This document shows positions 1 to 64,000 of a DNA stretch of 64,000 bases, in pieces. Numbering within the stretch: the first letter of the stretch is position 1; each line of letters begins with the position of its first letter. The notes under the pieces are model-generated. The model saw nothing but the letters and a program-made list of their open reading frames with translations, was not told the DNA's origin and ran no database searches. The position numbers and the translations under genes were made by a program. The DNA is from Ardenticatenia bacterium (GTDB taxonomy: Bacteria; Chloroflexota; Anaerolineae; Ardenticatenales; Ardenticatenaceae), in contig JAUZRY010000009.1 of assembly GCA_030949995.1 (NCBI GenBank), forward strand, positions 6,195-70,194. The letters are read 5' to 3'.

Positions 1-255
1 GCGTAATCCAACCCGGCCGTGATGGCGACCTGATGACCAAAGTTGCGCGCAAAGCTGATCACCTTCACGCGGGGGTCCTGGTCGTGGAGTGTCTGCATGA
101 CTTCTAGGGAGCGGTCCTGGCTGCCGTCGTTGACGAAGATGAGCTCGTAGGGCTCCCCAAGTTGCTCCATAACCGCAGTGAGCCGGCTGTAGAGCTCGGG
201 CAAGATGGTCTCTTCGTTGTAGACAGGCACCACAACGGAGTAGATCGGCCGCATC
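1..255 (-). CDS. Glycosyltransferase family 2, N-terminal part (3' end lies outside the window)
   Basis: Minus-strand translation from the ATG (complement of 253-255) reads [84 protein letters not shown]. This is a typical GT2 (DPM1/ArnC-like) N-terminus. A GGAGGTG RBS lies just upstream on the minus strand. The ORF is not in the track because it is open at the window edge. Confidence 0.85.
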
Positions 256-304
256 TCAGGCGTCTCACCTCCTGGTTCGCGAGCGATCGGACTGCGTGGG
301 GAAA

Positions 305-310
305 ATTGTA
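305..310 (-). promoter_or_regulatory. Candidate extended -10 element (TGATACAAT on the minus strand) for the GT2 gene
   Basis: The reverse complement of 302-310 reads TGATACAAT, about 45 nt upstream of the GT2 start. It is an AT-rich hexamer in a GC-rich intergenic region. No convincing -35 element is present. Confidence 0.3.
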
Positions 311-329
311 TCACAACCGCACGCTTTCT

Positions 330-351
330 AAAAAAACCGGGAAAACCCCGG
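330..351 (-). terminator. Intrinsic-terminator-like hairpin on the minus strand
   Basis: The minus strand reads CCGGGG-TTTT-CCCGG followed by T7. It lies between the divergent GT2 and riboswitch promoters and may block antisense read-through. Confidence 0.35.
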
Positions 352-365
352 TGCCGGAGGACGTT

Positions 366-393
366 TTGCCTTTTGGCCGAAGGGCGCTATACT
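366..393 (+). promoter_or_regulatory. Candidate sigma70-type promoter for the riboswitch operon (TTGCCT-16 nt-TATACT)
   Basis: TTGCCT at 366-371 and TATACT at 388-393, directly upstream of the riboswitch aptamer. Confidence 0.45.
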
Positions 394-397
394 TATG

Positions 398-600
398 GCC
401 CAACCGAACAGTCGGACGAGGCCCAGCCGTGGTTCGGGGAAGTCCGGTGAGAGTCCGGCGCTGTCCCGCAACTGTGATGGTGGCGTTGACTGCCTAAGCC
501 AGGTCGCCGGCCACGGTTGTGCTCCGGCACCCCTTCGCGGAAAGGGAGCGGAGCGTTTGCCGCACTGCTGCCTTCCTGTGAGCGCCGGGGAGGCTTTTTC
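398..600 (+). promoter_or_regulatory. Cobalamin (B12) riboswitch with terminator-type expression platform
   Basis: Conserved core GGGGAAGTCCGGTGAGAGTCCGGCGCTGTCCCGCAACTGTGATGG at 435-480. B12-box-like AAGCCAGGTCGCCGGCC at 496-513. Downstream hairpin GCCTTCC(570-576)/GGGAGGC(588-594) followed by T5 at 595-599. The element precedes corrinoid-uptake-type genes. Confidence 0.8.
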
Positions 601-669
601 ATTTGTCCCCGGGGCGGCGATGGGGAAGGCTTTTTGTTTGAGGTCAGCCTGAATAAGGAGGTGATCACG

Positions 670-1749
670 ATGGGACGCAGTGTGCGCTTGGTAGCACTTC
701 TCATGGTGGTGATGGCCTGGTGGGCGCTGCCCGTCTGGGCGCAGGGCGCTGATTTGAGCCGGGCCGTGACGTGGGTGAAGGCCCAACAACAACCTGATGG
801 CGGCTTCAGCGATGGCTTCAGTGAGGGGAGCAACGTGGGCGCCACGGTCGACGCCGTCTTCGCGGCTGTGGCTGTGGGAGAAGATGTGAGCCAATGGGGA
901 TCGCCCTCCCCCCTTGACTTTCTCGCCTCCCAAGCCGGCCGACTGGAACGCACCGGAGAGATCGCCAAGACGATCTTGGTGGCCGTGGCCACAGGTCAGG
1001 ATCCCACGACTTTTGGAGACGTTGACTTGGTTGCCGCCCTGCTGGCCCGCTACGATGAGCGCACCGGCCGGTTCGAGGGTCTGGTGACCGACCACGCTTT
1101 TGCCATGCTGGCCCTCAAAAATGCCGGCCAGCCCGTGCCCTCCGGCGCCGCGGAGGCCCTCAAAGCACTGCAGGCCGATGGTGGCGGCTGGGCCTTTGAC
1201 GGCTCCAGCCAGCCCGACACCAACACCACGGCCTTGGCCATCCAAGCCCTGGTGGCGGCCGGGGAGCCGGCCTCGGGTGAAGCCATGACTCGGGCCCTGG
1301 ACTTCCTGCGCGCCCAGCAGAACGAGGACGGGGGGTTCCCCTACCAGAAACCGAGTGACTTTGGCACCGAGACGGACGCCAACAGCACCGCTTGGGCGAT
1401 CCAGGGACTCGTGGCAGCCGGCCAGTCCCTGGACGATTGGAACGCGCCCCACCAGGCGCTGGCTGCCCTTCAGGCTGAGAGCGGTGCGTTTCAGTGGAAG
1501 GCGATTGTCCCCGGTGACAATTTCCTCGCCACGGCGCAGGCGGTGCCGGCACTGGCCGGCGTGACCTTTGTGGAGGTGCCAACAGTATCGGCAGCCACTC
1601 CGCCCCAGGTGACACCAGCGCCCCAGACGCTGCCCACAACGGGAACCGAGAACACAGCAGCGTGGCCTGTGGCAGTGCTTGTCGGTGTGGGAGCGGTCTT
1701 ACTCCTGGTGGGCCTGGCTGTGAGCCGGCGCGGGCTTGTGGGACGTTGA
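670..1749 (+). CDS. Secreted LPXTG-anchored protein with prenyltransferase/terpene-cyclase-like alpha/alpha-toroid repeats
   Basis: AAGGAGGTG RBS, then the ATG at 670. Signal peptide MGRSVRLVALLMVVMAWWALPVWAQG. Repeats QQQPDGGFSDGF, LQADGGGWAFDG, QQNEDGGFPYQK and LQAESGAFQWK. C-terminal LPTTG followed by a hydrophobic helix and a basic tail (SRRGLVGR). Confidence 0.8.
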   Translation: MGRSVRLVALLMVVMAWWALPVWAQGADLSRAVTWVKAQQQPDGGFSDGFSEGSNVGATVDAVFAAVAVGEDVSQWGSPSPLDFLASQAGRLERTGEIAKTILVAVATGQDPTTFGDVDLVAALLARYDERTGRFEGLVTDHAFAMLALKNAGQPVPSGAAEALKALQADGGGWAFDGSSQPDTNTTALAIQALVAAGEPASGEAMTRALDFLRAQQNEDGGFPYQKPSDFGTETDANSTAWAIQGLVAAGQSLDDWNAPHQALAALQAESGAFQWKAIVPGDNFLATAQAVPALAGVTFVEVPTVSAATPPQVTPAPQTLPTTGTENTAAWPVAVLVGVGAVLLLVGLAVSRRGLVGR

Positions 1750-1762
1750 GGACGGAGGCCTC

Positions 1763-2568
1763 ATGAGGAAATTGCCGGGCCGGTGGCTGTGGGCCGCCGT
1801 ATTTGCACTCGTTCTCGTGCTGGCCCCTCGGGACACCAGGGGGCCAGCAACAGCTCAGGAGCCCAACCGGGCCGGTGTCGTCGTCCAGCACGGTGACGGC
1901 ACCGTGCGTGCGGCCTGTGTGCTTTTCCCGGAGCCCGAGATCAGCGGTGCCGAACTGCTCCGGCGGAGTGGCCTGGACGTGGTGGTGGCCGTAGAGGAGG
2001 GACTCATGGTCTGCTAATAGCGGGCGAGGGCTGTCAGTATCCCGAGGAACCCTGCTTTTGCCGGTGTCAGGGGCAAGGGCCGTGTACCTACTGGTCCTAC
2101 TGGCACCTCGATCCCCAACGGGGAACGTGGGTCTACAGTTCCGTCGGAGCCGGTGCCTACCGGGTGCGCGACGGGGACGTTGACGGATGGCGGTGGGGCA
2201 GCGGCACCCCGAGCCGGGCGGCCGCACCCCCGGTCGTCACCTTCGAGGACGTGTGCGGGGAGGAGAATCCGCCCACGGCCACGGAGGTGCGCCTGCCCAC
2301 GGCCACACCGTCCCCGCGGGGGGGATTACAGGTGATGCCCAGCGTTACTCCCGAGCCCCCGCTGCCGGCCACCACAGGGCCACGCTTCACGCCGACGCCG
2401 GCCCCCACGCCGACGCCCGCCGAGCGTGAACTGGCCACGGGTGCCCGCCCCGGGGGGAACAATGGGCCGAACCTGGTTGACTATCTCCTCTTCGCGGCCA
2501 TCGGCGCGTTTCTTATTGTGGGGGCCTTCGTAACCGCAAGGCGCAGGAGACGGCGGTGGAAGGCGTGA
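1763..2568 (+). CDS. DUF4430-like (transcobalamin beta-domain-like) protein with Pro/Thr linker and C-terminal membrane anchor; apparent frameshift near 2012-2016
   Basis: GGAGG RBS and ATG at 1763. Signal/anchor MRKLPGRWLWAAVFALVLVLA. The protein continues in another frame as LIAGEGCQYPEEPCFCRCQGQGPCTYWSYWHLDPQRGTWVYSSVGAGAYRVRDGDVDGWRWG. It then has a PT-rich stretch, the TM segment LLFAAIGAFLIVGAFV and an RRRRRR tail. It joins ORFs 1736..2017 and 2164..2568. Confidence 0.65.
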
Positions 2569-3602
2569 GATTTCACCCGTTGGCCTGGCTCACGTGGTGG
2601 GGGGGCGGCCACACTGGCCGTGTTGCTGACCCGCAATCCCCTCTACTTGAGCCTGACCCTGCTGGCAGCTCTCTGGGTGCGGGTCGCCTTGGACAGCCGC
2701 CGCTCGCCAGGACCATGGCGTTGGAGCGTTCGGTGGGGATGGCTCTTCCTGCTGTTGGCCGGTCTCTTCAACGGGCTCACTATTCACTACGGCTCCACTG
2801 TGCTCTTCCGGCTGCCCCCTCATGGCCCCTTGTGGGGGGCAACGTGACTCTCGAGGCAGTGACATTCGGGCTTGTCACCGGGCTGAACTTGCTGGTGTTG
2901 TTGCTCCTCTTCGAGGCCTTCGGTGCCGGCGTTGACTACGCGGCCCTGCTGCGCTTCGTGCCCGGCTTTCTCTTCCGTGCGGGCCTGGTGACGAGCATCG
3001 CGCTCACTTTCGTGCCCCAAACCCTGCGCACCTTCCGCGACGTGCGCGAGGCCCAAATGATCCGCGGCCACCGTTTCCACTCATGGCGTGATCTGGCCCC
3101 CCTCATGGTGCCCGTGGTCGTGATCGGCTTGGAGCGCTCCGTCCAGTTGGCCGAAGCCATGGAGAGCCGCGGGTTTGGCGGGCCCACCGGCGCCACTGAT
3201 CGCCTGAAACCCCGACTGGCCCTCCTGCTGGGCATCGCATCCCTGTTGTTAGGGCTGGGGCTGCGCTCGTTGTGGGACCGCCCCTGGCCGGTGGCCGGCT
3301 TGGTGTTGGCTGGCGGTAGCCTGTTGGTTTGGGGGTTCAGGCACATGGGGCGCCGGGTTCGCCGCACGCGGTATCGCCTCTACTCGTGGACGCGGGCCGA
3401 TGTGGTCTTGGCCGTGGCCGGGGGCGTGCTCGCGGGAAGCGTGCTGGCCGCGCGGCTCTGGGCCCCTGAACAGCTCCTCTACTATCCCTACCCTCGGGTG
3501 ATGTGGCCGGTGTTCTCGCCCTGGCTGGGCGTACTCTTCGCCCTGGTGGCCACCCCGGCCCTCCTGGTCCCGCCGGAGGAGGAACACTTGTGTCCCCCCT
3601 GA
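2565..3602 (+). CDS. ecfT: ECF transporter transmembrane (T) component, CbiQ/EcfT family; two apparent frameshifts in G-runs
   Basis: GTG at 2565 overlaps the upstream stop (GTGA). The reading frame switches at G7 (2599-2605) and returns at G6 (2834-2839). The conserved C-terminal part is TFVPQTLRTFRDVREAQMIRGHRF...ERSVQLAEAMESRGFGG. Confidence 0.75.
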   Translation: MRFHPLAWLTWWGGGHTGRVADPQSPLLEPDPAGSSLGAGRLGQPPLARTMALERSVGMALPAVGRSLQRAHYSLRLHCALPAAPSWPLVGGNVTLEAVTFGLVTGLNLLVLLLLFEAFGAGVDYAALLRFVPGFLFRAGLVTSIALTFVPQTLRTFRDVREAQMIRGHRFHSWRDLAPLMVPVVVIGLERSVQLAEAMESRGFGGPTGATDRLKPRLALLLGIASLLLGLGLRSLWDRPWPVAGLVLAGGSLLVWGFRHMGRRVRRTRYRLYSWTRADVVLAVAGGVLAGSVLAARLWAPEQLLYYPYPRVMWPVFSPWLGVLFALVATPALLVPPEEEHLCPP

Positions 3603-5241
3603 TCACCCTGTCCGGCGTCACGTATGCCTATCCCTTGGCTGAGAGGCCGGTCTTCCGGGACCTCTCCCTTCAAATCGAAGAGGGAGAGTTTCTGCTCGTA
3701 GTGGGGGAGAGCGGGAGCGGCAAGAGCACGTTCTTGCGCCTGCTCAACGGCCTCATTCCGCACTTCTACGGCGGGCTCTTTCGCGGCAACGTGATAGTGG
3801 CCGGCCGCAACACGCGAACGCACGGACCACGTGCGCTCAGCGACGTGGTGGGCGTCGTCTTCCAGGACCCTGAAGCCCAGTTCGTGGTGGAGCGGGGTGG
3901 AGGACGATGTGGTCTTCGGCCTTGAAAACGCCGGTGTCCCGCCCGAGGAGATGCGCGCCCGCGTGGAGGAGGTGTTCAATGCCCTGGAGATCGACCACCT
4001 GCGCCGGCGCCCGCTGGCCACCCTCAGCGGGGGGGAGATGCAGCGCGTGGCCATTGCGGGGGCCCTAGTGCTCAGGCCGCGAGCACTCGTTCTGGACGAG
4101 CCCACCTCTCAGCTTGCTCCCCGGGCGGCTGAGGACCTGTTGGCCCTTCTGGTGCGCCTCAACCGGGAGCTGGGCCTCACCATTGTGCTGGCCGAACACC
4201 GGCTGGAACGAGTGGCCCAATACGCTCACCGGGTCCTCTACGTGCCCGGTCGCGGCAAACCGCCGATCCTGGGCCCGCCCCAAGCGGTATTTCGCCATGT
4301 GTCCCTAGCCCCGCCTGTCGTCCGCCTGGGGCGCCGGCTCTCCGTGGTCGCCTCTGCCCCTCTCCGTCGAGGAGGGACGGACCTTTGCCCGTCGCCTCGT
4401 GGTCAACCTTTCACCGGACGTTTCCGGCCGCCCATACGCAAACGGGCAGGAGCCCGTCGTGACCCTTGAGGGCGTGTGGGCCGCTTACGGATCGCACGTG
4501 GCCCTGCAAGATGTCCACTTGGTGGTCAGGCGCGGGGAATTTGTGGCCCTGGTAGGCGACAACGGCGCGGGCAAGAGCACGCTCGCCCGGCTCCTCGTGG
4601 GCCTGGTGCGCCCGAGCCGGGGACGAGTGTTCGTGGAGGGGGATGATCTGCGTGGTCAGTCGGTCAGAGCAGTCTGCCGTCGTGTGGCCTACTTGCCCCA
4701 GAACCCCTCCGCCCTGCTCTTCGCCGACACGGTGCGCGACGAGCTCCTGGTCACCCTGCGCAATCACGGTCTCCGCCCTGAACGCGCTCCCGTGGCCCCG
4801 GACGACCTGCTCAGGCGGCTTGGGCTGGAGGCTGTGGTCGACATGTACCCCAGAGACCTGAGTGTCGGTCAACGAGAGCGCGTGGCCCTCGGGGCTCTGC
4901 TGGTGACACGTCCGCCGGTGCTCGTGCTGGATGAGCCCACCAGAGGCTTGGACTGGCGCCAGAAGGAAGAGTTGGTGGCCATGTTGAAGGCGTGGCAGGC
5001 CGAGGGGACGACCATCCTCTTCGTGACCCACGACGTGGAATTGGTGGCCCTCGCGGCCGACAGGGTGGTTGTACTGGAGGAGGGGCGTGTTGTGGCCGAT
5101 GGCCCGGTGCGCCCCCTTTTGGGCACCTTGCAGCCCTTTGCCCCTCAGATGGCGCGCCTCTTCGGCCACCCGGAACTGCTGACGGTGGAGGATGTGTTGG
5201 CGGCCGTGCGCCCTGCTGACGAGGAGGTGCAGCGGTGGTGA
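3590..5241 (+). CDS. ECF transporter ATPase, fused duplicated EcfA-EcfA' (CbiO-like); two apparent frameshifts
   Basis: First half: Walker A GESGSGKST, signature LSGGEMQRV and Walker B LVLDEPTSQL. Second half: GDNGAGKST, LSVGQRERV and LVLDEPTRGLD. Frame breaks at G4 (3894-3897) and about 4338-4345. It joins ORFs 3503..3925, 3831..4469 and 4399..5241. Confidence 0.8.
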
Positions 5242-6140
5242 ACGTGCCGGGATCTCGCCCGAGTGAATCACGCGGTGCTCAGGTGGTGGGCCATGCCCTG
5301 CTGACATTGGCCGGCGTCGCCGGCTTGGCCGCGTTCTTTTACCCTTTCTTCTGGCCCCAGATCGCTCAAGTGTCCCGCGCCGAGGCGACTCAGGCCCATG
5401 CCGGTGATGCGCCGCTTCTCTTCACCCTGCTGGTGGTGGCGTCCATCACCGTCGTGGTGGCCGAACTGGAGAGCAGTGCTCTGACCACGCGGAGTGTGGC
5501 CTTGTTGGGCGTGCTGGTGGCGTTCAACGCCGCCCTGCGGCTGGCCGAGACGGTCACGTCGTTCTTGAACTTGGGTGGCTTTTCCCCCGTCTTTGTCCTC
5601 ATCATCCTGGGAGGATACGTCTACGGGAGCCGGTTTGGGTTCCTGGTGGGCGCTCTCAGCCTGCTCGTCGGCGGGATGCTCACCGGCGGGGTTGGCCCGT
5701 GGCTGCCCTTCCAGATGGTGGCTGCCGGGTGGGTGGGGCTCACGTCTGGCTGGCTGCCTGTGCTGCTCCGCTTTCGTCCCACGCGGGTCCGCCTCGTCCG
5801 CCGGCGCGAGGTCGTGGCACTGGCCGCCTTCGGGGGCATGTGGGGGTTCTTGTACGGCTTCCTGATGAACCTCTACTTCTGGCCCTTCGTCTCGGGGGAG
5901 GGCATGTACTGGCGGCCTGGCATGGGATGGCAGGAGACGTTCTCGCGGTATGTGCTCTTCTACGCCGTCACGTCCGTCGCTTGGGACTCGGCCCGCGCCG
6001 TGGGCAACGTGCTCCTCATTGGCCTTCTAGGCGAAGCCCTGTTGAAGGCCCTGCGCCGCTTCCAGCTCCGGTTCTTCCCCCTGCCTCACGGGAATTGGGA
6101 CCCTCCTGCGCCGGACGGACGCCGACTGAGTGGAGGATGA
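5235..6140 (+). CDS. Polytopic membrane protein, ECF substrate-capture (S) component-like
   Basis: GAGGAGG RBS, and the start overlaps the ATPase stop. It has multiple hydrophobic helices and is the last transporter gene of the riboswitch operon. At 301 aa it is larger than typical S components. Confidence 0.55.
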   Translation: MVNVPGSRPSESRGAQVVGHALLTLAGVAGLAAFFYPFFWPQIAQVSRAEATQAHAGDAPLLFTLLVVASITVVVAELESSALTTRSVALLGVLVAFNAALRLAETVTSFLNLGGFSPVFVLIILGGYVYGSRFGFLVGALSLLVGGMLTGGVGPWLPFQMVAAGWVGLTSGWLPVLLRFRPTRVRLVRRREVVALAAFGGMWGFLYGFLMNLYFWPFVSGEGMYWRPGMGWQETFSRYVLFYAVTSVAWDSARAVGNVLLIGLLGEALLKALRRFQLRFFPLPHGNWDPPAPDGRRLSGG

Positions 6141-6183
6141 ACTCGGCTTGTCACGCCGCCCAAAATGGAGTATGCTCCCGTTT

Positions 6184-6849
6184 ATGAAAATAGACTTGCA
6201 CCTCCACACCTTCAGATCGCCTGATAGCTTGACCACCTACGAGCAAGTGATCCGTGCCGTCCAACAGCGTGGCTTGGACGCAGTGGCCGTCACCGACCAT
6301 AACACCATTCGGGGCGCCCTGGAACTCCGTGAAATCGCCCCATTCCCGGTCATTGTGGGAGAGGAGATCCGCACGCAAGAGGGCGAAGTCATAGGTTACT
6401 TCCTCGAAGAGGAAATTCCCCCGGGCTTGGGCCTGGATGAAACGATTGACCGCATACGGGAGCAAGGAGGGTTGGTGGCCATCCCGCACCCCGTGGACCG
6501 GGCGCGCAAGGGGTCCGCACTGGGGTTGGAAGCCACGCTGCGCGTGTTGGACCGGGTGGACTTTGTCGAGGGGTGGAACGCCCGTTGCCTCTTCCTGGAG
6601 GACAACGTGCGAGCCCAAGTGTTGGCCCGCCAACACAACAAGCCGATGACAGCCGGCAGCGATGCCCACGGGTGGCGGGAAATCGGCCTGGCGTACGTGC
6701 AGGTGGACACCTTCGACGCTCCCAGAACCTTCTTGGCTCACATGGCCAAGGCAACCATCACGGGACAGTGGACGCCGTTGCACCTTCGCCTGGCGAGCCC
6801 ATGGGCCAGAGTGATGCGCGCTGTGCTCCGGCGGAGGCCGATGGGGTGA
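6184..6849 (+). CDS. PHP-domain metal-dependent phosphoesterase
   Basis: MKIDLHLHTFRSPDS...AVAVTDHNTIRGA...VAIPHPVD, which are the PHP His/Asp motifs. The start is uncertain; alternatives are 6130 and 6172. Confidence 0.75.
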   Translation: MKIDLHLHTFRSPDSLTTYEQVIRAVQQRGLDAVAVTDHNTIRGALELREIAPFPVIVGEEIRTQEGEVIGYFLEEEIPPGLGLDETIDRIREQGGLVAIPHPVDRARKGSALGLEATLRVLDRVDFVEGWNARCLFLEDNVRAQVLARQHNKPMTAGSDAHGWREIGLAYVQVDTFDAPRTFLAHMAKATITGQWTPLHLRLASPWARVMRAVLRRRPMG

Positions 6850-6954
6850 GGGAGCACGCTGGCGTGAAAGGGCGATTGCTTTGATTTCACCTGTCCACGG
6901 TCACAGAGGCAGGTGTTTGATTGGCGGAGCAATTTGGCGAAGGAGGTAAGGACG

Positions 6955-7455
6955 ATGTGGACCATTTGTGGACGCTGGAGAGGATTGCTGTTGGTGGCCC
7001 TCAGTGTGTTTCTTTGGGGAGCGGATGTGCTCCTCGTGGGTGCCGGCATTCGGACGGTCCGTGCCAATTCGGGAGGAGGGCTGGAGATCAGCATCACCGG
7101 CCCGGCGCAGAGCACCACGGGCACAACCGTGAGCTACACCGTCAAGCTCACCGGCACGTTGGCCGACACGAGTTACGTGGCGTACCGGCCGCCGCCGGGG
7201 TTCTCCGTTCAGGAGACAACCCCGAACGGCTCGAAGACTCCCTCCGGGGTGTGGATATGGAATGCCAACCTGTTAGGGCCCGACGCCACAATTACCATCA
7301 CAGGCACTCACAGCGTGGCCTCGGGGTGCGTGGCCGTCCACCAGGTGTGGGTCGATGACACCTACTCCACAGGCGTGGTGCTGGCCGCAGATCAAGCGGG
7401 AACGCAGCTCACCGATGTGCTCTGTGTCTACTTGCCCACGATTATGAAAGAGTAG
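6955..7455 (+). CDS. Small secreted/membrane-anchored hypothetical protein (DUF11-like beta-rich region)
   Basis: AGGAGG RBS 8 nt before the ATG at 6955. N-terminal hydrophobic segment LLLVALSVFLWGADVLLVGAG. The protein ends in CVYLPTIMKE. Confidence 0.6.
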   Translation: MWTICGRWRGLLLVALSVFLWGADVLLVGAGIRTVRANSGGGLEISITGPAQSTTGTTVSYTVKLTGTLADTSYVAYRPPPGFSVQETTPNGSKTPSGVWIWNANLLGPDATITITGTHSVASGCVAVHQVWVDDTYSTGVVLAADQAGTQLTDVLCVYLPTIMKE

Positions 7456-7488
7456 TAGTGCTCGAACGATCCCCGAAAGACCGTTCCC

Positions 7489-8516
7489 ATGGTGCTTCTC
7501 GCCCTGCTTTTGACCATCTTGGCAGCGGCTGTGCCCTCGTTGCTCTACACGAGCATTGCCTGGTGGCTGGACCGATACGAAAAGGAACCCTGGTGGGTTT
7601 TGGTGCTCACCTTCTTCTGGGGCGCGGTGCCGGCCATCGTGTTGGCGTTGGTGGTGGAAGTGGCCTTTGACATCCCCTTGCGCCTCTTCCTCGTCCCCTC
7701 CCAAGCCGAGTTCTTCGCCTCGATCGTCGTGGCACCGGTAGTGGAAGAGCTCTTCAAGGCCGTCCCCCTGGTGCTCATTTTCTGGCTCTACCGCCAGGAG
7801 TTCGACGGCATCATGGACGGCTTGCTCTACGGAGCGCTGGTGGGCTTCGGCTTCGCCATGACCGAGAACATCTTCTACTTTCTGAGCGCGCTGGTCGAGG
7901 AGGGCGTGGGCTCGTTCCTCTTCCTTGTCTTTCTGCGGGCTATCGTGTTCGGCCTGAACCACGCGCTTTTCAGCTCGGCCTTTGGCTTTGGGCTTGGCTT
8001 GGCCCGCTACGCCCGCACAGACCTGGTGCGCTGGGGGGGCGCCTGTGGCCGGGTTGTTGGCCGGCATCGGGCTGCACATGGTCCACAATGCTTTCGTCTC
8101 CTCGGGTTCGATCCTCTTCTTGGTGAGCCTGGTGAGCGATTGGATGGGCGTGCTCCTCTGGCTTGTGCTGGTGTGGGTGGCCGGCCGCCAGGAGGCCCGC
8201 TTAATCCGAGAGGAATTGGCCGATGAAGTCGGGGAGGGCCTTTTGACACCGCAACAGGCCTTGGCGGCCGGACGGTATCGGGAGCGAGTTGCCGTGAGGT
8301 GGGCGGCCCTCCAGGAGCGGGGCTTTGGGTACGCCCACAAGCTTGGCCGGCTCTACGCGCTGGCGGCCGAGCTGGCCTTTTCGCAAGCGCCAGCTTCGCC
8401 TCCAAGGAGATGCTCACGGCGTTGCCGACGAAATTGTGCGCCTGCGCCAGCGCATCCGCCGGCTCCAAGAGGAGCTGAGAAAAGATGCCCGAGAGCCGAG
8501 CGTGAGAGGCGCGTGA
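7489..8516 (+). CDS. PrsW-family intramembrane metalloprotease; two apparent frameshifts
   Basis: AVPSLLYTSIAWWLDRYEKEPW, VVAPVVEELFKA and GALVGFGFAMTENIFY...GLNHALFSS. Frame breaks at G7 (8033-8039) and T4 (8378-8381). It joins ORFs 7489..8226, part of 7982.. and 8325..8516. Confidence 0.75.
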
Positions 8517-8542
8517 GGGGAAGGAAAGGAGGAAATCCAAAC

Positions 8543-10918
8543 GTGAAGGGACGAATTCGAGGCCTAATAATAGGAGGGGGCATAGTGTGGGGGATGGGGC
8601 TTCTGCTCCTGGCCTTCATTCGTTCCCCTGCTGCGGCAGGAGCCCAGGAAATACGGCCGGCGGAGTTGGTGTCGTCGCTGTCGGCCAAGGCGCTTCAAAG
8701 AGGGCTGAGCACGCCGGAGCTCATTGAGCAGGCCGTGCTCCGCGGTGAAATCAGCCGTGACACGGCCGATCTTTACCTCGCGTATGCCCTCTTCTCCCCC
8801 GAGATGTTGCCGGCCCGTTTCCGCAGCGACGTGCCCTGGGAAGGCACGCTCCCCCTGTGGCAGCTCCAGCAACGCCTGCGCCGTCGGCCCCTTTCCCCTT
8901 TGGGAGCAACGGTCCAACGCCTTGCCGCCGGCGTGTGTGACACTTCTACAACCTCGTTGCCCTCCTCCATCACGAGTGCCAATTTCTTCATCGAGTACGG
9001 CACCATCAGCGGCGGGCTGACGCTGGCTGATTACATCAATGCTCTGGAAACCTCGAGGACGACGTTGGTGAACACGTTTGGCTGGGCAGCCCCTCCCATC
9101 CTGTCCGGCACGCCGGGCAACAAGTACCACGTGCGCATTGATACCTTGGCTCCCGGCCTCTTGGGGTTTGTCTCCACTTCCGGCACCTATGCCGGTTTTG
9201 TGGGGGACAACCCCAACACATCGTGGAATGAGGGGTCGGCGATGGCCAGCTGCATGGTGCTGAGGAACGACTTCAGCGGCTTTCCATCGGCCGCTATCGA
9301 TATCCTCCGGTCCACGGTCGCCCATGAGTTCCACCACGCCATCCAGTTCGGCTACGGTGTGGCGCCCTCAGTGCGGGATTTGGACGGCGTGTTTATGGAG
9401 GCCAGTGCCACGTGGGTCGAAGATGAGGTCTTCGACAGCGCCAATGACAACTACAGCTACTTGTGGCCTGACTTCCAAGTCTGCATGGGGGAATACTACA
9501 CCAGCACGTCAAATGAGTGGTACCCCTACTGGATCGTGCTCCGCGGTCTCACTGAACCCTTCGGCACAGGGGTGGCCGACGGCGGGGAGCAAATTATCCA
9601 GGATTTCTGGGAGTACCTGAGCAAGAAGCAGGGAGGCATGCTCGCGGCCTTGGATCAGGCCCTCAAGAACCGATCATCGACGCTCTCCCTCGGCCCGGCT
9701 TATCACAATGCCGCTATTGCACTGGCCTTTGTCAAGCCCTGTGGGGGCGGGTACACATCGCCATATTGTTTTGAGGAGGCGAGTGGGTACACAGGGGTGG
9801 CCGGTTTCCCGCCGCCAACGGCCGAGCTCTCCTCCCTGCCAGACACGTACAACGGCTTGATCCAGGACGCCTACGCCCTCAACTGGATTACCTTGCCCGT
9901 GGGCAGCGGGGTTTACACCATCACCCTGCAGAACACCTCGGGCGGTGGCCTGATACGGGCCAGTTTCGTGGGTGACACCGGGAGCAGCCTCGACGTGCGC
10001 TCCCTGGGCGTGGCGGCGGCCGGCCAAGCGATTCAGGAACGCAATGTGGACTTGAGCGTGTACACTGGCGCGGCCGTGGTGATCACCAACGAGGCCCAGC
10101 CGTCCGACAACCCAGCAAGCTGTACGGCCCGTTCCTACACGTTGGCGGTCACCCAGGGGGCGCCCTCATTGCCGTCTCCTTCGTCGCGCTCAGTCTTCTT
10201 GCCCTTAATCACGCGATCAGGGCCGGGCGGTATCTTGGGACGCGTCACCGTGGGCGGCTCGCCGGCTGGCAACGTGCAGCTTGAATTGCGCTTCTACGAT
10301 GGCACCGGGTGGTCCACGCTACAGACCACGAGCACGGCGGCCGATGGCACCTTCGCCTTCACGGGAGTGCCCTCCTTGGGCAGCGGCCAGGAGTATTACG
10401 TGCGTTACGTGAATCCCAGCGCGGGGGACTCCCAAGGCCGGCTCTCCACTTGGTCTTCCCGCTCCATTACTGCCTACACGGCCGGCGAGACGGTGAACTT
10501 GGGCACCTTCGACATCGCCGACATCACACTGGTCTCACCACCCCACGACACGACGGCCACCTTGCCCCAAACGTTCCAGTGGAACCCTCGGCCTGCCACG
10601 ACGAACGACAGCTACGGCATCCTCTTCTTCGACCTGACTACCAACCAGATTCTCGCCTTGGAACCCACCGTGGGCTACCAGAACTCCTACATGCTGAATG
10701 CCCTGCCCGCGGCGCTCTCCTACGGGACAGCCTACGGGTGGACGGTCTACGTCGAGTGGCCGGACGGCAGCGTTGGGGCAGCGTACTGGGCCTATCGTAT
10801 CACCTTCTCATCCGCCACCCCGCGCCAACAGCGGCGCCCGAGCACCACGCCTGGCACAGATCAAGGCGTGCTGCGCCGCGTGCCGGCGGCCGACGTGTGG
10901 CCGGGAAGGGGAAAGTGA
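8543..10918 (+). CDS. Large secreted HExxH zinc metalloprotease with C-terminal carboxypeptidase-regulatory-like beta-sandwich domain
   Basis: AAGGAGG RBS and GTG at 8543. N-terminal anchor IIGGGIVWGMGLLLLAFI. Active-site-like TVAHEFHHAIQFGYG. C-terminal GILGRVTVGGSPAGNVQLELRFYDGTGWSTLQTTSTAADGTFAFTGVP. Confidence 0.7.
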   Translation: MKGRIRGLIIGGGIVWGMGLLLLAFIRSPAAAGAQEIRPAELVSSLSAKALQRGLSTPELIEQAVLRGEISRDTADLYLAYALFSPEMLPARFRSDVPWEGTLPLWQLQQRLRRRPLSPLGATVQRLAAGVCDTSTTSLPSSITSANFFIEYGTISGGLTLADYINALETSRTTLVNTFGWAAPPILSGTPGNKYHVRIDTLAPGLLGFVSTSGTYAGFVGDNPNTSWNEGSAMASCMVLRNDFSGFPSAAIDILRSTVAHEFHHAIQFGYGVAPSVRDLDGVFMEASATWVEDEVFDSANDNYSYLWPDFQVCMGEYYTSTSNEWYPYWIVLRGLTEPFGTGVADGGEQIIQDFWEYLSKKQGGMLAALDQALKNRSSTLSLGPAYHNAAIALAFVKPCGGGYTSPYCFEEASGYTGVAGFPPPTAELSSLPDTYNGLIQDAYALNWITLPVGSGVYTITLQNTSGGGLIRASFVGDTGSSLDVRSLGVAAAGQAIQERNVDLSVYTGAAVVITNEAQPSDNPASCTARSYTLAVTQGAPSLPSPSSRSVFLPLITRSGPGGILGRVTVGGSPAGNVQLELRFYDGTGWSTLQTTSTAADGTFAFTGVPSLGSGQEYYVRYVNPSAGDSQGRLSTWSSRSITAYTAGETVNLGTFDIADITLVSPPHDTTATLPQTFQWNPRPATTNDSYGILFFDLTTNQILALEPTVGYQNSYMLNALPAALSYGTAYGWTVYVEWPDGSVGAAYWAYRITFSSATPRQQRRPSTTPGTDQGVLRRVPAADVWPGRGK

Positions 10919-10949
10919 AAGCCATGGGAGAAATGCACGGAGAACACGG

Positions 10950-10979
10950 CCAAGGGGGCTTCACATGAAGCCCCCTTGG
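10950..10979. terminator. Bidirectional terminator hairpin between convergent genes
   Basis: Perfect 14-bp inverted repeat CCAAGGGGGCTTCA-CA-TGAAGCCCCCTTGG. Confidence 0.6.
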
Positions 10980-11000
10980 CTGTTCGCGGCGTGCACTGCC

Positions 11001-11579
11001 CTACTCGATCACAGCCGTGATGGCCTGGATCGCCTGCTGCACAGGGGCGGGCAGACTTGGGGGCTCGCCCACGATCTCGATCTCCACCGGCTCATCAGGG
11101 CCGTAGAGCAAGATACGCTGTATGGTACAGTCAGGGCACGACCCCTCAGGGGCGAAGCGTCCCTCCAAGCTGCGGAATTCCTGAGTGGTGACCACGTCAA
11201 AAATGGGCTTCACCTCGTCGGGCGAGAGGGTCCGCTCGCTGCCATCTATGGCCACAATGCGGCCGGTCTGATAAATCGTCCACTTGCCGACAACACCCCC
11301 ACCAGTCTGTTGGAGCACGTAGACGACGATGGGATTGGGGTACTTGGCCACGCGGATATCTTCCGCGCCGGGCGGCGCATAGGCCAGCTCATTGGGCGAA
11401 AGGGCCGAGACGGCTGGCGGCTCATAGGCCTGCGGTGGCTGTGGTTGTGGGTAGGCCGCCGTACTGCCCCCATCTCCGCCCGCTTCCGGTGAGGGGGGCG
11501 GCGTAGCCGCGCTGCGGCCACAGGCGGCGGCGAACAACGTGAGCCCGATGACCGTGATCCAGACAATGTCTCTTCTCAT
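11001..11579 (-). CDS. Secreted protein or probable lipoprotein, function unknown
   Basis: MRRDIVWITVIGLTLFAAACGRS (signal peptide followed by Cys), then a Pro-rich linker. No recognisable catalytic motif. Confidence 0.6.
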   Translation of the reverse strand: MRRDIVWITVIGLTLFAAACGRSAATPPPSPEAGGDGGSTAAYPQPQPPQAYEPPAVSALSPNELAYAPPGAEDIRVAKYPNPIVVYVLQQTGGGVVGKWTIYQTGRIVAIDGSERTLSPDEVKPIFDVVTTQEFRSLEGRFAPEGSCPDCTIQRILLYGPDEPVEIEIVGEPPSLPAPVQQAIQAITAVIE

Positions 11580-11606
11580 GGGACTGCCTCCTTTTACTCC
11601 TTGTGT

Positions 11607-12596
11607 TCACGGGAGGTAGATAGTGTTGTGCCCTTGCTCCACTGCGCCGAGCCGGTCAGAGAGATCACGGCCGTGGAGGGCAAACCACTCCTGGGCCGCG
11701 GCAATGTCACGCTTAATGTGTTGAGCGAGGTCGGCGACCGACGGGAACTTGCGCTCGCCCCGCAACCTGTGAAGAAAGTGGACGGTGAGCAGGACACCGT
11801 ACAGGTTGCCTTCCCATCCCAACACGTGGGACTCGACCTGAAGGCAGGAGCCGTCCACCGTTGGCCGCACGCCCACGTTGGTGACGCCCGGCCGGCAGGC
11901 CCCGTCCCACTCCACTAGTGTCACGTAAACGCCGTTGGCGGGCACCACTTGTGCTTGTGAGGGCACAATGTTGGCCGTGGGCACGCCCAGTTGTCGGCCC
12001 CGCTGGTCTCCTTCAACGACAGGGCCGGTGACGCTGAGGGGACGACCCAAGAGAGGGACTGCCTCCTCAACACGCCCCTCAGCGATGAGTGCCCGAATGC
12101 GGGAACCGCTCACGCGCTCGCCGTTCACCAGCACGGGGGCGAGCACGTGGACGGCAACGCCGCGGTCCGCGGCCCAGGCCCGTAGGAGTTGCACGTCGCC
12201 CTCGCGTCGGTGGCCGAACCGGAAGTCGTGGCCCACGATGAGCTCCTGTGGCCGCAGGCCACGCCACAAGAGCTCGAGGAATTCCGCTGCTTTCATCTCA
12301 GCCACGTGGCGGCTGAACGTCACAACGGCCACCACGTCCATTCCCCACGTCTCGAGGAGACGGAGCTTGTCCGGCAGGGGCGTGATGAGGGGAGGAGCGT
12401 GCTCGGGGCGCAGGACGGCGGCCGGGTGAGGGTCAAAGGTGACCAAGCCGGCTTGTATCCCCAGTGCCTTGGCGCGCTCTTTGACCAATCGGATTAAGGC
12501 CTGGTGGCCCACGTGGAGCCCGTCAAATTTCCCCACGGTGAGTACGGTGGAGCCCTCAACGGCAGAGAAGTCGTCTCGGACTACGAGCATAATCAC
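11607..12596 (-). CDS. ribF: Bifunctional riboflavin kinase / FMN adenylyltransferase
   Basis: VLTVGKFDGLHVGHQALI, FDPHP and GRQLGVPTANI...VEWDGACRPGVTNVGVRPT...ESHVLG. Confidence 0.9.
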   Translation of the reverse strand: MIMLVVRDDFSAVEGSTVLTVGKFDGLHVGHQALIRLVKERAKALGIQAGLVTFDPHPAAVLRPEHAPPLITPLPDKLRLLETWGMDVVAVVTFSRHVAEMKAAEFLELLWRGLRPQELIVGHDFRFGHRREGDVQLLRAWAADRGVAVHVLAPVLVNGERVSGSRIRALIAEGRVEEAVPLLGRPLSVTGPVVEGDQRGRQLGVPTANIVPSQAQVVPANGVYVTLVEWDGACRPGVTNVGVRPTVDGSCLQVESHVLGWEGNLYGVLLTVHFLHRLRGERKFPSVADLAQHIKRDIAAAQEWFALHGRDLSDRLGAVEQGHNTIYLP

Positions 12597-12600
12597 CTCG

Positions 12601-13566
12601 TCACGTTGGCGTGTGGCCCCGTTTTGGGGCGGGGTTCACCTCGTGCACGGAGACAAACACCTTGCGCGGTTGCCACGCGCCGCGTCTCTCGTCGTATTCG
12701 GCCACGGCAAGAAGCCGGCCGTTGAGCCGAATGCGCGCCATTTGGCCCGGAGTGGTGGGGGGCGGGCCCGACACTGGTTGGCCGTGGGCCACGCGTCGGG
12801 CCTGTTCGGGCGAGATGTCGATGGCCAGCAGGTTCACCAGTCCGGCGTCGGGTGGCCGCAGGAGTTCGTGGAGGCGGCGAGCACGGGCAGCCGTGTCCAG
12901 CTCCTCGAGCGTGTGGGCGTCATCCAGCGTGAACGGCCCGCTGGCCATCCGGCGCAGCGCGGCCAAGTGGGCTCCTGTGCCCAACACTTGGCCAAGATCG
13001 TGGGCCAGCGAGCGAATGTACGTCCCTTTGGAGCAGGTGATCTCCAGGTGGAGCGTTGGGGGAACGTAGCTCATCAGGCGAAGTGTGTGCACGATCACGC
13101 GCCGGGGAGCTATATCGACCTGTTCACCCCGTCGGGCCTTCTTGTACAGGCGCTCGCCCCCCCGTTTGATGGCGGAGAAGGCAGGGGGCCTCTGCTCGAT
13201 TTCACCCACGAACTCCTCCAGCGCGGCTTCTACGGCGTCCAGAGAAGGCCACGGCCCTTCATAGTGAGCTGTGATCTCCCCCTCAGCGTCGTAGGTGGTG
13301 GTGGAGACGCCCAAGCGCACGGTGGCCCAGTAGCGTTTGTCGTGGCTGGCCATGTACTCCAAGAGCCGGGTAGTGCGCCCCAATCCCAACACCAGTACAC
13401 CGGTGGCCAAGGGGTCGAGGGTGCCGGCGTGCCCCACACGCCGCTGGCGGCTCAAGCGCCGCACGCGTTCCACCACGTCGTGGGAAGTAATGCCGGCCGG
13501 CTTATCCACGATGAGCAACCCATCAAGTTGGACTCGTCTCTGCTGGGGCGACATGGTTCGGTTCAC
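12601..13566 (-). CDS. truB: tRNA pseudouridine(55) synthase
   Basis: GLLIVDKPAGITSHDVV...VGHAGTLDPLATGVLVLGLG...PPAFSAIK...CSKGTYIRSLAHDLG. Confidence 0.9.
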   Translation of the reverse strand: MNRTMSPQQRRVQLDGLLIVDKPAGITSHDVVERVRRLSRQRRVGHAGTLDPLATGVLVLGLGRTTRLLEYMASHDKRYWATVRLGVSTTTYDAEGEITAHYEGPWPSLDAVEAALEEFVGEIEQRPPAFSAIKRGGERLYKKARRGEQVDIAPRRVIVHTLRLMSYVPPTLHLEITCSKGTYIRSLAHDLGQVLGTGAHLAALRRMASGPFTLDDAHTLEELDTAARARRLHELLRPPDAGLVNLLAIDISPEQARRVAHGQPVSGPPPTTPGQMARIRLNGRLLAVAEYDERRGAWQPRKVFVSVHEVNPAPKRGHTPT

Positions 13567-14546
13567 GGTTGTTCCACTGTGGCGCTGTAATCGGCCACTT
13601 GGGCTTTCATGGCGGAGATGACCAGCGTCACGGCCTCGTCGAGAGGACCATCGAGCGTGGCCCCGGCGGCTGGCGGATGGCCTCCCCCCCCGAAGCGGGC
13701 GGCTACCGCGGCCACGTCGTAGCCCGGCCGGGCACGCAGGCTCACTCGAATACGCCCGTCGTCCAGCACGGTGAAGCTAGCCGCCATGTGGGCCTCCCGG
13801 ATGGTGAGCAGAAATGTGCTCAAGCCGCTGCTGTCCCGCTCCGTGGCCCCAGCGGCCCGGCGCATGGCCGGCGTGTTCACCGTCCACACGATACCGTCCT
13901 CGAAGCACAGGGATTGCAGCGCTTGGGCCCACAGGCGCACTTGGGCGAGTGAACGGTTCAGGTGGGCTTCCCGGATGATGTCGGCCAGTGGAGCCCCGGC
14001 AGTTACCAGCTCAGCGGCATCGTGAAGCAGGCGTGGGGTCGTGTTGGGCGTGCTGAAGCCGTTCGTGTCGGTCACAAAGCCGGTGAGCAGACAGGTGGCA
14101 ATCTTGGGGTCCGGGGAGACGCCCAACAGGGGAAGAAGCCAGTAGATCATCTGGGCCACAGCCGGACACGCGGGATTGATCCAATTGACGTGCCCGAAGC
14201 GCACGTTGGTGACATGGTGGTCGACGTTGATCACACGGCATTCGCGGGCAGTAGCGTATTCGAAGAGATCACCCACGTGTTGGGGGGAGCTGCTGTCGAG
14301 CACCACACACACGTCCTGGTCATCCACCAGCTCCTGGCCGCCCACGCTGTTGGCGCCGGGCAGAAAGGTGAGATTGGCGGGCACAGGGTCGGGCAGGGCC
14401 ACGTGAGCCCGAAGGCGAAGGCTGCGCAGGGCCCACATCAACCCCAAGGCTGAGCCTACGGCGTCCCCATCCGGGTTGGTGTGGCTGAGAATGAGGACAG
14501 AGCGGGCTTGGTGCAGCGCCTCAGCAACAGCCTGCTGGCTACTCAT
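13563..14546 (-). CDS. nrnA: DHH/DHHA1 phosphoesterase (NrnA-like oligoribonuclease/pAp phosphatase)
   Basis: ILSHTNPDGDAVGSALG, VINVDHHVTN and a C-terminal FGGGGHPPAAGA. Start chosen at MSSQQAV; the ORF extends to 14603. Confidence 0.8.
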   Translation of the reverse strand: MSSQQAVAEALHQARSVLILSHTNPDGDAVGSALGLMWALRSLRLRAHVALPDPVPANLTFLPGANSVGGQELVDDQDVCVVLDSSSPQHVGDLFEYATARECRVINVDHHVTNVRFGHVNWINPACPAVAQMIYWLLPLLGVSPDPKIATCLLTGFVTDTNGFSTPNTTPRLLHDAAELVTAGAPLADIIREAHLNRSLAQVRLWAQALQSLCFEDGIVWTVNTPAMRRAAGATERDSSGLSTFLLTIREAHMAASFTVLDDGRIRVSLRARPGYDVAAVAARFGGGGHPPAAGATLDGPLDEAVTLVISAMKAQVADYSATVEQP

Positions 14547-14931
14547 CGTCGGCAGATTCCACCTCCTCATCGGCGTCAACTCGGGAGGCTTGCACCTCCT
14601 CAAGAAGTTGCCACACGCGCAGCGCGTGGTCCAAGGAGCGGTCGGTCACGAAGGTCAGCTCGGGCACCCGTCGCAGGCGAAGGCGATGGGCCAACTGGGT
14701 GCGCAGGAACCCTCGGGCCCGCTTCAGGGCCTCGAAAGTCTCGTCTTGTTCGTGTGAGGAGCCGAGCACGCTCACGTGGACCATGGCACGGCGCAAGTCG
14801 TGACTCACCTCCACATGGGTGATGGTGAGAAAATGGAGGCGAGGGTCGCGTGCCTCTCGGTGTAAAATGTCGGCCAATTCGGCCTGGATGGTGTCGGCAA
14901 GTCGCAGGGGCCTGATTCCGCTCATCTCCAT
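14539..14931 (-). CDS. rbfA: Ribosome-binding factor A
   Basis: RLADTIQAELADILHREARDPRL...ITHVEVSHDLRRAMVHVSV...LRRVPELTFVTD. Confidence 0.9.
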   Translation of the reverse strand: MEMSGIRPLRLADTIQAELADILHREARDPRLHFLTITHVEVSHDLRRAMVHVSVLGSSHEQDETFEALKRARGFLRTQLAHRLRLRRVPELTFVTDRSLDHALRVWQLLEEVQASRVDADEEVESADDE

Positions 14932-16766
14932 TTACACCTGTCGTTCCTCGTACACCTCGATCACGTCGCCTTCTTGAAGGTCGTGAACCCCCTCAAGGCC
15001 CACACCACACTCGAAGCCTTGGCGCACCTCGGTCACGTCCTCCTTAAAGCGCTTCAAGCTGGCGATCTTGGTTTCAGCCACCACGTTACCGTTGCGGATA
15101 AGGCGGGCCTTGGCGTTGCGCACGATGCGGCCTTCGAGCACGTAACAGCCGGCTACGGGCTGGCCGCGCACGCGGAAGATAGCCCGCACTTCGGCGCGCC
15201 CGATGGTGATTTCCTCGAAGGTGGGTTGTAGCTTGCCCTTGAGGGCCTGTTCGACGTCTTCGAGGAGATGGTAGATCACCGTGTACGTGCGCACCTGTAC
15301 CCCTTCGTGTTCGGCCTGTTCGCGGGCCACCCGGTCGGACTTGACGCCGAAGCCAATGACAATAGCCTCACTGGCGGCCGCTAACATGATGTCGTTCTCC
15401 GTGATGCGCCCCACGCCCCGGTGGATGATGCGGATGGTGACTTCGTCGGTGCTGAGGCGGTTGATGGCATCCACCACGGCATCGAGGTGCCCTGGGTGTC
15501 GGCCTTGATGATGAGGTTGAGCTCTTCCCGTTCCCCGCTGCGGAGCTGGCGGAAGACATCTTCGAGCGTGATGCGGCTGGTTGTCCGGCGGGATTCCAGT
15601 TCCTGTTTTCGCCTCTTGGCCTCTTCGCGGGCGGTCCGTTCGCTCTCCGCGACCTCGAAGAACTGGCCGGCCGGCGGCACTTCGTTGAGCCCTAAGACGC
15701 GCACGGGCTTGCTGGGGGGAGCGCCTTTGACCTGTTGGCCGTACTCGTCGAACATGGCCCTCATGCGGCCGTAGGCTGTGCCGGCCAGCACAGGATCGCC
15801 GCGGCGCAGGGTGCCGTTGAGCACCAACAGCGTGGCCACGGGCCCCCGGCGGGGGTCCAGCTCGGCCTCCAGCACCACGCCTTGGGCCTTTCGGTCCGGG
15901 TTGGCCACAATTTCCTCCTGGTGGAGGTCAGCCACAATGAGGATGTAATCCAGCAATGCGTCAAGGCCCTTGCCCTGGGGAGCGACAACTTCCACGAAGG
16001 GGGTTTCACCGCCCCACTCTTCGGGGATCAGGCCCAGTTGGTCGGCAACCTGTTGCTTGACGCGATCGGGCGAGGCATCGGGTTTGTCCACTTTGGTGAT
16101 GGCTACGATGATGGGCACGCCGGCGGCACGGGCGTGGTTGAAGGCCTCGACGGTCTGGGGCATCACGCCGTCATCGGCTGCGATGACGAGGATGACGATG
16201 TCGGCGCCTTGGGCGCCGCGGGCGCGCATGGCCGTGAAGGCCTCGTGGCCCGGCGTGTCAATGAAGGTGATCAGGCGCCCATGTTGCTCCACCTGGTAGG
16301 CACCGATGTGTTGGGTGATGCCGCCGGCTTCCTGGGCGGCCACATTCGTCTTGCGGATGGCGTCCAACAGCGTGGTCTTGCCGTGATCCACGTGGCCGAG
16401 CACGGCCACAATGGGCGGACGGGGCCGCAGGTTTTCGGCCGGCTCGTGTTCGTAGAGCCGTTTCTTGCGCGAGGGAGGAGATGGGAGCTCCTCCTCCGGA
16501 GTCGCTTGGGCGGGTGGTTCCTCAACCTGGGGCTCAGCCTCGGCGTCCGGCGGGGCCTCGCCTGGCAGGAGCACACGGTGTCCCATTTCCTCGGCCGCGA
16601 GAGCGGCTGTGTCGATGTCCAGTGTCTGGTTAATGTTGGCCATGACCCCCATGGCCATCAGCGTCTTGATGACCGCGATGGGGCTTTCGCCCAGCAACTC
16701 GGCCAATTCTCGGACGGTGATCGGGCCTGGTATTTGGACGGCTGTGGGTTCCTGTGTGTGGCTCAT
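14932..16766 (-). CDS. infB: Translation initiation factor IF-2; apparent frameshift near 15486-15492
   Basis: GTPase motifs [19 protein letters not shown] and TKVDK. The C-terminal part [32 protein letters not shown] is in ORF 14932..15477, and the N-terminal part is in ORF 15381..16886. GGAGGAG RBS before the ATG (complement of 16764-16766). Confidence 0.9.
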
Positions 16767-16895
16767 GGCTCCTCCTCTCGCGCTTGGTTGAGAGCGGTTG
16801 GCTTTTCTGCACGGGGCCGGAATCAAAGCGCGGGGCACACCGGCCCCGCGCTGTTGGTCAGACGTTTGGGTGGGCCGAGGGCCCACAGGTGTGCC

Positions 16896-17171
16896 TTACC
16901 GGGAAAGCTGAGTGACCATGAATTTCCGAAGTTCCTCTAGGGCTTCAGCCGGCACCGGACCTTTCAGCGCGTGGGCCAGGATGGTATGTCGTTGTAAAAC
17001 GCGCTCCCAACACGGAACCTGCGGGCAGAGATAGGCCCCGCGCCCTTTGGCCTTGCCGGTGGGGTCCACCTGGACTTGGCCTTCTGGCGTGCGTACAACG
17101 CGAATGAGCTCGCGTTTGGGCCGTCGGGTGCGGCAGGCTACACAGGTGCGGATGGGAATGTGTTTGCCCAT
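16896..17171 (-). CDS. ylxR: YlxR/DUF448 family RNA-binding protein
   Basis: IRTCVACRTRRPKRELIRVV...GRGAYLC, in the conserved position between nusA and infB. Confidence 0.85.
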   Translation of the reverse strand: MGKHIPIRTCVACRTRRPKRELIRVVRTPEGQVQVDPTGKAKGRGAYLCPQVPCWERVLQRHTILAHALKGPVPAEALEELRKFMVTQLSR

Positions 17172-17209
17172 CGGGCTCCTGCTCCGCGCAATTCGGCGTC
17201 TGGGTCCCG

Positions 17210-18852
17210 CTAGCGGCGGGATTTCTTCTTGCGTTTTTTGCTACGCGCCTTGCGACGGGCGCGGATCTCGTCTTCCAAGTCCACTTGTTCGCCCCGTTCG
17301 TTCAGGGTGTAGACAAGGTCAATCAGGCTGGGTTTTTCGGAGTCCTTGCGGGCAGGCGTGAGCTCTTCGTCCTCCTCGTCTTCGTCTTCGGCCCCTTCCT
17401 CCTCCAAGCCGGCCTCGGGTTCTGGGGCGGTCTCCTCAACAGTCGCCGGAGGAGCTGTATCCGCCGTTTGGGGCTCGGTGGCCGGTGGTTGTGTGCTCTC
17501 CTCTGTGGCAGGTGTTTCTGGTGTCGTCGGTTCTGCCTCAATGGCCCCGGAGTGCGCAGGTGGCTCTGGAGGTGGTTCGGGCTGCGCATCTGCGGGCTGC
17601 CCTTGGGCCGCGGATTCGGTGACGGTAGCGATCTCGAGTTCCTGCTCCTCGATTTCCTCCTGGGCGGCGGCTGCTTGTTCGGCCTGTTCGGCTTCGGCGA
17701 GGAGGGCTCGGGCCTCGGCGAGCTTGCGCTCGTACTCACGCCGGCGGGCTTCTTCTTTGGCCTTGCGGCGTGCCTCGCGTTCGGTCAACCGCAACACTTC
17801 CTCGGCGGCCTCGCTGGCGCTCTTGATGTCGATGCGCCAGCCGGTGAGTTTGGCAGCCAGGCGGGCATTCTGGCCTTCCTTGCCAATGGCGAGGGAGAGC
17901 TGTTTGTCCGGCACAATGACGATGGCGGTCTTGCCCTCGGGATGATCTGGTTCCAGGAAGACCTTGAGCACCTTGGCCGGGCTCAGGGCGTTAGCCACGA
18001 ACTGGGCCTCGTCGGGGCTCCACTGGACCACGTCGATTTTTTCGCCCGAAAGTTCGTTGACGATGTTCTGGATGCGAATCCCCTTCATGCCCACGCAGGC
18101 ACCCACGGGGTCCACGCCCGGGTGCGTGGACCAGACGGCCACTTTGGAGCGGGCGCCTGGCTCACGGGCGATGGCGCGGATCTCCACGGTGCCGTTGGCA
18201 ATTTCGGGCACTTCCAACTCCAGGAGGCGGCGGAGCATCTCGCGTCGCGTCCGGCTGACGTAGATATTAGGCCCACGGGGAGTGCGCACCACATTGTAGA
18301 CATACACCCGCAGCCGCTGGCCAATGCGGTAGCGCTCAGTGGGAATCTGGTCTTGGCGGGAAAGGATGGCTTCAGCGCGCCCGAGGCTCAGCCGTACCAT
18401 GCCCGTGTGGGGATCAATGCTCTGGACTGATCCCATAATGATCTCTCCCTCGCGGTTCACGAAATCCGTGTAGACGCGGTCGCGCTCGGCCTCACGGATC
18501 TTTTGGAAGATGACCTGTTTGGCCGTTTGAGCCGCAATGCGCCCGAAGTCCTGCGGTGTGATCTCCACTCGCACTACATCGCCCAACTCGGCGTTCGGGT
18601 CGATGTGGCGTGCGTCCTCGAGGGAGATTTCCGTGCGCTCGTCCAAGACCTCGTCGACCACCTCCTTTTCGACGAAGACGCGGGCCTGCCCGTGGTTGGG
18701 TCCAAACTCACCGTGGCGTTGTGGATGGCGCCGTAGTCCCGCTTGTACGCGGTCAGCAGGGCCGTTTCGATGGCCTGAATCACGATTTCCTTGGGAAGAT
18801 CGCGCTCGTGGCACAGGGCGTTGAGCGCCATCATGAATTCGCTGGTGCGCAT
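17210..18852 (-). CDS. nusA: Transcription termination/antitermination factor NusA with a long low-complexity C-terminal extension; apparent frameshift near 18686-18691
   Basis: N-terminus [41 protein letters not shown] (ORF 18574..18852). It then continues as [14 protein letters not shown]..., an S1 domain [12 protein letters not shown], and KH domains [18 protein letters not shown] and [23 protein letters not shown] (ORF 17210..18814). Confidence 0.9.
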
Positions 18853-18910
18853 GGCCTGTTATTCTCCTCCACGCCGTTCTAGGACCTGGTCGGCAACGCT
18901 ATACTAAGCA

Positions 18911-18937
18911 AGAAAAGTGGGGAGACCCCACTTCTCG
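18911..18937 (-). promoter_or_regulatory. Terminator-like hairpin in the nusA 5' leader (possible attenuator)
   Basis: The minus strand reads AGAAGTGGGG-TCT-CCCCACTTTTCTTGCTT. The stem is about 8 bp with a U-rich 3' side, about 60 nt upstream of the nusA ATG. Confidence 0.4.
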
Positions 18938-19294
18938 TACACACGGGTGTAGTTAACCGTTGGTATTATAGTGCGTCTTCCGAAATTGGCAAAACACCGG
19001 GTGCCCACAGGGTCTCACGGTGCAGGTGAGCGGCTCCCGCGGACGCTTGTCAACTTGCGCGCCGAGCTGCATTGATATACACTGTATATACTCGTGAGGG
19101 GGGGCAGAGCCGTTTTTCTTTGTCCTGAGCATGTGATAAATTTCACAATCGTGCGTTGGGTCGTGCCTGGTGTCTTGGCGAATAATGGACGGGGACATGC
19201 CGGTGAAACCGGCATCCTGTCCGTGGAGCCGGGATGTGTGAGAGTACAACAAACGGAAGCCCCCAAAACAAAGTGTGGAGGAGGGAAGAAATCC

Positions 19295-20224
19295 ATGAAG
19301 ACCTATACGGAGATTGTCTTCGACCGGAAGTGGCACGACCACACGGCCCTGCTGGCCATTAACCGGCCTCACGAGTACAATTCTTACACGCTGACCACCC
19401 TGCGCGAGATGGTGAGTGCCATCGAGGAAGCCATGTGGGACGATGACATTCAGTTCATCGTGCTCACGGGCGTGGGGGACAAGGCTTTTTGCACCGGCGG
19501 CAATGTTCATGAATACGCCGAGGAGTACACCCGCAAGGCCGCCGATTTCTGGAAGTGGGGCGAGATCTACGGGCGGGTGTTTGACATGATCATGCACTGT
19601 GGCAAGCCGGTCATTGCTCGGGTGAATGGCGCCGTGGCCGGCGGCGGCTTTGAGTTTGTGGCCGCCTGTGACTTGGCCATCGCGGCCGACCACGCGCGTT
19701 TCATTTCTCCCGGTCCCCGGGTGGGCATGACGTCTGTTGGCGGGCTCTCCCAATGGCTGCCGCTTCACATCGGCGTGAAGCGCACGGCCGAGATCGTGAT
19801 GCTCAGCACAGAAATTGACGCCCGGACGGCCCTCGAGTGGGGCGTGGTCAACGCCGTGGTGCCGCTCGAGGAGTTGGACAACACGGTACACGAATTCTTG
19901 GAGCGAATGTTGAGCCTCTCGCCTTCCAGCCTCTGGTATTTCAAAGTGCACCTCAACTGGTGGCGGGACTTGGTCTGGCGGCTCACGTGGGAACATGCCA
20001 AGGCATGGTTCTCCCTCAACATTGGCAGCGTGGAGCCGAGCGAGGGGTTGTGGGCCTTCAAGGAACGCCGACCTTCTCGCATGAGGGAAATCCGCGACCG
20101 CATTGGGGATGGCATGGATCCCCGGTATCCCTTTGGGCCATTGATGAAGCGGTGCGATGCGTGTGACGCCGAGTTCTTGCCCGAGCACTCCAAGTTCTGC
20201 CTGAACTGTGGCACAGCCCTGTGA
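19295..20224 (+). CDS. Enoyl-CoA hydratase/isomerase (crotonase) superfamily protein with C-terminal zinc-ribbon
   Basis: GGAGGAGGG RBS and ATG at 19295. LLAINRPHEYNSY...VLTGVGDKAFCTGGNVHEY...KPVIARVNGAVAGGGFEFVAACDLAIA. C-terminus KRCDACDAEFLPEHSKFCLNCG. Confidence 0.8.
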   Translation: MKTYTEIVFDRKWHDHTALLAINRPHEYNSYTLTTLREMVSAIEEAMWDDDIQFIVLTGVGDKAFCTGGNVHEYAEEYTRKAADFWKWGEIYGRVFDMIMHCGKPVIARVNGAVAGGGFEFVAACDLAIAADHARFISPGPRVGMTSVGGLSQWLPLHIGVKRTAEIVMLSTEIDARTALEWGVVNAVVPLEELDNTVHEFLERMLSLSPSSLWYFKVHLNWWRDLVWRLTWEHAKAWFSLNIGSVEPSEGLWAFKERRPSRMREIRDRIGDGMDPRYPFGPLMKRCDACDAEFLPEHSKFCLNCGTAL

Positions 20225-20285
20225 GGACGGATGGAGGCGGGCGAGGGCACGAGTGTATTCGTGTTGTGTGGAAGCTGTCAACCCG

Positions 20286-20307
20286 GGGGCGGCCTAGGAG
20301 CCGCCCC
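20286..20307 (+). terminator. Hairpin downstream of the crotonase gene
   Basis: GGGGCGGC-CTAGGA-GCCGCCCC, with no strong T-tract. Confidence 0.35.
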
Positions 20308-20375
20308 TGTGCTTCGGGCCATGATAGGGAAGCGGATGTGGGTGCTCCTCTGGATTGGCAAGGGGAGATCAAGTG

Positions 20376-20951
20376 ATGGGGAAGCTGACGCTCACGGAGC
20401 GGTTCGTCACGTACATTGAGGCCCGTGCCAGAGGCCGTGTGGTGTTGCTCTTCATGGGGCTGAGTGCCTTGTTAGGCGGCGTGATTCTCCCTGCCACGAG
20501 CGCGCGCCTGCGGGCCCTATCAGGGGGAGTGGGGCCCCTTGATGTTCTCTTCTTCTACACTCCCGCGCGGGCTTACGCCGCGCTGAGCGCGTATGGCGAT
20601 GCCGGCCGGGCGGCGTACCGCGCCGGAGCGCTGACGGCCGACATGCTGTTCCCCGTGAGCTACGCCCTCTTTTTCAGCTTGGCCGTGGCGTGGCTGTGTC
20701 GCCGCGGGCGCATCGAGGGGCGTTGTGGTTGGCCTCTTTTCTTGATCCCCCTGGTGGCCGGCGGCCTTGACGTGATGGAGAATCTCAGTGTGGTCCTTAT
20801 GTTGTCCCTCTACCCGGGCGTGCCTCCAGCCCTGGCATGGGCCGCCACAAGCTTCACGGCGGCCAAGTGGATAGGGGTCACCTTGAGCGTTGTGACGTTG
20901 GCCGTGGCCGGATGGCGGGCCTGCATGGCCACTTGGGGCTCATCTGGTTAA
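20376..20951 (+). CDS. Integral membrane protein, function unknown
   Basis: Five or six hydrophobic segments, coding-like codon usage and an AGGGGAG RBS. Confidence 0.55.
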   Translation: MGKLTLTERFVTYIEARARGRVVLLFMGLSALLGGVILPATSARLRALSGGVGPLDVLFFYTPARAYAALSAYGDAGRAAYRAGALTADMLFPVSYALFFSLAVAWLCRRGRIEGRCGWPLFLIPLVAGGLDVMENLSVVLMLSLYPGVPPALAWAATSFTAAKWIGVTLSVVTLAVAGWRACMATWGSSG

Positions 20952-20961
20952 AGCACACACG

Positions 20962-20985
20962 GGAGAAAGCGAGCCCGCTTTCTCC
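20962..20985 (+). terminator. Terminator hairpin
   Basis: Perfect 10-bp stem GGAGAAAGCG-AGCC-CGCTTTCTCC immediately after the stop at 20951. Confidence 0.5.
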
Positions 20986-21002
20986 GAAACGGCGGTCACA
21001 GG

Positions 21003-21008
21003 TATAAT
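21003..21008 (+). promoter_or_regulatory. Consensus -10 hexamer TATAAT upstream of the GT39-like gene
   Basis: TATAAT sits in a GC-rich intergenic region. The -35 element is poor (TTCTCC-like). Confidence 0.35.
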
Positions 21009-21123
21009 CCTATCACATCCTGTCACTAGCCCGAACGGGCGGTGAGGCAAGCAGCAATTGGCAGGCCCATTGTCATCCCCACCGCACAGGCCTGGCCACA
21101 GACAGCAGCACGTGAACGAGGGA

Positions 21124-23118
21124 ATGGGTGAGCGCTTGAGGGGACGCAAGCTGGTGGCTGCCGCCCTGGCGTGGACGGCGGTGGCTGCCGGGGTAGGCGT
21201 ATTGGCAGCCTTCAGCCTTGGCCGTAGCCCGGAGGACACGGGAGCACTCCTAGCCTTGGCCTTGATGGCCGGTGCAATGTTGGTGTTGGCCGTGTGGGAG
21301 GCCAAAAACCGCTCTGGGGCCCACCGGCCTCCCCTGGTGACGGTGATTTGGCAGGGCATTGTTGAGCAACCTTGGCGCGGGGTCGCCTTCGTGGGCGCCT
21401 TCTCGCTTCTGGCATCCGTCATGCGCCGTTTGCCCCACATGCCCCCATCGGCCGATTTCACCGCCGTGACGGTCACCTGGCTCGTGGCGTTTCTCTTCTA
21501 CGTGGTGGCTGTTGCCCCCCCACGCCCGCGCCCGCGCCACGACTGGAGCATCTGGTGGGAGGTCAACCGGGCGAATGTGCTCATGCTGACGGCCATTGTG
21601 GGCGTGGCCCTGTGGCTGCGGGCTTGGGGGCTTGACCGGGCACCAGCTGCGTTGGCCGGCGACGAGGCGACGTTTGCCCGGGAAGCCTTGCGGGTGCTCC
21701 GCGGGGAATTGCGCAACCCGTTCATGACGGGGTGGCTCTCCCAGCCCACGATGACATTCTTCTACACGGCCCTGAGCGTGCGTGTCTTTGGGTTCTCTGT
21801 GATGAGCGTGCGGCTCCCTTGGGCCATTGTGGGCACGCTCTCCGTGCTCGTCACTTTCTGGCTGGTGAGTCGCCTCAAGGGAGGCTACGTGGGCATGGTC
21901 ACAGCCGCCCTGTTGGCCACCTATCACCTGCACGTCCACTACTCCCGCCTCAACCTGAACAACATCGCTGATCCCTTCTTCATGGGCCTCACGCTTCTGT
22001 GGCTCATGCGGGCACTCGACCGACGTAGCCCCCTGGACTGGGTGTTGGCCGGCGCGGCTGCCGGTGGCGCGCTCTACGGTTACACAGGTGGCCGCCTAGT
22101 GCCTGTGGTGGCCTTGGTGGTGCTCCTCTACTATTGGGCAGGGCGTGGGCGGCGCTTTTGGGCCGAGCAGCGTGTCGGCCTGTTGAGCGCTGTGGGCGCT
22201 TTCCTCATTGTGGCCGCGCCCATGCTCCAGTTCGCGTATCGTTTCCCCGACGAGTTCAACGGGCGCATCAATCAAGTCGGCATCGTGCAGAACGGCTGGC
22301 TGGCGCAGGAGATGGAAGCTCGGGGTCAGGGGGCGCTTCCCATCCTGTGGGACCAATTCCAACGAACAGTGTTGGGGTTTCTTCTCTATCCTGATCGTGC
22401 GCCCTTCTACAGCCTCCCCCACCCGTTGCTCGACCCTTTCTTCGGCACCTTGTTCTTCGCCGGGTTGCTCTACGCCATGGTCCGCCTTGTCATTTCCCCC
22501 ACGGACCGGCGTCTCTTTCCCTTCGTGGCCTGGTGGTGGGGCGGAGTGATTTTTGGTGGCGTGCTCACCCAAGGGCCGCCCTCCAGCCAGCGCTTGGTCA
22601 CCTTGAGCGTGCCGGTGACCTTCTTCATCGCCTTGGCCCTGTGGCGAATGACGTTCCTCCTCCGCCGGCTGTGGGGCGGCTTACCGGCACTCCCCGTCCT
22701 GGTGGCCGGTGTTCTGCTCTTTGCCCTGATCAATGTGCGGCTCTACTTTTTCGAGTACATTCCATCGGCCACCTACGGGGGGCCAGTAGCATAACTGGCC
22801 ACGCATGTGGCCCCTGTTGCGCGGCCGCTGGTGCCGGAGCACCGCCTCTACGTCGTTGGGGCGCCCTGGTTCTTCTGGGACTTTCCCACCTTCAGTCTGT
22901 TGCTGCCAGACGCCCGGGCTACTGACATCATTGAGCCCATTACGCGCCCACCTGAGGGCATGGTGCCCGAGGGGGAGGGTGCAATCTTCCTTTTCGTCCC
23001 GGAGCGGGCTGACGAACTGGAGCTGGTGCGCCAGGCCTATCCCCGGGGCCGCCTCCATGAGATCCGTGTGCCTCCGGACAACACCCTTGCCGGCCTGCTT
23101 TACATCGTGCCACCCTAA
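21124..23118 (+). CDS. GT39/ArnT-like (PMT_2) membrane glycosyltransferase, interrupted by an in-frame TAA at 22792-22794
   Basis: More than 10 TM helices, with DEATFAREA near the first loop. ORF 22807..23118 is in the same frame and resembles the usual C-terminal soluble domain (RLYVVGAPWFFWDFPTFSLLLP...). The start is uncertain (21058 or 21124). Confidence 0.7.
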
Positions 23119-23180
23119 TGCCCCCCGCTTGACGCTCACCGCGAGACCCTTCGCCCTTGACCCAAGGGCTGAAGAACCCT

Positions 23181-23209
23181 TTGGCAATGCCCGCACTTTG
23201 TGTTAAGAT
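23181..23209 (+). promoter_or_regulatory. Candidate sigma70-type promoter (TTGGCA-17 nt-TAAGAT) for the ECF sigma gene
   Basis: TTGGCA at 23181-23186 and TAAGAT at 23204-23209, about 90 nt upstream of the ATG at 23301. Confidence 0.5.
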
Positions 23210-23300
23210 GTGGGCATCCCCTTGGGCGGTGTGGAGCTGACAGCACACTGGGAAGAGGAACCTGCCAGCCGGTGGTGCTGGGTGAGAACAGGACCCGCCT

Positions 23301-24005
23301 ATGCACAGCCATGGAGGAAATGAGTCGATCACTCATTTGTCCAACGACCTTTTAGCCAAACGGTGCGCTGAGGAACGGGAGCGCTTCTTCAGACGACAAC
23401 CGACAGACAACCGCTTCTGCTTTGAGCTCTTCCGGCGGGCCATCCTGTACCGCAACGAGCACGCCTGGCAGATTCTCTACGAGCAATACTCCTCATTGGT
23501 GAGCGGGTGGATTCGCCAGAGCAGTGGCTTCCAAGCTGGCCAGAGTGACTTGGAGGAATTGGTGAACTTGACCTTCACCAAATTCTGGCAGTCAGTACCT
23601 GCTTCCAAATTCCGCAGCTTTGTCTCCTTGGAAGCCGTCTTGCAGTATTTGCGCCTCTGTGCCGGCAGCGTGGTCATGGACATGGCCCGCCGGCGCAAGC
23701 ACGAGAGCCGGCTTATGCCCTACGAAACCATCATGGGAGGAATGGCCGACCACCGGAACGTCGAACAGGATGTGTTGGATGACCTCACCCGTCAGCGCTT
23801 CTGGCAGGAAATCCAGACCTTGTTGGCCAACGAGACCGAAATGAAAGTCATTTTCTGCTACTTCATTCTTGGCATGAAACCTCGCCAAATCCAAGCGGCC
23901 TATCCCGACACGTTTCCCTCAGTCGAGCTCGTGTACCAAATCAAGCGCAACGTGCTCAACCGGTTGCGCCGCTCTAAGAGCTTGGAGCGATGGCTGAAGG
24001 AATGA
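23301..24005 (+). CDS. ECF-type (sigma-70 family, group 4) RNA polymerase sigma factor
   Basis: Region 2-like FELFRRAILYRNEHAWQILYEQYSSLVSGWI and LVNLTFTKFW. Region 4 HTH-like MKVIFCYFILGMKPRQIQAAYP...VELVYQIKRNVLNRLR. Confidence 0.8.
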   Translation: MHSHGGNESITHLSNDLLAKRCAEERERFFRRQPTDNRFCFELFRRAILYRNEHAWQILYEQYSSLVSGWIRQSSGFQAGQSDLEELVNLTFTKFWQSVPASKFRSFVSLEAVLQYLRLCAGSVVMDMARRRKHESRLMPYETIMGGMADHRNVEQDVLDDLTRQRFWQEIQTLLANETEMKVIFCYFILGMKPRQIQAAYPDTFPSVELVYQIKRNVLNRLRRSKSLERWLKE

Positions 24006-24240
24006 GCGAAAAATGGTGAACACGCGCGTTTATCAAGTGTAGTCCTCATGCACTGAAGTTGCTGGGGGCACAGGGGATTGGCCTGCAGGAGAGCTGTGGA
24101 ACCACATGAATAGCCTATGAGGTGCGGAGACACCCTTCCAGCTCCATCTCTTCCCAACAACATTCCCCACAACATGTGAGTAGCCCGAACAATGTGAGGC
24201 AAAGCGGGCTGTGAACTTTAAGGAAAAAGGAGTAGGTGCG

Positions 24241-24963
24241 ATGAGCTCACATGTCGATGAGCGGGCATTGGAGCAGGTGTTGGCTGGCGAAGCGCCTCCT
24301 CACGTTGAAGAACACGTGACCACCTGTGCGCTCTGCCGGCGAAGGGCAGCCGAGCTGGCCACGGAAGAGGCTGTCCTCATCCGCGTGTTGCTGCGAATGT
24401 GTTGCCCGGATTCCCTGAAGCTCGGCGAATGGGTGGCGGGCCTGTTGCCCGAGTCGGAGGCCCGAAACGTGGCCCACCACGTCACCGTCTGCCCCCAATG
24501 TCAAGAAGAGGCTGCCTTGGCCCGGGAGATGCTGCACTTGAGCACCCGAGAATCCTCCCTCACCGTGGCCGCACGAAAGGCACGCCGTCTGGTGGCCACC
24601 CTGCTGGCCGACGAATCCCCTTCCTTGGCGACGGCTCCCTTCGCCCTGCGGGGCGCGCCGGCCAGCGGCAGGCAGTACCAAGTTGGTTCCCTGCGCATTA
24701 CGTTGGACTTAGAGCGGGAGGCGCCGGCCAGCTACACCATTTTCGGGTTAATCGTGAGCGAGGCGGAGGATATTGGGCATTTTGAAGGGCTTCGTGTGCG
24801 CTTGGAACAAGCTCCTGATGTGGAAGTGGCGACCACAGAGGTTGACGATCTGGACACGTTTGTCTTCGCTCACGTCACTCCGGGCACGTACATGATCGAG
24901 ATTGAAACCGGTGAAGGTGTGGCTGTGATCGAAGATCTCATTGTGGGCAATGGCCAACACTAG
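24241..24963 (+). CDS. Soluble anti-sigma factor with two zinc-finger (ZAS, HxxxCxxC) motifs
   Basis: AAAGGAG RBS. Motifs HVTTCALC and HVTVCPQC. No TM helix. The C-terminal part is beta-rich (FVFAHVTPGTYMIEIETGEG). Confidence 0.7.
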   Translation: MSSHVDERALEQVLAGEAPPHVEEHVTTCALCRRRAAELATEEAVLIRVLLRMCCPDSLKLGEWVAGLLPESEARNVAHHVTVCPQCQEEAALAREMLHLSTRESSLTVAARKARRLVATLLADESPSLATAPFALRGAPASGRQYQVGSLRITLDLEREAPASYTIFGLIVSEAEDIGHFEGLRVRLEQAPDVEVATTEVDDLDTFVFAHVTPGTYMIEIETGEGVAVIEDLIVGNGQH

Positions 24964-24986
24964 CGGGGTGACTCGAAAGGTGACCC

Positions 24987-27929
24987 GTGATGTGTTCCCC
25001 AGAGGCGCTGTTGGCACAGTGGGAACAAGTTGCTCCCACACAGTTCCGAGCATGGTTCACTGCCCACCTTGATCACCTCACTGACGCCTTCTTCGAGCGA
25101 ATGAAGGCCCGCATTGCCGCCCACATGCAGCAGGATGCCAAGCGGGCTTTGGAATTGGCCCAGAGCCTCCTCCTTGCCGCTGAGCTCACCCAACGCCCCA
25201 TGCATACACTTCTAGGGCTGATGGCCTTAGCAAACGTCTACGGCTTCGCCCAAGGGCGGTATCAAGAGGCGCTGGAGACGTTCGAGGAGGCCTTGGCCCT
25301 GGCCAAAGCGTGTGGTGCTCACGCGCAAGCCCACCGCATTCGCATGGCCCAGATTTACGTCTTGGGCATGCTGAGCCGCTTTGATGAAGCCTTGGCCATA
25401 GGCGAAGCCCTCTGCCGCGAAGTGCGCGAGGCCGGCAACTGGTTGGTCTACATGGGCACCCTCAACAACATGGCCATCGTCTGTCGGCGACGAGGAGACT
25501 TGAGCCGCGCTCTCGCCCTTCAGGACGAACACGAACGCTTCCTGAGCCAATGCCCTCTTACCCCCTCCGAATATTATAACCGCCTTTTCCGCCTCCACCT
25601 CAACCGGTCCATCATCTTCATCCACCTGAACGCCTTCCAGGAGGCCATCCAGGTCGTTCAAGAAGCCCTCCACATTGCCGAGAACATCATAAAACAGCCG
25701 GCCCGTGTGGCCCGTGCTAAAGACAGCTTGGGGCTGATCTACTTTTACAAAGGAGCATACAACGACGCTTTGGCCTACTTTCAGGAGGCACGGCGAACGT
25801 TCGAGGCGTGCCACTTGCAGCGGGACGCAGTCATCGCCCGCCTCTTTGAGACCCAATGTCTCCTGGCCCTCAACGACGTGGAGACGGTGGAGCAGACGGC
25901 GTCTCACATCATCGACTACTGCGTGCAAACAGGCATGGACCACGAATTGGCCTTGGCGTACTTATACCGCTCCAAGGCCCGCCGACACATGGACCGGCTC
26001 TTGCTGGCGGCCAACGATCTGGAGCAGGCCGCCATGATCTTCAAGGCCCACAACAACAAGGCCTGGTTAGGGCAAGTCTACTTGGAATTGGCTTACGTCT
26101 TCCTGGCCACGGATAGCCTCTTCGAGGCCACACTGGCCGCGGAGACTGCCCAACACTACTTTGAACGACTCGACTTACCCCTTGAGCGAGCCCAAGCGTT
26201 GCTCGTCCAAGGCCTTGTGGCTGAGCAGCGCGACTGGCCGGCCATAGCCCGTCGCCTCTACAGGGACGTGTTGCACATCGGTCGACGTGAACAGTTGCCC
26301 ATGCTGATCTACCCGGCCTGTTACGGCTTGGCCCGGCTGGAGCGGCGGGTGGGACACGTGGAAGCCGCCAGAGCTCGCTTCCGCCAGGCCATCCAAGCGA
26401 TCGAGGAATTGCGTGGCAGTGTGGCCGTTGAACTCCGTGTCCCCTTCCTGGCCGACAAGTTGGACCTCTACGAACAGGCTATTGCTCTGGAACTGGACAC
26501 CGACGCGCCCGAAGACGCCTTTCGCCTCGTCCAATACGTAAAATCACGGGCCCTGCTCGACTTGTTGGGCGAGGAACACAGCCTGCGATTTCAGGCCGTT
26601 GGCGCTGACGAGCGCCAGATCGTGGAAGAAATTCACCATCTCCGCGAGCGATGGCGTTGGCTTCAGCGTAGAGCCCTCTACATCTCCATGCAGACCAAGG
26701 CCGACTCGGAGTTCGCCTTGGACCGGCGCCAACGTAAGGCCCTTCTGGAAGAAGCCCAGGAGTGCGAAAGTCGTCTGCGGGCTCTCTTTCGGGAATTTCA
26801 AGTTCGTCGTACGGCGGCACGCCGTTTGACCCCCTCCCTGGCAGAGGTCTCCGTGAACGATGTGCGCGCCCACCTGCCCCCCGACACATTGCTCGTGGAG
26901 TATTTCGCCATTGCCGGCCGGCTGTGGGCCTTCGTGGTGACCGATAAGCGCCTTCGCGTCCGCGAACTCTGTGACATCACGCACATACATCACCTCATGG
27001 GGCGTTGGCGTCTGCTCATGGGCCACATGGCCTCGTCCGGTCGAGCCCGCTTGGAGGCGGTGCAGCGAGTGTTGGGCCACGTGTACGAGTTGATCTTCGC
27101 CCCGTTGGAGATCCATGAGCTGGACAGAAGCCACATCTACGTCGTTCCCCACGGCGTGCTTCATTACTTGCCCTTCGCCGCGCTCTACAACCGGCGTGAC
27201 GGTCGCTATCTGGTGGAGGAGGCCGCTGTGGCCCGCTTGCCCAGCAGCGGTCTCCTCGGTGTGCTGCGAGCTCGTGCCAAGCGTGCGGCCGAGGGGACGC
27301 CGCTGATCTTGGGCCACAGCCATCACGGCATGTTGCCTGTGGCCGTCGAGGAGGCCCGTGACGTGACCAACACTGTTGGAGGAGAATGTTATCTGGAGGA
27401 AGAAGCCTTGGGTGAACGGCTCACCAGGGGCGAAGTGTGGCGCCCCCTCATCCACGTGGCGGCTCATGGCCTCTTCCGCACTGATGCCCCTCTTTTCTCC
27501 TCCATCTACTTGGCCGACGGGCCCCTCACCACCCTCGATCTCTTCAATGCCTCCATGCCCAGTGGCTTGTTGGTCCTGAGCGCCTGTGAGACAGGATTGG
27601 GCGTCGTGCACCCCGGCGATGAAATTATGGGGCTGAGCCGAGCGTGCCTGCACGCCGGTGCCCAATCCCTGCTGCTCAGCCTGTGGCGCATCGAAGACCG
27701 GACCACGCGGACCTTCATGCTGGACTTGTACGCCCACTTGCTGGCCGGCGCCTCCCCGGCCGAGGCTCTGGCAGCCGTGCAGCGTCGCTGCCTCCACGAT
27801 CCCGCGACGGCACATCCCTTCTACTGGGCCGCCTTCTCCGTGACCGGCGACGCCTTCACGCCCGTCCGCTTGGCTGCTACACGGCTTGGGCGTTCGGTGG
27901 CTCCCCGCTCCTGTCATAGGGCGCCGTAG
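24987..27929 (+). CDS. TPR-repeat CHAT-domain (caspase-like) protease
   Basis: About 600 aa of TPR-like helical repeats, then CHAT motifs IYVVPHGVLHYLPF, LIHVAAHGLF (catalytic His) and LLVLSACETG (catalytic Cys), then HPFYWAAFSVTGD. No signal peptide. The start is 23 nt after the anti-sigma stop. Confidence 0.85.
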   Translation: MMCSPEALLAQWEQVAPTQFRAWFTAHLDHLTDAFFERMKARIAAHMQQDAKRALELAQSLLLAAELTQRPMHTLLGLMALANVYGFAQGRYQEALETFEEALALAKACGAHAQAHRIRMAQIYVLGMLSRFDEALAIGEALCREVREAGNWLVYMGTLNNMAIVCRRRGDLSRALALQDEHERFLSQCPLTPSEYYNRLFRLHLNRSIIFIHLNAFQEAIQVVQEALHIAENIIKQPARVARAKDSLGLIYFYKGAYNDALAYFQEARRTFEACHLQRDAVIARLFETQCLLALNDVETVEQTASHIIDYCVQTGMDHELALAYLYRSKARRHMDRLLLAANDLEQAAMIFKAHNNKAWLGQVYLELAYVFLATDSLFEATLAAETAQHYFERLDLPLERAQALLVQGLVAEQRDWPAIARRLYRDVLHIGRREQLPMLIYPACYGLARLERRVGHVEAARARFRQAIQAIEELRGSVAVELRVPFLADKLDLYEQAIALELDTDAPEDAFRLVQYVKSRALLDLLGEEHSLRFQAVGADERQIVEEIHHLRERWRWLQRRALYISMQTKADSEFALDRRQRKALLEEAQECESRLRALFREFQVRRTAARRLTPSLAEVSVNDVRAHLPPDTLLVEYFAIAGRLWAFVVTDKRLRVRELCDITHIHHLMGRWRLLMGHMASSGRARLEAVQRVLGHVYELIFAPLEIHELDRSHIYVVPHGVLHYLPFAALYNRRDGRYLVEEAAVARLPSSGLLGVLRARAKRAAEGTPLILGHSHHGMLPVAVEEARDVTNTVGGECYLEEEALGERLTRGEVWRPLIHVAAHGLFRTDAPLFSSIYLADGPLTTLDLFNASMPSGLLVLSACETGLGVVHPGDEIMGLSRACLHAGAQSLLLSLWRIEDRTTRTFMLDLYAHLLAGASPAEALAAVQRRCLHDPATAHPFYWAAFSVTGDAFTPVRLAATRLGRSVAPRSCHRAP

Positions 27930-28132
27930 ATGGCACAGTGGACCAGCGTGAGGACACGTGGTGATCCAAACCAAATGTTGTCATACCTTAAATGCACTTT
28001 GAGGCCCGATTGTGAAAATGATTTCCCCTTCATGGCAGTTGAGTTTGACCCGCACGGCCACATGTGCCAAAATATTCCACCCCTTTGTCACCTGACGTGA
28101 GCGTTTGGCCGGAAAGGAAACGGGGAACACCC

Positions 28133-29992
28133 ATGACACAGCAGGCACATCTCTGGCCCGTACCACGGAGAAACGTGGTAGCACGCCGACCGGGAAGCTG
28201 GTGGGGCGTGTTGGCCGCGTGGTGTTTGGCCCTTGCGACCCTTTTCGCTGTGGCCGTGTGGGCCACCACCACTGCTTATGCTGACCGCATCTACCCCGGT
28301 GTGACTGTGGAAGGCGTGCCGCTGGGCGGGCTCTCACCGGAAACGGCCGAGGCTGTGTTGCGGGGGCGTCTCCAAGAATATGGGAGCCGTCCCGTGGTGC
28401 TGCGCGCCGCCGGACGGCAGTGGGCCTACACGCTAAGCGACGTGGGGTACCGGCTCCACGTGGAAGCCACAGTGGCCCGTGCCTACGCCGTGGGCCGGGA
28501 AGGAGCACTCTGGCGTCGTCCACTCGTCTGGTGGAATCTCCTCCGGGGCGGATACGACATCGCCCCCGTGCACAGCTTTGATGCGCAGACCGGCTTGGCC
28601 CTCCTCTCCCTCATTGCCAGGGAGCTCCACCGCACCCCACAAGATGCCCGCGTGGACGTAGTGGGCTTGGACGCGTACGCCCGCCCGGCACTACCGGGGC
28701 GCACTCTGGACATCGAAGCCTCCTTGCAGCGCCTGCGGGAGCTCGCCTTGCGAGGTGAAGGGAGCACCGTCGAGCTCGTCGTGGTCGAGCGTCCGCCCTT
28801 GATTCGCTCGGCTGAGCCGGCGGCATCGCGAGCACGCCGCCTCCTCACAGGGCGTCCGCGCTTGGAAGCCCGTGTGCCCACGTGGGTGGGAGAAGGGAAA
28901 ACTGCCCGGCGCCTCGAACTGCCCCTGGTCTGGGCCTTCCGACGGACTCCCCTGAGCCGCGCACTCCGCGTCATCCCCGTGGAGGTGGCAGAAGGACAAC
29001 GTGCCTGGCAGGTGGATGCCGATATGTCGCCCTTGAAGGACGAAGTGGCTACGTTGGTCGCACGGCTGGCTCAGCCGCCGCGCGATGCCCGGTTCGACTA
29101 CAATCCCGACACAGGAACCCTGCGCCCCCTTATTGTCAGCCAGCCGGGCATCACTGTGGACCCAGAGGCAGCATTGCGGGCTCTGAAAGCGGCGTGGCTG
29201 GAAGGACGTTCGACATCCGCCCTGCCCGTGCAGATCACCTGGCCGGCCGTCTCCACCGCCGACGCCGGGCGTCTGGAAGTGAGCAACATCGTGGCCGTGG
29301 GGGAGAGCACCTTCGGCGGTTCACCGCCGGCAAGGGAACAGAACATTGCCGTCTCCTCCGCTCGCTTTCACGGCATCGTGATCCCTCCCCACACTGAGGT
29401 AAGCTTCAACACATACCTCGGTGAAATCCTCGATGCCACCGGCTACGAGGAGAGCTACATCATCCTCGGCAACCGTACCGCCGTGGGCATTGGCGGAGGC
29501 ATCTGCCAAGTCTCCACAACCCTCTTTCGGGCCGCTTTCTTCGCCGGGTTCCAAATTACCGAGCGGCGGGCCCACGGCTACCGCGTCCGCTATTACGAAC
29601 CTCCCATCGGTTTGGACGCTACCGTCTTCTCCCCCTACGTGGACTTCAAATTCCGAAATGACACCGACAACTACTACCTCCTCCAACGTGAGCTCGACCT
29701 CAAGGCAAAACGCCTGCGATTCGTGCTCTACGGGCCAGATACGGGCCGCATGGTGGAAATGATCGGCCCCCAAGTATTGGAGATCACCCCCCACGGTGAC
29801 CCCATCTATGAAGAAGACCCATCCCTGCCGGCCGGCGTGATCAAACAAGTGGACTGGGCGCAAGATGGTGCCCGCGTGAAAGTGGAGCGCATTGTGCGCC
29901 ACAGGACCACAGGCGAAGTGATCTACCACGACGTCTTCTGGAGCACCTACCGTCCTTGGGTGGCCCGCTACTTGGTGGGCACCGGGCCCTGA
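28133..29992 (+). CDS. VanW-family protein (N-terminal membrane anchor)
   Basis: Anchor WWGVLAAWCLALATLFAVAVWA. VanW core GGGICQVSTTLFRAAFFAGFQITERRAHGYRVRYYEP...GLDATVF. Confidence 0.8.
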   Translation: MTQQAHLWPVPRRNVVARRPGSWWGVLAAWCLALATLFAVAVWATTTAYADRIYPGVTVEGVPLGGLSPETAEAVLRGRLQEYGSRPVVLRAAGRQWAYTLSDVGYRLHVEATVARAYAVGREGALWRRPLVWWNLLRGGYDIAPVHSFDAQTGLALLSLIARELHRTPQDARVDVVGLDAYARPALPGRTLDIEASLQRLRELALRGEGSTVELVVVERPPLIRSAEPAASRARRLLTGRPRLEARVPTWVGEGKTARRLELPLVWAFRRTPLSRALRVIPVEVAEGQRAWQVDADMSPLKDEVATLVARLAQPPRDARFDYNPDTGTLRPLIVSQPGITVDPEAALRALKAAWLEGRSTSALPVQITWPAVSTADAGRLEVSNIVAVGESTFGGSPPAREQNIAVSSARFHGIVIPPHTEVSFNTYLGEILDATGYEESYIILGNRTAVGIGGGICQVSTTLFRAAFFAGFQITERRAHGYRVRYYEPPIGLDATVFSPYVDFKFRNDTDNYYLLQRELDLKAKRLRFVLYGPDTGRMVEMIGPQVLEITPHGDPIYEEDPSLPAGVIKQVDWAQDGARVKVERIVRHRTTGEVIYHDVFWSTYRPWVARYLVGTGP

Positions 29993-30108
29993 GAACCCCT
30001 CCATGTCCCTTCTCCACACCAACTGTCCTGGATGGTGGCACTTTGTCTCGTCTTCTCCTCACCATTCCAGGGCACTTGCCACCGTTCTGTCATGAACGCA
30101 TAACGGAT

Positions 30109-30137
30109 TTGATTTTTCCCCCGACCTGGTGTATGAT
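30109..30137 (+). promoter_or_regulatory. Candidate sigma70-type promoter (TTGATT-17 nt-TATGAT) upstream of ricT
   Basis: TTGATT at 30109-30114, and TATGAT at 30132-30137 preceded by TG. Confidence 0.5.
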
Positions 30138-30183
30138 ACACCCGTGACACGGAGAACTCCCCGCCGGAGGCGTAGAAGAGCTC

Positions 30184-31065
30184 ATGGCACCGCAGCAGGT
30201 GTACGGTGTTCGTTTCCAGAACGTCGGCAAAATTTACCACTTCGTTAACCGATCCGACACTTCCCTGAAAGTGGGCGATCGCGTTGTGGTGGAGACGAGC
30301 CGCGGCACGGAGCTGGGATGGGTGGCCACTGTGGAGCTCATGCCCGAGGACCGCCCTCCCGAGAGCTACAAGCCCATTGTGCGCAAGGCGACCAGCCACG
30401 ATCTGCTGCGGCGACAGCGCTACCGCCACCTGGAAAAGGAGGTGTTAGTGCGGGCCCGCATGGCAGCCGTGGAAGCTGGGCTGACGGTGAAAATCGCCAA
30501 GGCTGAATACAGCTTCGACGGGACACGGGTGACCCTCTACTACGGCACAGAGAAACGGGTCAATCTCACCCCGGTGAAGCGCCGGTTGGAGAAACAGTAC
30601 AAGATCAAGGTGGAATTCCGACAAATTGGGCCGCGTGATGTGGCCAAATATTTGGGCGGTCCCGGGGCCTGTGGGCTGGAAACCCGCTGTTGCTCGGCCT
30701 TCCTGACCGAATTTCAGCCCATCTCCATTAAGATGGCCAAAGCGCAGGACTTGCCGTTGGTTCCCTCCGAGATTGCCGGCATGTGCGGCCGTCTGCGCTG
30801 TTGCCTGGCCTACGAATATGAGTTCTACAAGGACGCAAGCGCCGGCATGCCCAAAGTGGGCAAGTGGGTGGTCACCGAGAAGTACAGCGGCAAAGTGGTG
30901 GAACGCAATATCCTCAAGCAGACCATAACCCTGCAAACCGACCAAGGGCGTGTGGAGATTCCGGCTCAGGAGTTGTGGGTGGGAAAATCGGGCCAGCCAC
31001 CCATCGCCGGAGGGTGTGGCCCAGCCGGTGGCGGATGTGGTGGCGCCTGTACCATGCGAGCGTGA
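30184..31065 (+). CDS. ricT: PSP1-domain protein (RicT/YaaT-like)
   Basis: VYGVRFQNVGKIYHF...GDRVVVETSRGTELG...EFRQIGPRDVAKYLGG.GACGLETRCCSAFL...CGRLRCCLAYEYEFY. Confidence 0.85.
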   Translation: MAPQQVYGVRFQNVGKIYHFVNRSDTSLKVGDRVVVETSRGTELGWVATVELMPEDRPPESYKPIVRKATSHDLLRRQRYRHLEKEVLVRARMAAVEAGLTVKIAKAEYSFDGTRVTLYYGTEKRVNLTPVKRRLEKQYKIKVEFRQIGPRDVAKYLGGPGACGLETRCCSAFLTEFQPISIKMAKAQDLPLVPSEIAGMCGRLRCCLAYEYEFYKDASAGMPKVGKWVVTEKYSGKVVERNILKQTITLQTDQGRVEIPAQELWVGKSGQPPIAGGCGPAGGGCGGACTMRA

Positions 31066-31083
31066 GCAGAACGGAGTACCATT

Positions 31084-32109
31084 ATGGCAGTACGGTTTGT
31101 GGACCTTGAAGACCGCCAAGGGAAAACCAGCTTGTTTGACCGTTACGGCCGGCGTATTCACTACCTGCGCGTGTCGCTCATCGACCAGTGCAACCTGCGC
31201 TGTGTCTACTGTATGCCCGTGCGGGGCAACCACTTCACCCCAAAAGCCGAGTGGCTGACCCCCGAGGAGATCGAAACCATCGTGCGGGCGGCCGTGTCAG
31301 TAGGATTCGACAAAGTCCGCCTGACCGGCGGCGAGCCCACTCTGCGCCCCGATCTGCTCGAAATCGTGGAGCGGCTGGCCGGCATTGAGGGCATTCGCAC
31401 CCTGGCGATGACCACTAACGGCCTCCTCCTGCCCAAGCTCGCCCACCCCCTCAAACAGGCCGGGTTGACCAGGGTCAACATCCACTTGGACACTGTGAAG
31501 AAGCCTTCGCTGAACAGGATCATGCTCTACACCCGTTTCGAGAAGGTGTGGGCCGGCATTCTGGCCGCCGAGGAAGCCGGCTTGCTTCCTATCAAGTTGA
31601 ACGCCGTGGTCCTGCGTGGGTACAATGACGAGGACGTGGCCGACTTGGCCGCCCTCACCCTCGACCACCCGTGGCACGTGCGTTTCATCGAGGCCATGCC
31701 CTTGGGCCCCCAGGCGACAGTGGCCTTGGAGCGCTTCGTCTCCAACGCGGAGACGAAGGCGCGCATTGAGGAGCGCTTCGGCCCCCTGGAACCCGCCTTC
31801 GACGGCCAGCTTGTGGGTGAGGCGCGCATGTACCGTATTCCCGACGCAGCCGGCTTCATCGGCTTCATCAGCCCGGTGAGCGAGCCGTACTGTGATAGTT
31901 GTAACCGCCTGCGCCTCACGGCCGATGGCAAAATGCGGCTCTGTTTGTTAACAGACCACGAGCTCGACTTTCGCCAGGCCCTGCAGGAAGGGGGCCAAGA
32001 GGCCCTTCAAGCCCTTTTTGCCCGTGCTGTTCGGGCCAAACCAGTAGGACACCAATTGCGCTCAGGGGTCTATCCCCTCATTCGCAGCATGAGCCAGATC
32101 GGTGGCTAA
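31084..32109 (+). CDS. moaA: GTP 3',8-cyclase (molybdenum cofactor biosynthesis, radical SAM)
   Basis: YLRVSLIDQCNLRCVYCMP, RLTGGEPTLRPDL, and C-terminal CDSCNRLRLTADGKMRLCL. Confidence 0.9.
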   Translation: MAVRFVDLEDRQGKTSLFDRYGRRIHYLRVSLIDQCNLRCVYCMPVRGNHFTPKAEWLTPEEIETIVRAAVSVGFDKVRLTGGEPTLRPDLLEIVERLAGIEGIRTLAMTTNGLLLPKLAHPLKQAGLTRVNIHLDTVKKPSLNRIMLYTRFEKVWAGILAAEEAGLLPIKLNAVVLRGYNDEDVADLAALTLDHPWHVRFIEAMPLGPQATVALERFVSNAETKARIEERFGPLEPAFDGQLVGEARMYRIPDAAGFIGFISPVSEPYCDSCNRLRLTADGKMRLCLLTDHELDFRQALQEGGQEALQALFARAVRAKPVGHQLRSGVYPLIRSMSQIGG

Positions 32110-32253
32110 TCGCGGAGACTGTTTGACAACACGTTGTGCCCGACACAAACGAGCGTGCAATTTTGCAGCACAGCCAGAACTGAGTAGAGTAGGTGGGTGC
32201 GTCGACAACCGATATGGACGACGCGCTCAAAAACGACATCAAGGAGGGGTGCC

Positions 32254-32658
32254 ATGACGGTCCAGTTTCACCAGGATGAAGCGTTGGTCACGATGAGCGA
32301 CGCGGCCATCAACGTGGTTCGCGCGCTCATGGCCCAGAAGAACATCGAAGGCTACGCCCTGCGTGTCTTCGTGACCGGCGGGGGCTGTGCCGGCTTCCAG
32401 TACGGCATGGCCTTCGAAAGGGAGCCCCGCCCGGGCGATCACGTCATCGAAGTGGCTGACGACGTGCGGGTGGTGATCGACCCCACCAGCGCCGTCTACT
32501 TGGCTGGCGCCCACATCGACTACGTGGACAACCTCATGGGCGGTGGCTTTCGCATCGAGAACCCCAACGCCGTGGCCTCCTGTGGCTGTGGTCACTCCTT
32601 CCGCACGAAAGAGGCGGATAGCGCCAGCACGGCCGGCGGCGGATGCAGTTGTGGATAA
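32254..32658 (+). CDS. erpA: HesB/IscA/ErpA-family iron-sulfur cluster insertion protein
   Basis: AAGGAGGGG RBS. LRVFVTGGGCAGFQYGM...CGCGHSF, plus a short Cys-containing tail. Confidence 0.85.
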   Translation: MTVQFHQDEALVTMSDAAINVVRALMAQKNIEGYALRVFVTGGGCAGFQYGMAFEREPRPGDHVIEVADDVRVVIDPTSAVYLAGAHIDYVDNLMGGGFRIENPNAVASCGCGHSFRTKEADSASTAGGGCSCG

Positions 32659-32679
32659 GCCAGTTGCTGGGAACAGACT

Positions 32680-32711
32680 CGTCCCGGATCAAGGTGTCCG
32701 GGACGATTTTT
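32680..32711 (+). terminator. Rho-independent terminator after erpA
   Basis: CGTCCCGGA-TCAAGGTG-TCCGGGACG followed by ATTTTT. Confidence 0.7.
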
Positions 32712-32775
32712 GCGCGTCGGCCGAACGACATCATGAATCGCGACGCGCGCACATCTGGAAGCGAGGAGGTGAACC

Positions 32776-34276
32776 TTGCGCGTTCTGCTGATCAACCCCA
32801 AGTTTCGCCTGCCCATTGACACGCGCACAACGCCCCACTTGGGGCTTGCCTACTTGGGCGCTGTCACCGAGCGACGGGGCGACATGTGCAAAATCTACGA
32901 CGCCGATGTCGAGGACGAACCCCTAGCTGATGTGCTCCGCCAGTTTCGTCCTGATGTGGTGGGCATTACGGCCAATACCCCTCAAGTCAAGCAGGCCTGG
33001 CGCACGGCCCAGCTCATTAAACAAGTCATACCGGGCACCCCCATCATCATCGGCGGGCCGCATCCCAGTGTCCTCAGCGAGGAAAGCGCCATGCGGCCTG
33101 AAATTGACATCGTGGTCCGGGGCGAAGGAGAGGCGATCTGGGTGGAGCTGCTCGATGTCATTGACATGGCCAAACAGGCCGACCCCGACTTCACCGCCGA
33201 AGATCTCCTCGACCCCGAGGCCCACCTCTTGGACACAGTCTTCGGCATCACGTACCGGACCAGCGACGGCAAAATCCACCTCAACCCGGACCACCCGCCC
33301 ATCCCCAACTTGGATGACCTCCCCTGGCCCGCGTACCACCTCTTCAAAATGGAGCGCTACACCAACCTTCAGCCGGCCACCGACCACGTGGACGGTGCTC
33401 GCTCCTTCAGCATCCTCACCTCCCGCGGGTGCCCCTACCGGTGCACTTTCTGCTCCCAGAGCATCATGCCCCAAAAGTGGCGTTGCCGTTCCGCCCAAAA
33501 CGTGGCCGACGAGTGGGAGCACCTAGTACGCGACTACGGCGCCCAGGAGATCGGCGTCTTGGACGACAGCGCCAACATCCGTGTGGACCGGCTCCACGAG
33601 CTGGCCGATGAGCTCATCAGGCGCAAGATCAACCACGTGCCATGGATCTTTGTCAACGGCATTCGCGCTAACCTCGCCTCCAAGGAACTGCTCTCCCACC
33701 TGAAAGAGGCTGGCCTGAAGCGCGTGGCCTTTGGCGTGGAAACAGGCGACCCCGACATCATGCTTTCCATTGACAAGCGCATTGACCATGACACCATCCG
33801 CCAAGCCTTCCAGAACGCCAAGGAGGTGGGCTTGGAGACCATCGGCTTCTTCATCATTGGGCTCCCGGGGGGACACCGAGGAGACGATGGAGCGCACCAT
33901 CCAGTTTGCCATCGAGCTTGACCCCATGATCGCGAACTTCTCCATGATGACCCCCTACCCCGGCACCAAAGTCTACGAGATTGTCAAGCGCAAGGGGCGC
34001 ATGTTAGTCAAGGACTGGGACGATTACGTCTTCTTCGACGGCAAAGCACGCTACGAAATGGGCGAATTGACGGCCGAGCTCGTCGAGCGCAAGTGGCGCG
34101 AGGCGTACCGGCGCTTCTACCTGCGGCCACGCCGCATCGTCAGGACGCTCACGCGCAAGGACTTCTGGCTCAATTTCCCGCGCACGAGCCGCGTGGCGTT
34201 CCGCACCATCTTTCCGCGCAAGGTGAAGAAGGAATTGGCCCGCGAGTTGGGCAAGTCGGCGGTGGGGGCACAGTGA
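32776..34276 (+). CDS. B12-binding-domain radical SAM enzyme (class B); apparent frameshift in G6 at 33867-33872
   Basis: GAGGAGGTG RBS and TTG start. N-terminal cobalamin-binding-like domain (VVGITANTPQV...IIIGGPHPS...VVRGEGE). Radical SAM motif SRGCPYRCTFCSQ. It joins ORFs 32776..33921 and 33731..34276. Confidence 0.8.
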
Positions 34277-34292
34277 GTGAGGAGGTTTCACT

Positions 34293-35753
34293 ATGGCAAC
34301 CAAGGTGACGTTGGTCTACGCTGGCATCGCCGGCAAGGGGTTCAACAGCCTGAAGCAGGGTATGGACTCAGGGTGGATCAGCCACGGGTTGGCCAGCCTA
34401 TCAGCCTGCTTGAAGCAGGCCGGCTTTGAAGTTGATCTCATTGACTTGCGAGCGCTGCGAGGGTGGGAACACTTCCGCGAAGTCTTCGCACAGCGCAACC
34501 CTGATGTGGTGGGCCTCACCATGATGAGCGTGGACTTCAACCCGGTGATGGAGGCCATCTCCATCATCAAAGAAGTCAAGCCCGAGGCCGTCACGGTCGT
34601 GGGCGGCCCTCACCCCACCGCGGAACCGGACGAGGTGTTGGAGAACCCGCTGGTGGACTACATCGTCATTGCCGAAGGGGAAATCACGTTCACCAACTTG
34701 GTCCGCTCCATCGACGCCGGCTCCCGACCAGAAAGCCGACGCCTGATCGGCATTCACCCGGACTTGGACAAACTCCCCTTTGCCGACCGCGATCTCTTCC
34801 TGGAGGAGTGGCGCAAGTGGGGCTATGACCTCGACTCCCCCGAGGTTCCCTTCGTCGAGGAGTTGCCCCCGCCCTTTGTCACCATCATTGCCGGCCGAGG
34901 GTGTCGCTACAAGTGCAATTTCTGCAAGCCCATGGAGGATTTCCTCTTCGGCAAAGGCACGCGCCGTCGCTCAGTGGACAACGTCATCGCCGAGCTCAAG
35001 GTGTTGCGCGACAAGTACAACTTCGCCTCGTTCATGTTCCATGACGACTGCTTAACTGAAGACCGTGAGTGGGTCATGGAGTTCTGCGAGAAGTACAAGG
35101 CTGAAGGCTTTACCCAACCGTTCTTCTGCCAATCCCGCGCCGACATCATTTACCACCACGAGGACATGGTGGCCCTCATGGCCGACGCCGGCCTCAAGGG
35201 CTACTTTATCGGCTTCGAAGCGGCAACAACCGGGTGCTCAACTTTATCCGTAAGGGCACGACACGGGAGAAGAACATCGCGGCGGCCAAGATCTGCCGCA
35301 AGTACGGCCTCACCATCTGGGCCAATTACATGCTCGGCCTGCCCACCGAAACAGAAGAAGAGGTCATGGACACCATCAGCATGTTGAAGATCATTGATCC
35401 GGACTACTACAGCCCGGCCTTCTACACCCCCCCACCCGGGCTCAGATCTCTTCCAGTACGGCCTCCAACATGACCTCCACCTCGTCATGGATCACGACTC
35501 CTACCGTCGGAACCCCACAGAGGCCAAGATCAAGGGATTGGACATCGAGTTCCTCATGTGGGCACGCGATGAGAGCCAAAAACGTCTCTTCCGCAACCGC
35601 GTCAAGCGGGCCGTGCGAAAGGCGTGGCGCAAGTACAGCGATCCCCACAAGTACGTGCGCAAAGCCCGCTCCATCTGGCACAGCTTGACTGGCGGTGGCT
35701 CTGGTACCTCTTCGGGCGGCCCGCGCCGTCGTCCCGAGTTCCGGCGCGCCTGA
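34293..35753 (+). CDS. Second B12-binding-domain radical SAM enzyme; two apparent frameshifts (about 35219 and C7 at 35427-35433)
   Basis: VVGLTMMSVDF...VVGGPHPTA...VIAEGE, and the radical SAM motif GRGCRYKCNFCKP. It joins ORFs 34293..35387, 35234..35473 and 35394..35753. Confidence 0.8.
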
Positions 35754-35794
35754 TCACCATCGACCTGTGGTCGCTCGCCCAGTAACGACCGCGA

Positions 35795-35840
35795 ACAACG
35801 CCCTCGGTGTCGAGACCACCGGGGGCGTTGTGTTCTCCCC
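35795..35840 (+). terminator. Terminator-like extended hairpin after the rSAM pair
   Basis: ACAACGCCC-T-CGGTG...CACCG-G-GGGCGTTGT followed by GTTCTCC (weak T-tract). Confidence 0.45.
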
Positions 35841-35926
35841 AATGGCCGCGACACTCCCCACCTGTTGGCGTGAAATGTGAAATTGGGGTAAGCTAATGAT
35901 GTGGGCCCTGGAGATCGACGAACCAG

Positions 35927-36848
35927 GTGCCCGTGGACGAGATGTTCATGCACGCACCAATGAGGGATGCCGCGGAGATGAACCGAATTCCCTCCACACC
36001 ACCCGTTGTGCGCCTGGAGGACGTTCATCACGTCTACGCTGGCAGCCGCCCGGTGGAGGCGCTACGAGGTGTGTCGATGGCCTTCTGGCCCGGAGAACAC
36101 GTGGCCATTATTGGGCCCAATGGCAGCGGCAAGAGCACGCTGGCCCGTCACCTGAACGCCCTTCTCCTGCCCACGGCCGGCGACGTGTGGGTCAAGGCGT
36201 GGAACACCAAGGACCCTGGACCACCTGCAGGATGTGCGTGCCACGGTCGGCATGGTCTTCCAGCACCCTGATGCCCAAATCGTGGCCACCGTCGTGGAAG
36301 AAGATGTGGCCTTTGGACCTGAAAACTTGGGAGTGCCCCCGGCAGAGCTGCGCCGGCGCGTGGACTGGGCTCTCGACGTGGTGGGCATGACCCCGTATCG
36401 CCGCCGTCCGCCCCACTGGCTTAGCGGGGGCCAGAAGCAGCGCGTGGCCCTGGCCGGCGCCATTGCCATGAAGCCGGATGTGCTGGTCCTGGATGAGGCC
36501 ACAGCCCTTTTGGACCCCATTGGCCGGCGTGACATCTGGCAGGCCGTTATCCGACTGAACCGCGAGGACAACATGACGGTCATCACCATCACCCACTTCA
36601 TGGAGGAGGCTGCCCTGGCCGACCGGGTGATCGTCATGTGGGCCGGCCAAGTGGTGTTGGATGGCCCCCCGCGTCACGTCTTCGGACAGGCTGACCGTTT
36701 GCGCGCTTGGGGGCTCGACGTGCCCCCTGTGACCCAGTTGGCTCACAGGCTGCACGCCTTGGGCCTCGTCATTCCGCCCGACATCGTCACCCTGGACGAC
36801 TTCGTAGAAGCTATCTGTGCCCTGCGCGCCGCCCAAAGGATGACATAA
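35927..36848 (+). CDS. ecfA: ECF transporter ATPase EcfA1; apparent frameshift near 36215
   Basis: GPNGSGKST, VGMVFQHPDAQ, LSGGQKQRVALAGA and LVLDEATALLDP. It joins ORFs 35927..36271 and 36234..36848. The true start is uncertain, with ATG candidates at 35942-35978. Confidence 0.8.
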
Positions 36849-36902
36849 AGATCACACCACTGGCCCCGAGACGCTTTTTCGGGCCGAACACGAGAGGAAG
36901 TC

Positions 36903-37776
36903 GTGAACGCCCGTGAGCTCGTCATCGAAGTGAGGGGCTTGGCGTATACCCACCTGCGCCACACCCCCTTTGCCGCCCAAGCCCTCAAGGAGGTGAACTT
37001 GGAGGTGTGGCGTGGAGAGGCAGTGGCCATTCTCGGGCCCACTGGCAGCGGCAAGAGCACCCTCGTGCAACACCTCAATGGCCTGTTGCGCCCCCAGGAA
37101 GGGCGTGTCCGAGTCCTGGGCTTTGACTTGAATGATCCCCGCGTGGACGTGCGCGCCCTGCGCCGGCGCGTGGGCTCTCGTCTTCCAGTTTCCGGAGAGC
37201 CACCTGTTCGAACGCTACGTGGGCGACGACGTGGCCTTTGGCCCTCGCCAATTGGGGTTCAGCCGGGAAGAGGTGCGCGCTCTGGTGCGCGAGGCCATGG
37301 AGGCCGTGGGCCTGCCCTTTGAGCAGTTCAAGGACCGGTTCACCTTTGCCCTGAGCGGCGGCGAACAGCGGCGTGTGGCCCTGGCCGGCGTGCTTGCCCT
37401 GCGGCCCGAGATCCTCATTTTGGACGAACCCCTGGCTGGGCTCGACCCGGCTGGCCGCCGCCACCTCATTGCCCTGTTGCGTCGCCTGCGAGCCGAGAGA
37501 GGGGTGACCCTAGTGCTCGTCTCCCACGACGTGGATGACCTCATCCACCTGGTGGACCGATGCGTTATCGTGGCTGACGGCCGCACCGTGATGGCCGGTA
37601 CGCCCCGTGAGCTCTTCGTTCATCCCCCGGCGCGGCTGGCCGAATTCGGCCTCCGGCCGCCAGCCGTGGTAACGGCCATGCACGCCCTGGCCGACCGGGG
37701 TATCCCTGTTCGGCGCAATTGCCTCACTGTGGACGAGGCCGCGGACGAATTGGTCCGTCTGTTAGGGGAGGAGTGA
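36903..37776 (+). CDS. ecfA: ECF transporter ATPase EcfA2; apparent frameshift at about 37176
   Basis: [34 protein letters not shown] and [12 protein letters not shown]. It joins ORFs 36903..37322 and 37132..37776. Confidence 0.85.
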
Positions 37777-38630
37777 TGATGGAAAACTTGGAGCTCAGGC
37801 GCCACGTGACCATTGGCCAATACGTGTCCACCAGCTCGCCCCTTCATCACATGGACCCCCGGTTCAAATTGGTGGCCTTTGTGGCTCTCGTGTTGGCCGT
37901 CACGTTTACCGACTCCTACCTGGGCAACGCGGCCCTACTGGCCCTCATGGGAGGACTCATTGTGCTGTCGAGGGTGCCCGCGCGCTATGTGCTGGGAGGG
38001 CTACGCCCTGCGTTGCCCATCTTATTGCTCCTTGCTGCCCTACAAATTCTGCTCTACGCGCCCGATTTTACCGGCGAGGAGGGGTGTACGACCCTCGTCC
38101 GGGCGTGGTTTGTCCACAGCACCACCTGCAGCGTCAAGTTGGCTGTGGTCTCGGCGGCCCGCTTCGTGGAGCTCCTCGTGCTGACAAGCCTGCTCACCCT
38201 CACCACCACGACCACGGGATTGACCCACGGGGTTGAGCACCTCCTGGCCCCCCTGCAGCGCCGTTTGGGGTTCCCAGCTCACGAATTGGCCCTCACCCTG
38301 ACCATCACGTTGCGCTTCGTGCCCACCTTTGCCGAGGAATTAGAGCGTTTGATCAAGGCCCAAGTGTCCAGGGGCGCTGACCTAGGAGGCCACAGCCGCT
38401 TGCGCGCCGTGCGGCGGGCTCAAGCCTTGCTCCCTGTCCTCGTCCCCTTGCTCCTTGGCGCTCTGCGCCGCGCCGAGATGCTAACCGTGGCGATGCAGGC
38501 GCGCGGGTACGTGGGAGGACGGGGGCGTACCCGGTTTGTCCAGCTACACAGCACGCCCCGGGACGCTGTGGCCCTGTGCCTGGCCCTGCTGGCCGCGGTC
38601 GCGATTGTCGTTTTGCCTTGGCCGTGGTGA
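37776..38630 (+). CDS. ecfT: ECF transporter transmembrane component EcfT
   Basis: TGATG overlap with ecfA2. LHHMDPRFKLVAFVALVL...FVPTFAEELERLIKAQVSRGADL...AEMLTVAMQARGY. Confidence 0.85.
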   Translation: MMENLELRRHVTIGQYVSTSSPLHHMDPRFKLVAFVALVLAVTFTDSYLGNAALLALMGGLIVLSRVPARYVLGGLRPALPILLLLAALQILLYAPDFTGEEGCTTLVRAWFVHSTTCSVKLAVVSAARFVELLVLTSLLTLTTTTTGLTHGVEHLLAPLQRRLGFPAHELALTLTITLRFVPTFAEELERLIKAQVSRGADLGGHSRLRAVRRAQALLPVLVPLLLGALRRAEMLTVAMQARGYVGGRGRTRFVQLHSTPRDAVALCLALLAAVAIVVLPWPW

Positions 38631-38690
38631 GCCGGAGAAACGGTTCGTCTGGCGAGCATCAACCGAACGTGGGTGTACAGTGGGAGGCAC

Positions 38691-39539
38691 ATGGTGATTG
38701 TCTGCAGGACTATTGCTGAACTGCGCGCTGCTCGCGCTCGCTTGCCCTCGCCCGTGGGGTTTGTGCCCACAATGGGCTACTTACACGATGGCCACCTGGC
38801 CCTCGTGCGCCGTTGCCGCGCGGAGAACGCGGCCACAGTTGTCAGCATCTTCGTCAACCCCACCCAATTCGACCGCCAGGACGATTTTGCGGGCTATCCC
38901 CGAGACGTGCCACGCGACATGGGCCTGTTGGATGAGGAAGGCGTCAACATCGTCTTCGTGCCCTCAGCCGAGGAAATGTATCCTCCTGGATTCAAGACAA
39001 TTGTGCGCGTTCGGGAGATCACCGACGTGTTGGAGGGTGCCCACCGTCCCGGCCACTTTGACGGCGTGGCCACAGTGGTCACCAAGCTCTTCAACATTGT
39101 CATGCCAGACAGGGCCTACTTCGGGCAGAAGGACGCCCAACAAGTGGTGGTGGTCAAGCGCCTGGTGGCCGACCTGAACATCCCGATAGAGCTCCGCGTG
39201 GTGCCCACCGTGCGTGAGCCCGACGGGTTGGCCATGAGCTCGCGCAACGTGCGCCTTTCCCCTGAAGGAAGGCGGGTGGCTCCCATCCTCTACCGGGCCC
39301 TTTCCGAAGCCCAGGCGGCCTGGCGCTCTGGCCGCGAGCGCGACGCCGAGGCCCTGCGCCGGCTCGTGCGCGCCCGCGTGGGGCAGGAGCCACGCATTCG
39401 CCTGGAATACGTGAGCGTGGCCCACCGGGAGACGTTGCAGGAGCTGAATGGAGAAGTGACCGATGGGCTCCTCTCCCTGGCCGCCTGGATTGATGACGTG
39501 CGCCTCATTGACAACGTGATTTTGGAGGAAGAGCCGTGA
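38691..39539 (+). CDS. panC: Pantoate--beta-alanine ligase
   Basis: VGFVPTMGYLHDGHLALV, SIFVNPTQF, GHFDGVATVV.KLFNIV.PD.AYFGQKDAQQ, and MSSRN. Confidence 0.9.
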   Translation: MVIVCRTIAELRAARARLPSPVGFVPTMGYLHDGHLALVRRCRAENAATVVSIFVNPTQFDRQDDFAGYPRDVPRDMGLLDEEGVNIVFVPSAEEMYPPGFKTIVRVREITDVLEGAHRPGHFDGVATVVTKLFNIVMPDRAYFGQKDAQQVVVVKRLVADLNIPIELRVVPTVREPDGLAMSSRNVRLSPEGRRVAPILYRALSEAQAAWRSGRERDAEALRRLVRARVGQEPRIRLEYVSVAHRETLQELNGEVTDGLLSLAAWIDDVRLIDNVILEEEP

Positions 39540-40495
39540 ACGGCACGTTGACCGATGTGCCCGACCTGCTCGTGGGCCACTACACCGACCCCGAGGGCGC
39601 CACGGGCTGCACGGTCATTTTGACGCCTCAGGGGGCGCCCTGTGGCGTGGCCGTGCGCGGAGCAGCACCAGGCTCGCGGGAATTGGCGCTGCTCGCGCCC
39701 GGACGGCTGGTGCGGGCTGTCCACGCCGTGCTGCTCACCGGCGGGAGCGCCTTTGGCCTGGCGGCTGCCGACGGTGTGGTTCGCTGGTTGGAGGAACGGG
39801 GACATGGCTTCGACGTGGGCGTGGCCAAAGTGCCCATCGTGCCGGCAGCCGTGCTCTTTGACCTGGCTTTGGGCAGCGCCAGCGCCCGCCCGGGGCCGCG
39901 AGAAGGCTACCTGGCCTGCGAGCAGGCCTCTCGTGGCCCGGTCGAGGAGGGCAACGTGGGGGCCGGCACGGGGGCCACGGTGGGCAAATTGCTCGGCCTG
40001 CGCTACGCCATGAAAGGGGGGCTGGGCAGCGCCAGCACGCGCATTGGGCGGGGCGTCACGATGGGGGCTCTGGTAGCAGTCAACGCCCTGGGTGACGTGG
40101 TGGACCCTCACACCGGCCGGATTCTGGCCGGCACCCGCAGGCCGGATGTGGACGGCTTCCTGGACACTGCCAGAGCAATGCGAGGTGACTTGGGCCAGAC
40201 CATTCTCGGGCTCATGAACACCACGTTGGCGGTTGTGGCCACGGACGCTGCCTTGGACAAGGCTGAACTCACCATGTTGGCCGGCATGGCACACGATGGC
40301 CTGGCCCGCGCCGTGCGGCCAGCCCACACCATGCTCGACGGTGACACTATCTTCGCCATTTCCACCGGGAACCGGCAAGCCAACTTGAGTGCCCTCGGGG
40401 CCGCGGCTACCGATGTCGTGGCCGAAGCCATTGTGCGGGCGGTACAGGCCGCCCGCCCCCTGCACGGTGTGCCGGCGGTGACCACGCCAGACTGA
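39536..40495 (+). CDS. P1/S58 (DmpA/BapA-like) aminopeptidase family protein
   Basis: GTGA overlap with the panC stop. LTDVPDLLVGHYTD..GATGCTVIL, LLTGGSAFGL, and the Ntn-type processing region MNTTLAVVATDAAL...HTMLDGDTIFA. Confidence 0.8.
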   Translation: MNGTLTDVPDLLVGHYTDPEGATGCTVILTPQGAPCGVAVRGAAPGSRELALLAPGRLVRAVHAVLLTGGSAFGLAAADGVVRWLEERGHGFDVGVAKVPIVPAAVLFDLALGSASARPGPREGYLACEQASRGPVEEGNVGAGTGATVGKLLGLRYAMKGGLGSASTRIGRGVTMGALVAVNALGDVVDPHTGRILAGTRRPDVDGFLDTARAMRGDLGQTILGLMNTTLAVVATDAALDKAELTMLAGMAHDGLARAVRPAHTMLDGDTIFAISTGNRQANLSALGAAATDVVAEAIVRAVQAARPLHGVPAVTTPD

Positions 40496-40520
40496 CCCTA
40501 TCATTCGCGGAGGTGACCCA

Positions 40521-41081
40521 ATGCAAGAGAGAACGACTTCACACCAGCCCCTGTTGTCGTTGCGCAAAATCGCCATCACGGGCACGCTGGCTGCGGTGGC
40601 CGTGCTCCTGGGCATCACCCGGTGGGGCTTCATTCCGGTGCCCAACATCACAGGAAGTGCCACCATCATGCACGTGCCCGCCATTTTAGGAGGCGTACTC
40701 GAAGGCCCCCTCGTTGGCGCGATGATTGGCACCATCTTTGGGAGCTTCAGCTTCCTGCAGGCTACCAGTCCCCTCTTCAAGCACCCGCTGGTCTCCATTT
40801 TCCCCCGCATCTGGATCGGTGTGGTGGCCTACTACGCCTACGCCCTCACCCGGACTCGACTGGGCGAAATTCGCGCCCTGGCCTTGGCCGGCGTGCTCGG
40901 TTCGCTCACCAACACCACGCTCGTGTTGGGCATGGCCGTGTTCGTGCGCTTGTTGCCCCCGGCGGCCATCCCGCCGATCATTCCCCAGGCCATCGCCGAG
41001 TTCATCATCGCGGCCATCATCACTGTGGGGGTGGCCGTCGTCTGGAAGCGCATCGAGACGGACGGCGGTTCCTCGGTGTAG
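40521..41081 (+). CDS. Solitary ECF transporter S (substrate-capture) component; substrate unassigned (pantothenate is possible from context)
   Basis: GGAGGTG RBS. 186 aa with about 6 TM helices. LRKIAITGTLAAVAVLLG...GFIPVP....ATIMHVPAILGG. Confidence 0.7.
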   Translation: MQERTTSHQPLLSLRKIAITGTLAAVAVLLGITRWGFIPVPNITGSATIMHVPAILGGVLEGPLVGAMIGTIFGSFSFLQATSPLFKHPLVSIFPRIWIGVVAYYAYALTRTRLGEIRALALAGVLGSLTNTTLVLGMAVFVRLLPPAAIPPIIPQAIAEFIIAAIITVGVAVVWKRIETDGGSSV

Positions 41082-41120
41082 TGAGTCGTGGGCGCCAGGA
41101 GCAAGGACAGGAGGAAGAGC

Positions 41121-41963
41121 GTGAACAGCCGAGCACACCCTGAAGACGTGGCGCCGGGCGTTGTGCGCCTTGCCACCATGAGCCGGTCGGCCCTCTTCGG
41201 CGAGCCCACCAACTGTTACGTGGTGGCCACGGAACTGGGAGGCCTGGTGGTGGATCCCGGCAGCGACGATGAGGAGTTCGTGGGCGCCGTCGAGGCGGTG
41301 GTGGCGGAGTTGGGCGGGATGGCCGGCATGGTGGTGACACATGGGCACCGGGATCACTGGGAAGGCGTGGCCCGCCTCTGGGAGCGGCACGGGGGGTGGG
41401 TGGCCACTCATCCTGCCCTGGTGGGGCGGCTGGCCGGGATTCCGCCCACAACCCACCGCCTTGTACGGGAGGACCACGTGTTGGCCGGGTGGAGGGTGCT
41501 GGAGGTGCCCGGTCACACGCGCGACCACATCGCCCTCTGGCGCCCTCGTGATGGGGTCATGCTTGTGGGCGACGTGGTTGCCGGCCGGGGCACCACAGTC
41601 ATCAGCCCCCCTGACGGCGAGATGACCGCCTACTTGGCCACGCTGCGCCGCCTGCGTGACTTGGGCCCACGCCTGCTCCTGCCGGGACACGGGCCTCCGG
41701 TGGCTCGTCCCCGGGAGGCCTTGGAGGCCCTCATTCGCCACCGCTTGGCCCGCGAGGAGGCGGTGTGGGCCGCGTTGGACACCCGCCCCCGCCCCCTCGA
41801 GGAGTTGGTCGCCTGTGTCTACGCGGATGTGCCCGCTGAGCGATGGTGGCTGGCCGAGCATTCGCTGCTTGCCCACCTGCTCAAGTTGGAGGCCGAAGGG
41901 CGGGCTGTCCGCTTGGAGGGGGGATGGGCTCGTTCGCCAGCGGGCCGGGAGAACACGACGTGA
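41121..41963 (+). CDS. MBL-fold metallo-hydrolase
   Basis: AGGAGGA RBS and GTG at 41121. NCYVV...VVDPGSD, VVTHGHRDHWEG, VPGHTRDH and LLPGHG. The ORF extends to 41088. Confidence 0.8.
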   Translation: MNSRAHPEDVAPGVVRLATMSRSALFGEPTNCYVVATELGGLVVDPGSDDEEFVGAVEAVVAELGGMAGMVVTHGHRDHWEGVARLWERHGGWVATHPALVGRLAGIPPTTHRLVREDHVLAGWRVLEVPGHTRDHIALWRPRDGVMLVGDVVAGRGTTVISPPDGEMTAYLATLRRLRDLGPRLLLPGHGPPVARPREALEALIRHRLAREEAVWAALDTRPRPLEELVACVYADVPAERWWLAEHSLLAHLLKLEAEGRAVRLEGGWARSPAGRENTT

Positions 41964-41969
41964 GATGCC

Positions 41970-42949
41970 CTAGACGGTGTACATCTCGCGGGGTTCCCAG
42001 ATGCGCTCGTCGGCTGTGCTCTCCAGGGCTTTGACCACCTCCACGAGGGCAGCGTTGAAGGGGGTAGGCACGCCGTGGCGGGTGCCCTCGCGCACTACGG
42101 CACCGTTGATGACGTCGATCTCCGTGGGGGTGCCACGCAACACGTCCACGAGCATGGAAGAGCGGTTGGCTCCTGTGGCCTTGGCGACTTGGAAGACGTG
42201 GGCCACCGGGTCATCATAGGGCAAGGGGATGCCCAAGGCTCGGGCCACAGCCACGGCTTCTTCAACGGCTTTGACCACCAGGCGCCGACACACCTTGTCC
42301 TCGGCCAACACGCCGTTGTGAACGCGCAAAATTGCTGTGAGCGGGTTAATCCCCACGTTGACGATGAGCTTGCCCCAGATGAGCGCTTGTAGATCTTCCA
42401 CGAGCCGGGTTTCGATGCCGGCATCGCTCAGCAGGTCAGCGATGCCGGCCACCCGTGGCCGCAGCTCGGGCAGTGGTGCGGCCAATTGTGTGGCCCCGGC
42501 CCCGGCATGACGAACGCGCCCGGGCCCCAACACGGTGGCGCCATGGCTGGTGACCCCCTGAACCACACGCTCTTCCCCCAGAATCTCGGCCAGCACCTCG
42601 CGGTTGCCCAGGCCATTCTGCAAGGTCAACGCCAGCCCATCGGCCGCTAGCACGCGCCGTGTCTGGTGGGCAGCACGCCGGGTGGCGTAGCTCTTGACGA
42701 ACACCAAGGCCAACGTCACCGGCCCTTCTTCGCCCACCTCGGCCACGTCGGTCGTGGCCTTCACGTGGATGCGCTCCACGCGACCGTCCAATCGATGAGC
42801 TCCAAGCCCCGTTCCCGAATGGCGGCCACGTGTTCGGCCCACGGATCAACGAGCCAGACGTCATGGCGACCGGTGCTGGCCAGCCTGCCGCCGAAGAGGC
42901 TGCCCATGGCGCCGGCGCCCATGATGGCAATGCGCATGGTGCACCTCAC
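41970..42949 (-). CDS. panE: 2-dehydropantoate 2-reductase; apparent frameshift near 42790-42800
   Basis: N-terminus MRIAIMGAGAMGSLFGGRLA (ORF 42761..42949), then ALVFVKSY...LTLQNGLGN...ALIWGKLIVNVGINPLTA...RSSMLVDVLRGTPTEIDVINGAVV (ORF 41970..42842). Confidence 0.85.
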
Positions 42950-42998
42950 CCTCTGCCTTGCTCACAAAGTGTCCCCGATGAGGAGAAGGGGCCTGCTC

Positions 42999-43975
42999 TC
43001 ATGGCGGTGAGGGGCGGGTGCCGTAGAGACCGCCCACGTCTCCGCTCTCCTCCTCCTCGCCGCCAAGGTCTGCTGTGTTTGACACGTTGAGCCCCGGCGA
43101 ACCAGATTCCGTTGTGGGTGTAGCCTCCTTCACCAGCTCCAGAAAGGCGGAGAACTCTTCGTCGTCCATGGTGTAGGTGTGCTCCGCGGCCGGAAAGCGC
43201 CTTTGAAGCACTTCGTCCCGGTAGGCTTCCAAGGCCTGCCGGATAGTGGTCCCTATATGGGCATATTGCTTGCAAAAGGAGGGTACAAAGCGCTCGAACA
43301 GGCCCAGCAGGTCGTGGAAGACCAACACTTGGCCGCTGGTGTGAGGGCCGGCGCCGATGCCGACAGTGGGAATGCGCAGGCACGGGTGATCTCGCCGGCC
43401 ACTTGCCCGGGAACGGCCTCTATCACGAGGCTGAAGCACCCGGCATCTTGGAGGGCCAGGGCATCGTGCAGAAGTCTCCGGGCGTCATCGGCCGTGCGCC
43501 CCTGAATGCGGAAGCCACCCAACGCGCTTATGCGCTGAGGGGTCAGGCCGATGTGTCCCATCACCGGGATTCCCGCCCGCACGATGGCAGCCACTCGGCT
43601 CCTCATTTCCTCTCCACCCTCCAGTTTAACCGCCTCCATACCCCCTTCTTTCACGAAGCGCATGGCCGTGCGCACGGCCTGCTCGTCGTCGGCCTCATAA
43701 CTGCCCATTGGCATGTCGCCGACCAGAAACGCACGGCTTGCGCCCCGGGCTACAGCCCGACAGTGGTGGAGCATCTCGTCCACGGTGACGGAAACGGTGG
43801 ACGTGTACCCTAAGACGACCATGCCAAGTGAGTCCCCGACCAGAATCATGTCTAGGCCGGCCTGGTCGGCCAGCCGGGCTGAGGGGTAATCGTAAGCCGT
43901 CACCACCGTGATCGGGGTGCCTTGACGGTACTTGGTCACAAGGTGGTGGATCGTGATCTTCGCAGGTGGACTCAT
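42999..43975 (-). CDS. panB: 3-methyl-2-oxobutanoate hydroxymethyltransferase; apparent frameshift near 43380-43390
   Basis: [36 protein letters not shown]...VGDMPMGSY...VKLEGG...[12 protein letters not shown] (ORF 43253..43975), then [24 protein letters not shown] (ORF 42999..43439). It has a C-terminal acidic extension. Confidence 0.85.
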
Positions 43976-44020
43976 GCTTTCCTCTCCTGCAGGGAACGTA
44001 GGACGTCCTGCTCGGGTTAC

Positions 44021-44662
44021 TCATCCCCACATCATAGCGTACCAGCCGCCCAAGCACAAGAAGGGGCCGTAGGGAATGAAGGTGTTGCGGGGCACACGCC
44101 GGCTCACCAAAAGCCCCAAGCTGATCAGGCCTCCCAGCAGAATGCCCACGGTCAATCCCGTGAGCACGTCGGGGAATCCGGTAATACATCCCACGAAGGC
44201 CGCCAGGTTCACGTCCCCCCAGCCGATGCCACCCCGGGTCAACCAAGCCACCGCGTAAAAGATCACAAACCCCACGACCCCGCCAAGCAGCGCGCTCTGC
44301 GGCGTGAGGCGTGGGTCCACCGTGCTGCCGATCAGGGCAATGAATGTGGCCGGGTAGATGAGCACGTGGGGAATCAGGCGTGTCTCCAGGTCAACAATTA
44401 GGATGAGGAGCAACACGGAGCTGTAGAGGCTTACCGCCAGTGCTTCGACGGGTGACGGAAATTTCCACCACGCCAGGGTATAGGCCACCCCGTTGAGCAG
44501 GGCGAGCCAGCACGGACGGCGTTGCAGGCGGACGTAGACACCGTTGTCGGCCGGAAGCGAGGAGCGCCTGAAGGTGGGCAGAGTGTCAACCAACGGGTTC
44601 AACCCGAAGCCCACGGCCAGGCCCACGAGAAGAGGAAGCCAGAGGGCATTCAGCTCGTTCAT
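44021..44662 (-). CDS. Prepilin peptidase (A24 family)
   Basis: IVDLETRLIP (first catalytic Asp region), GGIGWGDVNLAAFVG (second Asp), and IPYGPFLCLGGW. Confidence 0.8.
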   Translation of the reverse strand: MNELNALWLPLLVGLAVGFGLNPLVDTLPTFRRSSLPADNGVYVRLQRRPCWLALLNGVAYTLAWWKFPSPVEALAVSLYSSVLLLILIVDLETRLIPHVLIYPATFIALIGSTVDPRLTPQSALLGGVVGFVIFYAVAWLTRGGIGWGDVNLAAFVGCITGFPDVLTGLTVGILLGGLISLGLLVSRRVPRNTFIPYGPFLCLGGWYAMMWG

Positions 44663-44677
44663 GGGATCGTCCTGAGG

Positions 44678-45553
44678 TCACGGTGATGGATCTCTGATCT
44701 GGCCCCGTGACGACCGGCCGTCAGCTCCTGGTTGGGCGACTTGGGAGGTAAGCGCTGCCACGGGGCTGCCGGCCACCGCGCTGGCCTCCACGGCCGCACG
44801 GGCAATCTCGTGAGCCAAGCCCAGGCGGTGAACCCAGCCGGCCGGCGTGTTGACGTGGCGGGTCAACCACGCCCCGTAACCGCCGCACTGGGCGATGAGG
44901 TCGGCGAACCGGTCGGCCGTCTCGAAGGAGAGGCCGTTCACTTCCAGGTACCCCACGCGCTGGCCGGCCCGGAGGAGCAGAATGGGCCATTCGGCGTCCA
45001 CACCCAGGGAGTCCACCCGGCCGTGACGCACCAGGAACTCGGCAGCGTCGGCCGTCAGGCCCCGGGCCCCGCCGGTGATGTCCCACCGCCGGCCGGTGAC
45101 TTGAGCGAACACGTGGTTGGCCAACCGTTCGGTGTCCCGCTGCACGGCCGGGTGGGTATCGAAGGCGGACGGGGTACGCCCCAACACCAGGAAGTCGTGC
45201 TGGCGGATCTGGGCGGCCACAGGGGAAAGCTCCTCGGGCGCCACCTCCAGCCAGTGGAGGAGCCGGTCGAAGTCGCAGAGCAGCATGTGCCGGTGGCCTT
45301 GATCTAGGGCGGTCTCCAGGAGCTGCCGTCTGGCCCTGCCGATCATGTGCCATCCTTCTGGCACCTGTTCCTGGAGAACAGTGGCCCCAATCGCCCGGAG
45401 TTGGCGCACTGTGTCGTGGGCGCTGTTGGGCGTGGCGGCCACGATCAGGGCCTGGAAGGTCTCCGCCAAGGAGAGGGCTACGGGTTCCAGGAGGCGTGCT
45501 TGTCTGCTATCAGGGTCGTGGAGGGTGGCCACGAGGGCAAGGGGAAGCATCAT
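44678..45553 (-). CDS. Hypothetical protein (possible nucleotide-sugar/glycosyltransferase-like fold)
   Basis: ATGA overlap with the upstream methyltransferase gene. LLCDFDRLLHW is a possible DxD-like motif. I recognise no confident family. Confidence 0.5.
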   Translation of the reverse strand: MMLPLALVATLHDPDSRQARLLEPVALSLAETFQALIVAATPNSAHDTVRQLRAIGATVLQEQVPEGWHMIGRARRQLLETALDQGHRHMLLCDFDRLLHWLEVAPEELSPVAAQIRQHDFLVLGRTPSAFDTHPAVQRDTERLANHVFAQVTGRRWDITGGARGLTADAAEFLVRHGRVDSLGVDAEWPILLLRAGQRVGYLEVNGLSFETADRFADLIAQCGGYGAWLTRHVNTPAGWVHRLGLAHEIARAAVEASAVAGSPVAALTSQVAQPGADGRSSRGQIRDPSP

Positions 45554-46317
45554 ATCCGCTCCGCTAACCAGATGAGGCCGGGCTGGCGCGCATCGACCTG
45601 CACGGCGTGCGGGTCGTACTGGTGCCACTTGCCCAGTACCACGAAGCCCGCTTCGGCCAGGGATTCCTCGATCTCCCGTGGGCGGGGCACGTAGGTGCGC
45701 CAGTGTGCTGTGCGCCCGTCTGCTTCGACGCGCAAGGTGCGGGTGAGCGTGCGCGTTGGCTCGTCGAAGGTGACCGTTTCCACAGCCCGGCCGGCTGGGG
45801 TCTCGTACACCCGCCGGTGGTGGAGACGGGGCGGACCACCGACCCGTCCGAAGAGCAGGCGCCCCCCGGGGCGAAGCAGGGCTGCCACGTGGGCCAGCGG
45901 CACGTCAAAGGTGGTGGCGGTGCCGTAGAAGGGCAGCTCTGTCTCGACGGCCAACACGAGATCGAAGTAAGGTGGAAAGTCGAGCGCGAGCAGTTCCTCG
46001 GCCAGGAAGGCCACGGGAACGCCCTTGACCATGGCCTGTGCCCGCGCTTCGGCCACCAAGTCCGGGCTCACGTCCACGGCCACGGGCCTGTGACCTCGGC
46101 GGGCCAGCTCAATGCTCAAGTGGCCGAGGCCACATCCCAGGTGGAGCACCCGCCGAGCGCCCGTGGGCATGGCAACTTGCTCCACGAAATCGGCCACGCG
46201 CTTGACCGGGAGTGTCGGGCTCGGCGGGGCCCCGGCAGCAGCCCAGCGGCCGCGTTCCACGAAGAAGGCAACGGGGTCGGAGTTCACAGTTCGCGTCCTC
46301 CTCTGAACTTGCGCCAT
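45550..46317 (-). CDS. Class I SAM-dependent methyltransferase
   Basis: SAM motif I VLHLGCGLGHLSIELARRG, and VAVDVSPD. Confidence 0.8.
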   Translation of the reverse strand: MAQVQRRTRTVNSDPVAFFVERGRWAAAGAPPSPTLPVKRVADFVEQVAMPTGARRVLHLGCGLGHLSIELARRGHRPVAVDVSPDLVAEARAQAMVKGVPVAFLAEELLALDFPPYFDLVLAVETELPFYGTATTFDVPLAHVAALLRPGGRLLFGRVGGPPRLHHRRVYETPAGRAVETVTFDEPTRTLTRTLRVEADGRTAHWRTYVPRPREIEESLAEAGFVVLGKWHQYDPHAVQVDARQPGLIWLAERI

Positions 46318-46703
46318 TGCTCAAGAATGACCGGCCACAGTTGGCGCAGCCGGCCCACGCCGGCCCAAGCGATGGCGCCTGCCACAGCCCCCACCACCAG
46401 GGCGATCCCCACGCCGTTCCACCGTTGCTCGGCGCTCAAGTTGGGCGTGAACCGGGCGAAGGCCGCGCCGAGCAACAGCCCTGCCACGAGGCCGCCGAGC
46501 CCCCCGCGGCCCAAGCGATGTTGGGTGGGAGCGGGGAGCTCCACCAACAATTCGCTGAGCAGGGAGCCCACAATGCCGCCGAAGAGCGCACCGCCCACGG
46601 TGGCTGGCGCACTCCAGTTGGAGAGCAGGCCGGCGATCACCGCGCCCACAGCGATGCCAGCGAGGGAGAGGAAGATGTTGAGGGGGCTGGTGCCCACTGT
46701 CAT
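46284..46703 (-). CDS. Small glycine-zipper-type membrane protein
   Basis: 139 aa. The internal ATG (complement of 46701-46703) overlaps the larC stop. Gly-rich TM segments GIAVGAVIAGLL, GGALFGGIVGSLL, GGLVAGLLLGAAF and GIALVVGAVAGAIAWAG. Confidence 0.55.
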   Translation of the reverse strand: MTVGTSPLNIFLSLAGIAVGAVIAGLLSNWSAPATVGGALFGGIVGSLLSELLVELPAPTQHRLGRGGLGGLVAGLLLGAAFARFTPNLSAEQRWNGVGIALVVGAVAGAIAWAGVGRLRQLWPVILEQWRKFRGGREL

Positions 46704-47905
46704 GGTGCTGTTTCTCCTTCTGCCAACATCTCGGGGGAGTGGAGCAGCCTGTGGGCCGCGGCGAAGGCTGCCTCGTACACCCGGCGCACGGGAACGTCGT
46801 GCTCGCGGGCCAGACGTCGGCACTCCTCGTACTCTGGGGCGGCGCCGGCCACTCGTCCCGCAACCACCTTGAGTTTGACGCGCACGCGGCCGAAGGGCGT
46901 CTCCACCTCCTGCCATGCCCGTGGGGCCTCGTGTCGGCGGATGGGGAGCACGCGCACGCCTAACGTGGTCGTTTCCTCCAGGAGCACCTCGCTCAACGTG
47001 GTTTCCAGAGGGGCCGGGGCCAACACGCTTAACACCGTGCCCGGCCGTCCTTTCTTCATGTGCACAGGGGTGAGCCACACGTCCAGAGCACCGGCCTCGA
47101 AAAGGGCGTCGCTCACGGCCCCGTAGAGTTCCGGGTTCATGTCGTCGATGTTGGTTTCCAATACCACGAGGGGGCTCTGTGGGGAGGAAGTGGGCTCGCC
47201 GAGCCACAGGCGGGCGACGTTGGGCCAGGGATAATCCCTGTGGCCAGCCCCGTAGGCGACTTTGTGGAGCCGCATGGCTGGCCTGGTAAAGGTGGCGTGG
47301 TGGGCCAGGATAGCGGCGCCGGTGGGAGTCACCAGTTCGCCCTCTCCGGGGGCTGGGCACGTTGGGGCGTTCACGCTGGCCAGGAGTTGGAGGGTGGCCG
47401 GGGCGGGCAGGGGCAATGGACCGTGGGCGCTCTGGGCCCACCCGTGACCCAACGGTAGCGGCGAGGCGTAGAGGTGCTCCACGCCCAAAGCGTGAAGGCC
47501 GGCGGCTGTGCCCACGATGTCCACGAGGGCGTCCACAGCGCCCACTTCGTGAAAGTGAATCTGATCCACAGGGAGGCCGTGAACGCGGGCCTCGGCCTCG
47601 GCGAGGCGGGTGAACGTCCCCAAGGCCGCTTCCTTGACATGTACCGGGAGGCGGGCGCGTTCGAGCAGGTCGCGCACGTCGGCCAGCGTGCGCAGGGGCT
47701 GATCTCCCGTGCACGTCACGGTGATCAGCGTGGCCCGAATGCCCCGGCGATGTACGCTCTCTGCCCGGATCTCGTAGCTCTGGGGCGAAATGGGCAGCCC
47801 GGCCAGCACCTCGCGAAGGGCATCCGCCGACCAGCCGGCGTCCACCAGACATCCCAACATCATGTTCCCGGAGAGGCCGGAGGGAAGATCCAAATAACCG
47901 ATCAT
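46700..47905 (-). CDS. larC: Nickel-pincer cofactor biosynthesis protein LarC (DUF111 family)
   Basis: MIGYLDLPSGLSGNMMLGCLVDAG, and IHFHEVGAVDALVDIVGTAAG. Start chosen at MIGY; the ORF extends to 47989. Confidence 0.85.
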   Translation of the reverse strand: MIGYLDLPSGLSGNMMLGCLVDAGWSADALREVLAGLPISPQSYEIRAESVHRRGIRATLITVTCTGDQPLRTLADVRDLLERARLPVHVKEAALGTFTRLAEAEARVHGLPVDQIHFHEVGAVDALVDIVGTAAGLHALGVEHLYASPLPLGHGWAQSAHGPLPLPAPATLQLLASVNAPTCPAPGEGELVTPTGAAILAHHATFTRPAMRLHKVAYGAGHRDYPWPNVARLWLGEPTSSPQSPLVVLETNIDDMNPELYGAVSDALFEAGALDVWLTPVHMKKGRPGTVLSVLAPAPLETTLSEVLLEETTTLGVRVLPIRRHEAPRAWQEVETPFGRVRVKLKVVAGRVAGAAPEYEECRRLAREHDVPVRRVYEAAFAAAHRLLHSPEMLAEGETAP

Positions 47906-48711
47906 CTGGCTCCTCCTGCCGGCACCACGCGGTAGTGGCCGTTGGCCTGCACGACGGCCAGGGGCACGCCGTAGAGGCGGGAAAGCCACCTGTCGGTTAA
48001 CAAGTGGTCTTTAGGGCCCTCCGCCAAGAGACGCCCTCCCTTGAGGAGCACAACCCGCTCGATCTCGGGCATCACCTCTTCAAGGCGGTGGGTCACGAGC
48101 AGCACTGTTTTGCCCTCGGCCATTACCCCCCGCACGAGCTCCAGGAAGGCGAAGCGCGCGGCCACGTCGAGGCCGTTGGTGGGCTCGTCCAGGATGAGCA
48201 CATCGGGATTGTGGACGAGGGCACGGGCCAGCAGGCAACGCCGTTGTTCTCCGGCCGACATGTGGCTGAAGGGGACTGTGCTCAACGCGCCGACGCCGAA
48301 GCGGGCCATGAGCTGACGAGCCCGCTCCTGCTGAGCCGGCGTGAAGGCCTGGTGGGGCCATGTGCCGGTGCTCCAGTAGAAGCCGGAGAGCACCACATCC
48401 AGTCCGACGACGTGGTCACGGTACTGGCGCTGCACTTCGTGGGAGACGATGCCCAGACGCCGGCGCAGGGCCCACACGTCCCAGCGCTTGCGCCCGAAGA
48501 GGCGCACTGTGCTCTCCGGGCGTGCAACGGGGTAGAGCTCCCGTGTGATGAGCTTCAGGAGGGTGGACTTGCCCGCGCCGTTGGGGCCGAGCACGGCCAC
48601 GTGTTCTCCTGCCCGCACGGTAACGGTGATGTCCTCCAGGGCTTTCGTCTTTTCCCGGTAGACGGTCACCCGGTGCAGTTCGACAATGGGTTTCCCCACG
48701 GCGATCCTCAC
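47902..48711 (-). CDS. ABC transporter ATP-binding protein (ModF/YlmA-like, no cognate permease adjacent)
   Basis: GPNGAGKSTLL, MSAGEQRRCLLARAL and LILDEPTNGLD. ATGA overlaps occur at both ends. Confidence 0.8.
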   Translation of the reverse strand: MRIAVGKPIVELHRVTVYREKTKALEDITVTVRAGEHVAVLGPNGAGKSTLLKLITRELYPVARPESTVRLFGRKRWDVWALRRRLGIVSHEVQRQYRDHVVGLDVVLSGFYWSTGTWPHQAFTPAQQERARQLMARFGVGALSTVPFSHMSAGEQRRCLLARALVHNPDVLILDEPTNGLDVAARFAFLELVRGVMAEGKTVLLVTHRLEEVMPEIERVVLLKGGRLLAEGPKDHLLTDRWLSRLYGVPLAVVQANGHYRVVPAGGAR

Positions 48712-49301
48712 CTCTGCTCCATGCGCTCGGCTTCATAGGTCAAGATGATCGCTTGGGCGATTTCCCGCATGGGGCGGCGGGTATTCATGCTCATCTTCTG
48801 GATCTTGCGAAAGGCCTCAGCCTCGGTGAGCCCGTCGCGGTCCATCAGGATGCCCTTGGCACGGTCCACCAGCTTGCGAGTCTCCAAGGCTTCCTTGAGG
48901 TCCTGGACTTGTGTTTCAAGCTGTCGGAATTCCTTGAAGCGCTCAATGGCCACTTCGATGGCCGGTGTCAAGTCACTTTCACGGAACGGCTTCACCAGGT
49001 AGCCCACGACGCCGGCTTCCTTGGCCTTCTCGATCAGGTCCCGTTGGCCGAATGCCGTGAGCAGCAGGACGGGGGCAATGCGCTCTTCGGTGAGGATGCG
49101 GGCGGCTTCAATGCCGTCCATATCGGGCATTTTGATGTCCATGATGACGAGATCAGGTTTCAGCTCGCGGGCCAGGCTGACGGCCGTGCGGCCATCACCG
49201 GCCTCTCCGACAATGAGATAGCCCAACGAGGTCAACATTTCCTTGAGGTCCATGCGAATGATGGACTCGTCGTCGGCGATCACGATACGTGTGCGCTTCA
49301 T
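48708..49301 (-). CDS. pdtaR: Response regulator with ANTAR RNA-binding output domain (PdtaR-like)
   Basis: REC domain IVIADDE...DLVIMDIKMPDMDG...GYLVKP. ANTAR domain LETRKLVDRAKGILMDRDGLTEAEAFRKIQKMSMNTRRPMREIA. Confidence 0.85.
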   Translation of the reverse strand: MKRTRIVIADDESIIRMDLKEMLTSLGYLIVGEAGDGRTAVSLARELKPDLVIMDIKMPDMDGIEAARILTEERIAPVLLLTAFGQRDLIEKAKEAGVVGYLVKPFRESDLTPAIEVAIERFKEFRQLETQVQDLKEALETRKLVDRAKGILMDRDGLTEAEAFRKIQKMSMNTRRPMREIAQAIILTYEAERMEQR

Positions 49302-49328
49302 GCCTGCCCTCCCAGAGAAGTTGGAACT

Positions 49329-50780
49329 TCAGCCGAACGGCTCCCACTCGCCGACTGTCACCTTGGGGAACGTAATGATAGCCGATACCCCTTGTCCGTT
49401 GTGCAGCTCGAAGTGGCCCCGCAAGTCCTGCCGAACCACTGTGCGCACGATGTGTAATCCTAAGCTGCTGTTGTGTTCCAAGTCGAAGTTCGCCGGCAAT
49501 CCCGCGCCGTCGTCCTGGACAAGGATGCGCACGTGGTCGCCCTCGTCCACTAGGCGGACGGTAATGGTGCCTGTATTGAGCCCGTTGAAGCCGTGTTCCA
49601 GGGCATTCAGCAACAGTTCGTTGATCACCAGCGCGCACATGGTGGTCTGCTGCGGGGGCAGGAAGATGGGCGGCCCCTCAACGTGGAAGGAAATGTGCTT
49701 GGCGGGGTCCAAGATGCCTTCCCGCACTTGGTTGACAATGCGTACGGTCACATCGCGCAGGTTGATGGTGAGCCCCTCGTGTTGCGAGAGGAACTCGTGG
49801 ACCACGGCCACACTCAGGATGCGGTGGATGCTCTCGGAGAGGGCCTGGCGTGTTTCCTCGTGTGTGGCCCTCCGGGCCTGGATGCGCAGGAGGGATGCAA
49901 TCGTCTGGAGGTTGTTCTTCACGCGGTGATGGATTTCCTGCACCATGGCCCGGCGCACCGCTTGCTCCTCGGCCTTGCGGCGGGTCAAGGTGGCATCGTG
50001 GATGGTGACCAGCACGGTCACGCGGCGTGGGTGCCCGACCCCGTGGGAGAACAAGTGGTCAAAGGGCGGAGGAAGCCGCCAACGGGGCCCCACCAGGGGA
50101 ATGACCTTGCGTATCCAGATGCGGTCGCCCTCGGTGGTCTCGTGCTCGAAGGCACGGCGCTGATCCAACGCTCTTGCCACCAACTCGCTGTCAGCCGTGT
50201 GGAGCTGGCTGACCGGCAGGCCGATGAGCTCGCCGTAGTAGCCCAGCCGGCGGTAATGGTGGCTGCCCAAGCCGCTGAGGTACGTGATGATGCCTTGGGC
50301 GTCCACGAGCATGATACCATCGTGTTCCCGAAAGGGGGAGAGCTCGTCGAAGCCGTGGACATCCCCGCGGAGCAGCATGTCCCGCAGGTCCAGCAGGGCG
50401 CGCCGGAAGGGCCACCGGCGGGTGCGGTGGCGCTCGTGCTCGATCAGGCTCTTCTCCACGCTGAGCACGCCCACAAGTTGTCCGCCCTCGTAGATGGGAT
50501 GGGCCTCTTGGACGATGTGGGCGCGGAATCCTTCCTGGTGGCGGGGGCTGCGGGTTGGCCGGCCGGTGCTCAACACCCGGGCGAGGGCCGGTTGTTCCCC
50601 TGGCGCCAGGGAGATGCCGACCCGACGCACGCGGTATACGGGGGGGACGGAATGGGGAGCAGCTTGCTCCACGAGCAACAAGCTGCCGTCCGGCTGTGTG
50701 GCGTACAGGAGCACATCAGCCCGGTTCAAGTCGGCAAAGATGGACAAGCTCGACGCTATGAGCTCCAAAAGGGATGACAT
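49329..50780 (-). CDS. pdtaS: Sensor histidine kinase, GAF/PAS plus HisKA_2-type (PdtaS-like)
   Basis: H-box EIHHRVKNNLQTIASLLRIQ. ATPase domain NELLLNALEHGF...VQDDGAGLP...SLGLHIV. Start chosen at MSSLLELI; the ORF extends to 50897. Confidence 0.8.
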   Translation of the reverse strand: MSSLLELIASSLSIFADLNRADVLLYATQPDGSLLLVEQAAPHSVPPVYRVRRVGISLAPGEQPALARVLSTGRPTRSPRHQEGFRAHIVQEAHPIYEGGQLVGVLSVEKSLIEHERHRTRRWPFRRALLDLRDMLLRGDVHGFDELSPFREHDGIMLVDAQGIITYLSGLGSHHYRRLGYYGELIGLPVSQLHTADSELVARALDQRRAFEHETTEGDRIWIRKVIPLVGPRWRLPPPFDHLFSHGVGHPRRVTVLVTIHDATLTRRKAEEQAVRRAMVQEIHHRVKNNLQTIASLLRIQARRATHEETRQALSESIHRILSVAVVHEFLSQHEGLTINLRDVTVRIVNQVREGILDPAKHISFHVEGPPIFLPPQQTTMCALVINELLLNALEHGFNGLNTGTITVRLVDEGDHVRILVQDDGAGLPANFDLEHNSSLGLHIVRTVVRQDLRGHFELHNGQGVSAIITFPKVTVGEWEPFG

Positions 50781-50914
50781 CGCTATGCGTTGTCCCGCCT
50801 GTGGGATGCAAGATCGCTCTGGGATTCGTGTGGAACAGGTGATGTGTTGTCCAGCACGTCGACCACATCCGCTCTGAGGCCGCGAGCACATTCTCAAAGT
50901 GGGCCGCCAGAGGG

Positions 50915-50920
50915 ATTATA
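50915..50920 (-). promoter_or_regulatory. Candidate -10 hexamer (TATAAT on the minus strand) upstream of pdtaS
   Basis: The minus strand reads TTTACG-17 nt-TATAAT, about 135 nt upstream of the pdtaS start. Confidence 0.35.
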
Positions 50921-50980
50921 CTCCAAAACCCGGGGAGCGTAAAACAGGAAGTCAACGGTTAAAATCCGGTGCCGGGGCCT

Positions 50981-51009
50981 TTGACAAGGCCATGACCACG
51001 TGTTACGAT
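50981..51009 (+). promoter_or_regulatory. Candidate sigma70-type promoter (TTGACA-17 nt-TACGAT)
   Basis: Consensus -35 TTGACA at 50981-50986 and TACGAT at 51004-51009, about 75 nt upstream of the Pro/Thr-rich gene. Confidence 0.55.
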
Positions 51010-51085
51010 ACTCTTCGGGGGATGTGGGGATTCACGGGGAACTCAGGGACAGAGGGGGCCCGAGCTCACGGAAGAAGGTGGAGAG

Positions 51086-51766
51086 ATGACACCGTTGCGG
51101 CGCTGGTACCGACAGCTCAGCCCACGACAGCGCAGTGTATACGCCCTCTTCCTGACGATTATCGCGCTGACGTTGCCCTGTTACTTGGTCGGGCTGACCC
51201 TCCTCGTCGCCCTGCCGCCGTTGGACACGTCCACCCCGAACATGCCCCGCCCCACGGCCACATTCGTGCCGCCAGCGGTGCCTACCACGGCCATCCCTAC
51301 AGCCACGATTCCGCCGACGGCGACTCCCTTGCCCACAGCCACGCTGCCGCCCACGGCTACTTCGGAGCCCTCGCCCACGCCGACACCCGTGCCCACGGCC
51401 ACGCCGGCGCCCAGTCCCACGCCTCTGCCGACGGCCACGCTGCCGCCCACGGCTACTTCGGAGCCCTCACCCACGCCGACACCCGTGCCCACGGCCACGC
51501 CCGCAAGCACGCCGGTGCGGCCGACCCCCACGCCGGCGCCCACGTTCACGCCGACTGTGGAGCCCACCCAGGTGGCCGTGCCCTCGCCCACGCCTACAGC
51601 CACGCTTGCGCCGGCGCTGCCCACGGCGACGCCGGTGCCTACCACGCCGCCCACGGAAACGCCAACCCCGGAGCCGCCCACGCCGACGCCGGTGCCCACG
51701 ACGCTGCCCACGGAAACGCCGGCGACACCCACGCCTGCGCCGACGTCCACGCCAGGGGGCGGGTAG
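51086..51766 (+). CDS. Membrane-anchored Pro/Thr-rich low-complexity protein
   Basis: GGTGGAG RBS. TM segment VYALFLTIIALTLPCYLVGLTLLVAL followed by about 170 aa of P/T/A repeats. The other frames over this region give Arg/Gly-rich nonsense. Confidence 0.65.
   Translation: MTPLRRWYRQLSPRQRSVYALFLTIIALTLPCYLVGLTLLVALPPLDTSTPNMPRPTATFVPPAVPTTAIPTATIPPTATPLPTATLPPTATSEPSPTPTPVPTATPAPSPTPLPTATLPPTATSEPSPTPTPVPTATPASTPVRPTPTPAPTFTPTVEPTQVAVPSPTPTATLAPALPTATPVPTTPPTETPTPEPPTPTPVPTTLPTETPATPTPAPTSTPGGG
51326..51517 (+). repeat. Two tandem copies of a 96-bp unit inside the Pro/Thr-rich gene
   Basis: The 65-nt core at 51341-51405 recurs at 51437-51501 with one mismatch. It encodes TLPPTATSEPSPTPTPVPTATP twice. 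Confidence 0.85.
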
Positions 51767-51887
51767 AGCGGGAGCAAAGGCCATGGCGGCGCATGGGCCC
51801 AGAAGAGGTCAGAGACGTGGCCGGCGCCGTGGTCACCCAACGCGCCGGGGAAGCCGGCGGGGCCGGCGGACGCCATCCCGATGTTGG

Positions 51888-52985
51888 GTGGAAGTCACTG
51901 TGCCCCGTGGGCTGGAAGCCGTGGCCGCCGATGAGGTGGAGGAGCGCTTCGGCGCACGAGTGCGCCTCCACGATGTGGCCCCGCCGGGGGCTGTGGCCTT
52001 TGATTTCGGCGGTCCCCTTGAGGAGCTGCTGGCCTTGCGCACGGTGTTGGCCGTCTACCTGTGCCGGCGTTATCCGGTGCCGCGGCCCAAGGCGCTCCTG
52101 GGCCACCAGCACTTTCGGGAGCTGCTGGCCCAAGTGAACGCCGTGCAGCGGCTCATGCCGCCTGCTGCCTTCCGCCTGTTGGCCCTGAGCGCGGCCGGGG
52201 CGCACACGCCGGTGATGGAGCGCTTGAAGGACGAGTTGGCCGCGGCCACAGGCTTGGCAGTGGCATCCCACGAGGGTGACCTCCAAATCCGACTGCGCCG
52301 GCCCGTGGACGGCCGTCCCGGGTGGGATGTGCTCGTACGCCTCACGCCGCGCCCCCTGTCAGCTCGCCCCTGGCGCGTGTGCCATCTGGAGGGCGGGCTC
52401 AACGCCGCTATTGCTGCGGCCATGGTCTGCCTGACGCGTCCACGGGCTGATGATGTCATTTTCAACCCAGGATGTGGCTCGGGGACCTTGCTGGTGGAGC
52501 GCCTGGCCGTGGGGCCGGCGCGCCGCGCCATCGGGTGTGATACCGACCCCCAGGCGTTGGCTTGTGCGCGCCGGAACGTGGAGGCTGCCGGGGTGGCAGC
52601 GCACGTGGAGCTCTATTCCTGGGACGCGCGCGCAACGCCCCTCCCGTCAGCGTCAGTAGATGTGATCTGCGCAGATCTCCCTTTCGGCCACCTGGTGGGC
52701 TCCCACGAGGAAAACGTTGAGCTCTATCCGGCCCTGGTGGACGAGGCCGCGCGAGTGGCCAAACCCGGCGCGCGGGCGGCCTTCATCACGCACGAAGTGC
52801 GCCTGATGGAGGACGTGATGGCCCACCACCCGATCTGGGAGCTGCGCCATGTGGTGCGCGTGACCCAAGGAGGGCTCCACCCGCGCATCTTTGTCGCCGT
52901 CCGGCGATGCAAAAGCCCCGTCACACAACGTGATGTTCACGTGCCAGGACCCCCTCCACAAAGCGGTCGTAGCGCAGGGGAGTAA
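51888..52985 (+). CDS. THUMP-domain class I SAM-dependent RNA methyltransferase
   Basis: GTG start giving VEVTVPRGLEAVAADEV (THUMP-type N-terminus). SAM motif I FNPGCGSGTLLVE. Motif IV ICADLPFG. The 3' end overlaps the convergent gene by 65 nt, so the true stop may lie earlier. Confidence 0.7.
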   Translation: MEVTVPRGLEAVAADEVEERFGARVRLHDVAPPGAVAFDFGGPLEELLALRTVLAVYLCRRYPVPRPKALLGHQHFRELLAQVNAVQRLMPPAAFRLLALSAAGAHTPVMERLKDELAAATGLAVASHEGDLQIRLRRPVDGRPGWDVLVRLTPRPLSARPWRVCHLEGGLNAAIAAAMVCLTRPRADDVIFNPGCGSGTLLVERLAVGPARRAIGCDTDPQALACARRNVEAAGVAAHVELYSWDARATPLPSASVDVICADLPFGHLVGSHEENVELYPALVDEAARVAKPGARAAFITHEVRLMEDVMAHHPIWELRHVVRVTQGGLHPRIFVAVRRCKSPVTQRDVHVPGPPPQSGRSAGE

Positions 52986-54081
52986 TGTCCACCGTGTGGG
53001 CTTGGCCGTCCAGAATTTCCTCGGCCACCAGGAGTCCGGCCACCGGGCCGTGCATGAAGCCGTGGCCGCTGAATCCCGTGACGGCGTAAAGGCCCTCCAC
53101 AGAAGAGAGGCGGCCGATGATGGGATTGTGGTCCGGCGTGACCTCGTAGAGGCCGGCCCATTGAGCTTGGAGCTCCGCGTCGGCCAAGGGTGGCAGCCGC
53201 CGAACGGCCCATTCTAGGTGGATCAATGTCCACTCGTGATCCACTTCCGTCTTGAAGCCAAAGGTCTCGTTGGGGTTGGACATGCCCGTGAGCACACCCC
53301 CCGATTCCCAGTGGAAGTAGAGGCGGTGGTGGAAGTCGATCACGAAGGGAAAGTCGCGCGTCATCCAGGGCACAGGGCGTGTGACCGCGATCTGGCGGCG
53401 CAGTGGCCGTACGGGCAGGGGAACGCCGGCCATCTCGCCCACCACCCCGGCCCACGGGCCGGCGGCAATCACCACGTGTTCGGTGGCAATGCGGCCACGG
53501 GGGGTCTGCACACCCGCGACCCGTCCCTTCACGACCTCGATGCCGGTGACCGGTGTGTCCGTGAACAGGGTGGCACCCAGGCGCCGCGCCTGTTTGACGT
53601 ATCCCATGACCACGCTGTGGGGATCACAGAGCCCATCCCGGCCGTAGAAGGTCCCCCCTTGGATGCCCTCCACGTTGAGCTGGGGCACGCGGCGGGCGAT
53701 TTCCTCCACGCTCAGCCACTCGGTGGCCACGCCTAGACGGTGTTGGAGGGTCATGTGCTCCCGGAACGCGGCCACTTCCTCGTCTGTGGTGAGGAGGAAG
53801 AGGTACCCACATTGGTTGAGCCCAATGTCCTGCTCCATCTCCTCGGGGAAGCGCTCCAACATGCGGATGCTCTCGATGGAGAGGCGGATGTTGACTTCGG
53901 TGGTGAACTGGTGGCGAATGCCGCCCGCACAGGCGCCGGTGGCGCCTTGGCCGAAAAAGTCAGCCCGCTCCAACACCACGACGCGCCGGCACCCTTTTCT
54001 GGCCAGGTGGTAGGCGGTGCTGGTGCCCATCACGCCGCCACCGATGATGACCACGTCGGCTGTAGGTGGCACCGTTGTCAT
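52921..54081 (-). CDS. FAD-dependent oxidoreductase, sarcosine-oxidase-beta/DAO family
   Basis: ADVVIIGGGVMGTSTAYHLA...VVVLE, and C-terminal VTGFSGHGFMHGPVAG. Confidence 0.8.
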   Translation of the reverse strand: MTTVPPTADVVIIGGGVMGTSTAYHLARKGCRRVVVLERADFFGQGATGACAGGIRHQFTTEVNIRLSIESIRMLERFPEEMEQDIGLNQCGYLFLLTTDEEVAAFREHMTLQHRLGVATEWLSVEEIARRVPQLNVEGIQGGTFYGRDGLCDPHSVVMGYVKQARRLGATLFTDTPVTGIEVVKGRVAGVQTPRGRIATEHVVIAAGPWAGVVGEMAGVPLPVRPLRRQIAVTRPVPWMTRDFPFVIDFHHRLYFHWESGGVLTGMSNPNETFGFKTEVDHEWTLIHLEWAVRRLPPLADAELQAQWAGLYEVTPDHNPIIGRLSSVEGLYAVTGFSGHGFMHGPVAGLLVAEEILDGQAHTVDITPLRYDRFVEGVLAREHHVV

Positions 54082-54141
54082 GCTTTGACCTCCTTGACCT
54101 CATGTCCACTTGATCACTTCAAAGCCACTGGTGGGCCAGCT

Positions 54142-55120
54142 TTATAGTTCAATAAGCGTGCCCAGCCCCTGACGCTCCGCCCGTGTGAGCAGACGGTCGG
54201 CAGCAGCCACATCCTGAATGGCCAGGCCCACGCTCTTGAAGACGGTGATCTGGAGGGGAGACGTGCGCCCCTGATGGCGTCCCAACACGATCTCGCCGAG
54301 CTCCACCACGCTGTTGGGGTCGAGCAGGCCGGCTCGCCGGGCCTGGATAAGCTCACCGGCTTCGGCCCACGCGGCTTCGGCGTGGTCCACGACCACAAGA
54401 GCGTCGGCCAGCACCTCGAGGGGCACTTCTCCCATATCGGGCGTGAAACTGCCAATAGCATTGATGTGAGTGCCGGGCCGCACGGCCTCGGCGGGGAAAA
54501 GGGGAGTGCGGCTGGGCGTGGCCGTGCAAATGATGTCAGCATCTTGGACGGCTTGGACGGGGTCGTCGGCGGCGTACACGGTAATTTCCGGGTGGGCGGT
54601 GGCCACGTCCCGGGCGAGCCGGCGGGCGGAGTTGGCCCGAGCGGCTGAGAATGCGCACTTCCCGAATCGGGCGCACGGCCAACACGGCCTCCACTTGAGC
54701 CGGCGCTTGGGCGCCAGCGCCAAAGAGTGTCAGCACAGCGCTCTCCGGGCAGGCGAGCAGCCTGGTGGCCAACCCACTGGCTGCGCCTGTGCGCAGGGCG
54801 GTGAGGGCGGTGCCGTCCACAATGGCCTTGGGGCGCCCTGTGGTGGCGTCCAGCAGGATGACGATGGCGGAGATCGTGGGAAGGCCCCGGCGAGCGTTTT
54901 GTTCGTACACGGAGACGATCTTCTGGCCCAAGGCGTGATTCTGTTTCAAATAGGCGGGCATGAAAAGGGTGATGCCGTCCGGCGTGACCAAACGAGTGCG
55001 CAGGGGCACGTCAACTTCGCCGGCTGCCAATTGGGCAAAGGCGCCACGCATGGCCTCAATGCAGGCGGACATGGGAAGGGCGCGTTGTACATCTTCAGCC
55101 GTGAGGACGCGAATCCGCAT
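54142..55120 (-). CDS. Ornithine cyclodeaminase/mu-crystallin family protein; apparent frameshift near 54633-54642
   Basis: MRIRVLTAEDVQRALPMSACIEAMRGAF...GTALTALRTGAASG...LFGAGAQA (ORF 54536..55474), then ADIICTATPSRTPLF...GTHINAIGSF...ITVFKSVGLAIQD (ORF 54142..54723). Confidence 0.8.
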
Positions 55121-55298
55121 CACATTTCCCCCCTTTCCTTCATGTTGGCCGGTAAACCGGGTGCCGCCGGCGCCGCATCGCGTCACACAGGGGAGAGCAC
55201 AGATGTGCCGTGCCCAAGAGGAGACATTATGTAGGCTACTCAAGCCAGAGGTTTTGACAAATCGACGGGCTGGCCCGCGCTGATGGGGAACGGAGAGA

Positions 55299-56132
55299 TC
55301 AGGTGTCCAGCAGCTCGCGGGCCAGGCGAAGGGCCGCGCCAGCGGCCACGAGAGGCCAACCGGCCATTCCCAAGGCCCACCAGAGGCCGTGAACGCGCGG
55401 GGCAGGTCCCACAGCCGGCGAGTGCTCCGGCGGGCTGAGGGGCACGTTAGCCAAGCAGGGGCCGCTCTGTTCAATGTTGGGCACAGTGCCCCAGAGCCAC
55501 AGCCCCCCTTCAGCCGGCCAGAGGAGCCCAGTAGGGCCGGACCGCGCGCTGCTCTCTCCGTGATGCAGCCGCCGCAGGGGCCACGTGGTTTCCGGAATCT
55601 GTTGGGGAACCTGGGCCATGCGCGTTAGGGCATGGGCGCGCTCACGTTGCTCTGCAGCGATGACGAGCCGGCGCGCGTCCCACCGGCGTGCCTCGGTGAC
55701 GACACCCAACACGCGCCCCTCGATGACGCTTATGCCCCGCACACGCGTGCACACCACTTTGACGCCTGCTTCACCGGCGCGATCGGCCAAGGCGGGCAGC
55801 AGGCGAGCAGCGTCGTACCAGAGGGCCGGCACACGGCGAGGGGCGCTCTCCTCGGCCACCCACTCAGCCTCGCCGAATCGCAGGCCGGGGAGGGCGTTCC
55901 CATGGTGTTCCAGGTGCTCCCAGCCGGACTGGGCCAACGCCTGCCGTTCGGCCCCGCCGATGAGGGGTACAGTCATCCACTCGGCCGGGCCGGGGGGAGG
56001 GCGGAAAGGGGCTTCTAGAACCAGTACAGTCCGCCGGCCGGCCAACCCCAGGCGATGGGCCACAAGCAGGGCGGCCACGCCCTCCCCGATGACAATCACC
56101 TCGGCCTTGCCGGGCCGGGCCAGATCACGCAC
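55299..56132 (-). CDS. Short FAD-oxidoreductase-like protein with degenerate dinucleotide-binding motif
   Basis: EVIVIGEGVAALLVAHRLGLAGRRTVLVLE (GxGxxA instead of GxGxxG). 277 aa. There is an 8-nt overlap with the AOR stop. Confidence 0.5.
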   Translation of the reverse strand: MRDLARPGKAEVIVIGEGVAALLVAHRLGLAGRRTVLVLEAPFRPPPGPAEWMTVPLIGGAERQALAQSGWEHLEHHGNALPGLRFGEAEWVAEESAPRRVPALWYDAARLLPALADRAGEAGVKVVCTRVRGISVIEGRVLGVVTEARRWDARRLVIAAEQRERAHALTRMAQVPQQIPETTWPLRRLHHGESSARSGPTGLLWPAEGGLWLWGTVPNIEQSGPCLANVPLSPPEHSPAVGPAPRVHGLWWALGMAGWPLVAAGAALRLARELLDT

Positions 56133-58041
56133 GCCCGTTGCCCCCCGTGTTCACGTCGATCCAACCCAGGCCAAGGCGCTCCAAGGTTTCCCGCGTCGGG
56201 TATCCTGTTCGCACGTCCCACCCGGCCAGCTCGTAGTAGATGTCCTTGGCCCGTTCCAGTTCCTCGGGCGTGATCTGGAGCCCTTCGGACGGCCCTTCGG
56301 TGAGCTGTTTGTGGAGCCGTTTGGTGAGCTTGTCGGCATCGCGGCCGATGCCTTCCCTGGCATTGAAGGCGCGCAACATGTTGAGCCGGCGCGCTCCCAC
56401 GGCCATGAGCTCGTCCAAGCTCACATCCCAGCCGGTGACAGCGTGCACGAAATCCGCCAGGTGTTCAGGGCCGTAGAGCTGCCAGGCCGGTCCCCAGTCA
56501 AATTGGCAAAGCCCCAGAGTGTCCAGGGCGGAGTAGAAGTCTTGGGTCTTGAGGGCAAATTCGACTTTTTCGCGGTTGAGGGCGTCCAGATCCTGGGGGG
56601 ATGTGAGGCCTAACATGGCGAGCCGTTCCAGCTCCCGCTTGCTGGAGCCGGGCTGGTAGGCGGTGTCGTGCTCGCTGGACTGGTGGTCGGCGCCAAAGGG
56701 GTTGACAGCGTAGATGAGGCCCAGGCTGCGTTTAATCTGGGGCATGTGGGCCGGAGCCTCCTGGCCTTTGACGGTGATGAGGAACGCGTCGCTGCCCCGT
56801 CCTACGGCCTGCGCGGCCCGCTCGGAGCCTTCGGCGAGCAAGTTGCCCAGGGTGCCGCGGCGGTGGGCGAGGGCGTCTAAGGCGGCCAACATGGCGTCGG
56901 CGTTGCCGAAGCGCAGCTCCAGGCCGTCGGTGTCCGCCAAGGTGAGGGCGCCGGCCTCGAAGGCCTCCATTGCCCACGCGATGGTTGCGCCTGCCGAGAT
57001 GGTGTCGAGCCCGTACCGGTTGCAGAGCTCGTTGGCCTTGGCGATGGCTTCCAAGTTGCCCACACAGCAATACGCCCCGAAGGTGGCCAAGGTCTCGTAC
57101 TCCGGCCCACCGTAGGTGCGGTCCACTTGGTAGGGGCCGTCGGTGATCTCGACAACGCGCTTGCACTTGGTGGCACAGGCGTAGCACGTGTCCCGGCCCA
57201 CGAGAATGGTGTGGTACATGGTCTGGCCCGAGATGGCCTTGGCGTGCTCGAAGACACCGGTGGCGTAGTTGCGGGTGGGCAAGCCTCCCACGTAATTTTG
57301 GGCTTTGACGACCACGGAGGTGCCGTACTTGGCCAGGGCCCCGATGGTCTGCTCCACGTGGTCTCGCCCCCAGCGGGCCAGTTCCAACACCCGGTCGCGG
57401 TCGTACAGGGCAGGGCGTTGGCGCCCCCGCACGGCGATGGCCTTGAGTTTTTTGGAGCCCATGACGGCGCCCATGCCCGTGCGGCCGTGGGCGCGATTGG
57501 CCATGTTCATGATGGCGGCGAAACGCACCAAGTGTTCACCGGCCGGGCCGATGGCGGTCACCTCGATGCGGCGGTCGCCCAGTTCTTGGCGAATGGCGGC
57601 CATCGTCTCGCCCGTGTCACGGCCCCACAAGTGGGTCGCATCCCGCAACTCGGCCTGGCCGTCGTGGAGCCAGAGGTAGACGGGTTTTGGGGCCTTGCCC
57701 CGGATGACGATGGCGTCAAAGCCGGCGAACTTGCACTCGGCCGGCCAGAAGCCACCGGCCTGCGAGTCTCCGGCACCTCCGGTGAGCGGGCTGCGCGCGT
57801 TGGCGGTGGCCCGGCTTTGGCCGTGGACCGGCGCGCCTGTCACCACGCTGAGGCTGAAGACGAACAGGTTGTCGGGCCCCAGTGGGTCCGTGCCCGGGGC
57901 CACATCCCGCAGCAGGTACCAGAGGCCCATAGCGCTGCCGCCCATGTAGGTGCGGTAGAAGGAGTCATCAGGGTGTTCCACCTCAAGGGTGCCATCTGTA
58001 AGGTTGACGTGGAGAATCCGTCCGTGGTATCCGTAGGGCAT
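56125..58041 (-). CDS. Aldehyde:ferredoxin oxidoreductase (tungstopterin AOR family)
   Basis: MPYGYHGRILHVNLTDGTLEVE...YMGGSAMGLWYL...RSPLTGG.GDSQAGG.W, plus the internal Cys motif region DTCYACATKCKR. Confidence 0.85.
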   Translation of the reverse strand: MPYGYHGRILHVNLTDGTLEVEHPDDSFYRTYMGGSAMGLWYLLRDVAPGTDPLGPDNLFVFSLSVVTGAPVHGQSRATANARSPLTGGAGDSQAGGFWPAECKFAGFDAIVIRGKAPKPVYLWLHDGQAELRDATHLWGRDTGETMAAIRQELGDRRIEVTAIGPAGEHLVRFAAIMNMANRAHGRTGMGAVMGSKKLKAIAVRGRQRPALYDRDRVLELARWGRDHVEQTIGALAKYGTSVVVKAQNYVGGLPTRNYATGVFEHAKAISGQTMYHTILVGRDTCYACATKCKRVVEITDGPYQVDRTYGGPEYETLATFGAYCCVGNLEAIAKANELCNRYGLDTISAGATIAWAMEAFEAGALTLADTDGLELRFGNADAMLAALDALAHRRGTLGNLLAEGSERAAQAVGRGSDAFLITVKGQEAPAHMPQIKRSLGLIYAVNPFGADHQSSEHDTAYQPGSSKRELERLAMLGLTSPQDLDALNREKVEFALKTQDFYSALDTLGLCQFDWGPAWQLYGPEHLADFVHAVTGWDVSLDELMAVGARRLNMLRAFNAREGIGRDADKLTKRLHKQLTEGPSEGLQITPEELERAKDIYYELAGWDVRTGYPTRETLERLGLGWIDVNTGGNGRA

Positions 58042-58094
58042 CGTGCCTCTCCTCCTGGAGTGTGTTGAAAGTCGTTCACATCAGCCGCCGTCCG

Positions 58095-59009
58095 TCACAG
58101 GCTGACCACGCTCTCCCGGTGTTTCATGCGCCGACCGTGTTGGTAGAGGAAATCTCCCCACGTGTCGAAGTGACGGTTGGCCACACATGTGCACCCCTTT
58201 TCGTCAGGGCGTGGGCAGCGGGCGACCATCTTGACCCCCATATTGGCCTCAGCAGGGGGCACCACGTAAATGCGCTCGGCATCACGGGCGCGGCTGCCCA
58301 CGAAGGCTTCCAGCCAGTCGTCCAGGAAGTTGCCCAAGCAGTGTGGGCATCGCCAGACGCTGAAAATGCGCTCGCTTCCCGTCTCGTCCACGTTGGAGAT
58401 CGAAGCCCGGTTGGTCATCCGGGTGCCACAGCAGGGACAGGGTTGGCCGCCGGGACGTTCGATGATGGCGGTGGGCACGGCCGGACGAGTGGCTGGCGTC
58501 CGACCCAGCAGGCGCCGGACGATGCCTATCAAGCCACGCGGTTTGTCGAGTTGGGGCAACACGGCGGTCTCCTCCTGGTCCTCCTCGGCGCTGCGGGCTT
58601 GGGCAAGCCAAGTTGAGTCCACCGGTTCGGGGGGACCTTGGCGGTAGGCGAAGCGGTGACAGTTGGGCGCCAAGAGGGTAACGTGTTCGGGTGGGCTGAT
58701 GGGCAGCTCGTCGGAAGACCACGTACAGTATCCCTTCCATCCGTCGTCGTCTGGGGCGTCCGAACGCCGGAAGAAGGCACAGGTGCCGCAAGTCAAGAGG
58801 CGCACGCCGTCGGCCTCCAACGTCTCCTTCAGGCGGGCGAAGAACACGTCGGGGCGCGTTTCGGGCACGGCCGAGGCGTCCGCGACGAGGTGCAGGTTGG
58901 CGGCTTCCAGTTCCCATTCTTGTCCTTCCCGGACCCAGACGGCGCCGTCCACTTCGCCATCATCCCGATGAACGCGCACACGGTACTCTTCCACGTTCAG
59001 GTACGACAT
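58095..59009 (-). CDS. Cys-rich hypothetical protein with zinc-ribbon-like motifs
   Basis: The ATG (complement of 59007-59009) gives MSYLNVEEYRV. Motifs CGTCAFF, CPCCGT...CPHC and CTC. I recognise no family. Confidence 0.5.
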   Translation of the reverse strand: MSYLNVEEYRVRVHRDDGEVDGAVWVREGQEWELEAANLHLVADASAVPETRPDVFFARLKETLEADGVRLLTCGTCAFFRRSDAPDDDGWKGYCTWSSDELPISPPEHVTLLAPNCHRFAYRQGPPEPVDSTWLAQARSAEEDQEETAVLPQLDKPRGLIGIVRRLLGRTPATRPAVPTAIIERPGGQPCPCCGTRMTNRASISNVDETGSERIFSVWRCPHCLGNFLDDWLEAFVGSRARDAERIYVVPPAEANMGVKMVARCPRPDEKGCTCVANRHFDTWGDFLYQHGRRMKHRESVVSL

Positions 59010-59067
59010 GGTGCCTTCTCCTTTCCCTGCAGGCGAGCGGGATTCACCCGCTGCTGCGATCGGCCGG

Positions 59068-60828
59068 CTATTCCTCCAGGATGACAACGGGCTCCTGGTA
59101 GTATCGCACTCGGCGGAGGGCCAGCTTTTCTTGCACGACCTCGTCAAGCCAATTTTGTTTTGCGCTCAGGGGACGATCGTCCCACAGAATGTCCAGGGGA
59201 GCGTTCAGGCGCAACACCCGGCCGGGGACGATGAAGCGCGTGATGCCCTGAGGCAGGTGCTTGCCCCGCGCGGCGATGTCGAGCACGTCCTGAATGGAGA
59301 ACTGCGGGAAGACGGCTAGGGCGACCACCTGCGGGTAGGCTGCCCTGAGCCGTTGCACGTCGGTGATGAGGGTGCGGGCCACATGGCCCCATGCCGTGTA
59401 CCGGGCCACTGCGTCATTGAGCACGTCGAGGGGGTCCAAGCTCCCGTCGTCCAGAACGGCGAGAAAGGCCCGGCCATCTGTGGTGAGAAAGTAAGCCAGA
59501 GTGTTTGCCTGCTCCTTGAGGCGCACGTGAACGTTGCCGGCCGGCTGTTCGTTGAGCCGGAGGCCGGGCACTTCCTCGAGGAGGGTGCTGAGCTCATCCC
59601 AGGAGGGCCCGCTGATGGCGTGGTGCCAGGTGTGAAGCGTGACGCCGGCGTCGGTTGGGTTCACCACTTGCACGACGATGTGGGGGATGCCGAGCCGGCG
59701 GAAGGCTTCGGTGCGGGTGGCGCCGTCCAGCACGACGTAGAGATCGTGTTGGTGTGCCACTACAACCGGCGGGTTGACGAGCACGCCCTGTTCTACAATG
59801 GCCTCCTTGAGGCGTTCCACGTGTTTGGGGTCTGTGGCCTCGTGAGGCACCACGTGGTCCACGGGCACGATTTGGAGGGAGAGGACGCTGGCGGCCTGGG
59901 TAGGCCGTCTGAGGACCTCGATCACCTGGTCGGCGATGGAGAGGGCGGCGTCTCGCTGGGCTTCCACGGTGCTGGCGCCGATGTGGGGAGTGGCCACCAC
60001 ACGGGGGTGACGCACAAGGGGGTGATCGCCAGGTGGTTCCTCGGCGAACACGTCGAGGCCGACGCCGGCCAACGCACCGGTCTCCAGCGCCTCCAGCAGC
60101 GCCTCTTCGTCCACCAGGCCGCCCCGGGCCGTGTTGATCAGAAAGGCCGAGGGCTTCATGAGGGCCAACTCGTCCCGGCCGATGAGCCCCACATTCTCCG
60201 GCCGAAGGGGCACGTGGAGAGTGACCACGTCAGCCTCGCGCAGCAATTCGGGCAGGTCGCAGGGGATGACGCCGGCCTCCAAGGCCAGCTCGGGCGTGAG
60301 ACGGGGTTGGTTGACGAGCACGCGCATGCCAAAGCCCTGAGCGAGACGGGCCACCTGGCGGCCAATGCGCCCGAAACCGATAATGCCGATCGTCTTGCCC
60401 CGAAGGGAGACGCCCTTGAGGCGGCGTTTCTCCCACTGGCCGGCTTTCATGGTGCGGTCGGCTTCCGGGAGGCGACGTGCCAAGGCCAGCAGGAGGGCAA
60501 AGGTGTGCTCGGCCACGGCGACGCTAGTCGTGTCAGGGCAGTTGCGGACTTCGATGCCCATAGCCCGAGCGGTGCTGACGTCGATGTTGTCCAGGCCCAC
60601 GCCGGCCCGCCCGATGACCCGCAGCCGCTTGCCAGCCTCAATGATCCTGGAGGTCACTTTGGTGCGGCTGCGCACGATCAGTCCCTCGTATTCGGGGATG
60701 ATGGCCTCCAGTTCCTCCTCGGACACGCCAAATCGCTCGTCCACATCAACGTACTGGCGCAGGCGGGTCACACCGGCCTCGTCCAGGGGTTCAGTGACCA
60801 AGACTCGCGGGCGCCGTTGCTCGCTCAT
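59068..60828 (-). CDS. serA: D-3-phosphoglycerate dehydrogenase fused to a C-terminal ParB/Srx-like domain (no ACT domain)
   Basis: PGDH part: VLVTEPL...GRAGVGLDNID...GIIGFGRIGRQVA...NTARGGLVDE...TPHIGAST. C-terminal part: IVPVDHVVPHEATDPKHVERLKEAIVEQGVLVNPPVVVAHQHDLYVVLDGATRTEAFRRLGIPHIVVQVV, plus about 200 further aa. Confidence 0.8.
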   Translation of the reverse strand: MSEQRRPRVLVTEPLDEAGVTRLRQYVDVDERFGVSEEELEAIIPEYEGLIVRSRTKVTSRIIEAGKRLRVIGRAGVGLDNIDVSTARAMGIEVRNCPDTTSVAVAEHTFALLLALARRLPEADRTMKAGQWEKRRLKGVSLRGKTIGIIGFGRIGRQVARLAQGFGMRVLVNQPRLTPELALEAGVIPCDLPELLREADVVTLHVPLRPENVGLIGRDELALMKPSAFLINTARGGLVDEEALLEALETGALAGVGLDVFAEEPPGDHPLVRHPRVVATPHIGASTVEAQRDAALSIADQVIEVLRRPTQAASVLSLQIVPVDHVVPHEATDPKHVERLKEAIVEQGVLVNPPVVVAHQHDLYVVLDGATRTEAFRRLGIPHIVVQVVNPTDAGVTLHTWHHAISGPSWDELSTLLEEVPGLRLNEQPAGNVHVRLKEQANTLAYFLTTDGRAFLAVLDDGSLDPLDVLNDAVARYTAWGHVARTLITDVQRLRAAYPQVVALAVFPQFSIQDVLDIAARGKHLPQGITRFIVPGRVLRLNAPLDILWDDRPLSAKQNWLDEVVQEKLALRRVRYYQEPVVILEE

Positions 60829-60874
60829 GGGTGCGTGAGCTCCTTTCTTCGCCTCTCGATTGTCCCACCACTGC

Positions 60875-61993
60875 TCAGGTGGTGGCCAGGAATTCGTCCA
60901 TGGTGTCGAGCAGGTGGTGCATCTCCTGGGAGGTGGTGTCCCCCATGTGCGCAATGCGGAAGGTGTGGCCTTTAAGGGGGCCATAGCCGTTGGAGATGAC
61001 CATGCCCCGTGTTCTCAGGAACGTGTTGAGGGCGTTCACGTCCACGCCGCGGGTGTTGGCCACGGCGGTGACCGTGGGAGAACGGGAGCCCTCGGCCGCG
61101 AAGAAATCGAATCCCCGCGCGCGCACCCACGCCCACGTCATCTCGGCCAGTTCGCGGTGGCGCGCGAAGCGGGCGTCCAGGCCCTCTACTTCTAAAATGT
61201 GGGTGAGCTGCACGTGCAGGGCGCGCAGCAGGGAGATGGCCGGCGTGGCCGGCGTGGTGTTGCGCTGAAGGTACTTCTCCAGCAGGAGAAAGTCGAAATA
61301 CCAGCCCCGTCCGCTAACTGTGTGGGCCCGTTCCAGCACACGATCGCTCACGGCGGCCAAGGCCAGGCCCGGCGGGCAGGCCAGCGCCTTCTGGGAGGAG
61401 GTGAGACAAATATCCAGTCCCCACTCGTCGAAGTAAATGGGCGTGCCGGCCAACGAGCTCACCGCGTCCACGAAGATCAGCGTGTCCGGGGCCACGTCGC
61501 GCACGGCGCCGGCAATGTCGGCGATGGGGCTGATGACACCGGTGCTGGTTTCGTTGTGGACTACCGTGATGGCGTCGGCGGGGCCATGTGTTCGCAGGGC
61601 CTGCACCACAACATCCGGCGTGATGGGTTGGCCCCACTCCACGGCCACGCGCACGGCCTCCTTGCCGCATCCGTCGGCCACATCTGCCCAGCGCTGGCTG
61701 AACGCCCCGTTGATAAAACAGATCACCCGCTCCCGGACGCCGTTGCGGATGGCTGCTTCCTGCAGCCCCATGCCCGAGGAGGCCGTCACGTAAACGCGGG
61801 CCTGAGTGAAGAAGAGGCGACGGGCTTGTGCTTGCACGCGGGCGAAGAGAGCTTCCAGCGCCTCGGTGCGGTGGCCGATCATCAGTTCTGCCTGGGCTTC
61901 GAGCACCTCCGGACGCACTTCGGTGGGCCCGGGGATGAAGAGGCGCGGGTGTGGTCGGTTGCTCCAATCGAAACGGTGCTGTGCATCCCCCAT
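60875..61993 (-). CDS. Class V aminotransferase (phosphoserine / serine-glyoxylate aminotransferase type)
   Basis: FIPGPTEV.PEVL, and the PLP-lysine region CLTSSQKALACPPGL. It lies directly upstream of serA on the same strand. Start chosen at MGDAQHRF. Confidence 0.8.
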   Translation of the reverse strand: MGDAQHRFDWSNRPHPRLFIPGPTEVRPEVLEAQAELMIGHRTEALEALFARVQAQARRLFFTQARVYVTASSGMGLQEAAIRNGVRERVICFINGAFSQRWADVADGCGKEAVRVAVEWGQPITPDVVVQALRTHGPADAITVVHNETSTGVISPIADIAGAVRDVAPDTLIFVDAVSSLAGTPIYFDEWGLDICLTSSQKALACPPGLALAAVSDRVLERAHTVSGRGWYFDFLLLEKYLQRNTTPATPAISLLRALHVQLTHILEVEGLDARFARHRELAEMTWAWVRARGFDFFAAEGSRSPTVTAVANTRGVDVNALNTFLRTRGMVISNGYGPLKGHTFRIAHMGDTTSQEMHHLLDTMDEFLATT

Positions 61994-62101
61994 AGTGCTC
62001 CCTCTTGCTCGGGATTTCGCGCAGTCACACCCGGAAACTGAAGTGAGTTTCCGGCGCCGAGAGTATAAACCAGGCAGAGCATGAGAGCAAACGGGAATCG
62101 C

Positions 62102-62130
62102 TTGGCACTTGGCACAGCCTGTGGTAGAGT
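62102..62130 (+). promoter_or_regulatory. Candidate sigma70-type promoter (TTGGCA-17 nt-TAGAGT) upstream of fdhD
   Basis: TTGGCA at 62102-62107 and TAGAGT at 62125-62130. A second overlapping pair is TTGGCA/TATGGT. Confidence 0.45.
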
Positions 62131-62245
62131 GTATGGTACGCCTTGAGCACGTGGGGTGAATGGCACCGCCAAACACCGTACCCGTTGCCTCTCCGTGGTG
62201 GAAACCGGTACGGCGTATGTCCTGTCATATTCAGGAGGGGTCAGG

Positions 62246-63088
62246 ATGGCCGAAGGTGTCCGCCGGATTACATATGTGGTGTATCAGGACGGTGGGCCAC
62301 AAGCGGTGGAAGGGTATGTGATCGAAGAGGGCCTGGTGCGTATTCACGTCAACGGCTTCGAGTTGGCCACGTTCATGTGTACCCCCCACCACTTGGACGA
62401 GCTCGCCATCGGGTTTCTCCGTTCTGAGGGGTTTATCGGGGGCATAGAGGACATTCGTGCGCTGGAGGTGTGCCCCAACCGGAGCTGCGTGGACGTGTGG
62501 CTGCACGACCTGAGCTTCCGCCCGCCCACTGTGCGCCCCATTGTGACCTCCGGATGTGGGGGCGGTGTCACCTTTGATGATATCAGCCAACAACATGCGC
62601 CGCTCTCCTCTGCCCTGCGGCTCTTGCCCGAGCAGGTGTCTGCGCTGATGCAGCAGCTCTACCAGGCTGCCCGCTTTTACCAACAGGCCCGCGGGGTGCA
62701 CACGGCGGCGCTCAGCGACGGACATGAGCTTCTTCTGGTGGCCGAGGACGTAGGGCGACATAACACTATCGACCGGCTGTGGGGCCAGGCGCTCAAGCGT
62801 GGCCTGGCGACACGTGATCGTGTTCTAATAGCCACAGGACGCATTAGTTCGGAGATGTTGAACAAAGCTGCCAAGATGGAGGTGCCCATTGTCATTTCCC
62901 GTACCTCGCCCACCAGCTTTTCAGTCCAACTTGCCCGCGCGTGGAACATGACTGTGGTCGGCTACGTGCGGCGCAACAGCTTTCGTGTCTACTCGGCTCC
63001 CCACCGAATAGGCGACGACACTCATCGGGCCGAGGCGCCCACAGTGCATGTGGTTCAGGAGAGCGGGGCCCATCTTCTACCGGGATGA
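62246..63088 (+). CDS. fdhD: Formate dehydrogenase accessory sulfurtransferase FdhD
   Basis: AGGAGGGG RBS. LATFMCTPHHLDELAIGFLRSEG...SGCGGG...VAEDVGRHNTIDRL...SRTSPTS. Confidence 0.85.
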   Translation: MAEGVRRITYVVYQDGGPQAVEGYVIEEGLVRIHVNGFELATFMCTPHHLDELAIGFLRSEGFIGGIEDIRALEVCPNRSCVDVWLHDLSFRPPTVRPIVTSGCGGGVTFDDISQQHAPLSSALRLLPEQVSALMQQLYQAARFYQQARGVHTAALSDGHELLLVAEDVGRHNTIDRLWGQALKRGLATRDRVLIATGRISSEMLNKAAKMEVPIVISRTSPTSFSVQLARAWNMTVVGYVRRNSFRVYSAPHRIGDDTHRAEAPTVHVVQESGAHLLPG

Positions 63089-64000
63089 TCCGGATGCGGG
63101 GCCGTGTGATTGTGAGTCGAATTGTGGTCCGATTAGCCTGTGTCGGCCTCTTGGGCATAACCCTGGCCGGTGTGAGCCTTTGGTGGTGGGCGTTACGTGA
63201 TCTACCGGATCCCCGCACCGTTGCCGATGGGCTCCCCACTCCGTCGGCCCGCATCTACGACCGGCGGGGCAATTTGCTCTACGAAGTGATATTGCCCGGG
63301 GGAGGCAAGCACGTCCGGGTATCCTTGGAACGCATTCCCCTCGCCCTGCGCCGGGCTACACTGGCCACCGAGGACGCGGCCTTTTACCAACATCCCGGTG
63401 TGGACTGGCGTGGCATCCTGCGGGCACTCCGCGCGAACGTGCGCGCGGGACGGCTCGTGGCCGGCGGATCCACGATCACCCAGCAGGTGGCGCGCAACTT
63501 GCTCCTTCCACCCGATGAGCGGCGGGAGCGCACGTGGCGGCGCAAGGTGCGGGAGAGCGTGCTGGCCCTCTGGCTGGAGCGCACCTTCTCCAAGGACGAG
63601 CTCCTTGCCCTCTACTTGAACACCACCTACTACGGCAATTTCGCCTACGGCGTCGAGGCGGCTGCCCAAGCCTACTTCGGCAAACACGTGTGGGAGCTGG
63701 ACGTGGCGGAAAGCGCCCTCCTGGCCGGGCTCCCCCAGGCGCCGGCCGAATACAACCCTCTCCTCAACCCCGAGGCCGCATTGGAGCGCCGGCGCCAAGT
63801 GGTGCGACTTATGGTCAACAACGGTTTCTTGACCCCGGAAGAGGGCCGCCGGGTGGCCGAAGCGCCTCTGGACTTGGCCGCCACGCCGTTTCCCATTGAG
63901 GCGCCCCACTTCGTCATGTACGTGCTCGGCGAGCTGGAGGCGCGCTACGGGGCCACAGCACCCGTTGAAGGGGGATGGCGTATCACCACGACGCTCGACG
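63085..64000 (+). CDS. Penicillin-binding protein 1A-type, N-terminal anchor plus GT51 transglycosylase domain (3' end outside the window)
   Basis: ATGA overlap with the fdhD stop. MIRMRGRVIVSRIVVRLACVGLLGITLAGV...ATEDAAFYQHPGVDWRGILRA...GGSTITQQVARNLLL...KDELLALYLNTTYYG. The ORF is absent from the track because it is open at the window edge. Confidence 0.85.
   Translation, partial: MIRMRGRVIVSRIVVRLACVGLLGITLAGVSLWWWALRDLPDPRTVADGLPTPSARIYDRRGNLLYEVILPGGGKHVRVSLERIPLALRRATLATEDAAFYQHPGVDWRGILRALRANVRAGRLVAGGSTITQQVARNLLLPPDERRERTWRRKVRESVLALWLERTFSKDELLALYLNTTYYGNFAYGVEAAAQAYFGKHVWELDVAESALLAGLPQAPAEYNPLLNPEAALERRRQVVRLMVNNGFLTPEEGRRVAEAPLDLAATPFPIEAPHFVMYVLGELEARYGATAPVEGGWRITTTLD

What the first reader, a model, noticed from the sequence alone, without database searches (positions are those of the whole stretch)
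366..6849. Cobalamin-riboswitch operon whose first two genes resemble a wall/membrane-anchored, two-piece transcobalamin-like corrinoid trap feeding a dedicated ECF transporter
Seen in sequence: a B12 riboswitch core (435-513) plus terminator precedes two surface proteins. Gene (i) encodes a signal-peptide protein built of QxxDGG(F/W) alpha/alpha-toroid repeats, ending in LPTTG, a TM helix and a basic tail. Gene (ii) encodes a DUF4430-like protein (YWSYWH...YRVRDGDVDGWRWG) with a Pro/Thr stalk and a C-terminal TM anchor. These are followed by EcfT, a fused EcfA-EcfA', a 301-aa S-like membrane protein and, 43 nt later, a PHP phosphoesterase. Established knowledge: mammalian transcobalamin and intrinsic factor consist of an alpha6/alpha6 barrel plus a small beta domain, and DUF4430 is the bacterial homologue of that beta domain. 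Inference: the two separate surface proteins could together sandwich a corrinoid like a split transcobalamin and hand it to the ECF module. The PHP enzyme might process a phosphorylated corrinoid or lower-ligand intermediate. An LPXTG signal is present, but no sortase gene lies in this window.
Basis: partly seen in the sequence, partly recalled or inferred. Interest (0 to 1): 0.6.

Follow-up and report, generated by a model that had tools for sequence, protein, structure and literature searches.

The report
B12-riboswitch corrinoid capture and ECF import operon
A vitamin-B12-sensing RNA switch in a Chloroflexota bacterium controls two cell-surface proteins folded like the two halves of the human B12 carrier transcobalamin plus a dedicated ECF importer; this kind of system was predicted in 2007, remains untested biochemically, and is not new.

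Summary
An AdoCbl riboswitch (411-558) with a terminator precedes:
- a sortase-type anchored alpha/alpha-toroid protein (670-1749);
- a membrane-tethered small beta-domain protein;
- EcfT, a fused EcfA-A', and a CbrT-like S component.

Four lie at G runs. About a fifth of conserved long genes in this assembly are broken the same way, and a same-genus genome has the genes intact. The breaks are therefore probably sequencing errors.

The model of gene ii (intact same-genus ortholog) matches only transcobalamin/intrinsic-factor/haptocorrin beta domains and a DUF4430 structure. It belongs to Pfam PF28005 (SCO2322), not PF14478. Gene i is closest to squalene-hopene-cyclase-type toroids, and 22 of 55 relatives also hit the eukaryotic Cobalamin_bind family.

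In 61 relatives the two genes co-occur in 33 and are adjacent in 32. Natural fusions exist, and riboswitches precede 10 of 13 loci.

The PHP gene is an unrelated conserved neighbour.

The concept is published (Burroughs et al. 2007; Lactobacillus sakei Lsa1839/1840), and this scan has flagged it on other DNA more than 350 times. Joint sandwiching of the corrinoid is untested. Verdict: new member of a known, uncharacterised kind.

The parts
366..393 (+). sigma-70-like promoter candidate (TTGCCT-16-TATACT)
   Evidence: consensus scan; a consensus match only
411..558 (+). AdoCbl/cobalamin riboswitch aptamer
   Evidence: RF01482 63.6 bits, E 2.3e-9; RF00174 47 bits at window 413-529
570..640 (+). 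expression platform: intrinsic terminator (hairpin 570-594 plus T run, or extended hairpin 570-630 plus U run 631-640)
655..661 (+). AAGGAGG ribosome-binding site, 8 nt before the ATG of gene i
   Evidence: read directly
670..1749 (+). gene i: secreted single alpha/alpha-toroid protein (359 aa) with LPTTG, TM helix and basic tail (sortase-type anchor); intact
1763..2017 (+). gene ii, N-terminal part (signal peptide and first half of the beta domain), frame 2; ends in stop codons created by a 1-nt deletion near 2012
2017..2568 (+). gene ii, C-terminal part in frame 1: rest of the Cys-rich transcobalamin-beta-like (PF28005/SCO2322) domain, Pro/Thr stalk, TM anchor, basic tail
2556..3602 (+). EcfT (CbiQ family), with two frame changes at G runs (about 2598-2604 and 2833-2838)
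3590..5241 (+). fused EcfA-EcfA' ATPase (start approximate), with two frame changes (about 3893-3896 and 4328-4346)
5235..6140 (+). ECF S component (301 aa), CbrT-like; intact
   Evidence: PF12822 E 4e-11; the only significant PDB hit of its profile is 6fnp_A (CbrT), E 5.5e-4
6184..6849 (+). PHP-family phosphoesterase: a neighbour, judged not part of the system

Best explanation
This is a B12-repressed operon for capturing and importing corrinoids in an Ardenticatenaceae (Chloroflexota) bacterium.

Regulation: when AdoCbl is plentiful, the riboswitch forms its terminator and the operon is off.

When the operon is on, the cell displays two surface proteins:
- an alpha/alpha-toroid protein, probably linked to the wall by sortase through LPTTG;
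- a small Cys-rich beta-grasp protein of the transcobalamin-beta/DUF4430 superfamily, held on a Pro/Thr stalk by a C-terminal membrane helix.

These proteins capture cobalamin or cobinamide outside the cell and pass it to a dedicated ECF importer, made of a CbrT-like S component, EcfT and a fused EcfA-A'.

Shown here: the riboswitch, the folds, the anchoring signals, the ECF parts, the conserved gene order, and natural fusions of the two domains.

Inferred: corrinoid binding, hand-over to the S component, and (about 0.4-0.5, given the function) that the two proteins close on one ligand as the two domains of transcobalamin do.

The five frame breaks in the deposited sequence are most likely sequencing errors.
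For: - Riboswitch and terminator.
- Gene ii ortholog model has pLDDT above 90 over residues 41-170. Its top 19 Foldseek PDB hits are all transcobalamin, haptocorrin or intrinsic-factor beta domains, or the DUF4430 structure 3u7z (5np4 E 2.7e-5, TMt 0.61; 3u7z TMt 0.73).
- hhalign against canonical DUF4430: 91.8% probability, E 7e-7.
- Gene i model has pLDDT 93 and an alpha/alpha-toroid fold. Transcobalamin is among its hits at E 1.5e-5.
- 22 of 55 gene i family members hit Pfam Cobalamin_bind; best E 3e-9.
- Among 61 relatives, gene i is in 35 and the gene ii domain in 33. All 33 have both, and the genes are adjacent in 32.
- A fused beta-alpha-alpha protein, P0243, exists, as do fused ORFs in several genomes.
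- Cbl riboswitches precede 10 of 13 related loci.
- The Ardenticatena operons also hold CobS and CobU.
- The S-component profile hits CbrT, 6fnp_A.
- ECF-CbrT transports cobalamin and cobinamide (PMC5997447).
- The same prediction was made for Gram-positive bacteria in PMC1796856.
- Frame breaks: four of five lie at G runs. 26 of 127 conserved long ORFs are broken genome-wide. G002 has gene ii and EcfA-A' intact.
Against: - No binding or transport data exist for any member of this family.
- Gene i is structurally closer to squalene-hopene-cyclase and prenyltransferase toroids (Z 22-26) than to transcobalamin, which is outside the top 50 entries by Z. Its own Cobalamin_bind score, 23.2 bits, is below Pfam's cut-off of 25.
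- Gene ii gives no hit to PF14478 or to any solved structure by sequence.
- The genome has de novo cobalamin genes: CbiC, and CobN behind a second riboswitch. Uptake is therefore not forced by auxotrophy.
- The homologous Lactobacillus sakei operon was linked to heme rather than B12.
- Five frame breaks in 3.5 kb is denser than the genome-wide estimate of 0.22 per kb. That estimate is a lower bound.
Confidence: 0.75

Rival explanations
1. The operon has the same overall function, but there is no joint sandwich. The beta-domain protein alone is the corrinoid binder. The toroid protein acts separately: as a wall-bound first receptor in a relay, as a binder of another corrinoid form, or as a scaffold.
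For: The toroid is closest to non-B12 toroids. The two proteins are anchored differently, one by LPXTG and one by a membrane helix on a long stalk. Many related loci carry a second stand-alone beta-domain gene next to a fused beta-alpha protein. Own knowledge: isolated beta fragments of intrinsic factor bind cobalamin by themselves.
Against: The two domains are fused in one chain in several genomes and are adjacent in 32 of 33. In transcobalamin both folds close on one ligand (PMC1796856). 22 of 55 toroid relatives hit Cobalamin_bind.
Confidence: 0.3
2. The ligand is another tetrapyrrole such as heme, as proposed for the Lactobacillus sakei lsa1836-1840 operon. That operon also has separate transcobalamin-alpha-like and beta-like proteins with an ECF module.
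For: bioRxiv 10.1101/864751 links that operon to heme uptake and models Lsa1839/1840 as a heterodimer.
Against: Here the operon sits behind an AdoCbl riboswitch, as do 10 of 13 related loci. Relatives place CobS and CobU inside the operon. The S component's only significant solved relative is the B12-specific CbrT.
Confidence: 0.05
3. The operon is decaying in this organism. The five frame breaks are real mutations, and gene ii, EcfT and EcfA-A' are pseudogenes.
For: Five breaks in 3.5 kb, against about 0.22 per kb genome-wide. The gene ii break is not at a homopolymer. The genome has de novo B12 genes, so uptake could be dispensable.
Against: Four of five breaks lie at runs of 4-7 G. About 20% of conserved long genes, including ones 80% identical to Ardenticatena, are broken the same way, and close pairs of breaks escape that count. 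Apart from the breaks, the coding sequence is well conserved. The same-genus genome G002 has the genes intact.
Confidence: 0.1
4. Gene i is an enzyme, a class II terpene cyclase or prenyltransferase, and is unrelated to B12.
For: Its best sequence and structure matches are squalene-hopene cyclases and drimenyl diphosphate synthase.
Against: It is a secreted, surface-anchored single toroid with no DxDD motif (read directly). It is riboswitch-controlled and always paired with the beta-domain gene and an ECF importer.
Confidence: 0.02

Closest known systems
Animal transcobalamin, intrinsic factor and haptocorrin (PDB 2bb5, 2bb6, 2pmv, 4kki, 5np4)
   Same: The same two folds: an alpha/alpha toroid and a small beta-grasp domain. 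The beta domain is the best structural match of gene ii. The toroid family gives weak hits to Cobalamin_bind.
   Different: Here the two domains are separate, surface-anchored polypeptides. The beta domain carries a Cys-rich insert with eight conserved Cys. The toroid is closer to terpene-cyclase toroids. Binding is untested.
Predicted bacterial transcobalamin-like SLBB / alpha-alpha-toroid B12-scavenging surface proteins (Burroughs, Balaji, Iyer, Aravind 2007, PMC1796856)
   Same: Signal peptide, Gram-positive-type anchor, SLBB plus toroid, operon with a CbiO-like ATPase and a CbiQ-like membrane protein, and a predicted role in scavenging B12 or its precursors.
   Different: That paper described low-GC Gram-positives, planctomycetes and euryarchaea, mostly with fused proteins, in organisms usually lacking B12 synthesis. 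This case is in Chloroflexota, with the PF28005 branch of the domain, separate genes, and a genome that has CbiC and CobN.
Lactobacillus sakei lsa1836-1840 ECF-like operon (bioRxiv 10.1101/864751)
   Same: S, A, T components plus two separate proteins homologous to the transcobalamin beta and alpha parts, modelled as a heterodimer. This is the 'two-piece transcobalamin' idea already in print.
   Different: That operon was tied experimentally to heme. The paper mentions no B12 riboswitch in the passages read. The phylum is different.
ECF-CbrT of Lactobacillus delbrueckii (PDB 6FNP; PMC5997447)
   Same: An ECF importer for cobalamin and cobinamide. CbrT is the only significant solved relative of the S component here.
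   Different: CbrT (182 aa) uses a shared ECF module and needs no extracellular binder. Here the S component is 301 aa, the ECF module is dedicated with fused ATPases, and two surface proteins are co-encoded.
SCO2321 / SCO2322 families (NCBIfam NF053823, NF040672; Pfam PF28005 'SCO2322')
   Same: Gene i hits SCO2321_fam (E 1e-24) and gene ii orthologs hit SCO2322_fam (E 2e-8). The orthologs carry PF28005. The family occurs in Chloroflexota and Actinomycetota.
   Different: Scores are far below the NCBIfam cut-offs (86.8 vs 300; about 35-40 vs 85). These are therefore relatives of the actinobacterial equivalogs, not members. No paper in the library discusses those genes' function.

Membership tests
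Cobalamin riboswitch (Rfam clan CL00101: RF01482 AdoCbl, RF00174 Cobalamin) | Covariance-model score above the curated gathering score | tested here: met
   RF01482 63.6 bits vs 50; RF00174 47 bits vs 31.5
Cobalamin riboswitch (Rfam clan CL00101) | Expression platform able to switch gene expression (terminator or RBS sequestration) | tested here: met
   Terminator hairpin 570-594/630 with a U run, upstream of the RBS. The switching itself was not tested.
Transcobalamin / intrinsic factor / haptocorrin (Pfam PF01122 Cobalamin_bind) | Alpha/alpha-toroid domain recognised by PF01122 above its cut-off | tested here: not met
   Gene i scores 23.2 bits vs cut-off 25, E 3.8e-5. 22 of 55 relatives match at E<=1e-3. 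The toroid fold is shared, but SHC-type toroids are closer.
Transcobalamin / intrinsic factor / haptocorrin | C-terminal beta-grasp (SLBB) domain of the transcobalamin type | tested here: met
   The Foldseek top 19 PDB hits of the gene ii ortholog model are all this domain or DUF4430 3u7z.
Transcobalamin / intrinsic factor / haptocorrin | Both domains in one soluble polypeptide, alpha then beta | tested here: not met
   Two separate anchored genes here. Natural bacterial fusions have the order beta-alpha-alpha.
Transcobalamin / intrinsic factor / haptocorrin | High-affinity binding of one cobalamin between the two domains | not testable with these tools
   No ligand model for cobalamin was available. 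Needs biochemistry.
DUF4430 (Pfam PF14478) | HMM match above the gathering score | tested here: not met
   No hit in the window pieces, the intact orthologs or the own genome. Related at profile level (hhalign 91.8%) and at fold level.
SCO2322 family (Pfam PF28005) | HMM match (precomputed Pfam 38 hits) | tested here: met
   The G002 ortholog P0001 and nearly all homologs carry PF28005. The model is not in the local Pfam copy, so the window's broken gene was not scored directly.
NCBIfam SCO2321_fam / SCO2322_fam equivalogs | Score above the curated cut-off | tested here: not met
   86.8 vs 300 bits; 34.6-40.3 vs 85 bits
Dedicated (group I) ECF transporter | EcfT, two ATPase domains and an S component encoded together | tested here: met
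   PF02361, two ABC_tran domains, PF12822. The ortholog hits TIGR04520 and TIGR04521. The order is conserved in relatives.
CbrT (B12-specific S component) | Sequence relationship to L. delbrueckii CbrT (6FNP chain A) | tested here: inconclusive
   A four-sequence profile hits 6fnp_A at E 5.5e-4 over about 95 residues. It is the only significant hit. A single sequence gives nothing significant.
Predicted bacterial transcobalamin-like SLBB B12-scavenging systems (PMC1796856) | Secreted/anchored SLBB protein plus alpha/alpha toroid in an operon with a CbiO-like ATPase and a CbiQ-like protein | tested here: met
Sortase substrate | LPXTG, then a hydrophobic helix and a basic tail; a sortase in the genome | tested here: met
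   Gene i ends with LPTTG, a TM helix and RRGLVGR. The motif is conserved in the family (P322 nearly invariant, G325 invariant). Sortase genes lie on C78, C53 and C104. Gene ii has no LPXTG.
Class II terpene cyclase | DxDD catalytic motif, cytoplasmic or membrane-associated enzyme | tested here: not met
   No DxDD in the 359-aa sequence; it has a signal peptide and a surface anchor (read).

The most novel reading that the evidence does not exclude
The wall-anchored toroid and the membrane-tethered, stalked beta domain are a ligand-induced heterodimer. Corrinoid captured in the wall layer by one partner recruits the other, and the closed complex delivers the ligand to the CbrT-like S component. 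This would be a bacterial two-piece transcobalamin working as a relay, comparable to the sortase-anchored heme relays of Gram-positive bacteria. It would also assign the widespread SCO2321/SCO2322 gene pairs of Chloroflexota and Actinomycetota to B12 uptake.
Probability: 0.3. Interest if true: 0.6.

Novelty: new member of a known kind. Interest (0 to 1): 0.33.

Why it matters
ECF vitamin importers are thought to work without extracellular binding proteins. A conserved, riboswitch-controlled pair of transcobalamin-like surface proteins next to an ECF-CbrT-type importer would be an exception. It would show how monoderm bacteria compete for corrinoids. It also bears on the proposed bacterial origin of animal B12 carriers, and it would give a function to the uncharacterised SCO2321/SCO2322 families. 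None of this has been tested biochemically. A cultured relative, Ardenticatena maritima, carries an intact copy.

Tried and rejected
- Complex prediction of the two ectodomains (G002 pair): no verdict (score 0.01, below the mark). It counts neither for nor against.
- Public sequencing runs, to check the frame breaks in reads: none was listed.
- Pfam DUF4430 on the window pieces, on intact orthologs and on the own genome: no hit.
- Profile of gene ii against PDB sequences: only low-complexity Pro/Thr matches.
- Single-sequence search of the S component against PDB: nothing significant.
- Paper searches for SCO2321-2324, for 'transcobalamin + ECF transporter + riboswitch', and for corrinoid-uptake/prenyltransferase terms gave nothing on this system.
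- PHP enzyme as part of the system: rejected. It is conserved in 53 of 61 relatives regardless of the pair. It lies on other contigs or far away outside the genus. It is adjacent only in G002. It has its own promoter-like site.
- Pseudogene reading of the frame breaks: considered and judged unlikely.
- Terpene-cyclase enzyme reading of gene i: rejected (no DxDD; secreted).
Full report
**What is in the sequence**

The window comes from a 3.1-Mb, 110-contig assembly that is 86% complete. Its close relatives are named Ardenticatenaceae / Ardenticatena maritima, Chloroflexota.

The leader holds three elements:
- A sigma-70-like promoter candidate at 366-393.
- A cobalamin riboswitch aptamer at 411-558. 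RF01482 AdoCbl scores 63.6 bits, E 2.3e-9.
- A GC-rich hairpin at 570-594, extendable to 570-630, followed by U runs. This is a terminator-type expression platform.

An AAGGAGG site at 655-661 precedes the ATG of gene i at 670.

The genes, in order:
- Gene i (670-1749, 359 aa) is intact. It has a signal peptide, four QxxDGG(F/W)-type repeats, and then LPTTG, a hydrophobic helix and a basic tail.
- The S component (5235-6140) is intact.
- The PHP gene (6184-6849, 43 nt downstream of the S component) is intact.

Gene ii, EcfT and the fused EcfA-A' are not continuous reading frames.
- Gene ii runs in one frame from 1763 to stop codons at 2017, then continues in another frame to 2568. Two same-genus genomes show one extra base near 2012.
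- EcfT changes frame at about 2598-2604 and back at about 2833-2838.
- EcfA-A' changes frame at about 3893-3896 and about 4328-4346.

Four of the five sites are runs of 4-7 G.

To judge whether this is decay or data quality, I compared 300 kb of Ardenticatena maritima ORFs with the whole assembly. Of 127 conserved long ORFs, 26 show the same kind of in-gene frame change, including genes about 80% identical. This count misses closely spaced pairs of breaks, such as those in EcfT. A sortase gene on another contig is also split.

The same-genus genome G002 has gene ii and EcfA-A' as single open frames.

I therefore read the breaks as sequencing or assembly errors. I allow about 0.1 for real decay, because five breaks in 3.5 kb is denser than the genome-wide lower bound of 0.22 per kb.

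**Gene ii**

Pfam DUF4430 (PF14478) does not match the window pieces, the intact orthologs or the genome. A family profile finds no solved structure by sequence.

Homologs carry PF28005. Pfam 38.1 names this family SCO2322; it is found in Chloroflexota and Actinomycetota. NCBIfam SCO2322_fam matches weakly, below its cut-off.

I predicted the structure of the intact G002 ortholog from a 51-sequence alignment. The model has pLDDT above 90 over residues 41-170. Its top 19 PDB matches are exclusively the beta domains of transcobalamin, haptocorrin and intrinsic factor, plus the DUF4430 structure 3u7z:
- 5np4: E 2.7e-5, TM 0.61 on the target.
- 3u7z: TM 0.73.
- The next hits drop to E 0.05.

A profile-profile comparison with five canonical DUF4430 domains from other Chloroflexota gives 91.8% probability and E 7e-7.

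Gene ii is therefore a divergent member of the transcobalamin-type SLBB superfamily. It has a Cys-rich insert (eight conserved Cys), a Pro/Thr stalk and a C-terminal membrane anchor, and no LPXTG motif.

**Gene i**

The model is confident (pLDDT 93) and is a single alpha/alpha toroid.
- Its nearest structures are squalene-hopene-cyclase-type and drimenyl-diphosphate-synthase toroids (Z 24-26) and prenyltransferase beta subunits (Z 22).
- Transcobalamin appears in the Foldseek list (4zrp, E 1.5e-5, rank 15) but not among the 50 best entries by Z.
- By sequence, gene i scores 23.2 bits on the eukaryotic Cobalamin_bind family, just under the cut-off of 25. 22 of 55 relatives match that family at E<=1e-3; the best is 3e-9.
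- It has no DxDD motif and is secreted, so an enzymatic cyclase role is unlikely.
- The LPXTG-type signal is conserved in the family, and the genome has sortases on three other contigs.

**Context in relatives**

| Feature (61 genomes of the class, own genome included) | Count |
|---|---|
| Genomes with gene i | 35 |
| Genomes with the gene ii domain | 33 |
| Genomes with both | 33 |
| Genomes with gene ii but not gene i | 0 |
| Genomes where the two are adjacent | 32 of 33 (G009 has them 42 kb apart) |

One of the 61 genomes, G008, is unpublished.

Several genomes encode the two domains in one ORF, in the order beta-alpha(-alpha). A database protein, P0243, is a signal peptide, a gene-ii-like domain and two toroids.

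A cobalamin riboswitch precedes gene i in 10 of 13 related loci.

The order gene i, gene ii, EcfT, EcfA-A', S component is conserved. In the two Ardenticatena genomes, CobS, a xylose-isomerase-like TIM-barrel gene and CobU sit between the ATPase and the S component.

A four-sequence profile of the S component has one significant solved relative: CbrT of the B12 importer ECF-CbrT (6fnp_A, E 5.5e-4). ECF-CbrT transports cobalamin and cobinamide (PMC5997447).

**The PHP gene**

- It is present in 53 of 61 relatives, including many that lack the pair.
- Outside the genus it lies on other contigs or megabases away (G010, G011, G012, G006, G028). It follows the S component only in G002.
- A promoter-like site lies at 6148-6176, just upstream of its start.

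I do not count it as part of the system.

**Mechanism**

Shown here: B12-responsive control, the two folds, the anchoring signals, a complete dedicated ECF importer, and tight genomic coupling that includes fusions.

Inferred: the surface proteins bind corrinoids and feed the S component.

Whether they close on one ligand like the two domains of transcobalamin is open. I put it at about 0.4-0.5, given the function.

The different anchors, one in the wall and one on a membrane helix with a stalk, would also fit a relay.

The organism has CbiC, CobU, CobS, and a second riboswitch in front of a CobN-like gene. Uptake therefore supplements synthesis rather than replacing it.

**Comparison with what is known**

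- Burroughs, Balaji, Iyer and Aravind (2007, PMC1796856) defined the transcobalamin-like SLBB clade. They noted its fusions to alpha/alpha toroids, its signal peptides and Gram-positive anchors, and its operons with CbiO/CbiQ-like genes. They predicted scavenging of B12 or its precursors.
- A Lactobacillus sakei study (bioRxiv 10.1101/864751) describes an ECF operon with separate transcobalamin-beta-like and alpha-like proteins, modelled as a heterodimer. It links that operon to heme.
- Earlier reports of this scan describe the same layout in many other genomes. From them I took the leads to these papers, and I then read the papers myself.

The present locus is a further member of this predicted, biochemically untested kind. 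Its particulars are the Chloroflexota host, the PF28005 branch of the beta domain, separate and differently anchored genes, and a long CbrT-like S component.

**Verdict**

The PHP link is rejected. Interest is moderate to low.

Noticed in passing
whole assembly G000; e.g. window 2598-2604, 2833-2838, 3893-3896, 4328-4331: The assembly carries frequent single-base frame breaks, mostly at G runs. 26 of 127 conserved long ORFs are split compared with Ardenticatena maritima. Gene calls from this genome will be fragmented.
   Followed up: yes
window 7489-8226 and 7982-10918: A PrsW-like membrane protease ORF appears to continue in another frame into the start of a 978-aa ORF. This is probably another frame break.
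   Followed up: no
G000 contig C80:3167-3317 (locus L044): The genome's second cobalamin riboswitch (60 bits) lies upstream of a CobN/Mg-chelatase-like gene. CbiC and CobU lie on C47 and CobS on C32, so de novo or late-pathway B12 genes are present.
   Followed up: partly
L016:6079-7074 (G012) and the equivalent gene in L017 (G011): In the Ardenticatena operons a xylose-isomerase-like TIM-barrel protein (PF01261) sits between CobS and CobU, inside the riboswitch-controlled uptake operon. Its role in corrinoid salvage is unknown.
   Followed up: no
P0243; also G003:C621, G004:C14, G018:C216, G023:C107, G040:C56, G056:C323: Natural fusions occur in the order beta domain, then one to three toroids. 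They are often followed by a second stand-alone beta-domain gene.
   Followed up: partly
G009:C19 (locus L020): This is the one relative in which gene i is followed by an aldehyde dehydrogenase. Its gene ii lies 42 kb away and no riboswitch was detected.
   Followed up: no
window 6148-6176: A promoter-like site (TTGTCA-17-TATGCT) lies in the 43-nt gap region just before the PHP gene. It suggests separate transcription.
   Followed up: no
L014:2926-3021: A tRNA-Sec gene lies next to the cobalamin riboswitch of the related locus in G041.
   Followed up: no
phylum sample: Canonical DUF4430 (PF14478) was found in only 5 of 201 Chloroflexota genomes sampled, all small (1.4-2.0 Mb). The PF28005 form is common in the window's class.
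   Followed up: partly

Follow-up and report, generated by a model that had tools for sequence, protein, structure and literature searches.

A plausible cytoplasmic, protease-coupled sigma/anti-sigma switch in an Ardenticatenia bacterium

Sigma factors and proteases in described systems

In Myxococcus xanthus, the ECF sigma factor DdvS is paired with DdvA, a transmembrane anti-sigma factor with a periplasmic TPR-CHAT part (PMC11506125). Self-cleavage by CHAT, which would release the sigma factor, is proposed but unproven; RseP completes the release (PMC11506125). In the type III-E Craspase, Csx30 inhibits CASP-sigma and is cleaved by the TPR-CHAT protein Csx29 (PMC10028731). In the CalpL/CalpT/CalpS system of type III CRISPR, CalpL cleaves the anti-sigma factor CalpT, and CalpS is an ECF-like sigma factor (bioRxiv 10.1101/2024.05.08.593097, PMC11417357). 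Finally, section 3.3 of PMC8999054, citing Huang 2015 and Casas-Pastor 2021 (PMC7826278), reports that ECF54 genes have neighbours encoding carboxypeptidase-, subtilase- and CHAT-domain proteins, and mentions a proposed proteolytic regulation.

The window analysed here, a stretch of 64,000 nucleotides, stems from an Ardenticatenia MAG (Chloroflexota). It contains a co-oriented trio of genes for an ECF-like sigma factor (23301-24005), a soluble zinc-motif protein of 240 residues (24241-24963) and a TPR-CHAT protein of 980 residues (24987-27929), all on the plus strand. An ORF check returned the three reading frames at the positions given in an earlier note on this DNA, and the motifs HVTTCALC, HVTVCPQC, VAAHG and LSACETG listed there are exact translations.

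Like DdvA, the trio ties a zinc-binding N-terminal anti-sigma domain to a TPR-CHAT part with a His/Cys dyad. However, DdvA is a single polypeptide with a membrane helix and periplasmic TPR-CHAT, whereas two soluble proteins without a membrane step are found here; by sequence, the CHAT domain is nearer to Csx29 than to DdvA. DdvA also controls a CBASS/CRISPR island, which is not present here. With Craspase, the locus shares a cytoplasmic TPR-CHAT protease facing the inhibitor of an ECF-like sigma factor, although cleavage is only proposed here. Csx29 is activated when Cas7-11/crRNA binds target RNA; in contrast, neither a CRISPR array nor a CRISPR Rfam match was found in the window, and the earlier note had likewise described the module as free of CRISPR components. 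Csx30 is not a ZAS protein, unlike the 240-residue protein, and Csx29 cuts after Leu or Met, whereas the candidate site described below follows Arg. CalpL is a Lon-type protease with a SAVED sensor, is activated by cA4 and depends on CRISPR, whereas the protease here is of the TPR-CHAT type; profile searches with the sigma factor and the ZAS protein detected no sequence relationship to CalpL/CalpT/CalpS.

The relatives of the locus share three domain types with the ECF54 context, namely a CarboxypepD_reg-like ZAS C-terminus, TPR-CHAT and S8 subtilase. This published context with CHAT, subtilase and carboxypeptidase-domain genes (PMC8999054) was missing from the earlier note. According to the cited section, ECF54 is an actinobacterial group without an anti-sigma factor; here, the host belongs to Chloroflexota and the "carboxypeptidase-like" protein has a canonical ZAS domain. 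The sigma factor may belong to ECF54 or to ECF271, a Chloroflexi group with a soluble anti-sigma factor; both groups are compared here by description.

The three proteins

The sigma factor (234 residues; MDQ7028495.1; 23301-24005, plus strand) was assigned by means of its ORF, HMMs, fold and conservation. A conserved stretch of about 50 residues extends the protein N-terminally of its sigma-2 and sigma-4 regions. The HMMs match weakly and below all cut-offs (Sigma70_r2, E=0.03; NCBIfam ECF models, E of about 1e-4), but the structural matches of the AlphaFold model (pLDDT 85.9) belong exclusively to the sigma-70 family and include sigmaE, SigL, SigH, CnrH, AlgU and BldN, in agreement with the ECF type named earlier. 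The top PDB match of the family profile is RpoE from R. sphaeroides (2q1z_A), the partner of ChrR. Cys22, Cys40 and Cys120 are kept in 83 of 84 sequences. The N-terminal extension contains an RCAEE-RFF motif and the invariant Cys22; in the AlphaFold model it forms a helix against sigma-2, predicted with confidence (pLDDT 88-92).

The second gene (24241-24963, plus strand) encodes MDQ7028496.1, annotated as "hypothetical protein" and characterized here by ORF, HMM, profile and AlphaFold analysis. Its longest ORF begins with GTG at 24211; the NCBI start is the ATG at 24241, with AAAGGAG as ribosome-binding site. The protein consists of two tandem zf-HC2 (ZAS) units, a linker of low model confidence and an Ig-like beta-sandwich at the C-terminus. 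The translated HVTTCALC motif (H25, C29, C32; 24313-24336, plus strand) belongs to an accessory unit and occurs in about 50 of 73 genome-derived orthologues and 130 of the 148 top representative clusters. The canonical ZAS site C55-x24-H80-x3-C84-x2-C87 (24403-24501, plus strand), which is defined by conservation, Pfam and profile alignment, is present in 72-73 of the 73 orthologues and in all 148 representatives. On its HVTVCPQC motif (24478-24501), zf-HC2 reaches 26.8 bits (gathering score 22.2). The ZAS profile matched RslA (3hug_B, 2.8e-5), the N-terminal domain of DdvA (5e-3), ChrR (2q1z_B, 0.011) and RsiW, aligned over the canonical ZAS segment for the first three; Csx30 chains were not among these profile matches. 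The protein is, judged by sequence, homologous to class I zinc anti-sigma domains, which upholds the anti-sigma-like identity proposed before.

Among PDB structures, ChrR/RpoE (Rhodobacter sphaeroides, ECF11) and RslA/SigL (M. tuberculosis) are closest with regard to the sigma profile (2q1z_A), the ZAS profile (3hug_B and 2q1z_B) and, in part, the fold. Both anti-sigma factors have the Cys/His-HxxxCxxC zinc site of the 240-residue protein, and ChrR is likewise soluble with a C-terminal beta-domain. For RslA, whose deposition names a probable membrane protein, the comparison refers to the anti-sigma domain only. ChrR and RslA contain one ZAS unit and have no coupled protease gene, whereas two units are found here, and the beta-domain is an Ig-like sandwich and not a cupin as in ChrR. 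Based on homology and strict gene linkage, the 234-residue protein is very probably a divergent ECF-like sigma factor and the 240-residue protein its cognate soluble anti-sigma factor, with a ChrR-like build of ZAS followed by beta-domain.

The beta-sandwich (residues 144-235; 24670-24945, plus strand) resembles the CarboxypepD_reg/NOMO-like Ig fold according to AlphaFold, Foldseek, profile and Pfam comparisons. It comprises eight strands (pLDDT 70-91) with MG/FN3/Ig-like matches in Foldseek, a profile match to NOMO2 (4.5e-5) and weak Pfam matches to SdrD_B and CarboxypepD_reg. In the preceding linker, conservation and the AlphaFold model single out the motif F-A-L-R137-G138 (24640-24654, plus strand) as a candidate site of cleavage or docking. 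Among 73 orthologues, 72 have Arg137 and 68 have Gly138; the motif lies within residues 120-141, which are modelled with pLDDT below 50.

The TPR-CHAT protein (24987-27929, plus strand; ORF, HMM and dyad alignment) has no membrane segment, and its gene starts 23 nt past the preceding stop codon. TPR families are significant, and the TPR part is similar to Rap/NprR and AfsR-type sensors. The caspase-like CHAT domain comprises residues 693-955 (27063-27851, plus strand; PF12770, E=3e-53). The predicted catalytic residues His827 (27465-27467, plus strand; within VAAHG, 27456-27470) and Cys867 (27585-27587, plus strand; within LSACETG, 27576-27596) are in register with the validated residues H585/C627 of Csx29 and invariant in 48/48 orthologues; the dyad that had been called intact is indeed so. 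Csx29 is also the nearest solved relative of the CHAT family profile (E=1.3e-14), and the Csx29 NCBIfam model yields 44.5 bits and stays below its cut-off of 300.

None of the three proteins exceeds a Kyte-Doolittle value of 1.45 in any 19-residue window, compared to 2.3-2.4 for adjacent membrane proteins. By this heuristic, which is not a dedicated predictor, all three are soluble and lack a signal anchor. They therefore look cytoplasmic, as had been claimed.

Gene order and promoter-like motifs in relatives

Related loci were collected with one peptide pattern, retaining the best 80 of 170, and the frequencies apply to this sample. In each of the 78 loci that extend at all beyond the sigma gene, the zinc-finger gene is its downstream neighbour, and the triad with TPR-CHAT is present in 45 of 56 species-level loci having at least 4.2 kb downstream. 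The earlier note had made conservation in related genomes a check of its proposal; the triad is kept across changing flanks and several orders of Chloroflexota, and CHAT linkage persists down to 31-38% sigma identity. A secreted S8 subtilase comes next in 39 of 46 triads; this usual fourth gene, which the earlier note did not mention, is absent from the window's own clade. The gene arrangement is not due to chance, given these three frequencies. At the ZAS-CHAT junction, 27 of 48 gene pairs overlap or are separated by at most 30 nt.

That the genes adjoin by accident, or as a local peculiarity brought into a single lineage by lateral transfer, with the protease functionally unlinked to the sigma/anti-sigma pair, is very improbable. 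The slightly lower GC content of the module and the differing flanks between lineages would fit, but this reading is already contradicted by the census of triads amid unrelated flanks. The AT-richness noted earlier is real yet modest: module GC is 0.603 compared to 0.643 for the window (3rd percentile among same-size windows), with 0.552 in the sigma gene and 0.523 in the sigma/ZAS spacer. It is a weak hint, and lateral acquisition is not supported: the GC dip is small, GC3 (0.70-0.75) is similar to that of the neighbours (0.73-0.79), and synteny is retained, immediate relatives sharing the window's housekeeping flanks.

Upstream of the sigma gene, a consensus scan identified a housekeeping-type (sigma-70-like) promoter candidate, TTGGCA-N17-TAAGAT with an extended TGTG (23181-23209, plus strand). 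The stretch TTGGCA...TGTGTTAAGAT is unchanged across four related genomes, whereas the spacer around it diverges, and TTGRC-N17-19-TAnnWT precedes the sigma gene in 14 of 84 loci (0.9 expected). A second, bipartite promoter-like motif, TGAgcGAAAAA-N14-CGTTTAt (24003-24033, plus strand), lies over the sigma stop codon; this candidate target promoter of the sigma factor, also missing from the earlier note, would read into the ZAS and CHAT genes. With fixed spacing, ATGCCTGAAAA-N13-CGTTTAT overlaps the stop codon (window copy at 24008-24032; 0.09 expected by chance) and occupies the equivalent position in most of 84 loci. Further copies stand ahead of the subtilase and of other genes farther downstream. 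Across 1.26 Mb of loci, the strict pattern occurs 76 times: 42 copies lie at the sigma stop junction, and another 29 precede downstream genes in the same orientation. The motif is absent from all 48 ZAS-CHAT junctions and from the region upstream of the sigma gene, which has the sigma-70-like promoter instead; in the window's own clade, no second motif-bearing gene is in view. Textbook ECF promoters such as TGAAAC-N16-CGTA have a longer half-site spacing; the -35 assignment is therefore uncertain. On the grounds of motif conservation, the sigma gene is probably read from the housekeeping-type promoter and ATGCCTGAAAA-N13-CGTTTAT is probably the sigma factor's own target promoter, so that free sigma factor would induce the anti-sigma factor and the protease and, in most relatives, also the S8 subtilase and further motif-carrying genes.

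Such a regulon would also accommodate a rather unlikely reading, in which the zinc-finger protein combines the roles of sensor and anti-sigma factor, responding by thiol oxidation or zinc loss like RsrA/RslA or through its beta-domain like ChrR. TPR-CHAT would then simply belong to the sigma regulon, as a cytoplasmic effector protease produced with the secreted subtilase and C25 peptidases, and would have no influence on the switch. The invariant zinc ligand set, an architecture and profile matches recalling ChrR and RslA, and three invariant sigma cysteines hinting at redox or metal control are in its favour, as is the position of CHAT downstream of a predicted sigma-dependent promoter, like other targets. 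In addition, 11 of 56 sigma/ZAS pairs (20%) have no adjacent CHAT gene, and the S8 subtilase is absent from all 11; this joint gain or loss also fits CHAT as output rather than input. However, CHAT is never preceded by a motif copy of its own, unlike S8 and later genes, and always lies directly behind the anti-sigma gene, often overlapping it, which is the usual signature of complex partners. Moreover, this reading offers no explanation for an Arg-Gly pair kept almost without exception in a disordered linker, and DdvA combines ZAS and TPR-CHAT in one regulatory polypeptide (PMC11506125).

Proposed mechanism

As a whole, a cytoplasmic, protease-coupled sigma/anti-sigma switch is plausible, and is put forward tentatively. 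Transcription of the sigma gene would start from the housekeeping-type promoter, and free sigma factor would act through the stop-codon motif as outlined above. TPR-CHAT would be made together with the anti-sigma factor and bind it, perhaps via the beta-sandwich. A cue sensed by the TPR array would cause CHAT to cut the flexible linker, with the position after Arg137 of A-L-R-G as candidate; the cut would release or destabilise the sigma-binding ZAS fragment and thus free the sigma factor. These steps of binding, cue-triggered cleavage and release are possible but somewhat doubtful. They are helped by the tight ZAS-CHAT coupling, the near-invariant Arg-Gly in the low-confidence linker and the fusion precedent of DdvA (PMC11506125); further precedents are the cleavage of Csx30 by Csx29 (PMC10028731) and of CalpT by CalpL (bioRxiv 10.1101/2024.05.08.593097). 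Arg-Gly is found in 53 of 55 CHAT-linked and in 8 of 11 CHAT-less loci (Fisher p=0.03, uncorrected for phylogeny); since most CHAT-less loci keep the pair, it may serve another purpose. The ZAS domain may itself sense redox or zinc; if it can do so alone, the protease would be unnecessary.

It is improbable that TPR-CHAT acts on the switch without cutting the linker, either by pro-sigma processing, in which it would trim the sigma factor's N-terminal extension, or by partner switching, as a non-proteolytic anti-anti-sigma factor that pulls ZAS away by TPR binding. The conserved extension with its Cys22 and RCAEE-RFF motif could be a substrate, TPR arrays bind proteins and the TPR part resembles that of Rap/NprR and AfsR-type sensors, and any complex fits the tight ZAS-CHAT coupling. 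However, a confidently packed helix is unlike a disposable pro-peptide, and the invariant dyad argues that proteolysis matters.

The context of sigma, CHAT, subtilase and "carboxypeptidase" genes is already in print for actinobacterial ECF54 (PMC8999054); new here are the promoter-like motif at the stop codon, the candidate housekeeping-type sigma promoter and the Arg-Gly pair of the linker. If the linker-cleavage switch is true, gene switches under protease control, described to date only in phage defence, would have a counterpart at this locus that works without CRISPR.

The three proteins of the module

The earlier note had placed three reading frames on the + strand of 23181-27929. All three were found there, and the four peptide motifs it quoted are translated from the expected codons. 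None of the three gene products contains a hydrophobic segment, and a PADLOC search with all three yielded no defence-system match, save for a generic TPR hit.

The first gene (23301-24005, +) codes for a protein of 234 residues (MDQ7028495.1, annotated as 'sigma-70 family RNA polymerase sigma factor'). Its match to Pfam Sigma70_r2 is below threshold (E=0.03, 14.5 bits; cut-off 24), Pfam gave no match for region 4, and NCBIfam ECF models align with E-values of 8e-5 to 2e-3, far under their cut-offs. By means of a 28-sequence sigma profile, RpoE of R. sphaeroides (2q1z_A) was matched in the PDB at E=0.008. The AlphaFold model (pLDDT 85.9) consists of two helical domains and a flexible linker of low confidence at residues 141-150. 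According to AlphaFold and Foldseek the fold is small and comprises sigma-2 plus sigma-4 and no sigma-3, which is the two-domain composition of ECF factors. The leading Foldseek matches in the PDB are all sigma factors, many of them of the ECF type (sigmaE, SigL, SigH, CnrH, AlgU, BldN), with E-values of 3.8e-5 to 0.1 and probabilities of about 1.0 for the best. Judged by its modelled fold, the protein is a divergent ECF-like member of the sigma-70 family. A tblastn search with it against plasmid records, a Nonomuraea chromosome included, found nothing.

The sigma factor carries an N-terminal extension of about 50 residues, which is conserved among orthologues. Cys22, Cys40 and Cys120 (23364-23366, 23418-23420 and 23658-23660, +) are conserved in 83/84 orthologues; Cys40 lies within the peptide pattern by which the loci were fetched, so that only the conservation of Cys22 and Cys120 is free of this bias. 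Sigma-2 holds two of the three and the N-terminal extension the other, an uncommon feature in sigma factors. The conserved cysteines hint at a metal or redox site within the sigma factor itself.

The second gene (24241-24963, +) codes for the 240-residue zinc-finger anti-sigma-like protein, in the following ZAS (MDQ7028496.1, 'hypothetical protein'). Its start codon, ATG 24241, is the NCBI start and is preceded by an AAAGGAG ribosome-binding site; a longer reading is possible from GTG 24211. In the protein, a tandem pair of zf-HC2 units is followed by a linker and a beta-sandwich. In the AlphaFold model (pLDDT 76.9), residues 7-99 form confident helices, residues 101-141 have a pLDDT below 50 and residues 144-235 form an eight-stranded sandwich with a CarboxypepD_reg/NOMO-like Ig fold; the input was an alignment of 11 rows, and the linker and the inter-domain geometry are poorly constrained.

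The homology to anti-sigma factors claimed in the earlier note was borne out: the protein scores 26.8 bits against zf-HC2 (cut-off 22.2), and the ZAS profile aligns the second unit to RslA (2.8e-5), the N-terminal domain of DdvA (5e-3), ChrR (0.011) and RsiW. The residues of this unit, C55-x24-H80xxxC84xxC87, are kept in 72-73 of 73 orthologues and in all of the 148 best representative clusters. By its sequence it is a textbook class I ZAS site, and both zinc binding and sequestration of the sigma factor are predicted. The first HxxxCxxC is accessory. It occurs in about 50 of the 73 genome-derived orthologues and in 130/148 representatives, and is absent from short forms of about 194 residues.

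The third gene (24987-27929, +) begins 23 nt past the ZAS stop codon and codes for 980 residues. TPR repeats precede a CHAT domain that covers the whole PF12770 profile (positions 1-289 of 289, E=3.2e-53). In a pairwise HMMER alignment, VAAHG and LSACETG coincide with the catalytic H585 and C627 of Csx29 (Scalindua brodae). The dyad is thus aligned and intact, as the earlier note had maintained, and the corresponding H827 and C867 are invariant among 48/48 full-length orthologues. Among solved structures, the CHAT domain nearest to the family profile is that of Csx29 (E=1.3e-14); by profile, the TPR repeats resemble kinesin-light-chain/LGN, AfsR and Rap/NprR-type arrays. CHAT matches in Nonomuraea and Streptomyces records were considered as relatives and rejected; these are unrelated CHAT genes that do not have sigma, ZAS or S8 partners.

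Gene arrangement in related genomes

A word-indexed homologue search returned only 7 (single sequence) or 10 (profile) relatives of ZAS. The family became visible by exhaustive HMMER, which yielded 338 clusters (50% identity) at E<=1e-30, nearly all with lengths of 230-260 residues. A species scan with one genome each gave 170 sigma relatives, such that the family comprises at least that number at the species level. The best 80 of the 170 in a similarity ranking were fetched via a single peptide pattern, and the percentages apply to that sample. Open reading frames of the loci were called and then scored with HMMs from alignments built in this analysis. Nearly all fetched loci belong to Chloroflexota (Ardenticatenales, Promineifilaceae, Caldilineales, Anaerolineales), including one from Ktedonobacteraceae and one from Dehalococcoidia. 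One contig, L039 (DATHSI010000227.1), bears the label Candidatus Sulfomarinibacteraceae (Acidobacteriota). At the sigma/ZAS junction it closely resembles the Chloroflexota contig L038, and it is either mis-binned or reflects a recent transfer.

The ZAS gene lies directly 3' of the sigma gene in 78/78 loci with room for it. In all likelihood, the ECF-like sigma factor and the soluble ZAS anti-sigma are encoded as an obligate pair. Where at least 4.2 kb of downstream sequence is available, the TPR-CHAT gene comes next in 45 of 56 loci and is absent from the other 11. Conservation of this neighbourhood, which had been set beforehand as a refutation test, was therefore observed. In 27/48 cases, the CHAT start overlaps the ZAS stop or follows it within 30 nt. 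In close relatives (57-83% identity), the order sigma-ZAS-CHAT is kept despite a change of the downstream flank from VanW to ClpX/ClpP, and the triad is also retained at 31-38% sigma identity amid unrelated contexts. The proposal of a lateral acquisition was weakly founded and is rejected.

In most relatives a fourth gene on the same strand follows. It codes for a secreted S8 subtilase (about 590 residues, with an N-terminal signal anchor) and was found after CHAT in 39 of the 46 triads with at least 1.7 kb at this position. It is missing from the clade of the window (the window itself, L001/L012, L003, L006, L013 and L014). In several CHAT-less loci (L016, L050, L079, L085), the place of TPR-CHAT is taken by an open reading frame of about 270-300 residues at -3 to +49 nt after ZAS, which may code for an alternative partner. 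A database protein of 623 residues (P0164), in which ZAS runs into TPR repeats, was considered as a Rosetta-stone fusion. Its C-terminus looks frameshifted or out of frame, and it is probably the product of two genes joined by a frameshift in a poor assembly, not a natural fusion.

Upstream of the module, a gene for a PMT_2-type membrane glycosyltransferase is split into 21058-22794 and 22807-23118 (+), which code for 578 and 103 residues in different frames. L001 has an undivided orthologue of 654 residues, and a frameshift or a mistake in the assembly probably accounts for the split. In L003 and L006, too, PMT_2 genes lie ahead of the module; in L008, a PMT-like gene comes after a sigma paralogue.

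In agreement with the earlier note, which saw no CRISPR component, an array check and an Rfam scan of the 64-kb window gave neither a CRISPR array nor an Rfam CRISPR repeat. The only short-range repeat found in the array check is a two-copy direct repeat of at least 24 nt (51338-51357 and 51434-51453, +; 96 nt apart). The sole Rfam match in the window is an AdoCbl (cobalamin) riboswitch at 411-558 (+; 63.6 bits, gathering threshold 50).

Candidate promoters and regulon

A bipartite, promoter-like motif with the consensus ATGCCTGAAAA-N13-CGTT(T/C)AT embeds the sigma stop codon. Conservation is 81-99% for the A-tract and 97-100% for CGT. The window copy lies at 24008-24032 (+), with 0.09 chance matches expected. 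The motif persists further downstream in loci with an earlier end of the sigma gene; it is therefore not the result of coding constraint. The strict pattern has 76 matches in 1.26 Mb of loci, compared to about 2 expected (scaled from a shuffle estimate for the window). Of these, 42 are located at the sigma/ZAS junction. The remaining 34 include 29 on the same strand, mostly right behind the stop codon of CHAT or at 5.4-6.4 kb downstream, and the strict scan of the loci gave no copy between ZAS and CHAT. The genes behind the extra copies code for the S8 subtilase, a C25 peptidase with signal peptide (1260 residues, gingipain-like), proteins of 757 and 781 residues of unknown type, a TCAD2-domain protein and a NACHT/STAND fragment; examples are L021:14576-20551, L031:14537-18847, L063:16926-17535 and L067:16559-17350. 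This suggests a protease and conflict-type regulon.

A second match to the motif pattern in the window (30093-30118, -; GAAAAATCAAATCCGTTATGCGTTCA) has a spacer of 15, lies between VanW and PSP1 and is directed antisense into VanW. Since this spacer exceeds that of the family motif, the match is probably due to chance.

The sigma gene has a promoter candidate of its own, TTGGCA-N17-TGTGTTAAGAT (23181-23209, +), which is invariant in four related genomes. Sigma-70-like promoters were found upstream of the sigma gene in 14/84 loci (0.9 expected), and the bipartite motif, as an ECF-type autoregulatory element, is not enriched there (2/84 loci). The predicted ZAS leader (24033-24240, +) measures about 200 nt in the clade of the window; most relatives have one of 25-35 nt. 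The window and L001 share a pyrimidine-rich stretch of the leader, and unusual RNA structure was not detected in the long leader of the window (z=+1.27).

Proposed switch and related systems

Conservation of the motifs suggests the following transcriptional circuit. The sigma gene would be read from its housekeeping-type promoter, and read-through would provide a basal level of anti-sigma. Free sigma factor would then act at the bipartite motif and raise the amounts of ZAS and TPR-CHAT, and in most relatives also those of the secreted proteases. More tentatively, TPR-CHAT, produced in step with the anti-sigma, would bind to it and, upon a cue, cut its linker; a candidate site is Arg137-Gly138. 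The cut would release or destabilise the sigma-binding ZAS fragment. Substrate and protease being co-induced, negative and positive feedback would be coupled.

Cleavage of the anti-sigma by TPR-CHAT, with liberation of the sigma factor, is the reading we tentatively favour, at slightly under an even chance. The reason is that CHAT is invariably positioned inside the anti-sigma transcription unit and has no motif of its own. This position speaks against the main rival, in which ZAS itself senses redox or metal and CHAT is a mere output alongside S8. In favour of such an output role, S8 is absent from 11/11 CHAT-less loci, and CHAT and S8 are present or absent together. The candidate site is located in the linker motif [LFY]-A-[LV]-R-G, within the low-confidence segment of the model; its Arg is found in 72/73 and its Gly in 68/73 orthologues. 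Arg-Gly occurs in 53/55 CHAT-linked and in 8/11 CHAT-less loci (p=0.03 without correction for phylogeny), and its retention by sigma/ZAS pairs that have no CHAT again favours the rival, which we consider rather unlikely on the whole. That CHAT acts upon the switch by other modes appears quite improbable.

To our knowledge, cytoplasmic protease-triggered release of a sigma factor has been shown so far only for CRISPR accessories, namely Csx29/Csx30 and CalpL/CalpT. It was proposed for DdvA, a fusion in which a membrane helix connects the ZAS domain with a periplasmic TPR-CHAT (PMC11506125). In contrast, the present system is split into two genes, neither product of which has a hydrophobic segment, and the DdvA-type architecture is not matched. 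In Craspase, a cytoplasmic TPR-CHAT cleaves Csx30, the inhibitor of CASP-sigma, and Cas7-11 and target RNA are required (PMC10028731). The TPR-CHAT protein is not an orthologue of Csx29: it reaches 44.5 bits with NF041237 (cut-off 300), the CHAT core alone being aligned. No Csx30 chain is among the matches of the ZAS profile, and unlike in a Craspase locus, the neighbours in the window are housekeeping genes. CalpL/CalpT/CalpS follow the same logic as proposed here; however, their protease is a SAVED-Lon protein instead of a TPR-CHAT protein. None of the three Calp chains is among the PDB profile hits of the three proteins.

For ECF54, a review mentions a proposed regulation by proteolysis, on the ground that genes with carboxypeptidase, subtilase and CHAT domains are conserved nearby (PMC8999054), and this group was described as actinobacterial and devoid of a putative anti-sigma (Casas-Pastor et al., PMC7826278). 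The same domain types occur in the relatives studied here; the window itself has no subtilase. In contrast to the ECF54 description, the 'carboxypeptidase-like' protein bears a canonical ZAS domain. If ECF54 has the same gene set, the published 'no anti-sigma' group would have to be reinterpreted. The same review lists ECF271 from Chloroflexi with a soluble anti-sigma and an unknown mechanism. A survey of conflict systems that contain caspases makes no mention of sigma factors (Kaur et al. 2020, PMC7159879). Sigma/anti-sigma switches that are coupled to a protease and linked to CHAT are already known as a kind, and in ECF54 this association of genes had been glimpsed before. Novel features are the split architecture, all-soluble and with a (double) ZAS anti-sigma, and its spread through Chloroflexota, as well as the promoter architecture, the regulon and the candidate Arg-Gly site.

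A wider reading is conceivable, which we regard as possible and somewhat doubtful. A free-standing cytoplasmic TPR-CHAT sensor protease would license the sigma factor by cutting a double-zinc anti-sigma at Arg-Gly, protease and substrate being under the control of the sigma factor's own promoter embedded at its stop codon. As output, secreted subtilase and C25 proteases would be made, joined in some genomes by conflict proteins of the STAND/TCAD type. Such a system would represent a form of the Craspase-Csx30-sigma and DdvA logic that is independent of CRISPR and possibly ancestral, serving immunity, programmed cell death or development in filamentous Chloroflexota, and the 'anti-sigma-less' context of the ECF54 type would be reassigned as ZAS-controlled.

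The family would represent a simpler, all-soluble version of protease-triggered sigma release, without CRISPR or a membrane step. The catalytic Cys867, the near-invariant Arg137-Gly138, the sharply defined promoter motif and the visible regulon are experimental handles, by which it becomes testable what a bacterial TPR-CHAT protein senses and how it couples to transcription. The secreted proteases and the occasional STAND/TCAD outputs hint that the system may take part in conflict or in decisions on cell fate in filamentous bacteria.
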